Shown here in pieces: positions 1-64,000 of a stretch of 64,000 nt of DNA. Both the position numbers and the translations under genes were made by a program. The notes beneath the pieces are model-generated. The model did not search any database, was not told where the DNA came from, and saw only the letters and a list, made by a program, of their open reading frames with translations. The number at the start of each line of letters is the position of its first letter. Position 1 is the first letter of the stretch. This stretch comes from Chloroflexota bacterium (GTDB taxonomy: Bacteria; Chloroflexota; Dehalococcoidia; UBA2979), in the NCBI GenBank assembly GCA_947470025.1, contig CANIRU010000001.1:7331-71330 (forward strand), read 5' to 3'.

Positions 1-1297
1 TGAACGCGCGCGGTGGCAGCGTGATCGCCGGATCGACGCCGGCGCGCGCGATCGATCCCTCGAGGAGCCGGCGTGCGGCGGCGTAGCGGCTGTGCACCAC
101 GAGTTGCTGCGCGTGGTCCACCGTGCGGTCCATCCGCTCTGGTACGAGCGGCAGTGAGCTGGCGAAGTAGCACGCCACCAGGCGCTGCAGCCGGTCCGGA
201 TCCAGGTGCAGGTGATCGATGTTCTCGCCCTCGCGCATCTCAGCGGCGCGGCGGTTGAGCGTGCGGTACTGCAGCAGCGGCGTGGAGCGCCGGAGCGCGA
301 CCGCGATCAAGGGGATGTTGAACCAGGAGTGCGCGTCGTCCGCGGGCGCGGGGATCGTCGTCAGCACGTTGCGATCCTCCAGCGCGCAGAGCGCGCGCTC
401 CACGGTGGCTTCGGGCAGGGCGGCGACGGTCGCGATCTCCGTGACCGTCGCGGGGCCGCGCAGGACGCCGAGTGCGCGGCCCACGGCGAGCGCGTCGTCG
501 CCGATCTGCTGCAGCGGCGCGATGAGGTCATCGACGAGTGGCCCCGGAACGATCGCCGTCTCTATGAACTCGCTGCCCGTCATCACGCGGCCGCGATCCT
601 GCGGCGGCAGGGCGTTCACGGCCTCGAGGATCTGCACGGCGTGTCCGGCGACGCCGTTGGAGAGCGCGCACACGTCGCGCACAAAGCGGTAGGTCATGAG
701 GCCGGCGCCCAGATGCTCCTGCGCGATCAGCGCGACCTCCTCGTCGGTCAGCGGGCCCACGGAGATCCACTCGGGCCGTGCACGTTTGAGACCGACAATG
801 CCCACGAGGTCGCTGGTGGTGCGGCGTGTGGAGGATCCGTCGCCGATGGTGAGCAGGCAGAAGAAGCCCCCGAGCGGCGGCGACACGATCAGGTCGTGGA
901 GCGCCTCCGCATCGCCGGGCGCGAGCCACTCCGCGTTGTCGACAATCATCGCGACGCCCGCGCGTCCCGCGCCGCCACGCTGGCAGGCAAGCCGGAGGCC
1001 GTGCAACCGCGCAAGGTCATCTGCCGGTGCGTCGTTCCGGACCCCGAGTTGCCGCGTGAGGCGGGCGACTGCGTAGAACGAGAGGCTGGAGAGCTTCGCG
1101 TCCACCTCGGCCACGCGGAACGAGCGCCGTCGTGCTTCCTCCGCGGTCGCTGCGGCGAGGTGGGTCTTGCCCACCAGGGCGCCGCCCCGGAGTACGGCGA
1201 CCGACGGGGTGCCGTCGGCCGCCACATCGAGGAGTCGCGACAGGCGCTGCGCCGCATCGGCACGCCGCAGAGTGGGGCCGGGAGAGTCCGCTATCAA
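1..1297 (-). CDS. Large ATP-binding (AAA/STAND-type, LAL/LuxR-like) regulator, N-terminal part; 3' end lies beyond window start
   Basis: The minus-strand frame codon-aligned with listed + ORF 206..1342 has no stop from 1330 down to position 1 (checked codon by codon), which is why it is absent from the ORF track. Hand translation gives ...LIADSPGPTLRRADAAQRLSRLLDVAADGTPSVAVLRGGALVGKTHLAAATAEEARRR..., i.e. a Walker A GxxxxGKT about 45 aa after a TTG at 1295-1297. The + ORF is R/D/G-rich and antisense-like. Confidence 0.55.
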   Translation of the reverse strand, partial: MIADSPGPTLRRADAAQRLSRLLDVAADGTPSVAVLRGGALVGKTHLAAATAEEARRRSFRVAEVDAKLSSLSFYAVARLTRQLGVRNDAPADDLARLHGLRLACQRGGAGRAGVAMIVDNAEWLAPGDAEALHDLIVSPPLGGFFCLLTIGDGSSTRRTTSDLVGIVGLKRARPEWISVGPLTDEEVALIAQEHLGAGLMTYRFVRDVCALSNGVAGHAVQILEAVNALPPQDRGRVMTGSEFIETAIVPGPLVDDLIAPLQQIGDDALAVGRALGVLRGPATVTEIATVAALPEATVERALCALEDRNVLTTIPAPADDAHSWFNIPLIAVALRRSTPLLQYRTLNRRAAEMREGENIDHLHLDPDRLQRLVACYFASSLPLVPERMDRTVDHAQQLVVHSRYAAARRLLEGSIARAGVDPAITLPPRAF

Positions 1298-1420
1298 CGC
1301 AGTTGTCCCACTTACGTAACGGGGGCGATGTCATACGTATAGCATACGTAGGCATCGCTTCGTACCGGCTCCGTAGGTTATCAGGGCACCGGCCCATGCG
1401 GGCCTCGGGGGAGGGTCTCG

Positions 1421-1756
1421 ATGTCGTTCCGCCAGCGGATTTCGCACGAGCTGCGTGCAGAGGTCGGCGCACGCCTGCGGCTCCTGCGGGAGGAGCGCCA
1501 CATGTCCCAGGAGGAGATCGCGTTCGCCGCGGACGTCACGCAGGCCTCCATCTCGAACTACGAGAACGGCCGCAACGAGATACCCCTGTCGGTCCTCCTG
1601 TCCGTGTGCGACTTCCTCGGCGTACCGCTGACGGAGATGCTGCCGATGGCGAACCTCTACGGCGCGCCGCGCGAGGTGCCCGTAGGCGCCGGCAGCCCCG
1701 GATGGACGCCGCGCGCCGTCCCCGAGTCCTCGTCCGACGCGTTCTGGCCCGTCTAG
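1421..1756 (+). CDS. XRE-family helix-turn-helix transcriptional regulator
   Basis: MSQEEIAFAADVTQASISNYENGRNEIPLSVLLSVCDFLGVPLTEML is a classic HTH_3 (Cro/C1) motif. The ORF is 111 aa. Confidence 0.8.
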   Translation: MSFRQRISHELRAEVGARLRLLREERHMSQEEIAFAADVTQASISNYENGRNEIPLSVLLSVCDFLGVPLTEMLPMANLYGAPREVPVGAGSPGWTPRAVPESSSDAFWPV

Positions 1757-1936
1757 GTTCGAGCCTCGCCCGCCGTCGGAGCGGCGGCGCGCATCGTGCG
1801 CGCTGGACGGTATTTCGCGCGCCCATCACCCGGCCTGATTGAACGCGAGCGCGTACCTCGTATCGTGACGGGTGCACGAGCGTCCCGCTCCTGCCCCAGG
1901 ACTCCCCGACTGGGATTCGCCGGAAGAGAAGAGACC

Positions 1937-2353
1937 ATGCGGATCAGGAAAGAATGGAAGCCCTGGGACCCGTCGGTGGACTTCAAGAAGGTCCCTGGCA
2001 CGATGGGCGTCTACGAGATCGCGGACGAGCAGCACGCGTGCATCTACATCGGCTACGCCGGCGGCACCTCGCCCCATGGGCTTCGAGGTGAGCTGTACCG
2101 CATCTTCGGCATGCCGCCGGGCTCCGAGACGTGGAACTGGTCGCACCCGCAGCCGGACGGCATCGCGCCGGAGCTGAGGCAGCGCGCGCGCTACTACCGC
2201 CTCGAAGAGAACTCCAACGCGTACAGCCGCTGGGTCGAATGCCTCACGCGCTACCGCGAGGACTACGACGACGTACCGGAGCTGAATCACGACGCGCGCG
2301 CACCTCGCGTGCCGTACCTGGGCCGCTATCACTGGAAGAGCGAGGGGATCTAA
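1937..2353 (+). CDS. Small standalone GIY-YIG nuclease-domain protein (UvrC-N-like motif)
   Basis: Internal ATG in ORF 1796..2353 preceded by a purine-rich ggaagagaagag stretch. GVYEI-(10 aa)-YIGYAG-(6 aa)-LRGELYRIF reproduces the GIY...YIG...R core, and later E/N residues (LEENSNAY) are present. GC3 is high. Confidence 0.6.
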   Translation: MRIRKEWKPWDPSVDFKKVPGTMGVYEIADEQHACIYIGYAGGTSPHGLRGELYRIFGMPPGSETWNWSHPQPDGIAPELRQRARYYRLEENSNAYSRWVECLTRYREDYDDVPELNHDARAPRVPYLGRYHWKSEGI

Positions 2354-2355
2354 CG

Positions 2356-3522
2356 ATGGACATGGCACGCTCCGAAGAGCAGCAGATGATCATCGACACC
2401 GTGCGGAAGTTCATCCGCGAGGAGGTGCGTCCGCTCGAAGCCGACATCGACCCCGACGGCTCCGAGGTCAGCCCCGAGGACACCGAGCGCCTTCGCCAGA
2501 TGGTGAAGGACATGGGCATGTGGCAGATGAGCGTGCCCGAGCAGTACGGCGGGCCGGGCATCGACCTCGTGACGCGCACGATGGTCGCGGAGGAGCTGAC
2601 GCAGCACAAGGCAGGCCTCTACGCCCCCGCGTTCGGCGCGTTCGGCGAGGCGCCCCCCGCGCACCTCTACGACGCGACCGATGAGCAGAAGGAGAAGTAT
2701 CTCTACCCCGCGATCCGCGAGGAGAAGCGGCACTTCTTCGGCCTGTCCGAGCCGAGCGGAGGCTCCGACCCGGCGCGCGCGATCCGCACGCGCGCCGTGC
2801 GCGACGGCGACAGCTGGGTCATCAACGGCGGCAAGCTGTGGAACTCCGGCGCCGACACCGCGGACTTCGGGATCATCTACGTGCGCACCGACCCGACGAA
2901 GGGCCGACAGGGCATCACCGCGTTCATCGTCGACACCGACACGCCGGGCTTCAAGGTGAATCGCCTGATCCAGGTGATGCGCGTCTACCACACGACGGAG
3001 CTGTCGTTCACCGACATGCGCGTGCCGCACTCCGCGATCCTCGGCGAGGAGGGCGGCGGGTTCGCGCTCGCCAACGACTACCTCGCGCGGAACCGCATCC
3101 CTTACGCCGCGGAGTGCCTCGGCATTGCGCAGTACGCGCACGAGCTCGCGGTCGAGTGGTCGAAGCAGCGCGTGACGTTCGGCGAGCCGCTGGCGAGCCG
3201 CCAGTCGATCCAGTGGATGCTCGTCGACAACGAGATCGACCTGCGCACCAGCCGCTGGATCGCCCTCGACGCCGCCGCGAAGGCCGAGCGCGGCGAGCCG
3301 TTCCGCTTCGAGTCGTCGATGGCGAAGTTGCTCTGCACCGAGGCGGCGAGCCGCGTCATCGACCGCTCGATGCAGATCTACGGCGGCCTTGGCATGTCGA
3401 AGGACATGCCGTTCGAGCGCTGGTACCGCGAGATCCGCATCCGGCGCATCGGCGAGGGCACCTCGGAGATCCAACGCGTCGTGATGGCGCGCGACCTGCT
3501 CAACGTGCGATCCGGCTCGTAG
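2356..3522 (+). CDS. Acyl-CoA dehydrogenase
   Basis: The ATG at 2356 is in frame within ORF 2131..3522. ...SEPSGGSDPARAIRTRAVRDGDSWVINGGKLWNSGAD...YGGLGMSKDMPFERWYREIRIRRIGEGTSEIQ matches ACAD motifs. Confidence 0.9.
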   Translation: MDMARSEEQQMIIDTVRKFIREEVRPLEADIDPDGSEVSPEDTERLRQMVKDMGMWQMSVPEQYGGPGIDLVTRTMVAEELTQHKAGLYAPAFGAFGEAPPAHLYDATDEQKEKYLYPAIREEKRHFFGLSEPSGGSDPARAIRTRAVRDGDSWVINGGKLWNSGADTADFGIIYVRTDPTKGRQGITAFIVDTDTPGFKVNRLIQVMRVYHTTELSFTDMRVPHSAILGEEGGGFALANDYLARNRIPYAAECLGIAQYAHELAVEWSKQRVTFGEPLASRQSIQWMLVDNEIDLRTSRWIALDAAAKAERGEPFRFESSMAKLLCTEAASRVIDRSMQIYGGLGMSKDMPFERWYREIRIRRIGEGTSEIQRVVMARDLLNVRSGS

Positions 3523-3540
3523 TGGTCGGGAGCCGGAAGC

Positions 3541-3585
3541 CCTCACCCCAACCCTCTCCCACTTCGTGGGCGAGGGGGCCAGAGG
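3541..3585 (+). terminator. C-rich/G-rich hairpin element with UUCG-type loop just 3' of the acyl-CoA dehydrogenase gene (copy 1 of a 3-member family)
   Basis: cctcaccccaaccctctcccacTTCGtgggcgagggggccagagg. Related copies at 22866..22912 and 27519..27556 sit in the same position and orientation relative to an upstream stop codon. Confidence 0.35.
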
Positions 3586-3595
3586 CCGCGCGCTA

Positions 3596-4285
3596 GTGCC
3601 GTCCGAGTGGCTCGAGATCCACGTCCACACGCGCGCGGGGTCGGCTGACTCGAGCATCAGCACCGACAAGCTCGGTGAGGCAGCCGCCGAGGCTGGCGTG
3701 CGCGGCGTCGTGGTCGCGGAGCACTACCGCGTGTGGTCCGAGTGGGAGCGCGAGGCGTTCTTCGACCGCTGGGGCGTCCGCGTCTACCGCGCGATGGAGG
3801 CGACGACGGACGTCGGTCACGTCATCCTGCTCGGCGCGCCGGAGGGGATGTCGGCGCCCTCGAACGGCCGCGAGGTGCTCGCCCACGCGAAGGCCAACGG
3901 GATGTTCGCGATCCTCGCGCACCCGTTCCGCTACTACTTCGACGCGGTGCACGCCGGCGGGCGCCCCGTGTTCCCGCAGGGCGCGACGCCCGAGGACCTC
4001 GCCGCGCACGAGTTGTTCGCGCTGGTCGACGCGATCGAGATCGAGAACGGCGGCAGCAACGATCGCGAGAACGCGATGGCCGCGGAGGTCGCGCGCATCA
4101 CCGGCCTCCCGGTCACCATCGGCAGCGACGCCCACCACGTCCACGAGCTGGGCCGCATCACCCTCCCCGTCCCCGCGATCCCCGCTGACGAACACGAGCT
4201 CGTCGACCTGATCTCCAGCCTCACGATCGCCTCAGTCACCTCGCCCGAGCGCAAGCCGCTTGCCCCCCTCGAGGGCCACGAGTAG
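3596..4285 (+). CDS. PHP-domain metal-dependent phosphoesterase
   Basis: LEIHVHTRAGSADSS...VVAEHYRV...ILAHPFRY...IEIENGG...GSDAHH matches the PHP His/Asp motifs. A GTG start at 3596 avoids overlap with the upstream hairpin element; the ORF track starts at 3566. Confidence 0.7.
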   Translation: MPSEWLEIHVHTRAGSADSSISTDKLGEAAAEAGVRGVVVAEHYRVWSEWEREAFFDRWGVRVYRAMEATTDVGHVILLGAPEGMSAPSNGREVLAHAKANGMFAILAHPFRYYFDAVHAGGRPVFPQGATPEDLAAHELFALVDAIEIENGGSNDRENAMAAEVARITGLPVTIGSDAHHVHELGRITLPVPAIPADEHELVDLISSLTIASVTSPERKPLAPLEGHE

Positions 4286-4454
4286 GGACGAAGCGGCCTC
4301 CGAGGAAGCGCTGTGAGGTATGCGATCCCGGTCGTCGATGCGGTCGTCGGGTGGGCGACCCGCCGGAGGCACGACACCGCGGTGTCGCCCTTGTTGTCGG
4401 TGGAGTGCTGCCAGGCGTGCGGCCTGTCCCGCGCGTGAGGTGGTGAGTCGCGCC

Positions 4455-5246
4455 CTAGAGCTTCGTCCTCAGCACCGCGGGACTCGAGGGCTTCGGGCTG
4501 CCGCCGGCGGGTTCGACCGTCAGCGCGACTTCCTCGCCGCGGGTGAGGGTGAACTCGAAGTCACCCTTCCACCAGCCTTTGGCGTTGGTGTTGCAAGAGC
4601 CGAGGCTCACCCATTTGCCGTCGCGGATCGCCCAGACCTGGTACTGGCGGCCCTCGGGCTGCGCCGTGAGGCCGTCCATCGTCACGGTCACGCGGTCGGA
4701 GCCCTCGATGCCGGCGAAGCGGACGAGCTGGTTCGCGGGGCTGCGCATCTCGTAGGAGTAGCGCACGGCCTGCTGTGCGGCGGGCGCGGTGCGCTGGCCG
4801 ACGTACCAGCCGCCGCCGAACATGACGAGCGCGATCGCGGCGGCGGCTCCGGCGAGCCACCACGGCCCGAATCGTCGCGGCACGCGCGGCATGACGAGGC
4901 GCTCGGGCGCTCCGACCTCGAAGTCATCGCCCTCGAACCCGTCGTAGTCGCCCTCGAGTCGGTCGTCGTCCAGGTCGGCGTCGAGCATGTCGTCCACGGT
5001 CACGCGACGCGGAAGACGCAGCGGGGTCGGGCCAGTGACAGACAGCACGCGGTCGCGCAGGTGCGGCGAGGGGCGTGCGTCGTCATCGAGCAGCGCGAGC
5101 GCCATGCCGGTGGTGCGTAGGTCGACGAGGTCGTCGTCGTGTTCGCGGCACTCGACGAGGTGCGCGCTGACCTCGTCCATCTCGTGGCGGTCCAGCGCGT
5201 CCAGGATATAGCCGGGCAGCAGCTCGCGGGCGTCGTCGCAGTTCAT
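4455..5246 (-). CDS. Anti-sigma factor (zinc-finger, RskA-like) with extracytoplasmic C-terminal domain
   Basis: The N-terminus MNCDDARELLPGYILDALDRHEMDEVSAHLVECREH is a zf-HC2 anti-sigma motif. There is one TM segment (WWLAGAAAAIALVMFGG). It overlaps the upstream sigma gene by 4 bp. Confidence 0.8.
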   Translation of the reverse strand: MNCDDARELLPGYILDALDRHEMDEVSAHLVECREHDDDLVDLRTTGMALALLDDDARPSPHLRDRVLSVTGPTPLRLPRRVTVDDMLDADLDDDRLEGDYDGFEGDDFEVGAPERLVMPRVPRRFGPWWLAGAAAAIALVMFGGGWYVGQRTAPAAQQAVRYSYEMRSPANQLVRFAGIEGSDRVTVTMDGLTAQPEGRQYQVWAIRDGKWVSLGSCNTNAKGWWKGDFEFTLTRGEEVALTVEPAGGSPKPSSPAVLRTKL

Positions 5247-5833
5247 CGCTGCGCCTCCGTCTTCAGCGCCGCGCCGAGTCTCGACATCGCGAGGCGGAGG
5301 CGGCTCTTCACCGTTCCGAGCGGGATCTCCCGGCGCTCCGCGATCTCGCGCAGGGTCAGGGACTCGAAGTACACGCTGTGCACCACCACGCGTTGCTCCT
5401 CCGGCAGCTCCGCCATGATCGCGCGCAGGCGGGCACGGAGGGAGGCCTCCGAGATCGCGGTCACGACCTCGTCGAACGCGGCCTCCGCGCGCTCGTCGAT
5501 CTGCGTCAGCAGGGCGGTATCACCCAGGGGCACGCGCCCTCCTCGACGGCGGCGCACGGCGTCGATTGCTCGACGATGCACCATGGTCATGATCAGCGAA
5601 TCGATCCGCCCGACCGGCTCCAGCGTCGCCGCGCGTTCCCAGAGCTGCGCGAACGCCTCGTGCACGGCGTCCTCCGCCGCAGCGGGGTCGCCGAGCACCC
5701 GCCGCGCCAGAGCGTAGGCGCGCTGCCCGACGGCGTCGTAAAGCTCCCCCAGCGCCTCCGCATCCCCAGCGCGCAGGCGTGCGGCGACCAGGGTGAGCGA
5801 CACGGGCCCGTCAGCACTATCTCGCACGGCCAT
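5243..5833 (-). CDS. ECF (sigma-70 family) RNA polymerase sigma factor
   Basis: Region 2 (...AVHEAFAQLWER...) and region 4 (LTLREIAERREIPLGTVKSRLRLAMSRL) are present. It is translationally coupled to the anti-sigma gene. Confidence 0.9.
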   Translation of the reverse strand: MAVRDSADGPVSLTLVAARLRAGDAEALGELYDAVGQRAYALARRVLGDPAAAEDAVHEAFAQLWERAATLEPVGRIDSLIMTMVHRRAIDAVRRRRGGRVPLGDTALLTQIDERAEAAFDEVVTAISEASLRARLRAIMAELPEEQRVVVHSVYFESLTLREIAERREIPLGTVKSRLRLAMSRLGAALKTEAQR

Positions 5834-6005
5834 TCGCTCTGGATCACCGTCCCGGCTGCGCCGTGGTTGTCAGGGCAGGAGTCTTGTCGTGCTCATGATA
5901 CGCCGGTCCTTCGGCCGTGGTTCTCCTTCAGTGATCCATCAACAGGCGGCCAACGAGTTACCGATGCACAACGACGCTTCGACCGCTCCGGCGCACAGGG
6001 GACGT

Positions 6006-6464
6006 ATGACGCTCGATCCGCTTCGGAGCCCGTCGACCTTCCCTGGCCACGCCACGGGCCCGGGGCCCCAGCTCGTGATCCTCGACTCGCGCGTCGTCTT
6101 CGGCCGGCTGGTTGAGTTGGTGGTCCTCGAAGGTTTCCCGGAGACCCCCGTCCGCACCTTCGCCGACCTGTCCGATGCGGAACGGTGGATCGCGATGCTC
6201 GACGAGCCGGTCGTCGTGCTGACCGACCTCGATGCGTACGCGGAGCTCGTCGTGGAGCGTGCCGCGTCGTGGTCGTCGCGCGCCGGAGCCGTCGCCGTGG
6301 TCGTGCTCGCGGACGAGGAACGTGCCGAGGCGTGCCCATACGCCTTCATGCCGCGACCGACGCACCTCGCGGGGTGGTACGCGTGCATCGCCCGAGCGCT
6401 GAGCCAGCCTGTCGCATGGCATACTGCGAGCCCATGGGTACTCCGTCCCAGCTCCGACGCGTAA
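6006..6464 (+). CDS. Hypothetical protein with degenerate receiver (REC)-like domain
   Basis: QLVILDSRVVFGRLVELVVLEGFPETPVRTFADLSDAERWIAMLDEPVVVLTDLDAY...VVVLADEE is a REC-like pattern lacking the conserved K. GC3 is high. The start is uncertain (ORF track 5793..6464). Confidence 0.4.
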   Translation: MTLDPLRSPSTFPGHATGPGPQLVILDSRVVFGRLVELVVLEGFPETPVRTFADLSDAERWIAMLDEPVVVLTDLDAYAELVVERAASWSSRAGAVAVVVLADEERAEACPYAFMPRPTHLAGWYACIARALSQPVAWHTASPWVLRPSSDA

Positions 6465-7366
6465 CGCTCCTCGCCATCGCGAGTGCGGTGATCACGGTCG
6501 CGTGCTCCTCCGGTGCCCAACGCTCCACACCGACCGCAACCTCGGTGGGCACCGCGAGCGCCTCCGCATCGACGATCCCGTCCGCCAGCGCAGCAACCTC
6601 GAGTTCCGCGGAGGCGCGCACGCCCACCGCAAGCGCCAGCCCGACGGCAACGAGCACGCCGGTCGCCGCGACGGCGGTCCGTGCCGCGCCCCCCGCCGTC
6701 CCCGCGGCACCCGCCGTCACCTCCGGTCGCGCGGTCGAGATCGAGCGCGGGACGCCCTCGAGGCGCGAGGTGGCGTTCACGTTCGACTGCGCCGCGAACT
6801 CCGGGCCGACGGCCGAGATCCTCGATGTGCTGCGCGAGGAGGGCGTGCGCACGACGTGGTTCATGGTCGGCCTGTGGGCGGAGCAGCACCAGGAGCTGAC
6901 GAAGGTGATCGCGCGCGAGCACGAGCTGGCGAACCACTCGTGGGCCCACCCCGACTACCGCGACCTGACGGACGCGGAGATCGTCGCGGACATGGAGCAG
7001 CTCGACCGCTACCTGATCACGCTGACGGGGAAGGGCACGAAGCCGTTGTGGCGCGCGCCCTCCGGCGCACGGGATCAGCGCGTGCTGGAGGCAGCCGCCG
7101 CTGCCGGCTGGCCGCTGCACATCTTCTGGACGATCGGCCGGGACGCGAACGGCTACACCGTCACCGGCGATACCGGCGACTGGCGTGACATCCCCGCCGC
7201 CGAGGTGATGGCGAACACGGTGAAGGCGGCAGGCCTCGGACCGGGCGTGATCACGGTGAGCCACTGCGACAAGCCGTCCACCGCAGCGGTGATGCGCGAG
7301 ACAATCCAGCTCTTCCGCCGCGAGGGCCTGCGTATCGTCACGGTGTCGGAGATGCTCCGCCCGTAG
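6434..7366 (+). CDS. Polysaccharide deacetylase (NodB homology) lipoprotein
   Basis: MGTPSQLRRVTLLAIASAVITVACSSG is a lipoprotein signal, followed by an Ala/Ser/Thr-rich linker and FTFDCAANSGPT...ANHSWAHPD...WRAPSG NodB motifs. Confidence 0.85.
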   Translation: MGTPSQLRRVTLLAIASAVITVACSSGAQRSTPTATSVGTASASASTIPSASAATSSSAEARTPTASASPTATSTPVAATAVRAAPPAVPAAPAVTSGRAVEIERGTPSRREVAFTFDCAANSGPTAEILDVLREEGVRTTWFMVGLWAEQHQELTKVIAREHELANHSWAHPDYRDLTDAEIVADMEQLDRYLITLTGKGTKPLWRAPSGARDQRVLEAAAAAGWPLHIFWTIGRDANGYTVTGDTGDWRDIPAAEVMANTVKAAGLGPGVITVSHCDKPSTAAVMRETIQLFRREGLRIVTVSEMLRP

Positions 7367-7427
7367 CCCGCGGTTGAGATCGAACCGGGCTGCGGCTTCG
7401 CGTCGTACCGTCGAGGTGATCGAGCGC

Positions 7428-7530
7428 GGCGGCCCACCCCTACCCCTCTCGGCGCGGGAGGGGTTCAGAAGAAGAGAACCAACCGTGAGGGGCTGCGCCC
7501 CTCACACTCCGGCGGAATCTGCCAGGCTCC
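7428..7530 (+). repeat. Partial copy of the MITE-like element: left TIR plus conserved core, no right TIR
   Basis: ggcggcccacccctacccctctcggcgcgggaggggttcagaagaagagaaccaaccgtgaggggctgcgcccctcacactccggcggaatctgccag is about 90% identical to the cores at 9915.. and 14465.. Confidence 0.7.
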
Positions 7531-7585
7531 GACCGCCTTCCGGATCCGGACCGCGCTGCGCGCGCCTGCCGCGCGACCGTGTGCG

Positions 7586-8569
7586 CTACGCGGGGACGCC
7601 GAGGTAGCGCAGGATGCCGTCCGCGATGCCCTTCGCGATGGCGTCGCGGACCGTGTCGCTCTTCAACATCGCGGCATCGTCAGGGCTCGAGATGAACAGC
7701 GACTCGAGGAGCGCGGCGGGCATGTTCGTCGCCTCTTTCGCAGCGACCGGCGGGCCGCTCTGCGCACCGCTCTGTCCGCCGCCCGAGGTCGGCGCTCCGC
7801 CGGGCGATAGGACGAAGAGCCCCACGCAGCGCCCATTGAAGTTGCGCCAGCATGCCGCGTCGATGATCCCGCGGTTGGGGGAGGGGTACCCGGCATTCGC
7901 CGCGCCCCTCAACGCACCGTCCAGCAGCTCCTTCGCGAGCCGGTAGTTCTCGTCCGCGAAGGGGCGGCGGCTCTCGTAGTAGACCTCGAAGCAGCGCATG
8001 TTCGGATCGCCCGAGCCGTTCGAGTGGAGCGACACGAAGATGTCCGCGCCGATGCGGTTCGCTGCGCTCACCCGCTGCTGCAGGTCGTTGCGCGTCGAGT
8101 TGCGCGTGTCGCCGTTCGGCGTGACCAGACCCGTCGCGCGCCCGTTGTCCTCGCGCGTGAGGTGCACCTGCACGCCCGCCGCGACGAGGTAGGCGCGCAC
8201 ACGCTACGCCATGTCGAGGTTGGAGTCACGCTCCACGACGCCGTACGCCGCCGCGCCGCTCTCGTCGCCCCCATGGCCGGGGTCGAGCGCCACCAGGAAC
8301 CCGGAGCGATCCGTCCTCGGCGTGCGCGGCTGCGTCGCCGGAACGGGGATCGATCCGACGCGCGCCGATCCGGTGGTCAGCGTGGCGGTCGCCGTCCCCT
8401 CGGTCGCCGCTGCGCTGCTGGACGTGGCCCTGGTCGCGGCGGCGGGTGCGGTCGTCGCACCATCGCGCGGCGGGCTGGCTGTGGGGCCGCAGGCGGCGAG
8501 GAGCAGCGCGATGACCGGCGCCATCATCAGCGCGGAGGCGAGCGCAACAGGGCGACGGGAGCGTGTCAT
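7586..8569 (-). pseudogene. N-acetylmuramoyl-L-alanine amidase (Amidase_3) lipoprotein gene interrupted by an in-frame TAG
   Basis: ORFs 8204..8833 and 7586..8200 are in the same frame, separated by a TAG at 8204-8206 (...ERDSNLDMA*RVRAYLVAAGVQVHLTRED...). The catalytic Amidase_3 domain spans the stop. The lipoprotein signal is MTRSRRPVALASALMMAPVIALLLAACG, with the start at 8569. Confidence 0.55.
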
Positions 8570-8711
8570 CGGTGAACCTTCGTCGTGCCGCTGGGCTCGG
8601 CGGTGAGCATCGAGTGTAAACAAACGTCGAGGGCAGGGTGTTGGCCCTGCCCTCGATCGGTACGTGCGGCACGGCGCGGCGGATGGCTGCGCGGATGTGC
8701 TAGCGAGCGCG

Positions 8712-9779
8712 CTACTTCGCGCGGGCGTACTGGACGGGCCACTCGTGCTCCGCGCCCAGCGCCTTCGCTGCGTGCATCGGCCAGTACGGGTCGCGCAGCT
8801 CCTCGCGGGCGAGCAGCACGACGTCCGCATCACCCGATGCCACGATGCCCTCCGCCTGGTTCGGCTCGGAGATCAGACCGACCGCTCCGGTCGGGATGCC
8901 GACCGCGTCGCGGATCGTGCGAGCGAAGCCGACCTGATAGCCGGGGTACACGGTCAGCTTCTGGTGCGGCAGGTTGCCACCGGACGAGCAGTCGATCATG
9001 TCGACGCCCGCGTCCTTCAGCAGGGTCGACAGCGCCACCGAGTGTTCGAGATCCCAGCCATCCTCGACGTACTCGCTTGCGGAGATGCGTACCAGCAGCG
9101 GCATGTTCGCAGGGATCGCGTCGCGCACGACCTTCGCGATGTCGAGCGTGAGCTTCGTACGACCCGCGAACGAGCCGCCGAACTCATCGGTGCGCAGGTT
9201 GGTGTGCGGAGAGAGGAACTGGTGCAGCAGGTAGCCGTGCGCCGAGTGGATCTCGATCACGCGGAATCCCGCTCGCACGGCGCGCTCTGCGCCCGCGGCG
9301 AACGCGGCGATGATGCCATGCACCTCGTCGGTGGTGTACTCGTGCGGCTGCGGGTAGCCCTCGTTGTACGCGATCGCGCTCGGGCCGCCCGGGACCCAGC
9401 CGCCGTCAGCCGGCGCGACGGGCTTTCCGCCGAGCCACGGGCGGTTCGTCGAGGCCTTGCGACCGGCGTGCGCGAGCTGGATCGCGGGCGCCGCGCCCTG
9501 CGACTCGATGAACCTGGTGATGCGGGAGAAGGCCGCGACCTGCTCCTCGTTGTAGATCCCGAGGTCCCAAGGAGTGATGCGGCCCTCATCGGTGACGGCG
9601 GTCGCCTCGGTCATGACGAGCCCGGCGCCGCCGCTCGCGCGCGATCCGAGGTGGACCAGGTGCCAGTCGGTCGGGATGCCGTCCGCGTTGTCGGCGGAGT
9701 ACTGGCACATCGGCGCGACCCAGACGCGGTTGCGCATCTCGAGGCCGCGAAGACGAATAGGGGTGAACAGCACGCTCAT
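8712..9779 (-). CDS. NADH:flavin oxidoreductase (Old Yellow Enzyme family)
   Basis: MSVLFTPIRLRGLEMRNRVWVAPMCQYSA...HSAHGYLLHQFLSPHTNLRTDEFGGS matches OYE motifs. Confidence 0.9.
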   Translation of the reverse strand: MSVLFTPIRLRGLEMRNRVWVAPMCQYSADNADGIPTDWHLVHLGSRASGGAGLVMTEATAVTDEGRITPWDLGIYNEEQVAAFSRITRFIESQGAAPAIQLAHAGRKASTNRPWLGGKPVAPADGGWVPGGPSAIAYNEGYPQPHEYTTDEVHGIIAAFAAGAERAVRAGFRVIEIHSAHGYLLHQFLSPHTNLRTDEFGGSFAGRTKLTLDIAKVVRDAIPANMPLLVRISASEYVEDGWDLEHSVALSTLLKDAGVDMIDCSSGGNLPHQKLTVYPGYQVGFARTIRDAVGIPTGAVGLISEPNQAEGIVASGDADVVLLAREELRDPYWPMHAAKALGAEHEWPVQYARAK

Positions 9780-9914
9780 GGGTGTCGGGTTCCTCGGTCG
9801 GGTGCGGGTGTCGGTGTGGAGCGAGCAGAGTACCACGTGGGGGTATGCGCGGCGTCCCCGGCGGAGCGGGGCGTGACCTCAGTGAGCCGAGCAGCGCATG
9901 AGATTCACCCGTTG

Positions 9915-10155
9915 GGCGGCCCACCCCTACCCCTCCCGGCTCGGGAGGGGTTCAGAAAGAAGAGAACCAACCGTGAGGAGCTGCGCCCCTCACACTCCCG
10001 GCGGAACTTGATGTGGCCGCGTGACGCCGGTGCGAGTGATTCGAGTCGTCTTGAGTCGAGGTGCGAAGCACCCTCGGTTCGATCGGGAGCACGAGGGCGG
10101 AGCCCTCGTTTCTCATCCCCTTCCCGTGCAGGGAAGGGGGCAGGGGATGGCCGCC
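9915..10155 (+). mobile_element. MITE-like non-autonomous element (about 240 bp) with roughly 40-nt imperfect terminal inverted repeats, copy 1
   Basis: Left end GGCGGCCCACCCCTACCCCTCCCGGCTCGGGAGGGG. The reverse complement of the right end is GGCGGCCATCCCCTGCCCCCTTCCCTGCACGGGAAGGGG. Each TIR is itself a hairpin. It shares the conserved core ttcagaa(a)gaagagaaccaaccgtgaggagctgcgcccctcacactcccggcggaa. Confidence 0.7.
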
Positions 10156-10204
10156 TCACGGTTGACCTCGACCGCCCTCGTCGCGGAGGACGGTGCCTCC
10201 CCTC

Positions 10205-11212
10205 TTACCGCGGCAGCGTGGAGAGGAAGGCGTCGACCTCGCGGGCGAAGTCCTTGGGTCGGTCGCCGGGGATGTAGCCGGTGGCGCCGGCGACGGTGAC
10301 GAGGCGTGCGTCCTTCATCTCCTGTACGACACGCTCCGCGACGTCCGCAGCAAGCCCGCGGCTGTGCTCCCCGCGCAGGACGAGGGTCGGCGCGCTGATT
10401 GCGTGGACGGCGACCCACAGCTCGGCGGCGCGGCGCTCTGACGAGGCGATGCGCTCCGCCTCCGGCACCAGTGCGCCGTTGTCGCGCGGACGCGGGTCCT
10501 GTTTCCACGTCCAGCCCTCGGGCGTCTCTTTGAGCGAGTGCGTCAGGCTGTACTCGATGTGCTCGCGCTTGCGCAGCGGGTTGAACTTCACGGCGCGGTC
10601 GAGGAAGTCCTCGAACCGTTCGAGGATGTCGGTCTCGCGATGGAACGCCTGCGTCGCCTGCCCCGCCTCGCGCATGCTCTCGGGGCCGACGTCCACCATC
10701 ACGAGCGCCTCGACGCGGTCGGGGTGCTCTGCGGCGTAGCGCATGGCGGCGACCCCCCCGAGCGACATCCCGGCGAGCGTCACGCGCTCGTAGCCGAGAT
10801 GGTCGAGGAACAGCTCCAGGTCGCCGTACATCAGGTCGTTCAGGTCGTCGTTGATGCGATCGTCGGGCGTCCAGTCGGTGTCGCCATGCCCGCGGAGGTC
10901 GAGGGCGACGAGGTGATAGCGGTCGCGCAGCAGCAGTGCGGCCATGTCCCACGTGTGCGCCGTCAGCCCGCCGCCGTGCAGCAGGATCACGTGCGGCAAC
11001 TGCGCGTTCCCCCAGTCGAGGTAGTGGAACTGCAACCCGCCCAGGAGCACGACGTGGTCGGCGGGCAGCACGATCGCGGGCGCGCCCAGCTCGATCGCTT
11101 CGGCGCAGGCGCGCATGCGTTCGCGGTAGTCGGCGGCGGGATCGGTGGTCACGGGCGGCGCTCCTCTGTGTCGGTAGCACAGCGGGGCGGCTACCTCGCG
11201 GGGAGCATACAC
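10205..11212 (-). CDS. Alpha/beta-fold hydrolase
   Basis: HVILLHGGGLTAHTWD...LRGHGDTDW...LAGMSLGG (nucleophile elbow GxSxG). An alternative GTG start at 11152 exists. Confidence 0.85.
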   Translation of the reverse strand: MYAPREVAAPLCYRHRGAPPVTTDPAADYRERMRACAEAIELGAPAIVLPADHVVLLGGLQFHYLDWGNAQLPHVILLHGGGLTAHTWDMAALLLRDRYHLVALDLRGHGDTDWTPDDRINDDLNDLMYGDLELFLDHLGYERVTLAGMSLGGVAAMRYAAEHPDRVEALVMVDVGPESMREAGQATQAFHRETDILERFEDFLDRAVKFNPLRKREHIEYSLTHSLKETPEGWTWKQDPRPRDNGALVPEAERIASSERRAAELWVAVHAISAPTLVLRGEHSRGLAADVAERVVQEMKDARLVTVAGATGYIPGDRPKDFAREVDAFLSTLPR

Positions 11213-11243
11213 AGGACGCGGGGGGCGTTCGTGACGGGATGCG

Positions 11244-11702
11244 CTATGGCGTGATCTCCGTGTCCGTGGGAGATGGGGGGCTGGTCCAGTCGCCGCACAC
11301 CGCCTCGACGTAGTACGTGTACACCGTCAGCGGCGCGAGGCCGCCATCCACGTACATCGTGCTGGCGCGGCCACCCTGGAACCACACGAGGGTGTAGGTC
11401 ACGTCCGGGTCCGCGATGCGGTAGACGTTGTAGCCGGTGGTGCAGGCGCTCGCCGATTGCGCCCAGTTCAGCGTGATCTGCCCCGGCCCGGTGAGCGTCG
11501 CGACCAAGGCAACCGGCGCGAGGACGTTCGCGGACGACACGGTGCTGACGTTCGACTGGGTCGCCGTGAACAGGCCGATGCTGCGCTCGATCGGGATCAC
11601 GTAGGTGCAGGAGGATGCGACGAGGATCGCGGACACGAGGAACCGCCACGAACTGATCGCGGCGGTCATCCTCGAGCGAAGGGCGATGGTCATCGACGTC
11701 AC
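11244..11702 (-). CDS. Secreted FN3-like domain protein, possible second SipW-cognate substrate
   Basis: Signal peptide MTAAISSWRFLVSAILVASS, FN3-like TLTGPGQITLNWAQSASACTTGYNVYR, and N-terminal SIGLFTATQSNVSTVSSANVL weakly resembling the SipW-cognate motif. Confidence 0.55.
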   Translation of the reverse strand: MTSMTIALRSRMTAAISSWRFLVSAILVASSCTYVIPIERSIGLFTATQSNVSTVSSANVLAPVALVATLTGPGQITLNWAQSASACTTGYNVYRIADPDVTYTLVWFQGGRASTMYVDGGLAPLTVYTYYVEAVCGDWTSPPSPTDTEITP

Positions 11703-11733
11703 GTCGTGCGTCCGTTGGGTTCGTGCGGTGCGC

Positions 11734-12300
11734 TTACGGGTTGTTCGCCGTCTGCTCCGCGTCGAAGGTGAAGGTCGCCGTTGTGGTCGCGTCCTGGAAC
11801 GCGTTTCCGGTCGCCAGCGGCAACTGGACCTTGAAGCACAATGTCTCGTTCGCCGCGGCGATCAGCGCGCGGTCGCCGGCCTGCGCGCCCTGGGCGTTGG
11901 AGCCGATGGCGCCGGTCGCGAGGGCGGCGGTCGCGAAGATGATCGCGCCGTCCTCGGCGGAGCAGGCGCTGGAGGTCTTGGCGCGGATCGTCAGCTCGAG
12001 CTGGCCCGCGAGCGCCTTGCCATCCGTGTTCGTGGTGTTCGTGGACATCGCGTAGCGCAGCGGCAGCGTGCCGTTGTTCGTGATCACGAGGGGGGCGATG
12101 ACGGAGTCCCCCGGCGCCATATTCGCGAGCGTCACCACTGCCGAGGCAGGTGCGCCCGCGAGCTGGATCGTGCCGCTGCCGAAGACGTTCGCGGCGTTCA
12201 CCTCGGAGTCCGTGAATACGGCGAGACTGTCGGCAGCGACAAAGCTGCCCATCGTGCCGGCCGTGAGGAGCGAGGCGAGAGCCAGTCGGAACAAGAACAT
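11734..12300 (-). CDS. TasA/camelysin-like secreted protein with SipW-cognate class signal peptide
   Basis: MFLFRLALASLLTAGTMGSFVAADSLAVFTDSEVNAANVFGSGTIQL carries the AxFxD...N.F..GT.xL hallmark of TasA/CalY-type SipW substrates. Confidence 0.75.
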   Translation of the reverse strand: MFLFRLALASLLTAGTMGSFVAADSLAVFTDSEVNAANVFGSGTIQLAGAPASAVVTLANMAPGDSVIAPLVITNNGTLPLRYAMSTNTTNTDGKALAGQLELTIRAKTSSACSAEDGAIIFATAALATGAIGSNAQGAQAGDRALIAAANETLCFKVQLPLATGNAFQDATTTATFTFDAEQTANNP

Positions 12301-12609
12301 GCGCGAATCCGCTCAGTAATCCCGTTGCACCGATTCTCGGTTGCCCCATCCGCGTCCGGCAGACCTCAACGTCGGGGCTCTCCCTAGTCTTAACCAACGT
12401 CCTCCCGCATCCCCGATCGAGGGTTCTCACCCGTCCCCACCACGTCCGTGGTGTCTCGGATCGGCCCACCGAGCCCAAAGATGCGGGGTGTCCCCGATAC
12501 GCGGGGTAGGGGTTCCCCGGCACCCTCACTAGGCGAACCCTCATGGGGGTGCTCGAACGCTCTCAGGAGGGCCCGGATGGGCTCCTAAGGAGAGCGGCGG
12601 TAACCAGAG

Positions 12610-14409
12610 GTGCCGAGGATGGTCCAGGGCAATTCGATCGGCGATGGCCGCGTGGCCGGACGGCTGGCCGACGCGGGCTCCGTGCTGAAGTCACGCGACA
12701 CGTGGCGCGTCGCGGCGCGCACGCTCCTGATGCTCGCGTCGACGCTCATCACCTTCAGCGTCCTCGCCGCCGCGATCCCCACGTTCCTCGGCATGGACTC
12801 GTTCATCATCGACGGCGGCTCGATGCGGCCGGCGGTGCCCGCGGGCGCCCTCGTCGTCGCCCAGCGCGTCGACCCGGCAATCGTGCAGGCGGGTGAGATC
12901 ATCACGTTCCGTCACAGCACGTCGCCGAACTCCCCTGTGACCCACCGCGTCGTGAAGGTCCTGCGCGAGGCCAACGGCACCACGAACCTGCTGACGAAGG
13001 GCGACGCGAACGCGAGCGCCGACCCGGAGCCCGTGGCGACCGACCTGCCGGTGTCACGCATGGTCTACAGCCTGCCGTACGCGGGCACCGTCCTCGAGTT
13101 CTCGCGCACCAGTGCCGGGAAGGTCGTGCTGATCGCGGCCCCGGCGCTGCTGCTGCTGCTGAGCATCGGCCGGAAGTCCGGCGGTGCGCAGGTTGAATCC
13201 GTTGTCTATGCATCCATCCCTGACGAGTCGAGTGAAGCGGCCACCGAGGTGCCCGCGCCGGAGAAGGTTGTCCTCATGGCCATGGCGAATCCCGTTTCCG
13301 CTGTCCCCGGCGCGCCCAGCGCACCCGATGCGCTGACGCGACTGGCCCAGCGGCCGGCCTCGGCGCCGCGCCCCGGGCTCGCGAGGCGCCTCATCGCCGC
13401 GTTCCAGGACGAACCGGCGACCCCCGTGTACTACGAGGCGGCGCCCGCGCCGGTCGCGGCGCCCATCGCGCCTGCCCAGCCCGTCCAGGCGACGATGTCG
13501 CCGCGTCCCGTGGTGGTGCCGATGGCCGCCGCTCCGTCCGCGTCGATCTACGCGGCCCCGGCGATGGCCCCCGCGATGCCAGCTCCCACGGCGATGCCGA
13601 TCATGCACGAGGCCGCATCGGCGCCACTGCAGATCGTCGCGCAGGCGGCGCAGGCCGTGCATGCGTACGCGCAGACGCCGGTGTCCGACATCGGCGACAT
13701 GCTCGACACCGACAACGAGCCGCAACTCCTGCACCTCGCGCGGTTGCGCCTGCGCTCCGTCGCGCGGCTCGCGGACATCATGCAATCCTTTGACCGCGTG
13801 GAGACCGAGGCGGCTCCGCTGCTCAATCTCGTCACCGACCTCGACCGATTGCGGCAGCAGTTCGCTGAGAACCTCGACGAGGCGATGCGCCCCCTGACGG
13901 AGTTCGCCGACCGCTGGGATGACAACCTGCTCACGCTCGCGGAGCGCATGGACGGCGAGCTGCCGCAGCAGATCGACCTCGCCGCGGAGCGCCGCCGCAT
14001 CGCGGAGATCCGAGCGCAGGTCCCGCACCGTCACACGCTGCTGATCAACCAGTTCGCGCTCGAGAAGCAGGCGATCGATGCAGCCCTGACCGTCTTCGAC
14101 GACCAGGTCGCGCGCCTGGAGGCTCAGCTCACCGCCGCGCGCCGCACCGCCGAGGCGATCGGGGACGGCATGCGGACGGCCGACTTCGGCCGCACCGTCG
14201 CCTTCCTCCGCCGCCGCACGTCGCAACTCGCGAAGCTCGCGGAGCGTGGCGCGGCGACGCCGGAGGACATCGCTCAGGCGCTGCCCCCGGCCTCGTCGCT
14301 CGCCGCGAACGACGAGGAGCACCTCGCGAACTCGCCGTACCTCGCCTCGGTGATCGGCATCCTCGACGACTCGGCGTCCGCGAAGCGACAAGGGAGCGGC
14401 GCCGCGTAG
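12610..14409 (+). CDS. sipW: SipW-type (S26B, archaeal-like) signal peptidase I with a roughly 400-aa C-terminal extension
   Basis: TM1, then GGSMRPAVPAG (catalytic Ser), VTHRVVKV (His), TKGDANASAD (Asp), then TM2 (VVLIAAPALLLLLSIG). This is followed by Pro/Ala-rich low complexity and a long predicted coiled coil (DRLRQQFAENLDEAMRPLTEFADRWDDNLLTLAERM...VARLEAQLTAARRTAEA). Confidence 0.75.
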   Translation: MPRMVQGNSIGDGRVAGRLADAGSVLKSRDTWRVAARTLLMLASTLITFSVLAAAIPTFLGMDSFIIDGGSMRPAVPAGALVVAQRVDPAIVQAGEIITFRHSTSPNSPVTHRVVKVLREANGTTNLLTKGDANASADPEPVATDLPVSRMVYSLPYAGTVLEFSRTSAGKVVLIAAPALLLLLSIGRKSGGAQVESVVYASIPDESSEAATEVPAPEKVVLMAMANPVSAVPGAPSAPDALTRLAQRPASAPRPGLARRLIAAFQDEPATPVYYEAAPAPVAAPIAPAQPVQATMSPRPVVVPMAAAPSASIYAAPAMAPAMPAPTAMPIMHEAASAPLQIVAQAAQAVHAYAQTPVSDIGDMLDTDNEPQLLHLARLRLRSVARLADIMQSFDRVETEAAPLLNLVTDLDRLRQQFAENLDEAMRPLTEFADRWDDNLLTLAERMDGELPQQIDLAAERRRIAEIRAQVPHRHTLLINQFALEKQAIDAALTVFDDQVARLEAQLTAARRTAEAIGDGMRTADFGRTVAFLRRRTSQLAKLAERGAATPEDIAQALPPASSLAANDEEHLANSPYLASVIGILDDSASAKRQGSGAA

Positions 14410-14464
14410 CGCGGCTCGCGCTCACGAACAGACTTCGCCGCGAGCACCGTTGAAGTGCCAGCGT

Positions 14465-14685
14465 GGGGCCGCCCACCCCTGCCCCTCCCGGCGTGGGCGG
14501 GGTTCAGAAGAAGAGGAACCAACGGTGAGGAGCTGCGCCCCTCACACTCCCGGCGGAATCTGCCAGTCTGCGTATCCGTTTCGCGCGCGGTGTTTAGGAT
14601 CATCGGTCTCGGGGAGCGCGAGGGCGTTGTCCTCGCTATTCGTTCCCCTTCCCGCGCAGGGAAGGGGGCAGGGGGATGGGCCGCC
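14465..14685 (+). mobile_element. MITE-like non-autonomous element with terminal inverted repeats, copy 2
   Basis: Left end GGGGCCGCCCACCCCTGCCCCTCCCGGCGTGGGCGGGG. The reverse complement of the right end is GGCGGCCCATCCCCCTGCCCCCTTCCCTGCGCGGGAAGGGG. The conserved core is identical to copy 1 apart from a few substitutions. Confidence 0.7.
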
Positions 14686-14842
14686 ATACGCCGCCACCCC
14701 GACGGGACTCACCGGCGAACAGGACTGTCCCCTGCGCTGTCCTTCGGATGGCCCACGGCGTGTCCGCGGCACGCAGCACGACGCCGAATCGCGGGATCGT
14801 CGTGACGTATCCTCAAGGGGTGATGCGCGAGAGGACTGACTG

Positions 14843-15667
14843 ATGACCGACGCCCCCACCGACGCTCCTGCGACCTCGACGGCCGAGGCGACCTCGGGTC
14901 GGATGCCCACGATCTTCCTCGCGCACGGGTCGCCCAGCACCGTCGCCGACGGCGCATGGATGGGGCAGCTCAACCAATGGGCGCACAACATGCCGCGTCC
15001 ACGCGCGGTACTGATGATATCCGCGCACTGGGAAGAGCGGCCGTTCACCATCGGCGCGACGACGCCGCAGCCGCTGATCTACGACTTCTACGGCTTCCCC
15101 GAGGAGTACTACCAGCTCCAGTACGCCTCGCCCGGTGCGCCGGAGCTGGCGCAGCGGGTGAAGGAACTGGTGGGCAAGACCCAGCCAGTCGCCGAGGAGC
15201 CCGAGCGCGGGCTGGACCACGGCGCGTACGTGCCGCTGATGGCGATGTACCCCGAGGCGGACGTGCCGGTGCTGCAGGTGTCGCTGCCGACGCTCTCCGC
15301 GCCCGCGCTCTTCGACCTCGGTCGTCAGCTCGCGCCGCTGCGCGACGAGGGCGTGTTGATCGTGGGCAGCGGCTTCCTGACGCACAACCTGCGGCTGATG
15401 GACCGTCGGCCCGGTGCGATCACGCCCGGCTGGGCGCAGGAGTTCGACCACTGGGCCGAGGAGGCGCTCGCGACGTGCGACGTCGACGCGATGGTGGAGT
15501 ACGAGCGCCGTGCGCCGGCGGTGGACTGGGCGCTGCCGACGCGTGAGCACTTCGTGCCGGCAGTCGTCACGCTCGGCTCCGCGGTGGACTCGCCGGGCGA
15601 GGTGACATTCCCGATCACCGGCTGGCTCGGCGGCGCGATGACCAAGCGCTCCGTCCAGTACGGGTAG
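14843..15667 (+). CDS. Class III extradiol ring-cleavage dioxygenase (YgiD/DOPA-dioxygenase-like, LigB family)
   Basis: IFLAHGSPS...LMISAHWEE...LDHGAYVPL...IVGSGFLTHN matches the YgiD-family motifs. Confidence 0.9.
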   Translation: MTDAPTDAPATSTAEATSGRMPTIFLAHGSPSTVADGAWMGQLNQWAHNMPRPRAVLMISAHWEERPFTIGATTPQPLIYDFYGFPEEYYQLQYASPGAPELAQRVKELVGKTQPVAEEPERGLDHGAYVPLMAMYPEADVPVLQVSLPTLSAPALFDLGRQLAPLRDEGVLIVGSGFLTHNLRLMDRRPGAITPGWAQEFDHWAEEALATCDVDAMVEYERRAPAVDWALPTREHFVPAVVTLGSAVDSPGEVTFPITGWLGGAMTKRSVQYG

Positions 15668-15885
15668 CACCCGAGCGAGTTGATTCCGCCTACATCACGC
15701 CTGTTTCAGCCGTGCGGCGCCCCGCATGGGAGGATGTCGCACGCCTCGGTGAAGGTAAGCGAGCCCCGGTGCTATGCTGGATTGACGCTCGTAGACGCCC
15801 CGTTCGGGCGCGCGGAACGGTCCGGGAACCTCGACATCACGGCTGATGCAGTGACCGCCCGACCGGCGGGGGAGACGCACGCGCG

Positions 15886-18800
15886 ATGACGACCTTCACG
15901 CGGCTCGCGATCACTCGCGCCGGTGCGACCGCCGCGATCTTCCTCGCGCTCGCGATCGCCGGGTGGGTCGCGTTCCGCGGGCTGCCGATCAACCAGTTCC
16001 CCAGCGTCGACATCCCCGTCGTGTCGATCGTCACCGTCTATCCGGGCGCCAACCCGAAGGAGATGGAGACGCAGGTCACGCGTCCCCTCGAGGATGCGGT
16101 GGCCGGTCTGAACGACATCAAGACGATCACCAGCGTGTCCGGGCAGGGCTTCGCTTCGATCGTCATCCAGTTCAACGACCGCGCCGACTCGGCGACGCTG
16201 GCGCAGGACGTCGAACGGCGCATCACCAGCCCGGTCAGCCAGTTCCCCAGCGGGGTGAACCGCCCGACCGTCACGAAGATCAACTTCGACCAGGCGCCGG
16301 TCATGCAGATCGCGGTGGCGGACAACACGCTCTCTCCCGAGCAGCTCTACCGCCTGACGAAAGACCAGGTGCTCCCAGGCGTCGAGCAGGTCAACGGCGT
16401 GTCGCAGGTGGAGCTGGTCGGCGGCCGCAAGGACGAGGTGCGCGTCGCGATCGACCCCGCCCGCCTCGCCGCATACAACCTCAGCCTCGCTCAGGTGCAG
16501 AACGCGCTGGCGGGTGCGAACGCCTCGATCCCCGGCGGCAGCGTGACGCAGGGCCCGAAGCAGTTCGAACTCGAGGTGACCGGGCTGTTCGCGCGAGCTG
16601 AAGACCTCACGCGTGTCGTCGTGGCGCCCGGCCCTGTGCGCCTCGGTGACCTCGGTACCGTCACGGTCGGCGCGACCGAGCTGACGCAGACGACGCGCGT
16701 CAACGGCGCGCAGGCGATCCTGCTGGCGATCGGTCAGCAGAGCGGCGCGAACCTGACGGACGTGACGGACGGCGTGCGCAAGGCGATGCCGGGGATCAAG
16801 GCGTCGCTGCCGGCGAGCAGCGAGCTCGTCGTCGTGCAGGACACCACGCCCTCCGTGCGCGCGTCGCTCACCGGCATTCAGGAAGAACTGACCTTCGCGG
16901 TCGTGCTGACCAGCGTCATCCTGCTGCTGTTCCTCCACAACGCGCGTGCTGCCGGAATCGTGCTGCTGTCGATCCCAACGACGCTGCTGACGACGTTCAT
17001 CCTCATGCAGTTCATGGGCTTCACACTCAACTTCCTGAGCATGCTGGGCCTCACGCTCACGATCGGCATCCTCGTCGACGACTCGATCGTGGTGCTGGAG
17101 AACATCCTGCGTCACCTCGCACGAGGCGAGAAGCCATACCAGGCGGCACTGCGAGGGCGCGCCGAGATCGGCATGGCCGCGATCGCGATCACGCTGGTCG
17201 ATGTCGTGGTGTTCGCGCCGACCGGGCTGGTCAGCGGGGTCATCGGCGGGTTCTTCAAGGAGTTCGGGTTCACGATCGCCGGCGCGACGCTGACCTCGCT
17301 GCTCGTCTCGTTCACGCTCACGCCGCTGCTGGCGGCGCGCATCATGAAGTCCGGCGAGGAGAAGGGCAACGACCTCCTCGGGCGCTTCGGCGCGCGCTGG
17401 GACCGCGGGTTCGCGCGGTTCGAGGAGCGCTACCGCGACATCCTGCGCTGGTCGCTGGGTCACCGCTTTCTCGTCTGCGCGGTCGCCGCGGCCAGCGTCG
17501 TCGCCGGGCTCTCTCTGGTCGTCTCCGGCCTGATCGCAGTCGAGTTCGTGCCCTCTTCGGATGAGGGGTACTTCGCGATCCAGACCGAGGCGCCGCCGGG
17601 GACGTCGCTCGAGTCCCACAACGCGGCCATGCTCCAGGTCGAGCAGATCCTGATGTCGATGCCAGAGGTGAAGACCGTCACGGCATCCGTCGGTGTCTCC
17701 TCCCGTGGCCTGATCGGCAGCGGATCAACCGGGCAGGCGCGCTACGGCAGCGTCACCGTCGAGGTGATCCCGCTCCACGACGGCCGACGCAGCATCAACG
17801 CGATCATCGACGACGTCCGCGAACGGCTCACGGTCGTGGCGGGCCTCACGCCGAAGGTCGGTGCGCTGGCTGGTGGCCCCGGCGGCGGGCAGGCGCCCGT
17901 CTCGGTGCGCCTCAGCGGCCCCGAGTTCGAGACGCTGTCGGCGATGGCCGCGCAGGTGGAGGCGTCGCTGGAGCAGTCACCGCGACTGGTCAACGTGGCG
18001 AACGGCGCGCCGGTCGGTCAGCCTCAGCTCCAGGTCGAGGTCGACCAGGCGCGCGCGGCGGAGCTCGGCGTGAACTCTGCATCGCTGGGACTCCTCGTAC
18101 GCACAGCGTTCGCGGGGGCCGTCGCCACGAAGTTCCAGCGCCCTGACGGCACGCTGCAGGACGTGCGGCTCCAGCTCGCGGGCGCCTCCCGCAATAGCAT
18201 CGAGGACGTCGGTAACCTGCCGGTGCAGACCGCGCTCGGCACAACCGTGAAGCTCAGCCAGGTCGCGAAGATCAACGAGACGTCTGGCCCGACCCAGATC
18301 GATCACTACAACCGTCTGCGCGTCGTGAACGTCAACGCCGCCCTGCAGACGGGCGTGGCACTGTCGGAGTCGCAGCCCGACGTCAAGAAGGCGATCGCCG
18401 GACTCAGCGTCCCGCCCGGCTACAAGGCGGAGGTCGGCGGGACGAGCCAGGAGCAGGCGGACAGCTTCGGTCAGCTGTTCTCAGCGCTGGGCGCCTCGGT
18501 GCTCCTCGCGTACCTGCTGATGGCAGTGCTGTACAACTCGCTGCTGGACCCGCTGGTGATCCTCTTCTCGCTGCCGGTCGCCATCGGCGGCGCGATGTTC
18601 GGGCTGTTCGTCTTCGGCTACCAGTTCAGCGTCTTCTCGATGATCGGCCTGATCCTGCTCGTCGGCCTCGCGATCAAGAACGGCATCCTGCTCATCGACC
18701 GTACGAACCAGAACCGCGAACGTGGCATGTCGATCCACGATGCGCTCCTCGAGGCAGGTCCCGCGCGCCTGCGCGCGATCATCATGACGAGCCTGACGAT

Positions 18801-19065
18801 CGCGATCGCGCTGCTTCCGACGGCGTTCCAGCTCGGCGAGGGCGCAGAGCTCCGCGCACCGCTGGCAGCGACCGTGATCGGCGGCATCATCTCCTCGACG
18901 CTGCTGACACTGGTGTTTGTACCGGTTGCCTACACGCTGCTCAACGGGCTGAGTGAACGGGGTGCGCAACTGCTTCGCTGGACGTTCAACGCGAAGCCCT
19001 CGACCGATGAGGACGAGCGCGGCCTCAAGCAGCTCGAGGCGGAGATGCGCTCAGAGGGGAAGTAG
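15886..19065 (+). CDS. RND-family efflux transporter (AcrB/HAE1-like), 1059 aa
   Basis: 12-TM architecture, two large periplasmic loops, and an N-terminus typical of AcrB (RGLPINQFPSVDIPVVSIVTVYPGANPKEMETQVTRPLEDA). Confidence 0.95.
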   Translation: MTTFTRLAITRAGATAAIFLALAIAGWVAFRGLPINQFPSVDIPVVSIVTVYPGANPKEMETQVTRPLEDAVAGLNDIKTITSVSGQGFASIVIQFNDRADSATLAQDVERRITSPVSQFPSGVNRPTVTKINFDQAPVMQIAVADNTLSPEQLYRLTKDQVLPGVEQVNGVSQVELVGGRKDEVRVAIDPARLAAYNLSLAQVQNALAGANASIPGGSVTQGPKQFELEVTGLFARAEDLTRVVVAPGPVRLGDLGTVTVGATELTQTTRVNGAQAILLAIGQQSGANLTDVTDGVRKAMPGIKASLPASSELVVVQDTTPSVRASLTGIQEELTFAVVLTSVILLLFLHNARAAGIVLLSIPTTLLTTFILMQFMGFTLNFLSMLGLTLTIGILVDDSIVVLENILRHLARGEKPYQAALRGRAEIGMAAIAITLVDVVVFAPTGLVSGVIGGFFKEFGFTIAGATLTSLLVSFTLTPLLAARIMKSGEEKGNDLLGRFGARWDRGFARFEERYRDILRWSLGHRFLVCAVAAASVVAGLSLVVSGLIAVEFVPSSDEGYFAIQTEAPPGTSLESHNAAMLQVEQILMSMPEVKTVTASVGVSSRGLIGSGSTGQARYGSVTVEVIPLHDGRRSINAIIDDVRERLTVVAGLTPKVGALAGGPGGGQAPVSVRLSGPEFETLSAMAAQVEASLEQSPRLVNVANGAPVGQPQLQVEVDQARAAELGVNSASLGLLVRTAFAGAVATKFQRPDGTLQDVRLQLAGASRNSIEDVGNLPVQTALGTTVKLSQVAKINETSGPTQIDHYNRLRVVNVNAALQTGVALSESQPDVKKAIAGLSVPPGYKAEVGGTSQEQADSFGQLFSALGASVLLAYLLMAVLYNSLLDPLVILFSLPVAIGGAMFGLFVFGYQFSVFSMIGLILLVGLAIKNGILLIDRTNQNRERGMSIHDALLEAGPARLRAIIMTSLTIAIALLPTAFQLGEGAELRAPLAATVIGGIISSTLLTLVFVPVAYTLLNGLSERGAQLLRWTFNAKPSTDEDERGLKQLEAEMRSEGK

Positions 19066-19093
19066 CGGCTCGAACCGCTTCGGGACGGAGAGC

Positions 19094-19480
19094 CTACTCG
19101 TTGTCGGAAGTCGTGCCGACGGGGAGTTCCAGCGTCATCGTGGTGCCGTTGCGGCCGTCGCTCTCTGCGGTGAGCCGTCCGCCGTGCAACACCACGATCG
19201 AGCGCGCGATCGACAGGCCCAGGCCGGTGCCGTGCGCGAACCTCGCGCCGTCCGGGGTCCGATAAAACTTCTCGAATACCCGCTCGAGGTCATCGGGCGC
19301 GATGCCGATGCCCGTGTCGCGCACGACTACGGTGGCGCGCTGGTTCCACAGGTGCGTGCTCACATCCACCCAGCCACCGGATGGCGTGAACTTCACGGCG
19401 TTCTGGAGGAGGTTCTCGATCACCTGCTGGATGCGCGTCGCGTCTGCCGAGACGCGGGCCTCGTTCAGGTCGGTGCGCGG
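19094..19480 (-). pseudogene. Orphan 3' fragment of a sensor histidine kinase (HATPase_c domain only)
   Basis: ...DLNEARVSADATRIQQVIENLLQNAVKFTPSGGWVDV...VRDTGIGIAPDDLERVFEKFYR...GTGLGLSIARSIVVLHGGRL is the N/G1/G2 boxes. The frame hits a TGA immediately upstream with no HisKA or sensor domain, and no response regulator is nearby. Confidence 0.6.
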
Positions 19481-21332
19481 CGACCGGGCGGCCGTCCGAC
19501 ATGCGGAAGGTGGGGAACGAGCAGTCCCAGATCAGGCGACGGTTCGAGCAGTCGCTGAGGATGCTCGTCACGAGCGAGGTGTACCCGGCGGGCACCACCT
19601 GCTGATCCTGCGGCTTGAAGTCGAGGAGCGTGCGCCCGGTCGCGTCCGTCACCTTGCGCAGCGAGACGGGGTCGAGCGGCCTCGTGCCGGCCTGCTGGAT
19701 CGAGGGCGCGCCGACCATGCTGCCATTCCGCGCGAGGGTGGTGTAGGCGTACGCCATGTCGAGGAGCGTGATGTTCGCGCCGCCGGTCGCGATCGATGGG
19801 CCGTAGTTGGACGGGTCGTCGAGGGTGGTGATGCCCATCTTCTTCGCAAGGTCGATGACGTTGCCGATGCCCGCCACGGCGGCGGCGCGGTTGGCTGGGC
19901 AGTTGAGCGAGGAGCCGAGCGCGATCTTGATCGGCACGGGGCCGTTGGTCTTGTTGCCCGCGCCGGGGTTCTCGCACTTGTAGCCGTCCGAGGTGATGAA
20001 GGGCTCGTCCCAGATGATCGAGCTGGGGCCGTAGCCCTGCTTCATGAACAGCGTGAGGTATACGAATGGCTTGAACGAGGATCCCGGCTGGAGGATCGAG
20101 GTGGCGTAGTTGTTGCTCCCGCGGATCTCGGGGCTGGTGTCGTCGTAGTTCCGGCTGCCGACCATGAGCAGGATCTCGACCGTGCGGGCGTCGATGCTGA
20201 CCATCGACCCGTTGTGCGCGCCGATCGGGTCGGCGTGCTTCTTCAGGTTCTTCTCGAGCACCGCCTGCGCCTGGTCTTGCAGGGTGACGTCGAGAGTCGT
20301 GGTGACGGCGAGGCCGCAGCGCTGCACGCAGCGCTCGCCGAAGCGCGCGACCAACTCCTGGCGGACATACTCGACGAACCAGGGGGCGCGCAGCGGGAGC
20401 GCCTCCTCCTGGGCCTTCAGCTCGATGGGCTCGCGCTTCGCGGCGTCCGCCTGCTCCTGCGTGATGTAGTCGTGCATCACCATCAGGTCGAGGACCTCGC
20501 CCTGGCGCCACTTGGCGCCCTCCCAGCTCGAATAGGGGGAGTGCAGCGCGGGCGACTGGGGGATGCCGGCGATCATGGCAGCCTGCGCGAGGGTGAGCTC
20601 GCTGGCGTGGACGCCGAAGTAGCCCTGCGCGGCGGTCTCGACGCCGTTGTAGACGCCGCCGTAGTTGATGACGTTCAGGTACCACTCGAGGATCTGCTCC
20701 TTCGAGTAGTGGTTCGCGACCTCGGTCGCGTAGATCGCCTCCTGGAGCTTCCGGGCGACGGACTGCGCTGACCGGTCCTCGGGCGAGATGAGCGTCTGCT
20801 TCACGAGCTGCTGGGTGATGCCGCTGGCCCCGCGCCCGCTGAATGGGTTCCCGGTCGCGCGAAAGTTCTCGTACGCGGCGCCGAGCGTGCTGCGATAGTC
20901 GACACCGTTGCTGTCCCAGAAGTTCTGGTCTTCCGTGGAGATCGTGGCGTCGATCATCGCCTTGCTGACCTGGTCGAGGCGTGCGGGGAACCGGAAGCCG
21001 CCGTCGCTCTCCGGGAAGCGGTATAGCAGGACGCCGTTCCGGTCGTAGATCTGCGCGCCGCCATAGTTGGCGACGGCGGCCAGCATGTTCGCGGGGGTGT
21101 TCAGGTCGGCGACCGCGTTGTCGTAGAACCTCGTCGCGCCGATCACGAGCGCGGCGGCGGCCGCGAACGGGAGCAGGAGCATGGGCACGAGCATCATCAG
21201 TCCGATGCCGAGGCGCCCGTTTCCGCCCGCGGCGGTGCGACCCGCCCGGGCGCGGCGCCCAATGAACACGCTCCGGCGCAGCCGGCCGGCGTTACGATCC
21301 TCGAACCCTGCATGCTCCAGCGGAGCTGCCAT
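19470..21332 (-). pseudogene. Class A penicillin-binding protein (transglycosylase plus transpeptidase), 3'-truncated before the KTG box
   Basis: The GT51 motifs EDQNFWDSNG and GASGITQQ are present. The transpeptidase has SSFKPF (SxxK) and SSLN (SxN), but after ...TSLVTSILSD the frame degenerates into non-PBP sequence that overlaps the HK fragment in another frame. No KTG(T/S) motif is present. Confidence 0.7.
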
Positions 21333-21556
21333 GCGTTCCCTCTATCAATCCAATGTGCCCGCGAGGGCCTCAGCGTAGGGTCAGCCTCGATGCGTCCCGG
21401 TAACGAACAGCCGCGATGGGGATGGCAAAACCGTGCCGACCGGTGGTGCGAGCGATTTCGACGTCCGCCGAGCGTCCGATCGGGCGCTTTCGATAGATGA
21501 ACGTGTCGGGGATGATGAACGTTCTCGTGGTCGCGTCCTGCAGAAGAGGAATCCCG

Positions 21557-22135
21557 TTGACTGGCAAACGAATCCTGGTCCTCCTTGGTTCCGTCACCCC
21601 GCCGGGGCGCATGCATCGCACGGTGAACGAGGCAGCCCAGCGCGCCACCGACGCAGGCATCGCGGCAGTTGAGGTCCTCGACCTCGCGACCGTGCGGACG
21701 GGGTTCGCGGGTGCCGCGCCCGTCGAGGGCGACGAGACGGCGGGCGTCGTCGAACGGCTGCGCGGCGCCGACGCGGTGCTCTTCGCCAGCCCGGTCTATC
21801 GCGGATCATTCACCGGCGTGTTGAAGAACCTCCTCGATGTGGTGCCGGTCGAGGCGCTGGAGGGGAAGCCGGCCGGGATCATGGCGATGGGGAACACCCG
21901 CGACCACGCGCTCGGGGTGGAGCGGCACCTGCGCGATGTCCTCGCGTGGTTCGGGGTGATCCACGCGCCGACGGCCGTCTTCCTGAGTGCGGCAGACTTC
22001 GAGGCCGGCGCGCCGAAGGCGGAGGCTGCCGCCGACCTCGACGCGCTGATCGCGACGATTGCCCTGCTCGTCGATGCGACCAACGCCGCCGGGCGGGTGC
22101 TGCCGCTGCGTCCGCCCTCGACGCGCGAGGGGTAG
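21557..22135 (+). CDS. NADPH-dependent FMN reductase family flavoprotein
   Basis: A TTG start after agagga gives MTGKRILVLLGSVTPPGR...LFASPVYRGSFTGVLKNLLD, which matches the FMN_red family. Confidence 0.8.
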   Translation: MTGKRILVLLGSVTPPGRMHRTVNEAAQRATDAGIAAVEVLDLATVRTGFAGAAPVEGDETAGVVERLRGADAVLFASPVYRGSFTGVLKNLLDVVPVEALEGKPAGIMAMGNTRDHALGVERHLRDVLAWFGVIHAPTAVFLSAADFEAGAPKAEAAADLDALIATIALLVDATNAAGRVLPLRPPSTREG

Positions 22136-22193
22136 CAGCCTCTGTGTCGCGCACCGACGGGCGCTCGACCGGGGTGACGGTTATGGTGGACGC

Positions 22194-22859
22194 ATGAAGC
22201 CCTGGGAGTTCCTCGACAGCGCGCGCACGCCTGATGGCGGCACCCTCGAGCTGCGCCGTCACGACGGCGAGTACGTGATCCGCGCTGAGGGCTACGACCT
22301 GATGACCAGCCGGATGCACGGCTCCGAGGACGCCATGATGTCGCTCGCCTGCCCGCATCCGCGCGGCGGCGCCAGCGTGCTCATCGGTGGCCTCGGGATG
22401 GGCTACACGCTCCGCGCGGCGCTCGATCTGCTGCCGGAGGACGGTCACGCGATCGTCGGGGAGCTGATCCCCGAGGTCGTCGAGTGGAACCGCGGCCTGC
22501 TCGGTCCGCTCGCCGGCAATCCCCTGGACGACCCGCGCGTGCAGGTGGTGATGGGCGACGTGGGCAAGACGATCCGCCAGAGTGAGGCGCAGCGCTTCGA
22601 CGCCATCCTGCTCGATGTGGACAACGGCCCGAGTGCACCCACCCAGAAGGGGAACTCCTGGCTGTACACGCAGGGAGGCCTCGCGGCGTCCCACCGTGCG
22701 CTGCGCCCCGGGGGCGGGCTCGCGATCTGGGCGATCGACGACGAGCGCGGCTTCGAGCGGAAGCTCAAATCCTCGGGCTTCCTGCCCTCCACGCACCTCG
22801 TCACCGCGCACGGGACGAAGGGGAAGCGGCACACCGTCTTCCTCGGCGTTCGCCGCTAG
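22194..22859 (+). CDS. Spermidine-synthase-like (class I SAM-dependent aminopropyl/methyltransferase fold) protein
   Basis: MKPWEFLDSARTPDGGTLELRRHDGEYVIRAEG...VLIGGLGMGYTLRAALD...FDAILLDVDNGP matches short spermine/spermidine synthase-like proteins. Confidence 0.7.
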   Translation: MKPWEFLDSARTPDGGTLELRRHDGEYVIRAEGYDLMTSRMHGSEDAMMSLACPHPRGGASVLIGGLGMGYTLRAALDLLPEDGHAIVGELIPEVVEWNRGLLGPLAGNPLDDPRVQVVMGDVGKTIRQSEAQRFDAILLDVDNGPSAPTQKGNSWLYTQGGLAASHRALRPGGGLAIWAIDDERGFERKLKSSGFLPSTHLVTAHGTKGKRHTVFLGVRR

Positions 22860-22865
22860 GCCGGG

Positions 22866-22912
22866 ATCCTCACCTCCGCCCTCTCCCACTGCAACGTTCG
22901 TGGAATGGTTCG
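22866..22912 (+). terminator. C-rich/G-rich hairpin element, copy 2, immediately 3' of the stop codon
   Basis: cctcacctccgccctctcccactgcaacgttcgtgg is related to 3541..3585 and 27519..27556. Confidence 0.3.
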
Positions 22913-23007
22913 CGCGTTCGTGTTACGAGGTGAGCGACAGCCGTACCCTACCGTTTGGCCCTCGGGTGGCCCGCGAATGCGCTGCCGAGGATGAACGGGG
23001 ACGCCAA

Positions 23008-23154
23008 ATGCTGTGGGGACTGATCGTGCTACTGCTGGTGTTCTGGCTGATCGGATTCACTGCGCACGTCGCAGGCAGCCTGATTCACCTCCTGCTCGTC
23101 GTCGCGCTCGTCGTGCTCGTGTTCAACCTCATCACCGGCCGCCGTACGTCATGA
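23008..23154 (+). CDS. Small (48-aa) lmo0937-family membrane protein
   Basis: MLWGLIVLLLVFWLIGFTAHVAGSLIHLLLVVALVVLVFNLITGRRTS matches the family. Confidence 0.7.
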   Translation: MLWGLIVLLLVFWLIGFTAHVAGSLIHLLLVVALVVLVFNLITGRRTS

Positions 23155-23269
23155 CCGTCGCGCCGGTCACCTCGAGGGCGTGATAGCCCTCGGGGTGGTC
23201 AGGCGCGCGGCGGCCTCCTAGGATGCGCTCCAGTCGCGGCTCAACGTGCGAGCCGCCGAGGGAGCGCGC

Positions 23270-24544
23270 ATGGCATCCGGTCCGCTCGTCGGCATTCGTG
23301 TCCTCGAGTTCTCGCAGATCATCGCCGGGCCCTTCGGCTGCCAGAACCTCTCCGACATGGGCGCGGAGGTGATCAAGGTGGAGCCGCCCGAGGGCGAGCC
23401 CTGGCGCCTCTATTCCCAGTTCATGCCGGGTGAGTCGAAGCACTTCCACGCGCTCAACCGTGGCAAGAAGTCGCTCGTCCTGAACCTCGAGGATCCGGCA
23501 GCGCGCGAGGTTGTGTATCGGCTGGTGCCGGACATCGACATCGTCGTCATCAACTACCGGCCGGATGTCTCGGCCAAGCTCGGCATCGACGACGCGACGT
23601 TGCGCGCGCTGCGACCCGACCTGATCTACATCGACAACACAGCGTGGGGCCGGAAGGGGCCGTGGGCGAACCGCCCCGGCTACGACATCATCGCGCAGGC
23701 CGTGTCCGGGCTGATGGCCGCTGATGGCAAGCTCGACGAGGGCGGGTCGCCGGGCACGATCACCGCGTCACCGATGGCGGACTACGGCACCGGGATCGCG
23801 ATCGCTTGGGCGGCCTGCGCTGCGCTCTACCACCGCGAGAAGACCGGCGAGGGCCAGTTCATCGAGACCACCCTGCTCAACACGGCGCTGGCGATGCAGG
23901 GCATGTACGGCATGGATCTGCCGCTGGGCGACGCGCTGAAGTACCAGAAGATGGCGATGGTCGACGAGTTGCGCGCGCAAGGCGCTCCCTACGCCCAGGT
24001 TCTGGAGGCCCACGGGGCGGGCGGCGTGCCGAGAGTCGGCAACGTCTACTACCGCGCGTACGCCACAAAGGACGGCGCGGTCGCCGTGGGCGCGCTCTCG
24101 CCCTCGCTGCGGGCGAAGGTGCGCGCAGCGATCCCGACCGAGTACCTCGGGCTGTACGACCCTGAGTTCGACGCGCGCAACCCCGAGCACGTTGCCCGCG
24201 CCACGATCGAGGTCGGCAAGGTCGAGGCGCGCTTCCGCGAGTTCACCACGGCGGAGTGGCTGGAGCGCCTCGAACGGCACGGGGTGCCCTGTGGCCCGGT
24301 CAACTTCGTCGAGGAGGCGATGCTCGACCCGCAGACGCTGGCCAACGAGATGACGGTCAAGTTGGAGCACGACGTCACCGGCGAGGAGACACAGGTCAGC
24401 CCGCTGCTGCGCATGAGCGTGACCCCGCTGGAGGCGCAAGGCCCCTCGCCGATGCTCGGTCGCCACACGGACGAGGTGCTGCGCGGCGCGGGCTACTCGG
24501 ACGACGAGATCGCGCGACTGCGCGCGTGTGGCGCGATCGGGTAG
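23270..24544 (+). CDS. CoA-transferase family III (CaiB/BaiF)
   Basis: GPLVGIRVLEFSQIIAGPFGCQNLSDMGAEVIKVEPPEG matches the family. Confidence 0.9.
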   Translation: MASGPLVGIRVLEFSQIIAGPFGCQNLSDMGAEVIKVEPPEGEPWRLYSQFMPGESKHFHALNRGKKSLVLNLEDPAAREVVYRLVPDIDIVVINYRPDVSAKLGIDDATLRALRPDLIYIDNTAWGRKGPWANRPGYDIIAQAVSGLMAADGKLDEGGSPGTITASPMADYGTGIAIAWAACAALYHREKTGEGQFIETTLLNTALAMQGMYGMDLPLGDALKYQKMAMVDELRAQGAPYAQVLEAHGAGGVPRVGNVYYRAYATKDGAVAVGALSPSLRAKVRAAIPTEYLGLYDPEFDARNPEHVARATIEVGKVEARFREFTTAEWLERLERHGVPCGPVNFVEEAMLDPQTLANEMTVKLEHDVTGEETQVSPLLRMSVTPLEAQGPSPMLGRHTDEVLRGAGYSDDEIARLRACGAIG

Positions 24545-24569
24545 TCGCCGGGCAGGGGTGAGGGTCTGA

Positions 24570-25865
24570 TCAGTGCGCGGAAGCGACCGGCGCAGGCGCG
24601 TCTCCGTCGGAGGCGACGGGTCGGTGCCGCTCGATCAGCGCGGTCGGCGGAGACGAGAGCAGCAGCAGCGGGATGGCGACGACGGCCATCCCGCTGCAGA
24701 CGAGCCAGCCCTGCGTGTAGCTGCCGCTGACGTCGACCAGCCAGCCCACGACCCAGGGGCCGGCGGCGCCGCCGGTCGTCGTCACCAGCGTAGCGACGCC
24801 GTTGATCGTCCCGAAATGCCTCGTGCCGAAGTAGTCCGCGAGGATCGCGGGGCGCACCGGGATCAGCCCACCGAACGCGGGCGCGATGACGAGGATGCCG
24901 ACCATCGCCATCGTGGCGGTGCTCGCAGACGCGAGGATCGTCCCCCCGACCACCGTCAGGACCCCCGTGAGCGCGAGCATCGATCGCTTCGAGTAGCGGT
25001 CCGCCAGCACACCGATCCCCAGTCGCCCGGCGATCGATACGAACGAGAACACAGCGACGCCGGTCGCCGCGAGCGCCTTGGACGTGCCGAGGTCGCGCTC
25101 AAAGTACGGGATCTGGTGGACGACGACGGCGTTGGTCGCGAAGGACAGCGCGATCAGGCCGAGCGACATCATGATGAAGGGCCGCGACAGCAGCGCCTCG
25201 CGAATCGGCACGCCCCACATCGCCGCTGCCGCGCGCACGGCCACGGACTCGCCGGCTGCGCCGTCGATCGGTTGGGGGTGATGGGCGGGACGTGAGCGCA
25301 CGTTCGCCGCGATCGCCAGGCCGGCGAACAGGATGAACACCGCGAGCAGCCGCAGCGCGAGACGCCAGCCGAACTCCTCGACGAGCTGCCCCACGACCAG
25401 CGTCGAGACGCCGCCAATGCCGCCACCGACGGTGATGATGGCCATGGCGCTGGAACGGCGGCGGTTGAACCACGTCGCGACGGCGGCGAAGCATGCCGGG
25501 TAGCCACACGCCGAGGTGCCGATCGCCGCGAGGACCATGCCGGCGTAGAACTCGAACAGCGTGTGGACGATGGAGATGTACGCGAAGCCCAGTGCGGTCA
25601 GCACGACCCCGACGATGATCACGCGCTGCGTGCCGATGCGGTCCATGATCGCGCCGATGACCGGCGCGGCGACGCCGGAGACCTCCGTGCGGAGCGAGAA
25701 GGCGATCGCAGTCGCGGCGACGGTCCAGCCGAACTCGGCGATCATCTCGTTGAAGATCGCGCCCATGCCCCAGAAGAAGATCGAGCCGATCGCGAGGATC
25801 ATGACGCCGCCGCCCGCGACGACGATCCAGCCCTCGTACACGCCGGGAAGCATCCGTCTCACCAT
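24570..25865 (-). CDS. MFS transporter (OFA/oxalate-formate antiporter-like)
   Basis: 12 predicted TM segments and MFS signatures. Confidence 0.9.
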   Translation of the reverse strand: MVRRMLPGVYEGWIVVAGGGVMILAIGSIFFWGMGAIFNEMIAEFGWTVAATAIAFSLRTEVSGVAAPVIGAIMDRIGTQRVIIVGVVLTALGFAYISIVHTLFEFYAGMVLAAIGTSACGYPACFAAVATWFNRRRSSAMAIITVGGGIGGVSTLVVGQLVEEFGWRLALRLLAVFILFAGLAIAANVRSRPAHHPQPIDGAAGESVAVRAAAAMWGVPIREALLSRPFIMMSLGLIALSFATNAVVVHQIPYFERDLGTSKALAATGVAVFSFVSIAGRLGIGVLADRYSKRSMLALTGVLTVVGGTILASASTATMAMVGILVIAPAFGGLIPVRPAILADYFGTRHFGTINGVATLVTTTGGAAGPWVVGWLVDVSGSYTQGWLVCSGMAVVAIPLLLLSSPPTALIERHRPVASDGDAPAPVASAH

Positions 25866-25911
25866 CGGCGCATCCTACGCGGTCGGCTGGTTGCGAGCGC
25901 GGGGCGTCGGG

Positions 25912-26592
25912 CTATTCGATGCCGTAGACGACGGCGTGCATCTCCCAGTAGTGGTGCACCTTCGCGACCACGGTGATCACGCTCTTCACCTGGTCCTTGA
26001 GGGTGAACGAGGGGGCCGCCGGGACGAGCAGGCGCTCCTCGTCGTCGAGGCGCGCGTCGATGTTCTCGAGGATGATGCAGGCGCACATCCAGGCGGCGTG
26101 CTTGCGCGAGCGGCAAGAGATCGCGAGCCAGCCGGGGATCTCGGACGGCTCGGAGAAGAGGCCCGTGGTCAGGTAGATGCCCCGACGGATCTCCGCGATG
26201 GGGTCGAAGGCGCCGTTGGGGATGGCTCGAGGAATCTCGGCGAGCGCGCGGACGCGGCTGTCGTCACCTCGATGGGGTGGGCCGCCGAAGAAGGCGAGCT
26301 CACAGAAGGACTCCCACATCGCGGACCAGTCGGGGTTGCCCTCGTCGTCCGAGACCATCGCGGCGGCGGGCATGCCCTCCGTCTGCACGCGGAACGGGAG
26401 CAGCGTCTCCACGGGCGCGTCGCCGCTCATCGGCGCGACGGCGTCACGCGCGAGGCCGGCGAGCTCCGGGCGCGCCCAGATGAACTCGACCGGCTCGCCG
26501 AGGTACGCGGCATACGACTGGCACAGCGCACGCAGCTCCCGTGTGCGTTCCCACGGCAGGCTGTTGTCCCCGATCACCATGACTCGAGCCAT
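25912..26592 (-). CDS. Hypothetical protein
   Basis: A 226-aa ORF with high GC3 and no competing frame. No family was recognised. Confidence 0.5.
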   Translation of the reverse strand: MARVMVIGDNSLPWERTRELRALCQSYAAYLGEPVEFIWARPELAGLARDAVAPMSGDAPVETLLPFRVQTEGMPAAAMVSDDEGNPDWSAMWESFCELAFFGGPPHRGDDSRVRALAEIPRAIPNGAFDPIAEIRRGIYLTTGLFSEPSEIPGWLAISCRSRKHAAWMCACIILENIDARLDDEERLLVPAAPSFTLKDQVKSVITVVAKVHHYWEMHAVVYGIE

Positions 26593-26682
26593 CGCGGCGT
26601 CCCGTCGTGGCGGGTTAGCCCCGCCTTATTGCAAGTATTCGCAGATGCCCTTGATGATGCCGGAGGAGGAAGTCCGCCGCAA

Positions 26683-26934
26683 ATGCCGATCTACCCGTTC
26701 CGCTGCGATCCCTGCGACGTGGAGTTCGAGGTGACACGCAAAGCCTCAGCGGCGCGTGACGCCGCTGCGTGTCCGGTCTGCGGCAAGCCCGCGCGCCGTG
26801 TGTTCACGGCGATCGGGCGCTCTGGTGCGTCGGCGAAGAGCGGTGCGCCCTCGGTGGGTGCAGCGCCGGCGGGCGGCGGATGGTCACACGGCGGCCATTC
26901 GCACGGCGCCGGGGAGTCGGGCCATTCGCACTAG
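26683..26934 (+). CDS. FmdB-family zinc-ribbon protein with His/Gly-rich tail
   Basis: MPIYPFRCDPCDVEFEV...CPVCGK (CxxC...CxxC) with a ggaggagga RBS. The C-terminus is GGGWSHGGHSHGAGESGHSH. Confidence 0.8.
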   Translation: MPIYPFRCDPCDVEFEVTRKASAARDAAACPVCGKPARRVFTAIGRSGASAKSGAPSVGAAPAGGGWSHGGHSHGAGESGHSH

Positions 26935-26997
26935 GTTGAAGCCCGCAGGTCAGGAGCGGGGCGGGCCGGCTATACCCGGCATGGGCCCCAAGAAGAA

Positions 26998-27480
26998 TCA
27001 GCGGATCGGGCGCAACCGCACGACGGGGACGATGCGAGGCGCGGCCTTCGTCTGGTGATCCGTGTACCGCGGCCACATCGCGACGAGCGCGGGCCAGAGG
27101 CGGGTGCGCTCGGCATCGTCGAGCACCTCGGCGCGCACGGGGACGCGATGACGATCCACGTCCACCCACGCCTGCGCGTTGGCCTCGATGTTGCGGTACC
27201 AGGCGGGGTGCTTCGGTGAGCCGGCCTTCGAGGCGACGATGATGAAGTCGCGGCCGTCGCGCAGGTAGAACAGTGCGTTGGCGCGCAGTTCGCCGCTGGC
27301 GCGACCGATGGTCGTGAGCAGCAGCGTCGGGATGTACGGGACGCCCTCGCGGTCCGTGCTCGCCCACGAGCGGAGCGAGTAGCCGCTCCACTGCACGGCG
27401 GCGCGCTCGATCGGCTCGAAGATGCCGGCCTTCGTCAGCGCGTTCACCAGCGTCGACGGATCGAACTCGATCTTCGCCAT
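26998..27480 (-). CDS. Deazaflavin (F420)-dependent nitroreductase family (Ddn-like, PPOX class)
   Basis: MAKIEFDP...LLLTTIGRASGELRANALFYLRDGRDFIIVASKAGSPKHPAWYRNIEANAQAWVDV matches the family. Confidence 0.8.
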   Translation of the reverse strand: MAKIEFDPSTLVNALTKAGIFEPIERAAVQWSGYSLRSWASTDREGVPYIPTLLLTTIGRASGELRANALFYLRDGRDFIIVASKAGSPKHPAWYRNIEANAQAWVDVDRHRVPVRAEVLDDAERTRLWPALVAMWPRYTDHQTKAAPRIVPVVRLRPIR

Positions 27481-27518
27481 CCTCGTACTCCTCGTCTCAT
27501 GCCCGCAGGACGATCCCC

Positions 27519-27556
27519 CCACCCCCAACCGCCCACCGCGACGGGGGAGGGTTAGG
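27519..27556 (-). terminator. C-rich/G-rich hairpin element, copy 3, 3' of citE on the minus strand
   Basis: Plus strand ccccccacccccaaccgcccaccgcgacgggggaggg. The orientation relative to the upstream gene is the same as for copies 1 and 2. Confidence 0.3.
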
Positions 27557-27563
27557 AGCGGAG

Positions 27564-28460
27564 TTACAGCAGCCCGGCTTGCCGTGCGCGTGCCAGCACG
27601 GTCTCCGCGCGGCCGATGTGCGCCGCGTCCACCATCTGGCCGCGCAGCGTGATCGCGCCGCGCCCCTCGGCGCGTCCGGCCTCGACCGCCTCGATCAGCT
27701 CGTGCGCAGCGGCGATGTCGTCAGAGGACGGGGTGAACAGTTCGTTCACGACGGGGATCTGGTCGGGATGGATCGTCAGGCGGCCGGTGAAGCCCATCCA
27801 CACGGCCTCCTGGCAGTCGCGCCGGAAGCCCTCGGTGTTGCGGAAGTCGACGTACACGGTGTCGAGCGGCTGCACGTTTGCCGCGACGGCGCACAGCAGT
27901 GTCTGCACGCGGCAGTACCGAAACACGTCGAGGAGCGCACCGGCCTCGTCGCGGTTGCGGCTCGCGCCGATGGCGGACGACAGGTCCTCGGCGCCCCAGG
28001 TGAGGGCGGACACTCGGCTCGCGCGGGGCAGCTCGTCCAGCTGGAGCACGCTGCGCGGCGTCTCGGTGCCGAGGACGATGAACTTCACGCTGTCCAGCGG
28101 GTGCCCGTAGTACTCCTCGAGCTGCATCACTTCGCTCGCGAACGCCTGCACGTCTTGGCGGCTGTTGATCTTCGGCAGCATGTACGCGTCCGGGGGGAAC
28201 TCCATCGTCGCGCGGAGATCCTCAAGCCACCACGGCGTGTCGAGGGCGTTCACGCGCACGACGCGCTCCTGCCGCCCGAAGTCGACGTCGCGCAGCCAGC
28301 CCGCGACGAGCCCGCGCGCCTCGTCCTTCCGGTCGACGGTCACCGCATCCTCGAGGTCGAGGACGAGGCTGTCCGCCTCGGTCGTCAGCGACTTCGTGAG
28401 CATGCGCTCGTTGCCACCGGGGACGAAGTGGACGGCGCGGCGCAGGCGGGCATCTGGCAT
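27564..28460 (-). CDS. HpcH/HpaI aldolase / citrate-lyase beta subunit (CitE) family
   Basis: VHFVPGGNERMLTKSLTTEADSLVLDLEDAV matches the family. Confidence 0.9.
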   Translation of the reverse strand: MPDARLRRAVHFVPGGNERMLTKSLTTEADSLVLDLEDAVTVDRKDEARGLVAGWLRDVDFGRQERVVRVNALDTPWWLEDLRATMEFPPDAYMLPKINSRQDVQAFASEVMQLEEYYGHPLDSVKFIVLGTETPRSVLQLDELPRASRVSALTWGAEDLSSAIGASRNRDEAGALLDVFRYCRVQTLLCAVAANVQPLDTVYVDFRNTEGFRRDCQEAVWMGFTGRLTIHPDQIPVVNELFTPSSDDIAAAHELIEAVEAGRAEGRGAITLRGQMVDAAHIGRAETVLARARQAGLL

Positions 28461-28520
28461 TTGGAGAACCTCGAGGAGTGCGGAACGAGTCAGTCCTCGG
28501 ACTCTACTACCGGGCGCGGT

Positions 28521-29474
28521 TCAGGAGCGCTTCATCAGGCTGATGAACACGTCCTCCAGCGACGGCGGGATCACCTCGACGGTTGCGTCCTCGATGCCCG
28601 CCGCCGCGAGGGCCGCGCGGAGGGTGGCCTCGTCGCCCGTCTGCATGAGGGCGTGGATCGCGTCGCCGTACAGGCTGACGTCGGCGGTCTCGGGGCGCGA
28701 CTGGAGGAGCGTGAGCGTCTCGAGGATGTCCGGTGTGCGGATCGAGAAGAGCGTGCCGTGGAGGTAGTGCGCCTTGAAGTCCGCGGGCGTGGCGATCGCC
28801 GTCAGTACGCCGCTGTCGATCATCGCGACGCGGTTCGAGTGCTCAGCCTCGTCGAGGTAGTGCGTGGTCGCGAAGACCGTGACGCCGGTCGCGGCGAGCC
28901 CGTGGATCATCGTCCAGAACTCTCGGCGCGAGACCGGGTCGACGCCCGCGGTGGGCTCGTCGAGGAACAGCAGTGGGGGGCGATGCACGATCGCGCAGCC
29001 CAACGCGAGGCGCTGCTTCCAGCCGCCCGAGAGCTGCGCAGCGAGTTGCCCCTCGCGCCCCTCGAGGCCCGCCATCGCGATCAGCTCTGTCACGCGCGCG
29101 GCGAGGAGCGGGCGCGGCACCGTGTAGATGCCCGCGTAGAACTCGAGGTTCTCGCGCACCGTCAGGTCCTCGTAGAGCGAGAACCGCTGGCTCATATAGC
29201 CGATGTGCTGCTTGATGCGGTCCTGCTGCGTGCGGATGTCGTAGCCCAGCACCGTCCCCGTGCCCTCGGTCGGCGCGAGGATGCCGCAGAGCATGCGGAT
29301 GGTCGTGCTCTTGCCGGAACCGTTCGGGCCGAGGAACGCGAACACCTCGCCGCGTTGCACCTCGAACGTCACGTCGTTCACGGCGACGCGATCGCCGAAG
29401 CGCTTGGTCAGGCCGCGCACCTCGATCGCCGCGCCGTTGCTGGGAGTGATCGCCCGTCCCGTGTCGGTGGTCAT
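28521..29474 (-). CDS. ABC transporter ATP-binding protein
   Basis: Walker A GPNGSGKST, signature LSGGWKQRLAL, Walker B LLFLDEPT. The start overlaps the permease stop. Confidence 0.9.
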   Translation of the reverse strand: MTTDTGRAITPSNGAAIEVRGLTKRFGDRVAVNDVTFEVQRGEVFAFLGPNGSGKSTTIRMLCGILAPTEGTGTVLGYDIRTQQDRIKQHIGYMSQRFSLYEDLTVRENLEFYAGIYTVPRPLLAARVTELIAMAGLEGREGQLAAQLSGGWKQRLALGCAIVHRPPLLFLDEPTAGVDPVSRREFWTMIHGLAATGVTVFATTHYLDEAEHSNRVAMIDSGVLTAIATPADFKAHYLHGTLFSIRTPDILETLTLLQSRPETADVSLYGDAIHALMQTGDEATLRAALAAAGIEDATVEVIPPSLEDVFISLMKRS

Positions 29475-30607
29475 CACTCGACCGTCTTCTGGAAGCGCGC
29501 GACGGACACGCCGAGCGTGACGATCGCGAACACCGTCAGCGCGAGGGCCTGTGGCCACAGCACCTGGATGCCCACGCCCTTCAGGATCACGCCGCGCAGG
29601 ATCTCGAGGTAGTACGTCATCGGGATCGCGAGGCTCAGCCACTGGAAGATCTGCGGCATGCCCTCGCGACCGAAGAGGAAGCCGGAGAGCAGGATCGAGG
29701 GCAGCAGCGTGAACATCGTCATCTGCAACGCCTGTGCCTGGTTCCTCGCGACGACCGAGATGGCGAGGCCGATGCCGAGCGTGCCAAAGAGGAAGGGCAG
29801 CGTCAGCAGCAGCAGCTCGATCGTCGAGCCAACGACGGGCACATCGAACAGCACGCGCGCGATCACCAGGGTCATCACGGTCGAGGCAAGACAGAGCCCG
29901 ATATTGGGGAGGATCTTCCCGAGCATCAGTTCCCCGGGGCGCACCGGCGACACGATCAGCTGCTCGAGGGTGCCTCGTTCGCGCTCGCGCACGACCGCGA
30001 GCGCGGTGAGCAGCACGCCCTGCAACTGGAGCACGAGGCCGATCAGCGCCGGGACCATGAACTTCACGCTCAGCATGCGCGGGTTGTAGAGCACGACCGG
30101 GCGCAGTTCGATGCCGCCCCGGGCGTTGCTCGTCTGCCCGAGGCGATTGAGGGCCTCGACGGTCACCGTGGCGGACTGCACCTGCGCGATCAGGCCACCG
30201 CTGAACATCGCCGTCTGCGCGACGCTGGGGTCGGAGCCGTCCACGATCAGCTGCGCCGTCGCGGGACGCCCGCCGAGGATGTCGTTGCCGAAGTCCGGAG
30301 GGATGATCAGCGCGACTTTCGCCTCGCCGTTGTCGATCGCGCGCATCGCCTCCTCGCGGGTCGAGGTCCATCGGCGCACCGTGAAGTACCCGGTGTTGTC
30401 GAACGACGAGACGAAGGAGCGACTGCTCGCCGTGCCGGACTGGTCGAAGACGACGGTCGCGATGTGATCGGTGACGGCGTTCAGCGCGTAACCGAACATC
30501 AGCAGCTCGACGACCGGGATGCCGACGACCAGCGCGAGCGTGATGTGGTCCCGCCGCACCTGGATCAGCTCCTTGCGGATGATCGCCGACAGGCGACCGA
30601 GGTTCAT
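29474..30607 (-). CDS. ABC-2 type transporter permease
   Basis: Six TM segments and an ABC2_membrane pattern. Confidence 0.9.
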   Translation of the reverse strand: MNLGRLSAIIRKELIQVRRDHITLALVVGIPVVELLMFGYALNAVTDHIATVVFDQSGTASSRSFVSSFDNTGYFTVRRWTSTREEAMRAIDNGEAKVALIIPPDFGNDILGGRPATAQLIVDGSDPSVAQTAMFSGGLIAQVQSATVTVEALNRLGQTSNARGGIELRPVVLYNPRMLSVKFMVPALIGLVLQLQGVLLTALAVVRERERGTLEQLIVSPVRPGELMLGKILPNIGLCLASTVMTLVIARVLFDVPVVGSTIELLLLTLPFLFGTLGIGLAISVVARNQAQALQMTMFTLLPSILLSGFLFGREGMPQIFQWLSLAIPMTYYLEILRGVILKGVGIQVLWPQALALTVFAIVTLGVSVARFQKTVE

Positions 30608-31302
30608 CGCGCCGCGCCAATTCCAGACGTCGTCTCGAAGGTGGCGTCGATCGGCATTCCCGGGCGCAGCAGGCCCTCGCCGTTCGTCACGGTCGCCTGT
30701 ACCCCGAACACGAGATTGAGCCGGTCGCTCTGCGTCTGCACGTTGCGCGGCGTGAACTCCGCCTGCTGGTTGATCGAGGTCACGACACCCTCAAACGTGC
30801 GTCCGGGGTACGGGTCGGCGGTGATCGCGAGGCGCTGCCCCGTCGACACGCGGCCCAGGTCGGCGAGGCGCACGTACAGCGTGAGCTTGAGCGTGGAGAG
30901 GTCGCTGACGGCGATCAGCACCTGGCCCGGCAGCGCGAGTTCGCCGGCGTGCGCCGGCACACGCGTCACGACGCCGGAGAGCGGCGAGCGCAGCGTGTAG
31001 TCCTGTGACTGGAGCTGCGCGGTCTCGCGAGTCGCGGAATCGGGAGCCTGCCGCAGCTGCAGCTGCACGGCGCGATCGTCGAGGCGAACGAGCAGATCGC
31101 CCTTCGTGACGCGGGCGCCTGCGTCCAGCGGCAGGTCGAGGATCTCGCCGTTGACGCGCGGCGCGATCACCGTCTCCTCCGCCTCGAGCGTGCCGGACGC
31201 GACGAGCACGTCCGTCGAGCCGCCGGGCCAGCGCAACGCGCCGCAGCCGGTGCTCATCAGCGCCACGAGGATCGTCGAGATCACGAGGAACGCACGTGTC
31301 AT
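30604..31302 (-). CDS. HlyD-family membrane fusion/secretion protein
   Basis: N-terminal TM, and beta-barrel/lipoyl motifs (VTKGDLLVRLD ... SPLSGVVTRV). Confidence 0.8.
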   Translation of the reverse strand: MTRAFLVISTILVALMSTGCGALRWPGGSTDVLVASGTLEAEETVIAPRVNGEILDLPLDAGARVTKGDLLVRLDDRAVQLQLRQAPDSATRETAQLQSQDYTLRSPLSGVVTRVPAHAGELALPGQVLIAVSDLSTLKLTLYVRLADLGRVSTGQRLAITADPYPGRTFEGVVTSINQQAEFTPRNVQTQSDRLNLVFGVQATVTNGEGLLRPGMPIDATFETTSGIGAAR

Positions 31303-31973
31303 GCCGGTTGCTCCTCGGATCGCTCGCCATCGGGTGCCATCAGTGCGCGGAACGCGGGCGCGAGGCGGCGCACCAGCTCGTCGGTGGAAGCGGACGCCAT
31401 CGGTTCGATGCCGACGAGGTGACGCACGATGAGGACGCCGATCATCTGCGCGCCGATCAACTCGAAGGCGAGCGGCGCCACGGCACGCGATCCGAGCTGC
31501 GTCGCCACGCGCTGCAACATCGTCTGGATCGTGTCGCGCAGCTGCGGCACGTCGTCCGGGTTGCCGACAGCGGTGCGTAGCACCGCGGAGAACGTCTCCA
31601 GTTGATGCACGAACAACTCGTCGAGGTACAGCCGCACCAGCCGCTCTGCCGCGTCGCCGGGGGCGGTGATGGCATCGGCGATCTGCGCCCCCACGCGTGG
31701 GAACTCGACGGCCGCCTCGAACAGCTCGGCCTTGGTGCCGAAGAAGTGGTGGATCAGCGCCACGTCCACGCCTGCCTGCTGCGCGATCTGGCGGGTCGTG
31801 GTGCCTCGGAATCCCCGAGCAGCGAAGAGCGACCGGGCTGCCGCGAGGATGGCGGCTCGGCTGTCGCCACCGGCCGCAGCCGGCCGACGTCCGGCACGAG
31901 GGGACGCGATGGGCGACTCGTTCGCAGAAAGGCGGGCGTCGACGTAATTCATCGTGCGATGAAATATCACCAC
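31299..31973 (-). CDS. TetR/AcrR-family transcriptional regulator
   Basis: AAILAAARSLFAARGFRGTTTRQIAQQAGVDVALIHHFF is the HTH. Confidence 0.85.
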   Translation of the reverse strand: MVIFHRTMNYVDARLSANESPIASPRAGRRPAAAGGDSRAAILAAARSLFAARGFRGTTTRQIAQQAGVDVALIHHFFGTKAELFEAAVEFPRVGAQIADAITAPGDAAERLVRLYLDELFVHQLETFSAVLRTAVGNPDDVPQLRDTIQTMLQRVATQLGSRAVAPLAFELIGAQMIGVLIVRHLVGIEPMASASTDELVRRLAPAFRALMAPDGERSEEQPA

Positions 31974-32090
31974 GCCGGGCGAAGCGTCAAGCAGTGCCGC
32001 GGAGATTCCCTGAATTCCCTACCGATTTGGGGGTTGAATCGATCCGGATAGGTGCGTGTAAAGTCTACTAACTCGATAGGGATTATCAAC

Positions 32091-32555
32091 TTGAAGCTCT
32101 CAACCCGTGGTGACTACGCCGTCCGGGCCCTGCTGGAACTGGCCACCGAGGTGGATCGGGAGTGGCTGGCGCTCGCCGAGATCGCAGACCGCACGGGGAT
32201 CTCACCGAAGTACCTCGAGCAGATCTTGATGCGGCTGCGCACGGCGCGGGTAGTGAAGGCGAAGCGCGGCGCGCACGGCGGATACGCCTTCGCGCGGCCG
32301 GCGGGCGAGGTGACGATTGGCGAGGTGGTGCGCGCGATGGACGGGCCGCTGGCGCCGAGCCTGTGCGCGAGCCGCACGGCGCATGCGCCCTGTCCGGTCT
32401 ACCGCTGTCCCAGCGAAGAGGACTGCGTCCTCCGGGGCCTGTGGGTGGATGTGCGGGATGCGATCTCGCAGGTGGTGGACGCGACGACCTTCGGTGACCT
32501 GGCTGACCGCCGCCGCCAGCAGGATTCCGCGAAGCGGGAGATGTACCACATCTAA
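32091..32555 (+). CDS. Rrf2-family transcriptional regulator (CymR/IscR-like)
   Basis: A TTG start gives MKLSTRGDYAVRALLELA...LAEIADRTGISPKYLEQILMRLRTARVVKAKRGAHGGY, with C-terminal Cys residues. Confidence 0.85.
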   Translation: MKLSTRGDYAVRALLELATEVDREWLALAEIADRTGISPKYLEQILMRLRTARVVKAKRGAHGGYAFARPAGEVTIGEVVRAMDGPLAPSLCASRTAHAPCPVYRCPSEEDCVLRGLWVDVRDAISQVVDATTFGDLADRRRQQDSAKREMYHI

Positions 32556-32755
32556 TGGCACAAGAACTCAAGTCGCAAGAACTGAAGTCACAGGCCGGCT
32601 CACAGACCTCGATCGCCACGGCTCACGAACAGACCGTGCTCGCCGAGGTGCTGACCGCGATGCGCTCCGTACGCTTCGGTTCCGTGCAGATCACGTTACA
32701 GGACGGACGCGTGGTGCAGATCGACACGCTGGAGAAGAAGCGCCTTGATCGCTAG
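32555..32755 (+). CDS. YezD/DUF2292-family small protein
   Basis: ...VLTAMRSVRFGSVQITLQDGRVVQIDTLEKKRL matches the family. A TAATG overlap links it to rrf2. Confidence 0.7.
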   Translation: MAQELKSQELKSQAGSQTSIATAHEQTVLAEVLTAMRSVRFGSVQITLQDGRVVQIDTLEKKRLDR

Positions 32756-32935
32756 CACCCGCGCCCCATTCCGCCGCTCCGCTCCTCGAACAGACCAGAC
32801 CACTGGGCACGTCTCCCGGTGCACATTCGCGCGCTCGAGCTCACCAGGGCAGACGCGGTGTACCGGCGGATGTCGGTAGCCCCCACGGGGCTCCATCCAC
32901 CACATCGACCCTGAACTATTCGAAGGACGCTGAAC

Positions 32936-34048
32936 ATGCACCGACCACGGAAGTGGCCGACTCTCTCAATCACCTCGGTCGTCGCGACGATCGTCGCGGC
33001 CGGATCGCTGTTCCTCGCCGCCTGCGGCGGGGGCCCGGCGGCTCCGGCGAGCGGCGCGAGCGCGACCGGCGCTTCGGGCGCTCCGGCGGCGGCGAAGAAC
33101 GTCACGTTGCGCCTCGGTTACTTCCCGAACATGACGCACGCGCAGCCGCAGGTCGGCCTCGTGCGCGGCACGTTCGCTGAGGAGCTGGGCTCGAACGTGA
33201 AGATCGAGACCAAGACGTTCAACGCGGGCCCGTCAGCGATCGAGGCGCTCTTCGCGGGCGCGATCGACGCGACATACATCGGCCCGAACCCGGCGATCAC
33301 GGGCTACGTGCAGTCGCAGGGCAAGGATCTGCGCATCATCGCGGGCGCCACGAGCGCCGGTGCGCTGTTGGTCGTCGGCGGCAAGTCGGGCATCGACAAG
33401 CCGGCCGACTTCGCGAACAAGAAGATCGCGACGCCGCAGCTGGGCAACACGCAGGACGTGGCGCTCCGCGCATGGCTCGCGAAGAACGGGCTGAAGGACA
33501 AGGAGCACGGCGGCAACGTGCAGGTCATCCCGACCGCCAATGCCGACGCGCTCTCCCTGATCTCGCGAGGCCAGCTGGATGGCGCCTGGGTGCCGGAGCC
33601 GTGGGCGACGCGCATCGTGCAGGAGGCCGGTGGGAAGATCCTCCTGGACGAGCGCGACCTGTGGCCGAACGGCGACTTCGTCACGACGCACCTGATCGTG
33701 CGGACGAAGTTCATGCAGGAGAATCCCGAGGTCGTCGAAAAACTGCTGCGTGCGCACGTGAAGACGACGCAGTGGATCAACGACAATCCGGACGAGGCCA
33801 AGAAGGTCGTCAACGAGAGCATCAAGAAGATCAGCGGCGCGGCGCTGCCCGACGCAGTGATCAACGCGGCCTGGCGGAACCAGAAGATCACCTTCGACCC
33901 GATCGCCTCGTCGCTGCGCAAGTCCGCGGACGACGCGTTCGCCCTCGGGTACCTCGGTGACAAGAAGCCGGATCTCGCGAACATCTACGCGCTCGATCCG
34001 CTGAACAAGGTGTTGAAGGAACTGAACCTCAAACCCGTTTCGCAGTAG
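32936..34048 (+). CDS. NitT/TauT-family ABC transporter substrate-binding lipoprotein (sulfonate/nitrate type)
   Basis: Lipobox LAACGG, then LRLGYFPNMTHAQPQV... Confidence 0.9.
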   Translation: MHRPRKWPTLSITSVVATIVAAGSLFLAACGGGPAAPASGASATGASGAPAAAKNVTLRLGYFPNMTHAQPQVGLVRGTFAEELGSNVKIETKTFNAGPSAIEALFAGAIDATYIGPNPAITGYVQSQGKDLRIIAGATSAGALLVVGGKSGIDKPADFANKKIATPQLGNTQDVALRAWLAKNGLKDKEHGGNVQVIPTANADALSLISRGQLDGAWVPEPWATRIVQEAGGKILLDERDLWPNGDFVTTHLIVRTKFMQENPEVVEKLLRAHVKTTQWINDNPDEAKKVVNESIKKISGAALPDAVINAAWRNQKITFDPIASSLRKSADDAFALGYLGDKKPDLANIYALDPLNKVLKELNLKPVSQ

Positions 34049-34071
34049 ACGGGGAAGCAGCAAGGCTGAAC

Positions 34072-34899
34072 ATGACAGGCATCGCCGAACGAAACGAGCC
34101 CGTCGCGACCGCACCAAGCGGAGCGACGGGCCACCTGCTTGCGCTGACGGATATCACGAAGCGCTTTCAGACCGCGCGCGCGGACACGCTCGCCCTCGAC
34201 CATGTGTCACTGGAGGTGCGTCCGCGCGAGATCGTGTGCATTGTCGGCCCCTCCGGCTGCGGCAAGTCCACGCTGCTCAACATCGCGGCGGGCATCGATG
34301 CGCACTTCGATGGCACCGCGACGTTCGAGGGCGAGCCGATCAAGGGCATGGCCCGCGAGCGCGCAGTGGTGTTCCAGGAGCCGGCGCTGTTCCCGTGGCT
34401 CAACGTCCGCGCGAACGTGGAGTTCGGCCTCAAGCTGCGTGGCGTGTCGAAGGCGGACCGCAACTCGATCGTCGACCAGCAGCTGGAGATGGTGAATCTG
34501 ACGAAGTTCGACCGCGCCTATATTCATGAGCTGTCGGGCGGGATGAAGCAGCGTGTGCAACTCGCGCGGGCGCTGGCGGTCGAGCCGCACATGCTGATGA
34601 TGGATGAACCGTTCGCCGCGCTGGACGCGCAGACGCGCGACGACCTCCAGATGGAGTTGCAAGGTGTCGCGGGGCGCATCGGCGCAACGGTGCTGTTCGT
34701 CACGCACAACGTCCGCGAGGCCGTGATTCTCGGTGACCGCGTGGTCGTGATGTCGAAGAGCCCCGGGCGCATCCGCCGCATCATCGACATCCCGCTGGGC
34801 CGCCCACGGACGCCGGACGATCACGATGTCGCGGACTTCGCGGCGATGGTGCGCGCGGAACTGCAGGAATCCTCGAACGAGCCGCGCTATGCGATTTAG
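34072..34899 (+). CDS. NitT/TauT-family ABC transporter ATP-binding protein
   Basis: GPSGCGKSTLL, LSGGMKQRVQLARAL, LLMMDEPFAALD. Confidence 0.9.
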   Translation: MTGIAERNEPVATAPSGATGHLLALTDITKRFQTARADTLALDHVSLEVRPREIVCIVGPSGCGKSTLLNIAAGIDAHFDGTATFEGEPIKGMARERAVVFQEPALFPWLNVRANVEFGLKLRGVSKADRNSIVDQQLEMVNLTKFDRAYIHELSGGMKQRVQLARALAVEPHMLMMDEPFAALDAQTRDDLQMELQGVAGRIGATVLFVTHNVREAVILGDRVVVMSKSPGRIRRIIDIPLGRPRTPDDHDVADFAAMVRAELQESSNEPRYAI

Positions 34900-35674
34900 C
34901 GCACCCTCCCGCGAGAGCGGATACAAGCTGCTGCGCATCGCCGCGTTCTACGTGATCGTGATCGCCGGCTGGTGGGCGATCGCAAACGCCGAGATCTGGT
35001 CCCCGTACCTCTTCCCCGCGCCCGATTCGGTGTGGCGTTCGATGCGCGCGAACTTCGACAACGGGCAGATCCCGGCGGCGATCGGCGCGACGCTGCAGCG
35101 CATGGCCGTCGGCTACGTGCTGTCGTTCATCATCGGCATGGCACTGGGCATCCTCAACGCTTCGTCGAAGTGGGCGAACGAGACGATCGGGGGCATCGTC
35201 CTCGGCGTGCAGTCACTGCCCAGCATCACCTGGCTGCCGCTCGCGGTGCTGTGGTTCGGACTCACCGAGAAGGCGATCATCTTCGTCGTGCTCATGGGCT
35301 CAGCGTGCTCGATCGCGATCTCGGCGCAGGCCGGCATCCAGGGCATCCCGCCGTTGCTCCAGCGCGCCGCGGGCACGCTGGGCGCGTCGAGGTGGCAGGC
35401 GTACCTGTACGTCGTGCTGCCCGGCATGATCCCGGTGATGGTGCAGGGGATGAAGCAGGGCTGGTCGTTCGCGTGGCGGTCGCTGATGGCGGGCGAGCTG
35501 CTCTTCGTGAGCGCGGGCCTGGGCCACCTGCTGAACGTGGGCCGCGATCTGAACAACATCAGCATGGTGTTCGCGGTGATGATCGTGATCGTCTTCGTCG
35601 GCGTCGCGGTGGACCGCCTGATCTTTGGTCGCGCCGAGCGATGGGTGAAGGAACGCTGGGGCTACGCGGCGTAG
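34889..35674 (+). CDS. NitT/TauT-family ABC transporter permease
   Basis: The ATG at 34889 is in frame within ORF 34826..35674. The EAA-like loop and 6 TM segments are present. Confidence 0.9.
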   Translation: MRFSAPSRESGYKLLRIAAFYVIVIAGWWAIANAEIWSPYLFPAPDSVWRSMRANFDNGQIPAAIGATLQRMAVGYVLSFIIGMALGILNASSKWANETIGGIVLGVQSLPSITWLPLAVLWFGLTEKAIIFVVLMGSACSIAISAQAGIQGIPPLLQRAAGTLGASRWQAYLYVVLPGMIPVMVQGMKQGWSFAWRSLMAGELLFVSAGLGHLLNVGRDLNNISMVFAVMIVIVFVGVAVDRLIFGRAERWVKERWGYAA

Positions 35675-35834
35675 CTGTTTCCGTTGCGGCGGATGGTCGG
35701 GCATACCCGGCCCGCGCTTCGGCAGGTCGCGGCGCGGGTCGGCCACTTGCGGAAGCACATCGACTACGACGAAGGGCCGCAGCGTTCGCTGCGGCCCTTC
35801 TGTTCGTGCAGTGCGCGCCGTCGAGGCGCGTGGG

Positions 35835-36179
35835 CTACGCGGCGGAGAAGATCGCCGCGGCGCCCTCGAGCTGCTCGCGCGCGTCCTTGTTGAAGAGCGT
35901 GCGCTTGCTGCTGACGCAGTGCACGCGGCCCTCGTCCGTCAGCGTGTAGTGGTCACCGTCCAGGACGAGCGCCTTGCGCCCCTCAAGGACAGTGATCGCC
36001 TTCTGGATCGCGTCGTCGGTCTGGGCAAACGGGGCCATCAGTGGGAAGTCGGCGGCGATCTTCGCGAAGGACGCTCGGAGACGGGTGTTGTCGGCGGTGA
36101 AGTCGGTACCCTCCACGGTCGCGAGCATGCCCGAGAGCAGCTCATCGGGTGAGAAGCGCATCGAGTTCGTAGTCGTCAT
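35835..36179 (-). CDS. Hypothetical protein
   Basis: A 114-aa ORF with no competing frame and no recognised family. Confidence 0.4.
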   Translation of the reverse strand: MTTTNSMRFSPDELLSGMLATVEGTDFTADNTRLRASFAKIAADFPLMAPFAQTDDAIQKAITVLEGRKALVLDGDHYTLTDEGRVHCVSSKRTLFNKDAREQLEGAAAIFSAA

Positions 36180-36497
36180 CTGGATCGATCCCTCTGTCTG
36201 TGCTTCGACCTGTGTGGCGTCATCGGACGCCGCGAGTTAGCAAGCGAAGCACTGCTTCCACACTAGCAGCCTTGCAGTGCCCTCACAGAAACATCGGCAC
36301 GAGGTTCGGGACAGGAATCCGCTTGCTGCTGCCCCGATCCGCTGACCTCTCCGATGTGATATGCTGAAAACCTCCTCAGTTTCTTCGGCGTACGTTCTCT
36401 AACCCGCACGTCCACCCTGGCACCTGAGCGAACGAACGGTTTGCCGTGCCTGTGGTTCGGCGTGTGCGCTGACATACGTCAGCTGGAAGTGTTGGTT

Positions 36498-36905
36498 GTG
36501 ACTCAGAGAATCTACGTTGGAAACCTCTCGTTCTCCGCGACGGAGGCCGAGGTATCCGAGCTCTTCTCCCAGTTCGGCGAAGTTGTCTCGTGTGCCCTCC
36601 CGACCGACCGCGAGACCGGTCGCCCGCGCGGCTTCGGCTTCGTGGAGATGTCGAACGACGACGCCAAGAAGGCGATCCAGTCGCTCGACGGCAAGGACTT
36701 CGGCGGTCGCTCGCTGCGCGTCAACGAGGCTCAGCCTCGTGAGAGCCGCGGCGGCGGCGGCGGTGGTGGTTACGGCGGCGGCGGTGGTGGCGGCGGCTAC
36801 GGTGGTGGCGGTGGTGGCTACGGCGGGGGCGGTGGCTCTCGCGGTGGTGGCGGCGGCTACGGCGGGGGCGGTTCCCGCGGTGGCGGCGGCGGTGGCCGCT
36901 ACTAG
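36498..36905 (+). CDS. Glycine-rich RNA-binding protein (RRM domain)
   Basis: A GTG start gives RIYVGNLSFSATEAEVSELFSQFGEVVSCALPTDRETGRPRGFGFVEMS (RNP2/RNP1 motifs), then (GGGY)n repeats. Confidence 0.9.
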   Translation: MTQRIYVGNLSFSATEAEVSELFSQFGEVVSCALPTDRETGRPRGFGFVEMSNDDAKKAIQSLDGKDFGGRSLRVNEAQPRESRGGGGGGGYGGGGGGGGYGGGGGGYGGGGGSRGGGGGYGGGGSRGGGGGGRY

Positions 36906-37057
36906 TCCGCAGCCGATCTTCGGCAGCTGACTGATCGTCCGATCATCGATCGACTGATCACAGAAGGCGGGGTCGCAAGACCCCGCCTTCTGCTTGTCTC
37001 TCACGTTTCGGCTCGTCTCCGCGCACACGTGCTTGCACAGACCGATGCGCCCTCAGG

Positions 37058-37813
37058 CTACGGACAGCGCTCCAGCGTGCCCGGCGTGCCGAGCAGTTCG
37101 TCCAGGCGCACCGCGCGCAGGCCGCGCGCCTGCAGGCCGTCGAGGATCAAGGGCATCGCCTGCACCAGCACCGTCCGGTCCCGCCCGGGCTTGCCGTCGC
37201 GCCCGTCATGCAGCAGCACGATTGATCCCGGCTCCACCTTCGCGAGCACGCGCTGCGCGAGCTCCTTCGGGTCGGTCGCATCCCAATCGCGCACCTCGAC
37301 GTCCCAGTTCACCACCTGCACGCCCGCGCGCCCGACCGCGAGCCAGGAGAGCGCGGTGTAGACGCCGTGCGGCGCGCGATAGAACCGCGGGCACTGCCCC
37401 ACCGTCGCCGCAAACTGGGCCTGCCCGTCCGCGAGCTTGCGATAGAGCGGATCAAGGGCGGACGGCTTCTCGTGGTCGGAGGAGTGGTTCGCCAGCAGGT
37501 GCCCGTGCGCCACCAGCGCGCGCGCCACCTCGGGCTGCTCCGCGAGCGTGTGCCCCACGACGAAGAACGTCCCCGCCGCACCGCGCGCCTCGAGGGCGCG
37601 CGCCACGCCGAGCGTGTAGTCGCCGTTCAGGCCGTCATCGAACGTGAGTGCGACGGCGCCCGCGTTGCGCGCAGCGTGCCCGGTACCGCCCCCCACGGGC
37701 ACCGCGCCCAGCGCGATCGTCAGCGCGCCCACGACCAGCGCCACGCCCAGCACGCCCACCGGCCGCGAGGTGAGGCGCCCCGCCTGGAAACCACGCAGCC
37801 ACGCGGGGATCAT
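37058..37813 (-). CDS. Polysaccharide deacetylase (NodB domain), membrane-anchored
   Basis: MIPAWLRG..TM..VALTFDDGLNGDYT...ANHSSDHE...YRAPHG. ATGA coupling to the upstream membrane protein. Confidence 0.85.
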   Translation of the reverse strand: MIPAWLRGFQAGRLTSRPVGVLGVALVVGALTIALGAVPVGGGTGHAARNAGAVALTFDDGLNGDYTLGVARALEARGAAGTFFVVGHTLAEQPEVARALVAHGHLLANHSSDHEKPSALDPLYRKLADGQAQFAATVGQCPRFYRAPHGVYTALSWLAVGRAGVQVVNWDVEVRDWDATDPKELAQRVLAKVEPGSIVLLHDGRDGKPGRDRTVLVQAMPLILDGLQARGLRAVRLDELLGTPGTLERCP

Positions 37814-39255
37814 CGACGCACCCGCGGCCCACAGCCGCTGGGCTCGCTGCCGGGGTGCAGCGTGTACTCCAGGGTGCCGGCGGCGCCCCGGTACGTCAGC
37901 GCTGCGCCGCCCTCCCGCACGAGGCCGTCGAGCATGCGCACCTCGTCGCTCCACTGGAGCGTGGCCCACTCGCCGCTCACGAGCACGCGGTCGACGCGCT
38001 TCTCGCCCAGGAAGCAGCGGTAGGTGTGTGTGTCACCGAAGGAGTAGCGCCACACGCTCTCGTCGAAGAAGTCCTGCCCCAGCGTCGCGCCCGCCCGCAT
38101 CAGCTCGTACATCCCGTCCTCATGCCGTGTCGTCGTCAGCACGCGGTAGACGGCGTCCGGGCTCACGCGGTCGTCCGCGACGACGTCCGCGAAGCGCGGC
38201 TCGGACGCCTCCCACAGCCCAACCGGTGGCGCGTGACGGACGTCGTTCCCGACGGCGACCGCGGCGACGAGGAAGACGAGCGGCCAGGCACGGACGGCCG
38301 TGGACGCGAAGCGGCTGAGCGCCCACGCCCAGCCGACCACGCTGATGCGCTTCAGCGTCAGCCACAGTGGCTTGCTCAGCATCCCGAATCCTACGTCGCG
38401 CACCAGCGGCGTGGCGAACAACATCCAGATCGCCGGCGCGGCGAGGACGACGGCGATCGCGATGCCGAGCGCCTCGCGGTACGGCATGCGGCGCTCCGAT
38501 TCGGCGTTCGCCAGCGCGGAGGCGAACAGCGCCGCGCCACCGATGAGCGGGTGGGCGTACAGCGCGAGGACCGCGAGGCTGGTGCCTCGCGCGGTGCGCG
38601 CGCGACTGAACTCGCCGGCGGCGAAGCAGGCAAAGCCCAGCGCCCAGAACGTGGGCAGCTGGAACTGCGCGAGTCCGCCGTAGAGCTGCGGGTTGAGCAG
38701 CAGGATCGCGGTGAGCAGCGGCGACCGCATGCGCGGCAGCCAGTGCCACACACCGGCGACGAGGAACAGCGCCCCGCCCACCAGGCTCGCCGTCACCGCC
38801 CAGTCGCCGAACAGGGGACGCACCACCGCCGTGGGGAGCCAGGGGATCATCCCGTACGGGAACGTCAGCGCACGCCCGGCCTCCAGCACAGGGATGCGCA
38901 GCGGAATCCAGTGATCGCGGTAGATCGCCTGCTGCAGGAACCAGACGTGCGCGTACGAGTGCGCGCTGTCGTTGCCGAGGTACAGCGAGCGCGTGAGGAT
39001 CGCCCCGAGGAAGGCCAGGAAGCCGAGGATCGTCAGCCCGGCGACGACCTCGTAGAGCGTCCAGCGGCGGGCGCCGGGCAGGTCGCGCCAGCAGCGCTCG
39101 CGGTAAACCATGACCAGGCGGCGGACGGCGTCAGCCGGCGACGTGATGGGCGCCAGTTCGCGTGCCTCCGTCGAGCTCGGTGCCCCCATTGCGAAATCAT
39201 CTCGCACATGAGGGCCTGAGTAACGCCGGCCTCCCCGTAGAGGTTTCGGAATCAC
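37810..39255 (-). CDS. Polytopic integral membrane protein (possible GT-C-like glycosyltransferase)
   Basis: At least 10 hydrophobic segments, operonic with the deacetylase. The start is uncertain (ATG at 39255 or 39189). Confidence 0.55.
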   Translation of the reverse strand: MIPKPLRGGRRYSGPHVRDDFAMGAPSSTEARELAPITSPADAVRRLVMVYRERCWRDLPGARRWTLYEVVAGLTILGFLAFLGAILTRSLYLGNDSAHSYAHVWFLQQAIYRDHWIPLRIPVLEAGRALTFPYGMIPWLPTAVVRPLFGDWAVTASLVGGALFLVAGVWHWLPRMRSPLLTAILLLNPQLYGGLAQFQLPTFWALGFACFAAGEFSRARTARGTSLAVLALYAHPLIGGAALFASALANAESERRMPYREALGIAIAVVLAAPAIWMLFATPLVRDVGFGMLSKPLWLTLKRISVVGWAWALSRFASTAVRAWPLVFLVAAVAVGNDVRHAPPVGLWEASEPRFADVVADDRVSPDAVYRVLTTTRHEDGMYELMRAGATLGQDFFDESVWRYSFGDTHTYRCFLGEKRVDRVLVSGEWATLQWSDEVRMLDGLVREGGAALTYRGAAGTLEYTLHPGSEPSGCGPRVRR

Positions 39256-39273
39256 CTCATTTCTAGGGGGCGA

Positions 39274-40650
39274 TTATCCCAGCAGCGGGCGCAGCTCCCG
39301 CATATCCTTCACCCGCTCCAGCGTCCAGACGGCGTCGCAGAGCTTTCGTGCCTTCCGCTTGCCGAGCACCGGCGCGAGCAGGTGGTAGCACTTCTCATCG
39401 ACTTCGGCACGGGCCATCGGGTTCTCGTCGGTGCCTCGGACGGCCTTGGTGTGGTGGCGGAGCCTACGACCGTCTTTGAGCGTCAGTTCGACGATGCCCT
39501 GGCGGGATGGGAACACCTTCTGGAGCTCCTCGTCCTTCACGAGGTCGATGCGGCGACGCACCTCGAGGACCTTCGGGTCGTGCATCCTCGGCTCGTCGTG
39601 GGCGGACTCGAAGGTGACGATGCCGTCCACGATCATCACGGCGCACATGTGCTGCATGCAGATGTCCGGCATCAGCCGGTTGTCCGTCGTCGTCGCCGCC
39701 GCCGGAGCGACGCGCACGACCACGTGCTCGATGTCGTCCGCCTTCAGGTCGTGCTCGCGAATGAGGTCGAGGAGCGAGTCGAGCGGCGCCTGAATCGGCG
39801 AACCGACGGACCATCGCTTGATGTTGGTGCGCATGACCTCGAACGTGCTGCCGAGCTCGCGCGTCAGTTCGTCGATGTTCATCGGACGGTCCGGTGCGCC
39901 GTAGGCCATGGCGAAGTTGCGCGGGCCCGCGAAGATGTCGTCGGTCGCGGTGAAGCCGGCCTTCAGGAACGACGCTGCGGTCACGCCGTTGCGCGCCGGC
40001 ATCCCACCGAAGTCGAAGGCCTTCTCGACGTGCTCGAGGTCCCCGACCCACGAGCCGACGCCAGACGCCTGCTGGCCGGCGTAGGTGATCAGGTGCCGCG
40101 CCTGTCGCGCATCGACCCTCGCGATCGATCCGGCGGCCGCCGCCGCACCGAACGTCGGGCCGAACGAGTGGGTGGAGTGGCCCTCCTCGCGGAACTCGTA
40201 CGCATTGAGGGACATCGTGAAGCGTGTGCCGACGTCGTAGCCGAGGGCGACGGCGCGCAGAAACGCTTTGCCGCCTCGATGCTCACGCTCCGCCATCGCG
40301 AGCGCGGCGGAGACGATGCCGCAGCCGGGGTGGGTCTGCGAGGCGGCGTGGGAGTCGTCCGTCTCGTCAGAGTGCGCGAGCATGCCGTTGGCGAGCGCGG
40401 CGGTCTCGACGTTGGTGACGATCTTCGTGCCGACGACGGTGGCTTCGCGCTTGCCGCCTCGACCCTTCGCGTAGGCGATCGCCCGCTTGCCGGGGAGCAG
40501 CTTCGTGCCGGACACCATGGCGGCGAGCGTGTCGAGGACGTGGTGCTTCGTCTTCTCCGTGACCTCGGACGGCAGCGCCTGCTTCGCGGCCCCGGCGATG
40601 TACTCCGCGAGCGCCTGGACCTGGGGCGTCACCGCTGGTGCCTCGTTCAC
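39274..40650 (-). CDS. MmgE/PrpD-family protein (2-methylcitrate dehydratase-like)
   Basis: 458 aa with PrpD signatures (...ALANGMLAHSDETDDSH...). Confidence 0.9.
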   Translation of the reverse strand: MNEAPAVTPQVQALAEYIAGAAKQALPSEVTEKTKHHVLDTLAAMVSGTKLLPGKRAIAYAKGRGGKREATVVGTKIVTNVETAALANGMLAHSDETDDSHAASQTHPGCGIVSAALAMAEREHRGGKAFLRAVALGYDVGTRFTMSLNAYEFREEGHSTHSFGPTFGAAAAAGSIARVDARQARHLITYAGQQASGVGSWVGDLEHVEKAFDFGGMPARNGVTAASFLKAGFTATDDIFAGPRNFAMAYGAPDRPMNIDELTRELGSTFEVMRTNIKRWSVGSPIQAPLDSLLDLIREHDLKADDIEHVVVRVAPAAATTTDNRLMPDICMQHMCAVMIVDGIVTFESAHDEPRMHDPKVLEVRRRIDLVKDEELQKVFPSRQGIVELTLKDGRRLRHHTKAVRGTDENPMARAEVDEKCYHLLAPVLGKRKARKLCDAVWTLERVKDMRELRPLLG

Positions 40651-40670
40651 TCGATCCCCCGTCCGGCGGT

Positions 40671-40690
40671 CGTGCCGTGCCGTGCCGTGC
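40671..40690. repeat. Pentanucleotide microsatellite (CGTGC)x4 in the 5' leader of the prpD-like gene
   Basis: cgtgccgtgccgtgccgtgc lies 21 bp upstream of the minus-strand start at 40650. Confidence 0.8.
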
Positions 40691-41093
40691 CGCTGAGTCT
40701 AAGCCGCGTAAGTACCGCCAGCCGGTGCTCTAGAAGCGCTCCGCGCCCCGCTTCGGTGCCACCCAACAACGACCAAGGCTCGATACTGCGCCGCCAATCC
40801 AGCGGCGGTTGAATTGTCAATACCGACGAGTAATTTCTGGCAGATCGTGATCTCTCTCTCGTTAGTGCGCGGGGATCGTCACCACCTGACTGCTTGGGAA
40901 GCAAGCTCGGCAAGCACTGTGCTTCGCGAATGATCTGCTCGTCGTTCGCGCCACCTGACGCTTCTCGGACGGCGCCGGGTGCGGGTTACCGCGAGATCCG
41001 CCGGCGAATCACACTCGCACCTCATTCACCACGTCGGAGGTTCTACGCAACCACATCGGCTCTGCATCATAGTTCGGACGCGCGGCAGCGCCT

Positions 41094-41138
41094 CATAAAC
41101 AAACTCCCCTCTCTCGTCGGTTAAACAAGAGAGAGGAG
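41094..41138 (-). terminator. Rho-independent terminator of the giant surface-protein gene
   Basis: On the minus strand: ctcctctctcttg-tttaaccga-cgagagaggggag followed by tttgtttat. It lies 27 bp after the stop at 41165. Confidence 0.6.
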
Positions 41139-41164
41139 TTCAATTCGCATTCCGCTTGCCTCGC

Positions 41165-44100
41165 CTATCGCGCTGGGATGGTGAGCACCTGGCCGTCGCG
41201 CACGGCGTAGGTCGGGCCGGCGATGTTGTTCGCAACCGCAATGACCTGCCAGTCGACACCGACTTTCACGCCGATGCCGGAAAGCGTGTCACCAGGCAGC
41301 ACCGTGTACGACTGCACCGCTCTCGGCGCTGCTGCGGCGGCCGGCGTCGCCAGTGCAGCAGCCGGCGTCGCGGCGACGGACTTCGTCAGCGTCACGGCGG
41401 TCGAGACAGACAGTCCGTTGGGGAAAGCTGCCGCGAACGTGTCACGAAGGAACGCCGGGCCGCCCACGACGAGGAGGCGATACACGCCGCCCAGGCCCTG
41501 GACCCAGACGCCCGTCGCACCCTGCGCCACCGCCGCCGACTCGAGCTGAGTGACCGTGCCGCCGTTGAAGACGGCGAGCGCGAGGCCGGTCGAACTAAAC
41601 GTCGCCGCGCCTCCGAATCCACCAGGCGCGGCCACAGGAGCCGGCGGTGCCTGGTTGATGCGCTGCACGGAGAAGAGCGTGAAGTGCGTGACACTCGCCG
41701 TAACCGACAGCGAACCGTCCGCATTGACCGTGACGACCGCGGGCGTCGTAACCCAACTGGTGCCGCTCCAGAAGGCGAGCGTGATGTTTCCCGCGGTGCT
41801 GCCCGCCGGGACCGAAGACGCCGGCACGGTGAACGTCAGCGACACGGGGACTGCGAGCGTCGTTACGGCGATGCCGGACGACATCGCGTTGATCTGGAAA
41901 CCGGAGACGAGTGATGCACCGGAGGGCGGCGGAGCAGCGTTCGCCAGCGCGAGGTCGTTCGTGACTGACGCGACCTGCACCGTGGTGCCCGCGGGCAGGG
42001 CGCCTGCCGGGACCGACACGGTCGCCGACACACCGGTCGAGGACGTCGTGCCGACGTTCACGCTGGACGTGCCCGTGGTCGCGCCGACGTTCACATTCGA
42101 CAGCGTGGCACCCACCACATCCGGACCAGCGGTGCCACCCGAGGGCGGGACGAACAAGCTGCCACCGCCGGTACCCGGGTCAGGTGTCACTATTGGCGCG
42201 CTGATCGTGAACGTCGGCGTAGCTACCACGCTTCCGGCGTTTCCAATCGCCGTCGCCGGAATCGTGACACTCACGGTCTCGTTCGCGCCAATGCTGTATG
42301 CCGCCGTCGCGGGTACCGTGACGGTAACGATGGTCGCGCTCGTGCGCACCACCGCGGCCACTGCAAGCGTGCCCCTGACGGCCGCGTTCCAGCCTGCCGC
42401 CTCGGCCCCGGCCGAAGTCAGGCCGTTGATGATGTTCTGGCGCTGAGCGTCGAAGGTCGCGCCCGCAGCGACCCACGTGCCGTTGGTCAGCGTCACTATG
42501 ATCGTGCCGCCGGAAGAGGTCAGCGTGGACGACGGCACGCCGCTGCTCAGCGAGCCACTGAGAGACGCTGACGTTGGTACAAGGCTGAACGGCGACGAGG
42601 CGACCACCCCCGATGCGGTGCCGATCGCCGTCGCGGGGATCGTCGCGGTGACGGTCTCGCTCGCTGTGATGTTGTAAGTCGCGATGGCCGGTAACGTAAT
42701 GGTCACGACCGTCGCGCTCGTTCGCACGACGTTGCCGACGACCAAGCCGGTCTTCACCGTCGCGTTCCAGCCGGCGGCCTCGGCAGCAGCCGAGGTCAGG
42801 CCGTTGATGATGTTCTGGCGCTGAGCGTCGAACGTCGCGCCCGCGGCCACCCAATTGCCGTTCGTCAACGTCAGGATGACGGTGCCGCCACCGGCGACGA
42901 CGCCGGCCTCAGTGTTCGCGCCGCCCTGGATGGTGCCCGTCACCGCCGCGGAAGCCGGGAGGACGTTGAAGGTCGGGCTGCCGACGATGGCAGACCCACT
43001 GACCAGTGCGGCACCGGGGACAGTGACCGTGATCGTCTCGCTCGAGGCGATGTCGTAGGTCGCGACGGCGGGCAGGGTGATCGTGATGACCGTCGCGCTC
43101 GTGCGGACCACGTTGCCGACGCTGAGGGCCGGCTTCACGGTCGCGTTCCATCCGGCCGCGGCCGCACCGCCTGAGGTCAGGCCGTTGATGATGGCCTGGC
43201 GCTGAGCGTCGAACGTGGCGCCTGCGGCGACCAGCGTGTCGTCGGCGATGGTGACGATGATCGTCCCGCCCCCGGCGACGAGTGCGCCCTCGCTGTTCGC
43301 GCCACCCTGGATCGTGCCCGTGATTGTCGCGGTCGCGCCGACGTTGAACGTGTTGCTCGTGGCAGCCGTCGCGCCCGCGCTGGTGAACCCCAGCGTGTAG
43401 CCGTTGCCGGCCACGCTCAGCGTCAGGTCGTTGAAAGTGGCGATGCCCGCCACCGCGGCGCGGGTCGTCGTGCCGGCGAGGACACTCGCAGACGGGTTCG
43501 TCCCGACGGCAGCGACCACGTTGGTGGTGTCTGAGGCGCGGAGATTGCCAAACGCATCACGGATCTGCACGGTCATCGCCGGGGCGATCGCCGCGAGCAC
43601 GGCGACGTTGCTGGGCTGCTGCGTGATGACCAGCGCGCTGACGGCGCCCGGGTTCACGGTGAACGACACCGAGGCGACGTGCGTCCCGGACAGGCCGACT
43701 TCCTGCGCCTTGATCGTCGTCGACTGCGCTCGGTCAAGCGTCGTCGCGAGCGTCGTGGTCGCGAGCCCAGCCGTGAACGACACCGAGGTCGTGAAGCTAT
43801 CCGTACCGGAGGTCGGGCCGTTCGAGGCGCCCGAGAGCGCGTACGTGAGCGTCTTCGCACCGGCATAGGCCGTCGAGCCGTTCGCACCGTCGGCGACATT
43901 GCCAAAGAGGTCGACCGCCGTGATCGTCGTGAGGTTGAAGGAGACGCCCGCCGTCTGCGGACCGGCAGGCGCGACGGTCACCAGGTGGTCAGCGGCCGCG
44001 TGCCGGATCGTGAACGCCGGCGAGGAGTCGACCGTGCGCGAGACGGAGTTCAGTGTCGCGGTGAACCGCAGCACCTTGTCTGTGCCGACCAGATCGATCT

Positions 44101-45256
44101 TGAGGGCATTCGCTGAGAAGTCGGCGACGCCCGCCACTGCGGCTTTCGCGGCGGTGCCGGTCAGCGTGCCGGCGCCCGTCTGCAGGCTGGCGGTGACAGT
44201 CGCGGTCGCGTCGGTGCCCGTGGTAACGAGGTTTCCGGAAGCATCAAGGATACGAATGACGGGCTGTTGGGCGAAGGCCACACCGGCGACAGAGGTCGCG
44301 GAGGGCTGCGTGAACACAGTCATCGACAGACCGGCGCCGTTAGCGACCGTCAGGGCTGCCGTGGCACCGGTGACGCCGTTCGCGGGAGCCGCCAGGTTGG
44401 CGCCGCCGGCGTTCTGTACTGTCGCGGTGATTGTCGGCGTTTCGGAGGCGTTGGTGAGGATGAAGCCGGTCACGTTAGTGATGCCCGACGTGAAGGTCTT
44501 CGCACCGGATTGGGCGGTGACCGTCGGCGCGGTCGCGTTCGGCGAGTTGGTCGCCGTCGTCGTGAAGGAGAGATCGACCGTGCCGCCGTTAACCGACGTC
44601 GCGGTGTTGTTGAACTGATCACGCGCGGTGACGCGGACCGCAAACGCGGTACCCGCCGTCAGGGACGTGGTCGGCGTGCCGCCGCCGTTGTTCGCGTTCA
44701 AGGACTGCGTCAGGAAGTTGGTCGGCGAGCCCGCGATCTCCGCGAGCGCGCCCGCATTGCCGGACGCGGTCGAGGTGCCGCTGAACGTCAGTTTGCCGGA
44801 AGCGAGCGGCGTGCCAGCGGTCGGCTGAACCGTGACCCCGGTGTACGTGAGCACGCATGCAGCAGTGGAAGCACTTGCAACGGTAAACGTAATCGTCGAG
44901 GCCGCAGGGGTCGCGGTGTTCAGCGTCGCTGCGCCCGCTCCGATGTCGATGTCGCAGCCACCACCTGTGGGGGTGAGGGTAATCGTGGCGGACGTGTCGA
45001 ACCGGAACCCGGACGGAGCGTTCAGAATAATCGAGCCCGTCCCGATGTCGGCAGCGCCCGCCTCAGTGAGGACGGGGCCGGTCAGCGACGTGAATGCGGC
45101 CCCTGCCGCACCCTGAGCCGTGTCAGCCAAAATCGCGCCGCCGCCCGTTGCCACGGTGATCGAGGGCGGTGCCGCGTGGACAACGCTGCTCCACAGAAGA
45201 AGCCCGGCCGCAGCAACCGAGAACCCGAAGACGGCCTTGGCCGCATTCGAGCGCAA
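41165..45256 (-). CDS. Giant (1363 aa) secreted LysM-domain surface protein with Ig-like (Big) domains and three ~127-aa tandem repeats
   Basis: Signal peptide MRSNAAKAVFGFSVAAAGLLLWSSVVHA. Big-like segments (VIRILDASGNLV..., VQIRDAFGNL...). C-terminal LysM YTVLPGDTLSGIGVKVGVDWQVIAVANNI...GQVLTIP. Confidence 0.8.
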   Translation of the reverse strand: MRSNAAKAVFGFSVAAAGLLLWSSVVHAAPPSITVATGGGAILADTAQGAAGAAFTSLTGPVLTEAGAADIGTGSIILNAPSGFRFDTSATITLTPTGGGCDIDIGAGAATLNTATPAASTITFTVASASTAACVLTYTGVTVQPTAGTPLASGKLTFSGTSTASGNAGALAEIAGSPTNFLTQSLNANNGGGTPTTSLTAGTAFAVRVTARDQFNNTATSVNGGTVDLSFTTTATNSPNATAPTVTAQSGAKTFTSGITNVTGFILTNASETPTITATVQNAGGANLAAPANGVTGATAALTVANGAGLSMTVFTQPSATSVAGVAFAQQPVIRILDASGNLVTTGTDATATVTASLQTGAGTLTGTAAKAAVAGVADFSANALKIDLVGTDKVLRFTATLNSVSRTVDSSPAFTIRHAAADHLVTVAPAGPQTAGVSFNLTTITAVDLFGNVADGANGSTAYAGAKTLTYALSGASNGPTSGTDSFTTSVSFTAGLATTTLATTLDRAQSTTIKAQEVGLSGTHVASVSFTVNPGAVSALVITQQPSNVAVLAAIAPAMTVQIRDAFGNLRASDTTNVVAAVGTNPSASVLAGTTTRAAVAGIATFNDLTLSVAGNGYTLGFTSAGATAATSNTFNVGATATITGTIQGGANSEGALVAGGGTIIVTIADDTLVAAGATFDAQRQAIINGLTSGGAAAAGWNATVKPALSVGNVVRTSATVITITLPAVATYDIASSETITVTVPGAALVSGSAIVGSPTFNVLPASAAVTGTIQGGANTEAGVVAGGGTVILTLTNGNWVAAGATFDAQRQNIINGLTSAAAEAAGWNATVKTGLVVGNVVRTSATVVTITLPAIATYNITASETVTATIPATAIGTASGVVASSPFSLVPTSASLSGSLSSGVPSSTLTSSGGTIIVTLTNGTWVAAGATFDAQRQNIINGLTSAGAEAAGWNAAVRGTLAVAAVVRTSATIVTVTVPATAAYSIGANETVSVTIPATAIGNAGSVVATPTFTISAPIVTPDPGTGGGSLFVPPSGGTAGPDVVGATLSNVNVGATTGTSSVNVGTTSSTGVSATVSVPAGALPAGTTVQVASVTNDLALANAAPPPSGASLVSGFQINAMSSGIAVTTLAVPVSLTFTVPASSVPAGSTAGNITLAFWSGTSWVTTPAVVTVNADGSLSVTASVTHFTLFSVQRINQAPPAPVAAPGGFGGAATFSSTGLALAVFNGGTVTQLESAAVAQGATGVWVQGLGGVYRLLVVGGPAFLRDTFAAAFPNGLSVSTAVTLTKSVAATPAAALATPAAAAAPRAVQSYTVLPGDTLSGIGVKVGVDWQVIAVANNIAGPTYAVRDGQVLTIPAR
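42197..43336 (-). repeat. Three in-frame tandem repeats (378-381 bp each) inside the giant surface-protein gene
   Basis: ggccgttgatgatgttctggcgctgagcgtcgaa recurs at 42421, 42799 and 43180. The protein units TGTIQGGAN(S/T)E...ATFDAQRQ(A/N)IINGLTS...GWNATVK... repeat three times. Confidence 0.85.
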
Positions 45257-45506
45257 CCCAACTCGCTGAGGAATGCTTTCGACATCGTCACTCTCCCTTG
45301 GCCACCGGGTGCGACTCGTAAACGTTAGGGAACATTCACCAATCTCTCCTCTGCTTGTACCACTCTCTCAACGTGAGTCAAATGACCTTGAATAGGAATG
45401 TCAGCGATACACGAACGATCTCCGAAGTGGTCGCGCCCCTGGCGGCCGCGCACGCGTTTACCCGACGAGGCACACGGTAGGATGTGGCCCGCACCCGGAG
45501 CGCTCG

Positions 45507-46169
45507 ATGAACCTCGACCACAACGAGCTGAACCCGATGTGGGCACGCCGCGCCGCGCTCGCCGCCTCGCCGCACGCCGCCCATCGCGGTGACGCACCGC
45601 GCGAGGGCGTGGCGTGCTGCCGCATCGCGATAGCCTCATCCGAGGTGCGTGCACTCCTCGACGCCCAGCGCGGCGCGGCGTGCATCACTCAGGTGATCAC
45701 GTGGGACGCACCGCTGATGCTGCTCGCGGACGACGGCACGTTCGCCACGCAGGTCCGGACCGCGGGTGTTCCCGTCCTCGACCGCGGCGGTACGTACGCG
45801 GAGCGCCAGTGGGACGCACGTGAAGCGCTCGAGGAGGCCGCGCACCGCTTCTACGATCACCAGGAGACGTGGGGCGTGCGGGGCATGGTGACGCGCCAGC
45901 CTCGGACGACGGTTGCGATCGTCGAGGGTGCCCTGCAGGTGCATGCACTGCTATCCGCGCTCGTGCAGTTCGGCGCGTCGACCGAGGATGCCGGTGAGCA
46001 ACGTGGCGCGGGGCTGGTGGTGGACGGACGCGATCCGCTCGACCTGCGCATCTTCGTCGTCGACTCGATCGACGCCGACCGCGCGCTGATCGTCCACCCC
46101 GCAGGCGTCGAGGAGTACCGCCGGGCCGAGGTACTCGAACGCCTGCTCGGCGAGACCCGGCGCGGCTAG
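45507..46169 (+). CDS. Hypothetical protein
   Basis: A 220-aa ORF with very high GC3 and no recognised domain. Confidence 0.5.
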   Translation: MNLDHNELNPMWARRAALAASPHAAHRGDAPREGVACCRIAIASSEVRALLDAQRGAACITQVITWDAPLMLLADDGTFATQVRTAGVPVLDRGGTYAERQWDAREALEEAAHRFYDHQETWGVRGMVTRQPRTTVAIVEGALQVHALLSALVQFGASTEDAGEQRGAGLVVDGRDPLDLRIFVVDSIDADRALIVHPAGVEEYRRAEVLERLLGETRRG

Positions 46170-46180
46170 AGGACGCTCGC

Positions 46181-46939
46181 CTAGTAGGCGCGTTCGCCGC
46201 CGTTGATGTGCAATGTCTGGCCGGTAATGAAGCTGCCGTGCTCGCCGCAGAGGAAGACGCACATCGCGGCGATCTCGTGCGTGCTGCCCTGGCGCCCGAC
46301 CGGGATGCGCTTCAGCCGAGCGGCGAGGCGGGGCGACAGCTCTTCCTCGCGCGTGTTGATGAGGCCGGGGACGATGCAGTTGGTGAGGATGCCGTGCGGC
46401 GCGAGTTCCTCGGACAGCGCGCGCGTCAGGCCGATCACGCCGACCTTCGCCGCAGAGATGTGCGCGCCCTCATGCCCGCCCTGGAACGCGGACAGGCCAC
46501 TGAAGTTGATGATGCGGCCCCAGCCGCGTTCCATCATCCCGGGCACCGCCGCCTTGGAGGCGATGAACGCGGCGTCGAGGTCGGTCGCGAGCACGCCGCG
46601 CCAGTCCTCGTACGTCATGTCGGTGAACGACTTACTCGGGCGCGTCGCCGCGTTGTTCACGACGATGTCGATGCCGCCGTACTCGCGCAGGCCCTCCGCA
46701 AGCATCGCCTCGAACGCACCTCGGTCGCCGACGTCCGCGATCATCGCGGTCGCGCGGCCGCCGTCGCGCCGGATGACCTCCGCGACGGCCTCGGCCTCGT
46801 CGCGATTGCTGCGGGCGTTCACGATCAGCGCCGCACCCGCACCTGCGAGCTCGAGGGCGATCGCCTTGCCGATGTTGCGGCCCGCGCCGGTGACGAGCGC
46901 CACCTTACCGTCGAGCTGCCCCGTGCTGAACTGCGTCAT
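46181..46939 (-). CDS. SDR-family oxidoreductase (FabG-like)
   Basis: TGAGRNIGKAIA, NNAA, and the YxxxK context are present. Confidence 0.95.
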   Translation of the reverse strand: MTQFSTGQLDGKVALVTGAGRNIGKAIALELAGAGAALIVNARSNRDEAEAVAEVIRRDGGRATAMIADVGDRGAFEAMLAEGLREYGGIDIVVNNAATRPSKSFTDMTYEDWRGVLATDLDAAFIASKAAVPGMMERGWGRIINFSGLSAFQGGHEGAHISAAKVGVIGLTRALSEELAPHGILTNCIVPGLINTREEELSPRLAARLKRIPVGRQGSTHEIAAMCVFLCGEHGSFITGQTLHINGGERAY

Positions 46940-47092
46940 CGCGATCCTCGATCCGTGCTCCGGCAGGCGTGCGCGAGCCCGCGCGCCGACACTGTGGCGC
47001 GCGGGCTCGATTGAGGCAATGGTGCCCGAACGTCGAGGCCCGGAGGTCTGAGCGGGGCGGGCCGGGTATTCCGAGCATGAGCCCCAAGACGA

Positions 47093-48256
47093 TTACCGCA
47101 CGAGGGTGACGGCGGTGTCGCTGGTGAACGACCGGATCTTCGCGATGAACGCGTCACGAATGAACGACGCGCCACCGATGATGAGCAACTGGTAGGCGCC
47201 AGATGCATCCTGCGCCCACACGCCCGTGGCATTCGCCGCGCGGGCGGCTGCCTCGAGCTGGGCGACGGTGCCGCCGCGGAACACGACGAGTGCCTGCCCG
47301 CTGGGCGCGTACACCACCGGGGCGGCGAAGTTGCCCGTCCCGCCGGTCGGCGGACTCACTGTGGTCGGGACCGACGTGGGTGTCGGAGCCGGCGCGGCGG
47401 TCGTGATGTTCACGGTTACCGTGTCGCTGACGATCTCGGGCGACCCGTCCGAGACGGCGACACGGAACTGGAGCGCCGACCCGGTCATCGGCGGTGCGAC
47501 AAAGCTCGTGCTGGCGCCGCCGTTCGAGGAGAGCGCGACCTGCGTGCCGGCTATCTGCGTCCAGTTGTAGGACAGGGCGGTGCTGTTCGGGCTGGACGCG
47601 GTCACGGTGAGGGTCACCTGCGCGTCCGGGCGGACGCTGAGGTCCGGGCCGGCATCGACGCTGAACATCTCGCGGTTCGTGGACAGGAATGCCTGACCCG
47701 CGTAGCCGTTCGAGGTCGTGATCGCCGGCAGTGCGATGTTCTCGAGCGTGTAGCTCCCGTCGAACGGCAGCGGACCGTTGTTGCTCAGTGCCAGGTGGAT
47801 GTGCGAGACACCGTTGTTGCCGGCCTCGCCCGGAGGGGCCACGGTGCCGAGACGCTGCCCGCGAATGATGTTCTTACCACGCAGCGTGGATGGGACGAGG
47901 ACGTGGCACATCATCACGGTGGTGCGTGCCGCGTCGCGGATGCTGATGCAACTCGTCGAGGCGTAGCCGACGGTACCGCTGATCGGCGCGAGCACGGCCG
48001 TGCCCGATGTCGCCGCGTCCGTGCGCTGCAGGTCGATCGCGTACGGGTCGTTGGAGTCCGCGACGGAGTGCGTCGCGGTGTTGTAGCCGGCGAGGATCGA
48101 CCACGCGGTCCCTTCCGGTGCCGGGAACGACAGACCGGCCGCTGCGGCCGCGGCGGGGCGTGCGAACAGCAGAGTAGTCGCCAGCGCGAGGAAGGTCGCC
48201 GCCACGGCGATCGTGTGGAGCTGTAAGAGACCGCGCCCGTGGCTTGATACGTGCAT
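47093..48256 (-). CDS. Secreted M23-family metallopeptidase with PKD domain and a C-terminal domain shared with the giant LysM protein
   Basis: Signal peptide. DPYAIDL...GTAVLAPISGTVGY...NNGVSHIHLAL (HxxxD / HxH-like). PKD segment LSYNWTQIAGTQV. The C-terminus ALVVFRGGTVAQLEAAARAANATGVWAQDASGAYQLLIIGGASFIRDAF is shared with the giant LysM protein. Confidence 0.7.
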   Translation of the reverse strand: MHVSSHGRGLLQLHTIAVAATFLALATTLLFARPAAAAAAGLSFPAPEGTAWSILAGYNTATHSVADSNDPYAIDLQRTDAATSGTAVLAPISGTVGYASTSCISIRDAARTTVMMCHVLVPSTLRGKNIIRGQRLGTVAPPGEAGNNGVSHIHLALSNNGPLPFDGSYTLENIALPAITTSNGYAGQAFLSTNREMFSVDAGPDLSVRPDAQVTLTVTASSPNSTALSYNWTQIAGTQVALSSNGGASTSFVAPPMTGSALQFRVAVSDGSPEIVSDTVTVNITTAAPAPTPTSVPTTVSPPTGGTGNFAAPVVYAPSGQALVVFRGGTVAQLEAAARAANATGVWAQDASGAYQLLIIGGASFIRDAFIAKIRSFTSDTAVTLVR

Positions 48257-48341
48257 CGTGGATGCCCCCTAGTCGGCACCCGATGCGCCGTACACCAAAT
48301 TGAACGCGATCAGGCATGAATCGTTCGTCCCAGCGGCGCTG

Positions 48342-51080
48342 CTAGCGAACGGGATTCATCTTGATCCAGGCGTCGATGATCGCGCGTGCGACGGGGCCGG
48401 CCTGTGTTGAACCTGCCCCACCACGCTCTTTCACGACCACCACCGCGATGGTCGGCTTCTCAGCAGGCGCGAATGCGATGAATAGTGCATCCGATGATTC
48501 ACCCGGGGCGACCTCTGCAGAGCCGGTCTTGGCGGCGACGTTGATGCCGGGGATTGCCGCCGTCGCGGCCCAGCCGTCGGTCGTGCCGCGCACCATCATC
48601 TGGGTGACCAGGCGCGCGGTCTCCGGCGACATCGCGCTGCGCCAGGCGCCCGGTGGGTCGTTCAGGAACAGGCGCGGTCGAGGCACCACGCCGCCGTTCG
48701 CGATCGCTGCCGTCGCAAGGCCGAGCTCGAGGGGGCTGATCTGCAGCTGGCCCTGCCCGTACGCCGAGGCGGCGAGCCCGGCGTTCGAGGAGAGGAACTT
48801 CTGGTCGGTGCTGAGACGGCCGGTGCTCGTGGGCAGCGCGAACGGCGGCGCCTCGGTCAGTCCGAGCGCCTGCGACATTGCGCGCAGCTTCGCCTCGCCG
48901 ACGCGGACGCCGAGCTGCGCGAAGTAGGTGTTGCACGAGTACGCGTAGGCATCGGCGGCGGTCTTCGTCTGCTTGCCGGGCGGCTCGTTGTTGCTCGTGA
49001 CCTTCGAGCCGTCGATCACGACTTCCTTCGGGCAGGTCGCCGCGTCCTCGGGCTTCACCAGCCCCGCCTCGACGGCGGCGGCGAGCGTCACGGTCTTGAA
49101 TGTCGAGCCAGGGGTGTAGAGACCCTGCGTCACGCGGTTGAGCAGCGGGCTCTTCGGGTCGTTGAGCAGCCGGGTCCATTCCTCCTCGCCGAAGCTCGGG
49201 TTGAACGTCGGGTTGCTGATCAGCGCGAGAATGTCGCCGGTCCGCGGGTCGATCGCGACCGCGGCGCCGATGCTGTTCCCCATCGCCGCTGCTGCCGTCC
49301 GCTGCAGGCGATTGTCGAGGGTGAGGCGCACGTCGGTGCCCGCGCGCGGGACGTGCAGCAGGTCGCGCCATGTGTCGGCGGGGGTGGTGGTGGTGCGGCC
49401 CATCAAGGTGTCGGACACGGCTGCCTCGGCGCCTGAAGTGCCGAAGCGCGGCGAGGTGAAGCCCAGAGCGTGGACCGCGCTCGGGTCGGTGTAGCGCCGC
49501 AGCGCGCCCGCGGGGCTGAGCACCGTGTCCGCCAGCACTGTGCCGTTGCGGTCGAGCAACCGTCCACGCTCGACGCGCACCGCCTCGAGGTTCAGCCGCT
49601 CGCCGCCGACGCGCGGGTCGTTCGCCAGATCGGGCCGCGCCACCTGCCAGTACCCGAGCCCTGCCGCGATCGCGACGAACCCGGCGAGGAGCGCGTAGGC
49701 GATGTGCTGCGTGCGCCGGACAGCATCGCCAGCCTCGGGGGTGAAGCGCGCAGAGGGCGTCTCTCCGGTGCGCGACATCAGCGCGAGGATCACCCACGCC
49801 ATCAGCATCGAGCTGCCGCCGTAACTGACAAACGGGCTCGTCACGCCGGTGAGCGGCAGCATCCGCAGCACGCCCGCCGACACGACGATGATCTGCACGC
49901 CGACGCTCAGTGCGAGCCCCGCACCCAGGTACTGCTCAAACCGCGAGTCGGAGAACTGCGCGCGCGTCAGCCCTCGCGCCACGAACAGCCCGTAGAGGAG
50001 CACGACGGCGAGCGAGCCGACGAGCCCCCACTCCTCGCCGATCACGGCGAGCGGGTAGTCGGTGTGCGCGGCGGGGATGACCCCGGGGAAGCCGTACCCC
50101 GGCCCGCTGCCGATCACGCCGCCGAAGACGAAGCCTCCGATCGCTTGCAGCGACTGGTACCCGACGCCCCGTGCGTCCGCCCACGGATCGATCCACGCGG
50201 TGATGCGCGTGTGCACGTGCGCCGACGCGGTGTACGCCAGCGGTGCGAGGACCACGAACCCGACGAATGCGAGCGCGATCGCATCGCGCCGCCCGGTGGC
50301 GATGTACAGCATGCCGAGGAACGCCGCGACGAAGAGGATCGCGGGGCCGAAGTCGCGCTGCGCGGCGACAGCGAGCAGGCTGAGCGCCACCATCCCCAGC
50401 AGCGGCAGCCAGTACACCCTCGACGGGATGTCGAGACGGCCGATGCGACCGAGGTTGGTGCGTGCCGCGGTCAGCAGATGGCCGCGCTCGCTCAGGTACG
50501 TCGCGATGAACGCGATCAGCGCGATGCGCAGCACCTCGCCCGGTTGGATCGTGAGCGGGCCGACGCGCAGCCAGATGCGCGTGCCGCTGCCGTTCACGTC
50601 GTCGGCGAGGAACAGCGTGGACAGCACTGCGAGGATCGCGAGGCCCAGCCACAGCGTGCGGAAGCGCCGCATCCACGACAGCAGCGGCGGGAACCCGACG
50701 AGCACGATGAACAGCGCCCATCCGAGCGTGATCCAGAGCACCTGTACGTTCAGCCTGGTCGGCTGCACGCGCGCGATCACCGCGAGGCCCATCGCGCACA
50801 GCATCCAGACGGGCGACAGCAGCAGGGGGTCCCACGTGCGCCGCATCGCGCGCATGAGTAGCGGCGTGACGAGCGGCAGCAGCGCCGCCAGCAGCACGGC
50901 GCGCTCGAGGTCGTTCGGCGGCGCGGTGCGCGTGGTCAGGACGACGGACATCGGCGCCGCGACGAGGACCAGCGCGGGCAGCAGCCACAGCACGACGGTG
51001 TACCGGCGCGGCCGCCTCACCGTCGCGATCGTGGAGGCGGCGAACGAGCCGCCCTCGAATGAACCAGGCAGCGCCGTCAT
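48342..51080 (-). CDS. Natural fusion of SEDS glycosyltransferase (RodA/FtsW) and class B PBP transpeptidase (PBP2/PbpA)
   Basis: True start MTALPGSFEGG... at 51080, giving 912 aa; the upstream part of listed ORF 48342..51707 reads through the FHA gene in another frame. The N-terminal half has at least 10 TM segments with the SEDS motif HTDYPLAVIGEEWGLVGSL. The C-terminal half has STFK (SxxK), SCN (SxN) and KTGS. Confidence 0.85.
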   Translation of the reverse strand: MTALPGSFEGGSFAASTIATVRRPRRYTVVLWLLPALVLVAAPMSVVLTTRTAPPNDLERAVLLAALLPLVTPLLMRAMRRTWDPLLLSPVWMLCAMGLAVIARVQPTRLNVQVLWITLGWALFIVLVGFPPLLSWMRRFRTLWLGLAILAVLSTLFLADDVNGSGTRIWLRVGPLTIQPGEVLRIALIAFIATYLSERGHLLTAARTNLGRIGRLDIPSRVYWLPLLGMVALSLLAVAAQRDFGPAILFVAAFLGMLYIATGRRDAIALAFVGFVVLAPLAYTASAHVHTRITAWIDPWADARGVGYQSLQAIGGFVFGGVIGSGPGYGFPGVIPAAHTDYPLAVIGEEWGLVGSLAVVLLYGLFVARGLTRAQFSDSRFEQYLGAGLALSVGVQIIVVSAGVLRMLPLTGVTSPFVSYGGSSMLMAWVILALMSRTGETPSARFTPEAGDAVRRTQHIAYALLAGFVAIAAGLGYWQVARPDLANDPRVGGERLNLEAVRVERGRLLDRNGTVLADTVLSPAGALRRYTDPSAVHALGFTSPRFGTSGAEAAVSDTLMGRTTTTPADTWRDLLHVPRAGTDVRLTLDNRLQRTAAAAMGNSIGAAVAIDPRTGDILALISNPTFNPSFGEEEWTRLLNDPKSPLLNRVTQGLYTPGSTFKTVTLAAAVEAGLVKPEDAATCPKEVVIDGSKVTSNNEPPGKQTKTAADAYAYSCNTYFAQLGVRVGEAKLRAMSQALGLTEAPPFALPTSTGRLSTDQKFLSSNAGLAASAYGQGQLQISPLELGLATAAIANGGVVPRPRLFLNDPPGAWRSAMSPETARLVTQMMVRGTTDGWAATAAIPGINVAAKTGSAEVAPGESSDALFIAFAPAEKPTIAVVVVKERGGAGSTQAGPVARAIIDAWIKMNPVR

Positions 51081-51646
51081 CGCGCGCCGTTCTTCGCCGT
51101 GTCGCGGACAAGGCGCGCGACCACCGGGCCGAAGCGCACCTCGGTCGACGGGTCGAGGCGCTCGCGCCCAGAGACGCGACGCGAACCGATGTAGGTGCCG
51201 TTCGTGGAACCGAGGTCCTCGACCCACCATGCGCCGCGGTCGGGGAAGACGCGCGCATGCCGAGAGGAGACCTGCCGCTCCGGCAGCACGATCGTGCTCC
51301 CTACATTGCGCCCGATGAGCGCCGGCCCGCGCAGCGCATACGAGCGCCCAGCGAGCCGCCCCGGCTCGCCACCCTCGCCGGTGTACTCGAGCACCTCGAG
51401 GTGATCGCCCACGCGCGCGGGCGCGTCGAGGGGAACGACCTCCACGAGTGCGGTGGGAGCAGACGCGGACGGAGTGGCGACCCCGTACGTGGGGAGAGCG
51501 ACCGCGTAGGGCATCGTGCGTGCGCGCACCTCGGCGCGGAGGGCGCGGATGGCGATCAGCAGGAAGAGGTACAGCGCCGCTGCCACGCCGATGCGCAGCC
51601 CGAGGAGCACCAGCGGCCAGTTGTCCTGCAGCATCCGCTCTCCCAC
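51077..51646 (-). CDS. FHA-domain membrane protein (FhaB/FipA-like)
   Basis: N-terminal TM, then GRNVGSTIVLPERQVSSRHARVFPDRGAWWVEDLGSTNGTYIG. Its TGA stop overlaps the ATG of the RodA-PBP fusion (ATGA). Confidence 0.85.
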   Translation of the reverse strand: MGERMLQDNWPLVLLGLRIGVAAALYLFLLIAIRALRAEVRARTMPYAVALPTYGVATPSASAPTALVEVVPLDAPARVGDHLEVLEYTGEGGEPGRLAGRSYALRGPALIGRNVGSTIVLPERQVSSRHARVFPDRGAWWVEDLGSTNGTYIGSRRVSGRERLDPSTEVRFGPVVARLVRDTAKNGAR

Positions 51647-51766
51647 ACCAACCGATGGGCGCCCCCGCAGCGGCTATGATCGGTGGAACCAGTGTCGCAC
51701 AGGCCAACGGGACGACCGTTGCGATCCCGAGTTGGTCTGGCCAGCGTTGGTTTGGCGGGAGTACAC

Positions 51767-53005
51767 GTGACCGCGGACGGCGACCTCATCGGGCGGCGCT
51801 ACCGGATCGGGCGGTTCGACCGCGCCGTCGGTTCGCTGCGCCGCGCGCCGGGCACGGACACGCGCCTCGACCGCCCCGTCCTGATCTGGATGAGCGAGAC
51901 GAGCGGCGCCGACGAGGATGCGCTGCTCGAGGTCGCGCGCACCGTCGGCCAATCGGCCTCCTCGACCTTCCTTCGCATCCTCGACGTCGCGTACGAGGAC
52001 GAGGGCGTCGCGGTGATCCTCGAGTCCGCCGGCGGTTCGCTGGCGGAGGCGGATGGCCTCGTGCCGATCGAGCTGCGCTCGGCGGCCCAACTGCTGGAAG
52101 CCGTCGACCGCGCCGCCGAGGACACCGAGCTCGTCCCGACGCGGGCCGCACGCATCGACATCTTCTCGGCGGGTGGCGAGGTGATCGTCGACCCGATCGC
52201 GCTGTTCCTTCCCGTCGTGCCCGGCGAGCGCGAGATCCCCGCGGACGTCCTCCGCGAACGCCTGGCCGCGTTGCTCATCGAGCACGCCGAGGATGGCACC
52301 ACGCTCGCGCAGGCGCTGACCGAGGATGCTGCGTCTGGCACACGCGTTGCCGCCCGCGCTCGGGGCGCCCTCGTCGGTGCGGGAGCTCGTGTCCCGTACG
52401 TCGACGACGAACCGACGGTCGCATTTACGGCGCCACCGCCACCGCCCGTATCCACCCCCACACCGCGCGCCACCCCCATGCCGATCTCGCCGCCGACGGA
52501 CGAGGGCGTCGAGGCGTTCGAGCCGGCGCCGGAGCCCGCGTCGACCGCCGAGGTCGTCGCGCCGAAGCTTCGTCGAGCCGCGCTGCCGTGGCGGGTGTTC
52601 GTGCCGCTGTATACCGGGCTCGCCGTCGTCGTCCTCGGCGCGCTGTTCTTCGCGCTGCGTTCGCCGGACGGGACGCCGACGGCCACGCCCACGACCGCGG
52701 CCGGCCAGCAGTCCGGCCCGCCCGCGGTCGCACCGGTCGCCGGACACGTCACGGTCGGCCTTGTGGCGACCGAGGACAGCGCCGTGCGCGTGACGGTCGA
52801 CGGCGTCGTGCAGTTCGACGGCACGCTGGCTTCCGGGCAGAAGCAGTCCTATGACGGCAAGCAGCGCATCGACGTGTGGACGGACAAGGGCAAGACGCTG
52901 AACATCGCGATCAACGGCAAGAACGTGGGTCCGTACTCGCCCGCGATGGGCCACGCCGACTGGAACCGCATCGACTTCTCGTTCTGGCCGGGCTGGACGC
53001 CATGA
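51767..53005 (+). CDS. Pseudokinase - TM - RodZ C-terminal-like (DUF4115-like) fusion protein
   Basis: A GTG at 51767 after ggcgggag; the ORF track starts at 51683. The N-terminus has kinase N-lobe-like RYRIGRFDRAVGSL...DTRLDRPVLIWM with no VAIK Lys and no HRD/DFG. TM: LPWRVFVPLYTGLAVVVLGALFFAL. The C-terminus VRVTVDGVVQFDGTLASGQKQSYDGKQRIDVWTDKGKTLNIAINGKNVG resembles the RodZ periplasmic domain. Confidence 0.5.
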   Translation: MTADGDLIGRRYRIGRFDRAVGSLRRAPGTDTRLDRPVLIWMSETSGADEDALLEVARTVGQSASSTFLRILDVAYEDEGVAVILESAGGSLAEADGLVPIELRSAAQLLEAVDRAAEDTELVPTRAARIDIFSAGGEVIVDPIALFLPVVPGEREIPADVLRERLAALLIEHAEDGTTLAQALTEDAASGTRVAARARGALVGAGARVPYVDDEPTVAFTAPPPPPVSTPTPRATPMPISPPTDEGVEAFEPAPEPASTAEVVAPKLRRAALPWRVFVPLYTGLAVVVLGALFFALRSPDGTPTATPTTAAGQQSGPPAVAPVAGHVTVGLVATEDSAVRVTVDGVVQFDGTLASGQKQSYDGKQRIDVWTDKGKTLNIAINGKNVGPYSPAMGHADWNRIDFSFWPGWTP

Positions 53006-53562
53006 TCGCCCTCGGCATCCTCGTCGAGGATCGCTACGTGCTCGGCGCGACGATCGCCATCGGCGGCGCGTGCACGATCACGCGCGCGCACGACACGCGG
53101 CTGGGCCGCGACATCGCGATCAAACGCGCACGCACGGCGGACGTGGCCTCGGCTGCCCGCCTGCGGATCGAAGCGTCAATGCTCGCGCGCTGCGCGCACC
53201 CAGGCGTCGTGTCGTGCCTCGACCTGATCGAGGACCTCGAAGGCGCGCCCGCACTCGTGCTGCAGCTTGTCGAGGGCGCCAACCTCGCGCAGCACGCCGC
53301 ACGCGGCCCGATCGACGAGCCGGTCGTGCGTACCTGGATCGACGAGGTCACGAGCACAGTCGAGCACCTGCACGCGCGAGGCGTCGTGCACGGCGACCTC
53401 AAGCCGGCGAACGTGATGATCACCACCAGCGGCTGCGCGATCCTCGTCGACTTCGACCGCGCCCGCGACGCCTCGCCCGAGGCGATCGAGCACGAGCGGC
53501 GCGCGCTGGACGCGCTGCGATCCTGGCTCCTCGGACGGTTCGAGGCGCCTGCCGCCGACTAG
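53002..53562 (+). CDS. Short (186 aa) non-RD Ser/Thr protein-kinase-like protein lacking the C-lobe
   Basis: ATGA overlap with the upstream gene. IAIKRA (VAIK), HGDLKPANV (catalytic loop), ILVDFD (DFG-like). It stops about 25 aa later, and the cupin gene begins 8 bp downstream on the other strand. Confidence 0.6.
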   Translation: MIALGILVEDRYVLGATIAIGGACTITRAHDTRLGRDIAIKRARTADVASAARLRIEASMLARCAHPGVVSCLDLIEDLEGAPALVLQLVEGANLAQHAARGPIDEPVVRTWIDEVTSTVEHLHARGVVHGDLKPANVMITTSGCAILVDFDRARDASPEAIEHERRALDALRSWLLGRFEAPAAD

Positions 53563-53569
53563 TCGGCCG

Positions 53570-53959
53570 CTACTCCCCGAGGTTCACGACAATGTTGTCG
53601 GGCGTGCGCACCAGCACGGCCTCGTACAGTTCGTCGTACGGGTTCTCCTCGATGTGGTGGATGTGCGGCGGAACCCAGATGAAGTCGCCGGGCTCCGCCT
53701 CCACGAACTCCGTGAAGCCCTCGCCGAAGTAGACGCGGAGGCGCCCCTTCAGCACGTACACGCCGGTCTCCGCTTCGCCGTGGTGGTGCGGCGGGCCCTT
53801 CTCGTTGGGCGCGGCGGTGACGTAGCCCATCCACAACCTCGACGCGCCGACGGTGTCCGGCGTAACGCCGGGGAAGCGCTCCATGCCCCGCGTCTGGATC
53901 GTCGTGTCTGAGGCTTGCCTTCGCACGATGCGCGGGCGGTCTTGAGGTGGCGTGGTCAT
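53570..53959 (-). CDS. Cupin-domain protein
   Basis: PHHHGEAETGVYVLKGRLRVYFGEG...GDFIWVPPHIHHIEEN. The rest of listed ORF 53570..54898 is antisense to the AKR gene. Confidence 0.75.
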   Translation of the reverse strand: MTTPPQDRPRIVRRQASDTTIQTRGMERFPGVTPDTVGASRLWMGYVTAAPNEKGPPHHHGEAETGVYVLKGRLRVYFGEGFTEFVEAEPGDFIWVPPHIHHIEENPYDELYEAVLVRTPDNIVVNLGE

Positions 53960-54073
53960 CGAAGTTCCCTTCCCGCCCGCGGCGGATCGCTCACATGCTA
54001 CCGCTACGATGCATCTGGATCGGGCTCCGCCCGGGTGCACGCGCATTACTGGCCTACTCGTGGAGGCACACCG

Positions 54074-54991
54074 ATGGTCGAGACCACTCTGCCCACGCGC
54101 ATCCTCGGGCGGACCGGGCTCGAGGTGTCGAAGCTGGGTTATGGCACCGTGGAGCTGCGCAACGCGCGGCCCGAAGCGCGGCGCGTGACGGACACCGTCG
54201 CGGGCGAACTGCTGAACGCCGTCCTCGACGCGGGCATCACGTTCATCGACACGTCGCCGGACTACGGACTCGCCGAGGAGATGATCGGACGCTTCATCGC
54301 GCACCGCCGCGAGGAGTACTACCTCGCGTCGAAGTGCGCGTGCCCGATGGTGGAGGGCGGCGCGCACGACTACTCGCGCGAGAACGTGATCGCGAACGTC
54401 GAGCAGAGCCTCCGCCGCATGAACACGGATTACCTCGACCTCGTGCAATTCCACGGACGGCCCGCGCTCGCGGAGCTCCAGCGCACGGGCGCGATCGAGG
54501 CCCTCGAGGAGCTGCGTCGCGCCGGGAAGGTGCGCCACATCGGTGCGTCGGCTTGGGGCACGGACCTCGACGAGCTGATCGCCACCGGCACGTTCGACGC
54601 GTTCCAGATCCCATACTCGCTGCTGGAGCGCGCGAACGAGGATCGCATCAGCGCCGCCGCGCACGCCGAGGCAGGCACGATCATCCGAGGCGGCGCGGCG
54701 CGCGGTGCGCCCGCGGACGACAAGAACTGGGCGGTCACCTCGGCCGCGGTGTCGGGCGAGCAGGCGCAGAGCATCTGGCAGCGCGCGGGTCTCGACGACC
54801 TCCTCGACGGCACGTCGAGGATGGAGTTCACGCTGCGCTTCACGCTCACGCACCCCGACCTGCACACGACGATTGTCGGCACCAGCCGCCTCGAGCACCT
54901 GCAGGACAACGTGGCGGTGCTCCGCAAGGGGCCGTTGCCGCGCGACATCTACACCGAGGCGAAGCGCCGCCTCGACGCCGTCAGGGGCTAG
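54074..54991 (+). CDS. Aldo/keto reductase
   Basis: MVETTLPTRILGRTGLEVSKLGYGTVEL...FIDTSPDYG... Confidence 0.9.
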   Translation: MVETTLPTRILGRTGLEVSKLGYGTVELRNARPEARRVTDTVAGELLNAVLDAGITFIDTSPDYGLAEEMIGRFIAHRREEYYLASKCACPMVEGGAHDYSRENVIANVEQSLRRMNTDYLDLVQFHGRPALAELQRTGAIEALEELRRAGKVRHIGASAWGTDLDELIATGTFDAFQIPYSLLERANEDRISAAAHAEAGTIIRGGAARGAPADDKNWAVTSAAVSGEQAQSIWQRAGLDDLLDGTSRMEFTLRFTLTHPDLHTTIVGTSRLEHLQDNVAVLRKGPLPRDIYTEAKRRLDAVRG

Positions 54992-54994
54992 CGA

Positions 54995-55891
54995 CTACTT
55001 CGCGTCCACGACCTCATCGAGGAACGTGCGGATCTCGCTGATGGTGCGCTCGGGGTTGTCGTGCTGAATGCCGTGACCGACGTCCGGGATCACCGCCGAC
55101 CGCACCGCCCGCGCATGGGTGAACAGCCCGGCCGCGTCGTGGCGCTGCACCGCACGAGCCGACCCCCCGCCGCCGGCGAACAGCAGCAGCACGGGGCACT
55201 CGATCTCGGCCCAGAATCGTTCGAGCTCCTCGGCGCGGATCTCCATCGAGGTGCGCGTGTCGCCTGCCGCCCATGGATCGAACTTCCAGACGTAGCCGCC
55301 CTCGACCTCTCGCGCACCGAACCGCGCGAGGTGCTCCAGCCACTCGCGTGGCTGCTGCGGGTTCGAGCGCTGCAGGCGATCCGCCATCTCGTCGAGGTTG
55401 GGGTACACGCGCGGTGTCTGCGTCTCCAGTGCGCGGGCGTGGTCGGCCCACGTGCGCGCCCAGCGCGGCCCCATGCCGTCCGAGGCGAACTTCGGGTTCA
55501 TCGTGTGCGTGCCCTCGATCGCGATCGCCGCGGCGAACAGCTCCGGGAACATCGCCGCGGCGACGAGCGTGCTCGACGCGCCGTACGAGTGACCGACGAC
55601 GCGCGCCGGGTGCCCGGTGGTCTCGATGAGCCGCGCGATGTCGAGGGCGACGTCCGGGATGGCGTACTGGGAGCCGGGTGACCAGTCGGAGTCACCATGC
55701 CCGCGCACGTCCAGCGACAGCACGTGGTAGCCCTCGCCCAGGCCGCGCACGATCCGGTCCCACGACCGCGCGTGGTCGGAGCCGCCATGCACGAAGATCA
55801 GCGGCGGCGCGTCCTCGTTGCCCCAGTCCCAGTAGGACAGACGCAGGCGCTGCGACTCGAAGAATCGCTGCGTTGGTTCTCGGTCGACCAT
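54995..55891 (-). CDS. Alpha/beta-fold hydrolase
   Basis: LIFVHGGSDHARSWD...VRGHGDSDW...VVGHSYGAS. Confidence 0.9.
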   Translation of the reverse strand: MVDREPTQRFFESQRLRLSYWDWGNEDAPPLIFVHGGSDHARSWDRIVRGLGEGYHVLSLDVRGHGDSDWSPGSQYAIPDVALDIARLIETTGHPARVVGHSYGASSTLVAAAMFPELFAAAIAIEGTHTMNPKFASDGMGPRWARTWADHARALETQTPRVYPNLDEMADRLQRSNPQQPREWLEHLARFGAREVEGGYVWKFDPWAAGDTRTSMEIRAEELERFWAEIECPVLLLFAGGGGSARAVQRHDAAGLFTHARAVRSAVIPDVGHGIQHDNPERTISEIRTFLDEVVDAK

Positions 55892-55982
55892 GCCTGCCAC
55901 CTTCCTCTCGCGCGTCCTCGCGGATTCTAGGCACAACCTCCGCAACGTGTCGGCTGAGTGCTCCGCGTGCGACACTCCCGGC

Positions 55983-56714
55983 ATGGCGCGTCTTCCTCCC
56001 GCCGACCTCCAGCAGGCGATCCCCGCGCCTCGACGCCCGCGCGCCGCCCAGCTCGTCGAGCACCCCGATGGCGTGTGGGGGCTCCGCCGAGGTCGCCTGT
56101 TCGCGCGCCGCTCGCTCCAACGGGCCCTGTTCCTCGATCGCGACGGGGTGATCGTCGAGGAAGTTGACCACCTCCACCGCCCCGAGGACGTGCGCCTGCT
56201 CGACGGCGCTGCCGCGCTGATCCGGCGCGCGAACGAACTGCGCCTGCCGGTGATCGTGATCACCAATCAGGCCGGTGTCGGTCGCGGCATGTACGACTGG
56301 GCGGCGTTCCTCCGCGTGACGGCCGCGATCGACGAGGCACTGGCCCGCGAGGGCGCCCGCATCGACGCGATCTACGCATGCCCGTTCCACCGCGAGGGCA
56401 TTGGGCCGTACCAGCACCCGAACCACCCCGCGCGGAAGCCGAACGCCGGGATGTTCCACCGCGCCGCCGAGGAATGCCGCATCGACCTCGGCCGGTCGTG
56501 GTTCATCGGCGACCACGCGGGCGACATCCTCGCCGCGCGCGCGGGGGGGCTGCACGGCGCGATCCACCTGCTCACCGGCCATGGCGCGGACCACCGCGAG
56601 CGCGTCCTGCAGATGCCCGCCCGGGCTCTCCGCATCCTCGTCGCAAGCGACCTCGACGAGGCGTTCGGGCACATCCCTCTGCTCGCGGGGCCTGTCCCGG
56701 CGACCGGCGCATGA
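55983..56714 (+). CDS. HAD-IIIA family phosphatase (GmhB / histidinol-phosphatase-like)
   Basis: LFLDRDGVIVEE (motif I), VITNQAGVGRG (motif II), FIGDHAGDILAARAGG (motif III/IV). The start is uncertain. Confidence 0.8.
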   Translation: MARLPPADLQQAIPAPRRPRAAQLVEHPDGVWGLRRGRLFARRSLQRALFLDRDGVIVEEVDHLHRPEDVRLLDGAAALIRRANELRLPVIVITNQAGVGRGMYDWAAFLRVTAAIDEALAREGARIDAIYACPFHREGIGPYQHPNHPARKPNAGMFHRAAEECRIDLGRSWFIGDHAGDILAARAGGLHGAIHLLTGHGADHRERVLQMPARALRILVASDLDEAFGHIPLLAGPVPATGA

Positions 56715-57057
56715 GTCGGCTGCGGCCGCAGGCGGTGTACCTCGCATCGAGGCGCCTCGCGGTTGAGCACGCCGGGGCGATGTACGCGTTCCTCGCGCGC
56801 GCCTGGGCCAGCGGCGCCGGCATCGTCCTCGCGCCGTCGTCCCACTGCGATCGGTCCGTGTCCGCATCGGGGACGCGCTCCGCTGGGCGAACTTCCGCAC
56901 CAGCCCTGGCATCGACGCACAAACAGCCGCGGATCTCGCCCGCCGCTACGACGAGGACATGGACCTGGATGAACTGGGACGCCTGACCGGCCTCGATCTG
57001 TCGTCATGGCGGCAGCAGTGGGACGAGTGGCTGGGAGCCGGTTCGCCTCGTTCGTGA
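56711..57057 (+). pseudogene. Small hypothetical gene apparently split by a frameshift
   Basis: An ATG overlapping the HAD stop (ATGA) opens MSRLRPQAVYLASRRLAVEHAGAMYAFLARAWASGAGIVLAPSSHCDRSV... A protein-like tail ...IGDALRWANFRTSPGIDAQTAADLARRYDEDMDLDELGRLTGLDLSSWRQQWDEWLGAGSPRS* is in the +1 frame with no start codon of its own. Confidence 0.3.
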
Positions 57058-57142
57058 CGCCTCGCGAATCCGATCCGAGCCCGATCGCGGCATCCACCAC
57101 CGGGCTCGCCCGTGATTCGCAGATGGAGCGTCAGCGCAGCGG

Positions 57143-58171
57143 CTACGACTGGACGCGGAACCGGGGAATTACCTGCTCGCCGAACAGGCGCACTGAATTG
57201 AGCACGCGATCGGTGGGCATGCCGCCGGTGTTCATCCAGCAGAGGGTGTTCGTCACGCCGCTCGCCTCGTGCCAGTCCCGCAGACTGGCAGCGACGGTCT
57301 CCGGGCTGCCGAAGTAGCACGCGCCGTGCTCTTGCCACCACTCGAGCGGTGGGGTGTTGTTCGGGCCGTCGAACATGCGACGGTTCGCGAGCAGGTTGAA
57401 GTACCAGATGAACGGCGGGCCGGCCTCGGCGACCGCGGTCGCATCGTCGTCGGCGACGTAGATGTGTTTCACGACCCAGGACTGCGCGAGCGCGTCCTCG
57501 ACCGCCTCGGCGCTGTGGCCTGCGGCGAGGCCCGCGGCGCGGAACGTGTCCCATTTCTTACGGATGTTCGCCGGGCTGCCCGAGGACGACAGCATCCGCA
57601 CGAGATTGGCGCCGGCCCACTCGACGGTGCTCTCGCTGCCCGCGGCGATGTAGAGCGGCGGGTGCGGGCGCTGGATCACCTTCGGCACGGCCTGTACCTG
57701 CGGGATCGTGTAGTACTCGCCGTCGTAGGAGAAGGACTCCTGGGTCCACGCCTGCTTGATGATCGCGAGTGCCTCGTCGAAGCGTCCGCGGTTCTCCGTG
57801 ACCGAGAGGCCGTACGACGCGTACTCGTCCGCGCTGTATCCACGTCCGATGCCGTAGTCCAGCCGTCCGCTGGAGAGCACGTCAATCATCGCGAAGTCGT
57901 TGGCGAGACGGAGCGGGTGGTGCAGCGGAAGCACGCTGACTGCGGTGCCGATGCGGATCCTCGAGGTGCGCGCGGCGATCGCCGCGGCCATCACCTGGGG
58001 CGACGCGATCAGTCCGTAGCGTGATCCGCTGTGCTCCGCCAACCAGACGGAGTCGAAGCCTGACGCCTCTGCCGCGACGTTGATCTCGAGCTCGCCCTGC
58101 ACGAGTGCCACCTCGTTCTGCACGTCGGGCACCGAGAGCAGGGAGAAGACACCAAATTGCGCCACGGCCAC
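57143..58171 (-). CDS. LLM-class flavin-dependent oxidoreductase (luciferase-like monooxygenase)
   Basis: ...FDSVWLAEHSGSRYG... Confidence 0.9.
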   Translation of the reverse strand: MAVAQFGVFSLLSVPDVQNEVALVQGELEINVAAEASGFDSVWLAEHSGSRYGLIASPQVMAAAIAARTSRIRIGTAVSVLPLHHPLRLANDFAMIDVLSSGRLDYGIGRGYSADEYASYGLSVTENRGRFDEALAIIKQAWTQESFSYDGEYYTIPQVQAVPKVIQRPHPPLYIAAGSESTVEWAGANLVRMLSSSGSPANIRKKWDTFRAAGLAAGHSAEAVEDALAQSWVVKHIYVADDDATAVAEAGPPFIWYFNLLANRRMFDGPNNTPPLEWWQEHGACYFGSPETVAASLRDWHEASGVTNTLCWMNTGGMPTDRVLNSVRLFGEQVIPRFRVQS

Positions 58172-58345
58172 ACCTCCGGACTCGCTCTCTGAGCGCGCAC
58201 CCTATCGGGATGCACGCAGGCGGGGAATCAATGTCTTGATTCGCGGTGCCTGAGCGCCCCGAGGTGCTCGGATGCATTCCTCGTCGGGGGACGCGCGGAT
58301 ACACTCCGCGGAGAACAGAGCCAGTGAGGTACGTGGGGGCCAACG

Positions 58346-59392
58346 ATGAAGATGGGCATTCAGGTCATGCAGGTGCGCGATGAGCGCGCGATCGAGCTGG
58401 CGCAGGCCGCCGACGCCGCCGGGTTCGACGCACTGTGGCTCGCAGGCGGCGGCGACAACTACATCAAGGCCGCGCTGATGCTGCACGGGACCAAGAACAT
58501 CACGGTCGGCACCTCGATCATCGGCGCGCTGCTCATGTCGCCGGTGGCGCACGCGAACATGGCGAACTACCTCCAGCTGATCTCGGGCAACCGCTTCATC
58601 CTCGGCTTCGGGTCGCAGACGAAGGGGCAGTTGCGGCTCGACCTCGGGCGCGACGTCGACAAGATCGCCAAGCGCGCGAAAGAGATCATCGAAGTCACGC
58701 GCGGCATCCTCGCTGGGCGGCCGTTCGAGTATCAGGGCGAGTTCGAGAGCTTCACCGGCGGCGCGCGGCGCATCCGGGGCGGCACCATGCCGCCGGCGAT
58801 CTACCACTCGGGGGTCGGACCGATCAACCTGCTGTACGCCGGCATGGTGACGGACGGCTTCCTCGCGCACCCCATCTTCACGCGCAAGTACTACCAGGAC
58901 GTGGTGTGGCCCCGGATCGACGAGGGCCTGCGCCGCGCCGGGAAGACGCGCGCGGACTTCGAGATGGTCGCGATGCCGATGACGCTGATCGCGGAGGACG
59001 AGAGCGAGCTGCCGGAGCTCGTGAGCGCCGCGAAGCGGAATATCGCCTTCTACTTCACGACACGCGCGTACGGCGACTTCCAGGACTTCAACGGCTGGTC
59101 GAAGCAGCGCGAGGCGATCTGGGAGGTCGCAGCACGCGTGGGCCGCGACGCGCGCCGCTTCGACTACGACGCGCTCGAGGCATGCGTGACGGACGACATG
59201 GTCGACGAGCTATGCCTCGTCGGTACGGCGGAGCAGGTGCGCACGAAGGCGATGGCCCGCTTCGGCGATATCGCAGACCAGATCGACTTCTACCCCATGC
59301 ACGACGGCTCGCAGCCCGCCGACCAGGCCCAGGCGCACGAGTTCATGCATTCGATGCGGTTCATCAAGGCGCTGAAGGGCTTCAACAAGTAG
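58346..59392 (+). CDS. LLM-class (probably F420-dependent) oxidoreductase
   Basis: MKMGIQVMQVRD...AGFDALWLAGGGDNY... Confidence 0.85.
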   Translation: MKMGIQVMQVRDERAIELAQAADAAGFDALWLAGGGDNYIKAALMLHGTKNITVGTSIIGALLMSPVAHANMANYLQLISGNRFILGFGSQTKGQLRLDLGRDVDKIAKRAKEIIEVTRGILAGRPFEYQGEFESFTGGARRIRGGTMPPAIYHSGVGPINLLYAGMVTDGFLAHPIFTRKYYQDVVWPRIDEGLRRAGKTRADFEMVAMPMTLIAEDESELPELVSAAKRNIAFYFTTRAYGDFQDFNGWSKQREAIWEVAARVGRDARRFDYDALEACVTDDMVDELCLVGTAEQVRTKAMARFGDIADQIDFYPMHDGSQPADQAQAHEFMHSMRFIKALKGFNK

Positions 59393-59459
59393 CCCCTGCG
59401 GGCGCGGCTCAGGCATTGTCGAGGCGGCACGGGCCGCCTCGATTGCTATGCGGAGACGA

Positions 59460-60449
59460 CTAGGCGGGGCGGATGATGCCGCGGAAGCCAATGTGTGACA
59501 TGCCGCTGTCCACCATCTGCGCCTGGCGTGCGGCGGGGCGGTAGCGCCAACAGTAGTTCGGGGCGCACAGGTGCGACCCGCCCTTGATTACCTTGCGCGG
59601 GATGTGCGCCGCGCCGGGGTCGTGCTCGTCGAAGCTCTGCTCGACCGACATGACGCGAGGATTCGCCGGCGTGCAACAGCTGCACATCTCCTCGACGCCG
59701 TGTTGCGGCGTGTAGAAGTCGCTGGTCCACTCCCAGACGTTGCCGGCCATGTCACGCAGGCCGTAGCCGTTCGGCGGAAATGAGCCGACGGGGGCGGTGC
59801 GCGCGTAGCCGTCCGACTTGAAGTTCTGCCACGGGAACTCGCCCTGCCACGTGTTCGCCATCATCTTGCCGCCGGGCGCGAACTCCTCGCCCCAGGTGTA
59901 CGTGGCGCCCTCGAGGCCGCCGCGCGCGGCGAACTCCCACTCGGCCTCCGTCGCGATCTCCTTGCCGCCCCACGTGGCGTACGCCTCGACGTCCTCCCAT
60001 GCGAGGTGGACGACGGGGTGCTTGCGGCGCTTCGAGACATCGCTGCCGGGGCCCTCGGGGCGTCGCCAGGACGCGCCGGGGATGAACTTCCACCAGTTGC
60101 TCAGGTTGGTGATGTCGACCCGGCCGGGCGGCTGCTTGAAGACGAGCGAGCCGGGGAGGAGCTGCTCCGGCTTGAGATCGGGGAAGACCGCCGGGTCGAT
60201 CGGGCGCTCTGCCACCGTGACGTAGCCGGTCGCGCGCACGAAGCGCGTGTAGTCCTCGTTCGTCACGGTGTGGACGTCCATCCAGAAGCCGTCGACGGTG
60301 ACCGGGTGCGGCGGGTGCTCCTCCGGGAAGTGCTCGAAGCTGGAACCCATGGTGAACGTGCCGCCGGGGATCCAGACCATGCCCGGTGCGGGCGCCTCAC
60401 CCGGCGCCTCAGTGGGCCGGGGGCGCGGGGTGCTCACGTCGGAGGCCAT
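59460..60449 (-). CDS. Formylglycine-generating enzyme (FGE/SUMF1) family protein
   Basis: MVWIPGGTFTMGS...RDMAGNVWEWTSDFY... with the start at 60449. The upstream part of listed ORF 59460..61622 is a read-through across pstS in another frame. Confidence 0.85.
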   Translation of the reverse strand: MASDVSTPRPRPTEAPGEAPAPGMVWIPGGTFTMGSSFEHFPEEHPPHPVTVDGFWMDVHTVTNEDYTRFVRATGYVTVAERPIDPAVFPDLKPEQLLPGSLVFKQPPGRVDITNLSNWWKFIPGASWRRPEGPGSDVSKRRKHPVVHLAWEDVEAYATWGGKEIATEAEWEFAARGGLEGATYTWGEEFAPGGKMMANTWQGEFPWQNFKSDGYARTAPVGSFPPNGYGLRDMAGNVWEWTSDFYTPQHGVEEMCSCCTPANPRVMSVEQSFDEHDPGAAHIPRKVIKGGSHLCAPNYCWRYRPAARQAQMVDSGMSHIGFRGIIRPA

Positions 60450-60529
60450 CGCCAGCAGTTCGTCCACGAACGTCCTCGTTTCGTCGGTGCGATGCTCCCA
60501 CACCGCACCGACGGCGACCAGATCGGAAT

Positions 60530-61642
60530 CTACGCCCCGGGGAGGATTGCCTTCCCCTCGCAGGTGAGGGTGCGGAGCGTCTTCTCGACGGGTTCGAGGG
60601 CCTTCGCCGGCAGCGGGGCGTAGTTCAGGTCGGTCGCCGTCTTGGCGGCCGACGGGTCGTGGAATGCCCACCACAGCATGTTGACCAGCGGCTTGCCCTT
60701 CGCGCAGGAGGCCGCGTCCTTGCGGACGAGGATGTAGGTGAACGAGGCGATCGGGTAGGACGTGTCGCCCCCCGCGTTGACGATCGAGACGCGGTAGTCC
60801 GCCGGCAGCGTGACGCCCGCGGCCGCCGCGGACGTCGAGGCGATCGTCGCGCCGACAAACTTGCCGGCCTTGTTCTTCAGCTCGGCCTGCGGCAGCTTGT
60901 TGGCGATCGCGTAGTTCAGCTCGACGTAGCCGATCGAGTTGACGGTCTGCTTCACGCCATTGGTCACGCCCGCGTTGCCGGAGCCACCCTGGCCGACGGG
61001 CCACTTCACCGCCTTCTGCACACCGATCGAGGACTTCCATTCGGGCGACACCGTCGACAGGTAGTCCGTGAAGACCCCGGTGGTGCCGGAGGAGTCGGAG
61101 CGGCTGACCACCGCGAGGTCGGTCGAAGGCAGCTTCACGCCCGGGTTCAGCGCCGTGATCGCGGCGTCGTTCCACTTCGTGATCTTGCCGAGCCAGATCT
61201 TCGCGATCGTGTCGCCGTCGAGCTTCAACGGTGCGGTCACGCCGTCGAGGTTGTAGGTGATCACCACCGACCCGAGGGCCATCGGCAGGTGCTGCACGTC
61301 GGACGCCTTGGCGACCTCGGCGTCGGTCATCGCGAGGTCCGTGGCGCCGAAGTCCACGGTCTTCTCGGTGAACTGCTGGATGCCGCCGCCGGAGCCGACC
61401 GCCTGGTAGTTGGTCTTCACGCCCGGGGCGATCTTCGAGTAGTCCTGGAACCACGCCTGATAGAGCGGCGCGGGGAACGTCGCGCCGGCCCCGGTGAGGT
61501 CGGCCTTGTCGTCCTTGCCGATCGCCGCTGTCCCGGCGGTCGCGCCGCCGCCGTTGCCGCCGCTGCAGGCCGCCGCGAGGGTGGCGCCGGTCGCTACGAG
61601 CATGAGGAGCGCGGCGCGCCACGCGAACGGTCGAATCATCAT
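60530..61642 (-). CDS. pstS: Phosphate ABC transporter substrate-binding lipoprotein PstS
   Basis: Lipobox LAAACSGG, and GAGATFPAPLYQAWFQDY, SGGGIQQF. Confidence 0.9.
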   Translation of the reverse strand: MMIRPFAWRAALLMLVATGATLAAACSGGNGGGATAGTAAIGKDDKADLTGAGATFPAPLYQAWFQDYSKIAPGVKTNYQAVGSGGGIQQFTEKTVDFGATDLAMTDAEVAKASDVQHLPMALGSVVITYNLDGVTAPLKLDGDTIAKIWLGKITKWNDAAITALNPGVKLPSTDLAVVSRSDSSGTTGVFTDYLSTVSPEWKSSIGVQKAVKWPVGQGGSGNAGVTNGVKQTVNSIGYVELNYAIANKLPQAELKNKAGKFVGATIASTSAAAAGVTLPADYRVSIVNAGGDTSYPIASFTYILVRKDAASCAKGKPLVNMLWWAFHDPSAAKTATDLNYAPLPAKALEPVEKTLRTLTCEGKAILPGA

Positions 61643-61692
61643 GGATATCCTTCGGATCGATGTCTTCTTGGCTTCATCGTCGCAAACATTGG

Positions 61693-61710
61693 TTTAACGT
61701 GCCGTTAAGG
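61693..61710. promoter_or_regulatory. Candidate PHO-box-like direct repeat (7-4-7, 11-bp periodicity) in the pstS-ppk divergent intergenic region
   Basis: TTTAACG-tgcc-GTTAAGG, with a third half-site CTTAACA at 61779..61785. Confidence 0.35.
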
Positions 61711-61806
61711 TAAGCCGCGATGATGGCGATGGTTCTGCGATGCCCCACACTCGCGCCGGATCGTTGGCTTGTCGGTGTCTTAACAATTCGTCGGTAGGGT
61801 GGAGCC

Positions 61807-63960
61807 GTGATCGAGGACAATCCCCCCGCCGCTCCGCTCGACCTCACCGCCGAGGTGCCGAGCGTCGACGACCTGTGGGCGCTCCCCCTGGCGGAGGATG
61901 CGGCTGAGCTCTACGCGAACCGGGAGTTGTCCTGGCTCGACTTCAACGACCGCGTGCTGGACGAGGCAGATGACCCGCGCAACCCGCTCCTGGAGCGTGT
62001 GCGGTTCCTCGCCATCACTTCCTCCAACCTGGACGAGTTCTACGCGAAGCGGATCGCCTGGCTGAAGCAGGCCATGCGCACCTCCCCGAACCGCCGCACC
62101 GTGGACGGCATGACGCTCGCCGAGCAGCATGACGCGCTGTTGCGCCGATGTGCCGACACACGCCGCGGCATCGAGCGTCGCTGGCGCGAGGTCCTGGCTC
62201 CCGCGCTGGCGGAGCAGGGCATTCTCGTCGTGGCGCATCACTCGCTCGGCGCGGCGGAGCGGCTGCGGCTCGAGCACTACTTCATGACCGCGGTGTACCC
62301 GGTGCTGACGCCGCTGGTCGTCGACCCGAGCCATCCGTTCCCGTTCATCTCTGCGAGCAGTGTCTCGCTGGCGCTGCGCATCCGCGATCCGCGCACTGGC
62401 CAGGAGCGGTTCGGGCGCGTCAAGGTGCCACAGAACCGCCCCCGCTTCGTCGAGGTGGCGAACCAGCGCTTCGTGATGCTCGAGGATCTGATCGCGGCAC
62501 ATTTGCACGTGCTGTTTCCCGGCGTCGAGATCGTGGAGCACAGCATGTTGCGCGTGCTGCGCAGCATCGAGATCGAGACCGCGAGCGGCGAGGCCGCCGA
62601 GGATTTGCTCGACCTGGTCGAGCGCGAGGTGCGCCGCCGCCGGCTCGCGGAGGCAGTGTGCCTCGAAGTCACCGGGCCGCAAACCGCAGACCGCGAGGAG
62701 CTGATGCTCGAGGAGCTGAACCTCGACCCGGACGACATCGTGGTGTGCGAGGGGCCGCTCGGGCTCGCGGACCTGCACCAGATCGCGAACCTCGCTATCC
62801 CCGCGCTGTCTTTCCCGGCGATCTCGGCGCCTGCCGTGCCGCCCGCGTTCGCCAACATCACGGACCGCGCCGCCTTCTTCAGCGCGCTCCACGGCGAAGA
62901 CATCCTGGTCCACCACCCGTACGAGTCGTTCGATGCCTCGGTGGTGCGCTTCTTCCAGGAGGCGGCGCGCGATCCCGCGGTGCTCGCCATCAAGCACACC
63001 ACCTACCGCACGTCCCCCGATTCGCCGATCCTGCGCGCGCTGATAGAGGCCTCGACGCGCGGCAAGCAGGTCGCGGTCCTCGTCGAGCTGATGGCGCGGA
63101 TGGACGAGGAGAACAACATCGACTGGGCGCGCCGTCTTGAGGAGGCGGGCATCCACGTCGCGTACGGCGACCCCGGCCGCAAGATCCACAGCAAGATATC
63201 GCTCGTCGTCCGCGAGGAGCCGGCCGGCGTGATGCTCTACGGGCACATCGGCACCGGGAACTACAACTCGCGCACGGCGCGCGTGTACACCGACCTGGGG
63301 CTGATCACCGCCGACCCCGAGATCTGCGGCGACCTGCTGCGCGTCTTCAACTACCTCACCGGCTTCTCGAACGGCCTCGACGCGACGGAGCTCCTCGTCG
63401 CGCCGGAGAGCCTGCGTTCGGGGCTCGAGGCGCGCCTCCACCGCGAGATCGAGCACGCCCGTGCAGGGCGCCCGGCGCATGTCATCTTCAAGATGAACGC
63501 CCTCGAGGACAGCGAGTTCACGCGGCTGCTCTACATCGCCGGGCGGGCGGGTGTCCGCGTCGATCTCATCATCCGCGGCATCAGCCGGCTCAGGCCGGCC
63601 GTGCCCGGGTTGAGCGACAATATCCGGGTGATCAGCGTGATCGGGCGGTTCCTCGAACACTCCCGCGTGTATTACTTCGCGAACGACGGGGAGCCCGAGT
63701 ACTTCATCGGCAGCGCCGACCTGATGAAGCGCAACCTGGACGAGCGGATCGAGGTGCTCACGCCCGTCCGTCAGCCCGCGCCCCAGGCCCGCCTCGATGC
63801 CTTGCTGCGGATGCTCCTCGCCGAGCGGCGGCAGGCGTGGGAGTTGCACGACCGTTCGTGGTCCCGCTTGTCCACCACCGCCGAGCCCGGCATCCACGAA
63901 CGGCTCATGGCCGTCGGCAGCGGGAGCGATGCACCTCCGTCACTCGATCGCGTGCCGTAG
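61807..63960 (+). CDS. ppk: Polyphosphate kinase 1
   Basis: NRELSWLDFNDRVLDEA...RFLAITSSNLDEFY... plus PLD-like HKD motifs. 717 aa. Confidence 0.95.
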   Translation: MIEDNPPAAPLDLTAEVPSVDDLWALPLAEDAAELYANRELSWLDFNDRVLDEADDPRNPLLERVRFLAITSSNLDEFYAKRIAWLKQAMRTSPNRRTVDGMTLAEQHDALLRRCADTRRGIERRWREVLAPALAEQGILVVAHHSLGAAERLRLEHYFMTAVYPVLTPLVVDPSHPFPFISASSVSLALRIRDPRTGQERFGRVKVPQNRPRFVEVANQRFVMLEDLIAAHLHVLFPGVEIVEHSMLRVLRSIEIETASGEAAEDLLDLVEREVRRRRLAEAVCLEVTGPQTADREELMLEELNLDPDDIVVCEGPLGLADLHQIANLAIPALSFPAISAPAVPPAFANITDRAAFFSALHGEDILVHHPYESFDASVVRFFQEAARDPAVLAIKHTTYRTSPDSPILRALIEASTRGKQVAVLVELMARMDEENNIDWARRLEEAGIHVAYGDPGRKIHSKISLVVREEPAGVMLYGHIGTGNYNSRTARVYTDLGLITADPEICGDLLRVFNYLTGFSNGLDATELLVAPESLRSGLEARLHREIEHARAGRPAHVIFKMNALEDSEFTRLLYIAGRAGVRVDLIIRGISRLRPAVPGLSDNIRVISVIGRFLEHSRVYYFANDGEPEYFIGSADLMKRNLDERIEVLTPVRQPAPQARLDALLRMLLAERRQAWELHDRSWSRLSTTAEPGIHERLMAVGSGSDAPPSLDRVP

Positions 63961-64000
63961 GCCATGATCCCGACGCGCGGTAGGCTGTGCACCGAGGTCG

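Follow-up and report, generated by a model that had tools for sequence, protein, structure and literature searches.

The locus described here appears to be a reduced relative of the mycobacterial MviN–FhaA–PknB cell-wall switch, one not described before. It was read in a 64 kb window (the whole stretch of DNA that was analysed) from an uncultured high-GC Dehalococcoidia bacterium and consists of two divergent gene pairs (Table 1). One pair encodes a membrane protein with a pseudokinase domain and a RodZ_C ectodomain (protein 1) and a short soluble kinase (protein 2); the other encodes an FHA-domain protein and a fusion of a SEDS protein to a class B PBP (SEDS-bPBP). We put the chance that the locus is an MviN-like compact Ser/Thr phospho-switch on the SEDS-bPBP peptidoglycan synthase at about one half.

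Within each pair the genes are coupled by an ATGA overlap: the stop codon of protein 1 and the start codon of protein 2 share positions 53002–53005, and the ATG of the SEDS-bPBP gene overlaps the stop codon of the FHA gene. An earlier note on this DNA had described the protein 1–protein 2 pair as coupled and as divergent from the FHA and SEDS-bPBP genes, and a synteny check found the same arrangement conserved in relatives. A scan of the intergenic region gave no σ70-like promoter site, although such a scan says little for this phylum. Rfam returned no RNA element match between 47 and 55 kb of the window, and tblastn of the 64 kb window returned no further kinase, PP2C, FHA/FhaA or RodZ_C gene.

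Table 1. Features of the locus, with positions in the window.
Feature	Position	Strand	Description	Basis
SEDS-bPBP fusion	48342..51080	-	912 aa; FtsW/RodA-family glycosyltransferase and PBP2/PbpA-type transpeptidase	Pfam
FhaB/FipA-like FHA protein	51077..51646	-	N-terminal TM anchor and cytoplasmic FHA domain	Pfam, NCBIfam
Divergent intergenic region	51647..51766		120 bp; separates the two ATGA-coupled gene pairs	
Pseudokinase domain, protein 1	51767..52336	+	about aa 1-190	
Linker motif, protein 1	52403..52426	+	D213-D-E-P-T217-V-A-F220, in disordered cytoplasmic linker	
TM helix, protein 1	52598..52657	+	single; aa 278-297	AF2, hydropathy
RodZ_C (DUF4115) domain, protein 1	52748..53005	+	beta domain and C-terminal extension	Pfam, AF2
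Protein 2	53002..53562	+	186 aa; soluble C-lobe-reduced non-RD Hanks-type kinase	

Protein 1 starts at a GTG (51767) with GGGAG upstream and has 412 residues, a length that gene callers also give on independent contigs. Its architecture is a kinase-fold N-terminal domain followed by a disordered linker, one TM helix and RodZ_C. The earlier note had read this ORF as a kinase fold without catalytic residues joined to a TM helix and a RodZ_C domain, and had picked out the motifs IGRFDRAVGSL and DTRLDRPVLIWM; both motifs are present, and the reading is borne out by the PDB, in which the only significant matches of protein 1 are to the Rv3910 pseudokinase, and by Pfam, which places RodZ_C at residues 332–391 (E = 1.1e-8; 35.3 bits against a cutoff of 23.9). 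The Pfam search of protein 1 gave no Pkinase match. The alignment and the AF2 model (structures of both proteins were predicted as monomers) agree that all of the catalytic residues are lost: Trp41 replaces the β3 Lys, there is no αC Glu, Arg126 replaces the catalytic Asp, and DFG is reduced to D142-P with helices directly after it, the activation segment being deleted. The AF2 model has a helix at residues 278–297, where the hydropathy peaks (at about residue 277). Positively charged residues lie N-terminal to this helix, which places the pseudokinase in the cytoplasm and RodZ_C outside. The β-strands at residues 328–390 are predicted with a pLDDT of about 80, and the RodZ_C region, with the extension YSPAMGHxDWNRIDFxFWPGW, is the best-conserved part of the protein 1 family.

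Pseudokinases joined to MurJ or to F5/8-type-C (discoidin) domains come next among the relatives of the pseudokinase domain. A profile of the domain scores 47–63 bits against these MurJ-fused and discoidin-fused MviN-type pseudokinases, 20 bits against the neighbouring kinase and 5–9 bits against canonical kinases, pointing to the MviN/Rv3910-type (ActPs3) pseudokinases as the nearest kin of protein 1. The N-lobes of proteins 1 and 2 had been called paralogous, which holds at the level of fold and superfamily (BLASTP, 27% identity over 155 residues, E = 4e-4; hhalign of the two families, probability 88.5%, E = 2.7e-6, residues 1–117) but not in the sense of a recent copy; a recent tandem duplication as the source of the pseudokinase was rejected, as the profile scores favour the MviN type over the neighbouring kinase. 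The DTRLxR sequence common to both N-lobes is the conserved PknB-type N-lobe dimer interface. In PknB this N–N interface is defined by Leu33 and Asp76 (PMC13434768), the MviN counterparts of which are Leu750 and Asp793 (PMC12599244). Arg11, Leu34 and Asp73 of protein 1 correspond to PknB Arg10, Leu33 and Asp76; in the protein 1 family Leu34 and Asp73 are invariant and Arg11 is at least 90% conserved.

[quoted passage not shown] We call it ActPs3-like and not a member because its taxonomy and its ectodomain differ from those of the described members: ActPs3 has been described as mainly actinobacterial, whereas the present sequences come from Chloroflexota (Dehalococcoidia MAGs), and the MviN pseudokinase extension has been reported only from arabinogalactan-containing bacteria. 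Mycobacterium tuberculosis MviN (Rv3910) resembles protein 1 in its degraded motifs and deleted activation loop, in the TM helix just C-terminal to the pseudokinase and the extracytoplasmic domain after it, and in the conservation of the back-to-back N-lobe dimer residues and of a tail Thr following the domain; the MviN/PknB/FhaA module and this locus also have in common a partner with an FHA domain and a connection to peptidoglycan synthesis. Unlike MviN, protein 1 has no MurJ fusion, and its ectodomain is RodZ_C and not a carbohydrate-binding (discoidin-like) domain. The kinase is soluble, truncated and encoded directly downstream, whereas PknB is a PASTA receptor kinase, and in place of FhaA there is an FhaB-like protein whose gene is coupled to that of the SEDS-bPBP fusion.

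Protein 2 matches the Pfam Pkinase profile with an E value of 7.5e-23 over profile positions 3–151 of 263 and the NCBIfam PknB_PASTA_kin model with an E value of 7.7e-30. Its N-lobe is intact (G21-G22, Lys41 in IAIK, Glu57) and conserves the dimer residues Arg11, Leu34 and Asp74. The catalytic loop reads H130-G-D132-L-K134-P-A-N137, in which Gly replaces the Arg (non-RD), and D150-F-D152 stands in place of DFG. The ATGA overlap, the 186-residue length and the motifs IAIK, HGDLKPANV and VDFD had all been located correctly in the earlier note; its estimate of about 25 residues after DFD was too low, as 34 follow before the stop, including αF (residues 159–177). When PknB and the canonical and intermediate relatives are aligned with protein 2, the activation segment, the P+1 loop, APE and αG–αI are seen to be gone from it, as the description `C-lobe-less' had implied, but αD, αE, the catalytic loop, β7–β8, DFD and αF are kept. 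The confidence of AF2 in the lone αF helix may stem from fold priors and not from stability. Protein 2 has neither a TM helix nor a sensor domain. Across the short-kinase family Lys41, Glu57, His130, Asp132, Lys134 and Asp150 are invariant, the Mg-binding Asn137 is His in most members and DFG has become DFD or DLD.

The identical 186-residue protein is found on nine contigs from different samples and assemblies; an orthologue with 74% identity also has 186 residues, and orthologues with 50–74% identity have 184–190. The cupin gene that had been said to begin beside the kinase stop codon does lie on the opposite strand and does adjoin it, but it ends there: the TAG of protein 2 occupies 53560–53562 and the stop codon of the convergent cupin gene runs from 53570, leaving a gap of 7 nt. 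This neighbour is conserved. These observations indicate that the truncation is genuine, in line with the earlier reading of protein 2 as a truncated non-RD kinase and not an ORF-calling artefact, and on them a frameshift or assembly error was rejected.

The FHA protein has a TM anchor at about residues 10–35 and an FHA domain at residues 110–173 (Pfam, E = 4.6e-16), with the pThr-binding residues intact (G112-R113, S127/S128-x-H130, N149-G150). It matches positions 3–157 of 158 of the NCBIfam model FhaB_Rv0019c (E = 2.6e-27), with a score of 95.8 bits that is under the 125-bit equivalog cutoff. The SEDS-bPBP fusion matches FTSW_RODA_SPOVE (E = 1.6e-62), Transpeptidase (E = 1.4e-57) and, weakly, PBP_dimer_2 in Pfam; in NCBIfam it scores 261 bits with pbp2_mrdA, 211 with ftsW and 160 with rodA, all below their own cutoffs.

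The linker of protein 1 cannot be aligned except at Thr217, which is invariant in a 15-sequence alignment. Of the 27 family members, 26 carry the pattern [DE]x(1-3)Txx[LFM] (chance ∼0.16 per shuffled linker), in the form acidic-P-T-x-x-[L/F/M]. FHA domains prefer a hydrophobic residue at pT+3. The motif also fits that of PknA-dependent phosphosites, with acidic residues at −3 to −6, Pro at −1 and +2 and a hydrophobic residue at +3 (PMC7164672). Thr217 fits as a candidate phosphosite of a Hanks-type kinase and as an FHA (pT-x-x-hydrophobic) docking site, and it could be phosphorylated by another kinase elsewhere in the genome.

In the mechanism that we propose, protein 1 would be a bitopic membrane scaffold with the pseudokinase and the Thr217 linker in the cytoplasm and RodZ_C facing outwards, and protein 2 a soluble kinase core held at a fixed ratio to it by the ATGA coupling. 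Because Arg11, Leu34 and Asp74 of the kinase and Arg11, Leu34 and Asp73 of the pseudokinase are conserved, we propose that protein 2 docks on the pseudokinase through a PknB-type back-to-back N-lobe interface. Such docking would recruit protein 2 to the membrane, hold αC in its active position and expose the tethered linker to the kinase. Since protein 2 has no activation segment, P+1 loop or αG, we infer that it would phosphorylate only a substrate held in the complex, namely Thr217. Once phosphorylated, Thr217 would be bound by the FHA domain of the FhaB-like protein, which is anchored in the membrane. With the FHA gene ATGA-coupled to that of SEDS-bPBP, the scaffold bearing RodZ_C would be tied to the synthase in a phospho-dependent manner, and wall synthesis would be tuned. 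The heterodimer, the kinase activity, Thr217 as the substrate, the FHA binding and the effect on the synthase are all predictions from sequence. The precedent is the phosphorylation of MviN at Thr947 by PknB, upon which FhaA is recruited through its FHA domain and peptidoglycan synthesis is regulated (PMC12599244). That the 186-residue protein works as a kinase only as an obligate heterodimer, with the pseudokinase giving anchoring, allosteric activation and a tethered Thr, is a narrower proposal that we consider possible but doubtful. Several observations weigh against the phospho-switch: RodZ_C is dispensable in several species (PMC9804626), the 64 kb window holds no PP2C, FhaA or second kinase, the kinase evolves faster than its partner and has altered Asn137 and DFG positions, a graded kinase series ending in total loss would also be expected of a decaying gene, and none of the elements by which a kinase normally binds a peptide substrate is present in protein 2.

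The last of these points would suit a reading that we judge unlikely but worth serious attention, in which protein 2 is an ATP-binding or ATP-hydrolysing switch like Bud32 or RIO that sets the state of the scaffold through the pseudokinase, and a full-length Hanks kinase elsewhere phosphorylates Thr217, if it is phosphorylated. Small kinase-fold proteins without substrate-binding subdomains, such as Bud32 and RIO, act mainly as ATPases. Like Bud32/PRPK and RIO, protein 2 is small, has lost the activation segment and the substrate-binding subdomains (P+1 loop, APE and αG–αI) and keeps the nucleotide- and metal-binding residues and the catalytic core; the family-wide changes of Asn137 to His and of DFG to DFD or DLD can be read in the same way. 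However, Asp132, the catalytic base, and Lys134, which is specific to Ser/Thr kinases, are invariant and would be needless for ATP binding alone. Bud32/PRPK and RIO form distinct, ancient families, each with insertions of its own, whereas the sequence of protein 2 makes it a Hanks kinase of the PknB type, and its NCBIfam matches to Bud32 and RIO are weak and reflect the shared core only. A kinase-type substrate motif is moreover conserved on the co-translated protein 1.

RodZ (HTH_25–TM–RodZ_C/DUF4115) shares with protein 1 a bitopic topology, an extracytoplasmic RodZ_C, here above the Pfam threshold, and a genomic tie to SEDS-bPBP; in every related locus SEDS-bPBP has a divergent neighbour that bears RodZ_C, whatever the cytoplasmic part of that protein. 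Protein 1 might thus be a RodZ orthologue in which the MreB-binding HTH has been swapped for a pseudokinase, an elongasome organizer with kinase signalling in place of MreB coupling. We regard this as improbable. No HTH domain was found in protein 1 with Pfam or NCBIfam, the globular cytoplasmic part being entirely kinase fold, so MreB binding is not expected and we do not class protein 1 as a RodZ. In the species studied the HTH and TM are the essential parts of RodZ and DUF4115 is dispensable in several; the function of RodZ_C has been established in no organism (PMC9804626). Of the earlier description as RodZ with its HTH replaced, the common ectodomain stands, but the cytoplasmic domain places protein 1 with MviN/ActPs3-type pseudokinases, which bear other ectodomains, and it is no less probable that domain shuffling added the ectodomain to a pseudokinase scaffold.

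The order SEDS-bPBP and FhaB-like FHA protein, divergent from pseudokinase–RodZ_C and soluble kinase, is conserved in high-GC Dehalococcoidia MAGs, the four-gene arrangement recurring at the loci L001, L002, L004–L007, L011, L012, L016 and L017. The kinase always lies 3′ of the pseudokinase–RodZ_C gene, usually overlapping it, and never has a TM helix or sensor domain. Partner kinases have 286–305 (canonical), 235–255, 208–217 or 184–190 residues, or are missing altogether, and C-terminal trimming is also seen in a distant branch (L017). The small size of protein 2 arose through recent stepwise deletions, which are visible among close relatives; an NJ tree splits the kinases of 190 residues or fewer into two groups that may have arisen independently, with the deep nodes below 60% bootstrap. 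The kinase evolves faster than protein 1: its dN/dS is 0.35 (protein 1, 0.18), and it is 74% identical to its closest orthologue, where protein 1 reaches 85%. In 23 related proteins an FhaB-type anchor, a TM helix and RodZ_C form a single polypeptide, the anchor of which has 59% identity (E = 3e-14) to the FHA protein of the window; two of these fusions are divergent from SEDS-bPBP at loci without FHA, pseudokinase or kinase genes. The loci of distant relatives include FhaA (L011 and L016), separate rodA and pbpA (L016 and L017) and an adjacent PP2C (L013). It is very unlikely that protein 2 is a remnant in decay that does little or nothing, in a lineage that is shedding phospho-signalling and whose module works without a kinase: the stepwise shortening to none, the trimming in L017, the dN/dS higher than that of the partner, the FhaA of L011 and L016 that is absent from the window and the loci with only the anchor–RodZ_C fusion would fit, but the frame is intact on all nine contigs, the length is kept at 74% identity and within 184–190 residues in the group at about 50% identity, a dN/dS of 0.35 is far under 1, the ATGA coupling is kept and the catalytic residues are all invariant in the kinase and all lost in the neighbouring pseudokinase.

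As a phospho-switch, the locus can be set beside the actinobacterial fhaA-fhaB-pstP-rodA-pbpA-pknA-pknB cluster, which likewise brings together FhaB-like, SEDS and class B PBP genes and Hanks kinases. The window differs in having no PstP or FhaA, in its two divergent ATGA-coupled pairs and in the fusion of SEDS and bPBP; of its two `kinases', the first is a pseudokinase that bears RodZ_C in place of PASTA, and the second lacks a TM helix and an ectodomain and has a reduced C-lobe. The eukaryotic STRAD–LKB1, JAK JH2–JH1 and HER3–EGFR pairs are not specifically homologous to proteins 1 and 2, for which we propose a bacterial interface, that of the PknB-type N-lobe dimer. Literature searches for RodZ with pseudokinase gave unrelated papers only, those for DUF4115 with kinase gave only a paper on pneumococcal RodZ and those for Chloroflexi with RodA, FHA or Hanks gave nothing relevant.

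A morphogenetic signalling module, as had been suggested for this locus, would be a reasonable interpretation. To our knowledge, mycobacteria are so far the only organisms in which control of cell-wall synthesis by a pseudokinase, an FHA protein and a Hanks kinase has been demonstrated; the finding would carry this logic to the Chloroflexota and tie it to a SEDS-bPBP rather than to a lipid II flippase. Protein 2 would be a natural minimal kinase, with its catalytic residues under selection and the canonical substrate-binding elements all gone, and together with the intermediates it could be used to test directly which elements of the fold phosphotransfer requires when the substrate is tethered. 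All of the proteins are small, and heterologous expression is feasible even though the organisms are uncultured. If the reading is correct, no functional Hanks/ePK catalytic core smaller than the 186-residue protein is known to us, and the series would record a receptor-kinase pathway pared down stepwise and finally hard-wired as an FhaB anchor–RodZ_C fusion. RodZ_C/DUF4115 is widespread and has no assigned function, and its constant partnership with SEDS-bPBP despite varied cytoplasmic wiring would provide a way in.

The locus consists of two divergent gene pairs, each with an internal ATGA overlap (that of the minus-strand pair was read directly from the sequence), and is surrounded by metabolic genes. 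On the minus strand are an FhaB-like FHA protein and SEDS-bPBP, an FtsW/RodA-family glycosyltransferase fused to a PBP2/PbpA-type transpeptidase; on the plus strand are a pseudokinase–RodZ_C membrane protein (protein 1) and a short Hanks-type kinase (protein 2). This layout agrees with the earlier note, which also placed a cupin gene on the opposite strand next to protein 2; the gene is indeed a convergent neighbour, but it ends there rather than begins. The SEDS part had been called RodA, and although it belongs to the FtsW/RodA family the narrower name is not established, as the NCBIfam ftsW model (211 bits) outscores rodA (160 bits). SEDS and class B PBP form a single protein of 870–912 aa in the window and closer relatives and are separate adjacent genes in farther related loci (L016:3868-6554 and L017:1489-3713). 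The GC content of the window is ∼70%, and a tblastn search of its 64 kb returned no further kinase, PP2C, FHA or RodZ_C genes.

Features of the locus and other genes of the window
Feature	Position	Strand	Description
FHA protein	51077..51646	-	189 aa; Pfam FHA
SEDS-bPBP fusion	48342..51080	-	912 aa, after FHA gene; Pfam FTSW_RODA_SPOVE and Transpeptidase
Protein 1	51767..53005	+	412 aa, after 120-bp gap from minus-strand pair
Protein 2	53002..53562	+	186 aa, directly after protein 1
Cupin gene			Convergent; ends 7 nt past protein 2
Secreted protein	47093..48256	-	Just downstream of SEDS-bPBP
Repetitive surface protein	41165..45256	-	1363 aa; end apparently a LysM-like segment
ORF	45507..46169	+	220 aa; no Pfam match on record; conserved on identical contig L005

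The secreted protein has a counterpart on an identical contig for which the gene call lists PKD-like and faint M23 peptidase Pfam matches. It shares a lineage-specific C-terminal module of ∼73 aa with the surface protein (51% identity, E = 5e-18), and a similar module lies in one frame downstream of the kinase gene in the related locus L009, roughly where a CAP-domain gene was called.

Protein 2 matches Pfam Pkinase with E = 7.5e-23, but over profile positions 3–151 of 263 only; its top PDB sequence matches are the kinase domains of PknB and PknA (E = 1e-16). The AlphaFold2 model (42 homologues) has a pLDDT of 95.1 and a pTM of 0.89. According to an alignment that also contained PknB, a pair of canonical relatives and the intermediates, protein 2 retains the whole N-lobe, αD, αE, the catalytic loop H130-G-D132-L-K134-P-A-N137, β7–β8 and D150-F-D152, and its last helix (aa 159–177) aligns with αF. 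The activation segment, including the P+1 loop and APE, is absent, and nothing follows αF (αG, αH and αI are gone). The description of this protein as 'C-lobe-less' is therefore too strong, because core C-lobe elements are kept; judged from the alignment, what is missing is the C-lobe periphery for substrate binding and regulation. The truncation is not an artefact, as had been argued: an identical copy is found on nine contigs from different samples, the closest orthologue (in locus L008; 74% identity) likewise has 186 aa and a second group of short kinases, ∼50% identical, has 184–190 aa. On these sequence grounds we regard protein 2 as a genuine and conserved Hanks kinase that is strongly reduced. 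The loss of all peptide-binding elements, together with Asn-to-His and DFG-to-DFD changes in relatives, would also suit an ATP-driven switch like Bud32 or RIO rather than a protein kinase. We consider this unlikely, as the catalytic Asp and Lys are invariant; G21, G22, K41, E57, H130, D132, K134 and D150 are the same in all 12 members of the family.

The sole Pfam match of protein 1 is RodZ_C (aa 332–391, E = 1.1e-8, above threshold), in agreement with the RodZ-like C-terminal domain noticed earlier. Its AlphaFold2 model, from a shallow alignment of 15 homologues, is confident for aa 10–188 (pLDDT about 87–93), with the same order of secondary-structure elements as protein 2; this N-domain is followed by a disordered region (aa 189–272), a TM helix (aa 278–297) and a β domain (aa 328–390). 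Against the PDB, the family profile of the N-domain has one significant match, the Rv3910 (MviN) domain (E = 7e-5; PknA has E = 0.14), which together with the model supports the proposed kinase fold. W41, R126 and D142-P occupy the positions of the β3 Lys, the catalytic Asp and DFG, respectively, so that the catalytic Lys, HRD and DFG are absent, as reported before.

A search of 1.84 billion representatives with the N-domain profile returned about 15 clusters with the architecture of protein 1, and RodZ_C was present in every cluster that was checked. Next came pseudokinases joined to F5/8-type-C domains or MurJ. When compared directly, these score 47–63 bits against the profile, the neighbouring short kinase 20 and canonical kinases (of related loci or PknB) 5–9. 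This comparison rules out a recent copy of protein 2; by sequence, the pseudokinase is best placed in an old lineage related to ActPs3. The two N-lobes, previously described as paralogous, thus share a fold but not a recent origin. In ActPs3, a name from a 2025 review (PMC12599244), every motif is degraded, the activation loop carries a hallmark deletion, a TM helix lies C-terminal to the domain and the N-lobes dimerize back to back. Reduced kinases of the protein 2 family score 16–41 bits against the N-domain profile, clearly above the canonical kinases; similar composition, deletions in common or co-adaptation of the partners might account for this. The earlier reading of protein 1 as a RodZ with its HTH replaced by a pseudokinase may hold for the ectodomain, for which a true RodZ is a possible origin. 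The HTH, a defining and functionally essential domain, is however absent, the N-domain is of MviN type and RodZ_C is dispensable, with no known function, in the species studied (PMC9804626). We therefore find it improbable that protein 1 is a genuine RodZ in which the cytoplasmic domain has been exchanged.

Synteny in related genomes, which the earlier note had proposed to check, is consistent: the four-gene arrangement is found in all relatives for which sufficient flanking sequence is available. The named relatives are all Dehalococcoidia or Chloroflexi MAGs, and the GC content is 67–75% in every related locus fetched. The partner kinases, all of them without TM helix and sensor domain, form a graded series.

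Partner kinases in related loci (L) and among related proteins (P)
Kinase	Members	Features
Canonical, 286 and 305 aa	L011, L012	DFG/DLG and APE; HRD in L011, already HGD in L012; FhaA also in L011
Canonical, split by frameshift	L016	FhaA also in L016
235–255 aa	P0005, P0008, P0010, P0011, P0013	αG–αH deleted, short activation loop, APE kept
208–217 aa	P0006, P0007, P0012, L017	End just past αF; HLD and K to T in L017
184–190 aa	Window, P0002, P0004, P0009, L010	APE stretch deleted too

The kinase at L016:9480-10379, beside the pseudokinase–RodZ_C gene on a 1.87-Mb contig, has HRD, DFG and APE, with the N-lobe in one frame and HRD onward in another; either an indel introduced during assembly or genuine pseudogenization may explain the split. 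The only phosphatase among all loci looked at is a PP2C with a PG_binding_4 domain (L013:2016-3506), directly upstream of the pseudokinase–RodZ_C gene of a distant family member. The record of the closest relative, L008 (CAMDAY010000034.1), is titled 'Dehalococcoides mccartyi', a low-GC, wall-less species; the label looks wrong, as the locus has 70% GC and encodes peptidoglycan synthases.

Relative to the closest orthologues, dN/dS is 0.35 for protein 2 and 0.18 for protein 1, which, with the invariance of the catalytic residues, indicates purifying selection on protein 2 that is weaker than on protein 1. That the kinase series ends in loss and that protein 2 evolves faster might suggest a decaying remnant, but at this dN/dS, with the frame intact and length and catalytic residues conserved, such decay is very improbable.

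In the linker of protein 1, T217 (D-D-E-P-T-V-A-F) is invariant in a 15-sequence alignment, while the rest of the linker cannot be aligned. The pattern [DE]x(1-3)Txx[LFM] occurs, nearly always singly, in 26 of 27 family sequences (the 27th is a fragment that was not parsed), even in representatives whose domains are about 30% identical. Shuffled linkers have a chance of about 0.16 per sequence of at least one match, a figure that gives no formal probability as the sequences are related. Acidic residues precede T217, Pro occupies −1 and often +2, and a hydrophobic residue stands at +3, in line with the preference of FHA domains for a hydrophobic residue at pT+3. The pattern also agrees with the PknA-dependent phosphosite motif determined for M. 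tuberculosis (PMC7164672). Over its full length the NCBIfam model of FhaB/Rv0019c can be aligned with the FHA protein (E = 2.6e-27, below the equivalog cutoff), which has the phosphothreonine-binding GR, SxxH and NG motifs.

The back-to-back N-lobe interface of PknB involves R10, L33 and D76, with L33D and D76A as standard disrupting mutations (PMC13434768); L750 and D793 of MviN are equivalent to L33 and D76 (PMC12599244). At the aligned positions protein 2 has R11, L34 and D74 and protein 1 has R11, L34 and D73; within each family, these residues are either invariant or conserved to at least 90%. The likeness of DTRLGR and DTRLDR, previously taken as paralogy, is present, and the common DTRLxR corresponds to this conserved PknB-type interface.

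The far end of the graded series is formed by 23 related proteins of 226–272 aa (L014:7001-7720, L015:6527-7306 and P0076–P0100 belong to this family), in which an anchor at the N terminus is joined through a cytoplasmic linker and a second TM helix to the RodZ_C domain seen in protein 1. Their anchor, with the motif WPxxLLxLRxGxxxxLYLFL..AFRALRAELRA, is 39–59% identical to aa 5–48 of the window FHA protein (E down to 3e-14). The topology is consistent with that of the separate proteins (anchor N-out/C-in, second TM helix in-to-out). The fusion genes of L014 and L015 are divergent from SEDS-bPBP, and the FHA domain, pseudokinase and kinase are all absent from these two loci.

We put at about one in two the probability of a mechanism, the most likely in our view, in which protein 1 serves as scaffold and sensor in the membrane, with protein 2 as its catalytic subunit and the FHA protein as the bridge to SEDS-bPBP. 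Protein 2 would be co-translated with protein 1, dock through the N-lobes and phosphorylate the tethered T217; phospho-T217 would then recruit the FhaB-like protein, whose anchor and gene go with SEDS-bPBP, through its FHA domain, and so might affect the synthase. In the anchor–RodZ_C fusions this bridge would be hard-wired, whereas in the window it would depend on phosphorylation. The proposal parallels the mycobacterial module in which PknB acts through pThr947 of MviN and FhaA to regulate peptidoglycan synthesis (PMC12599244). Our literature search, of incomplete coverage, found no description of a pseudokinase–RodZ_C protein, a DUF4115–kinase fusion or this cluster in Chloroflexota. The individual parts (Hanks kinase, MviN-type pseudokinase, FhaB, SEDS-bPBP and RodZ_C) are of types described before; the novelty lies in how they are combined, in the phylum and in how far the kinase has been reduced.
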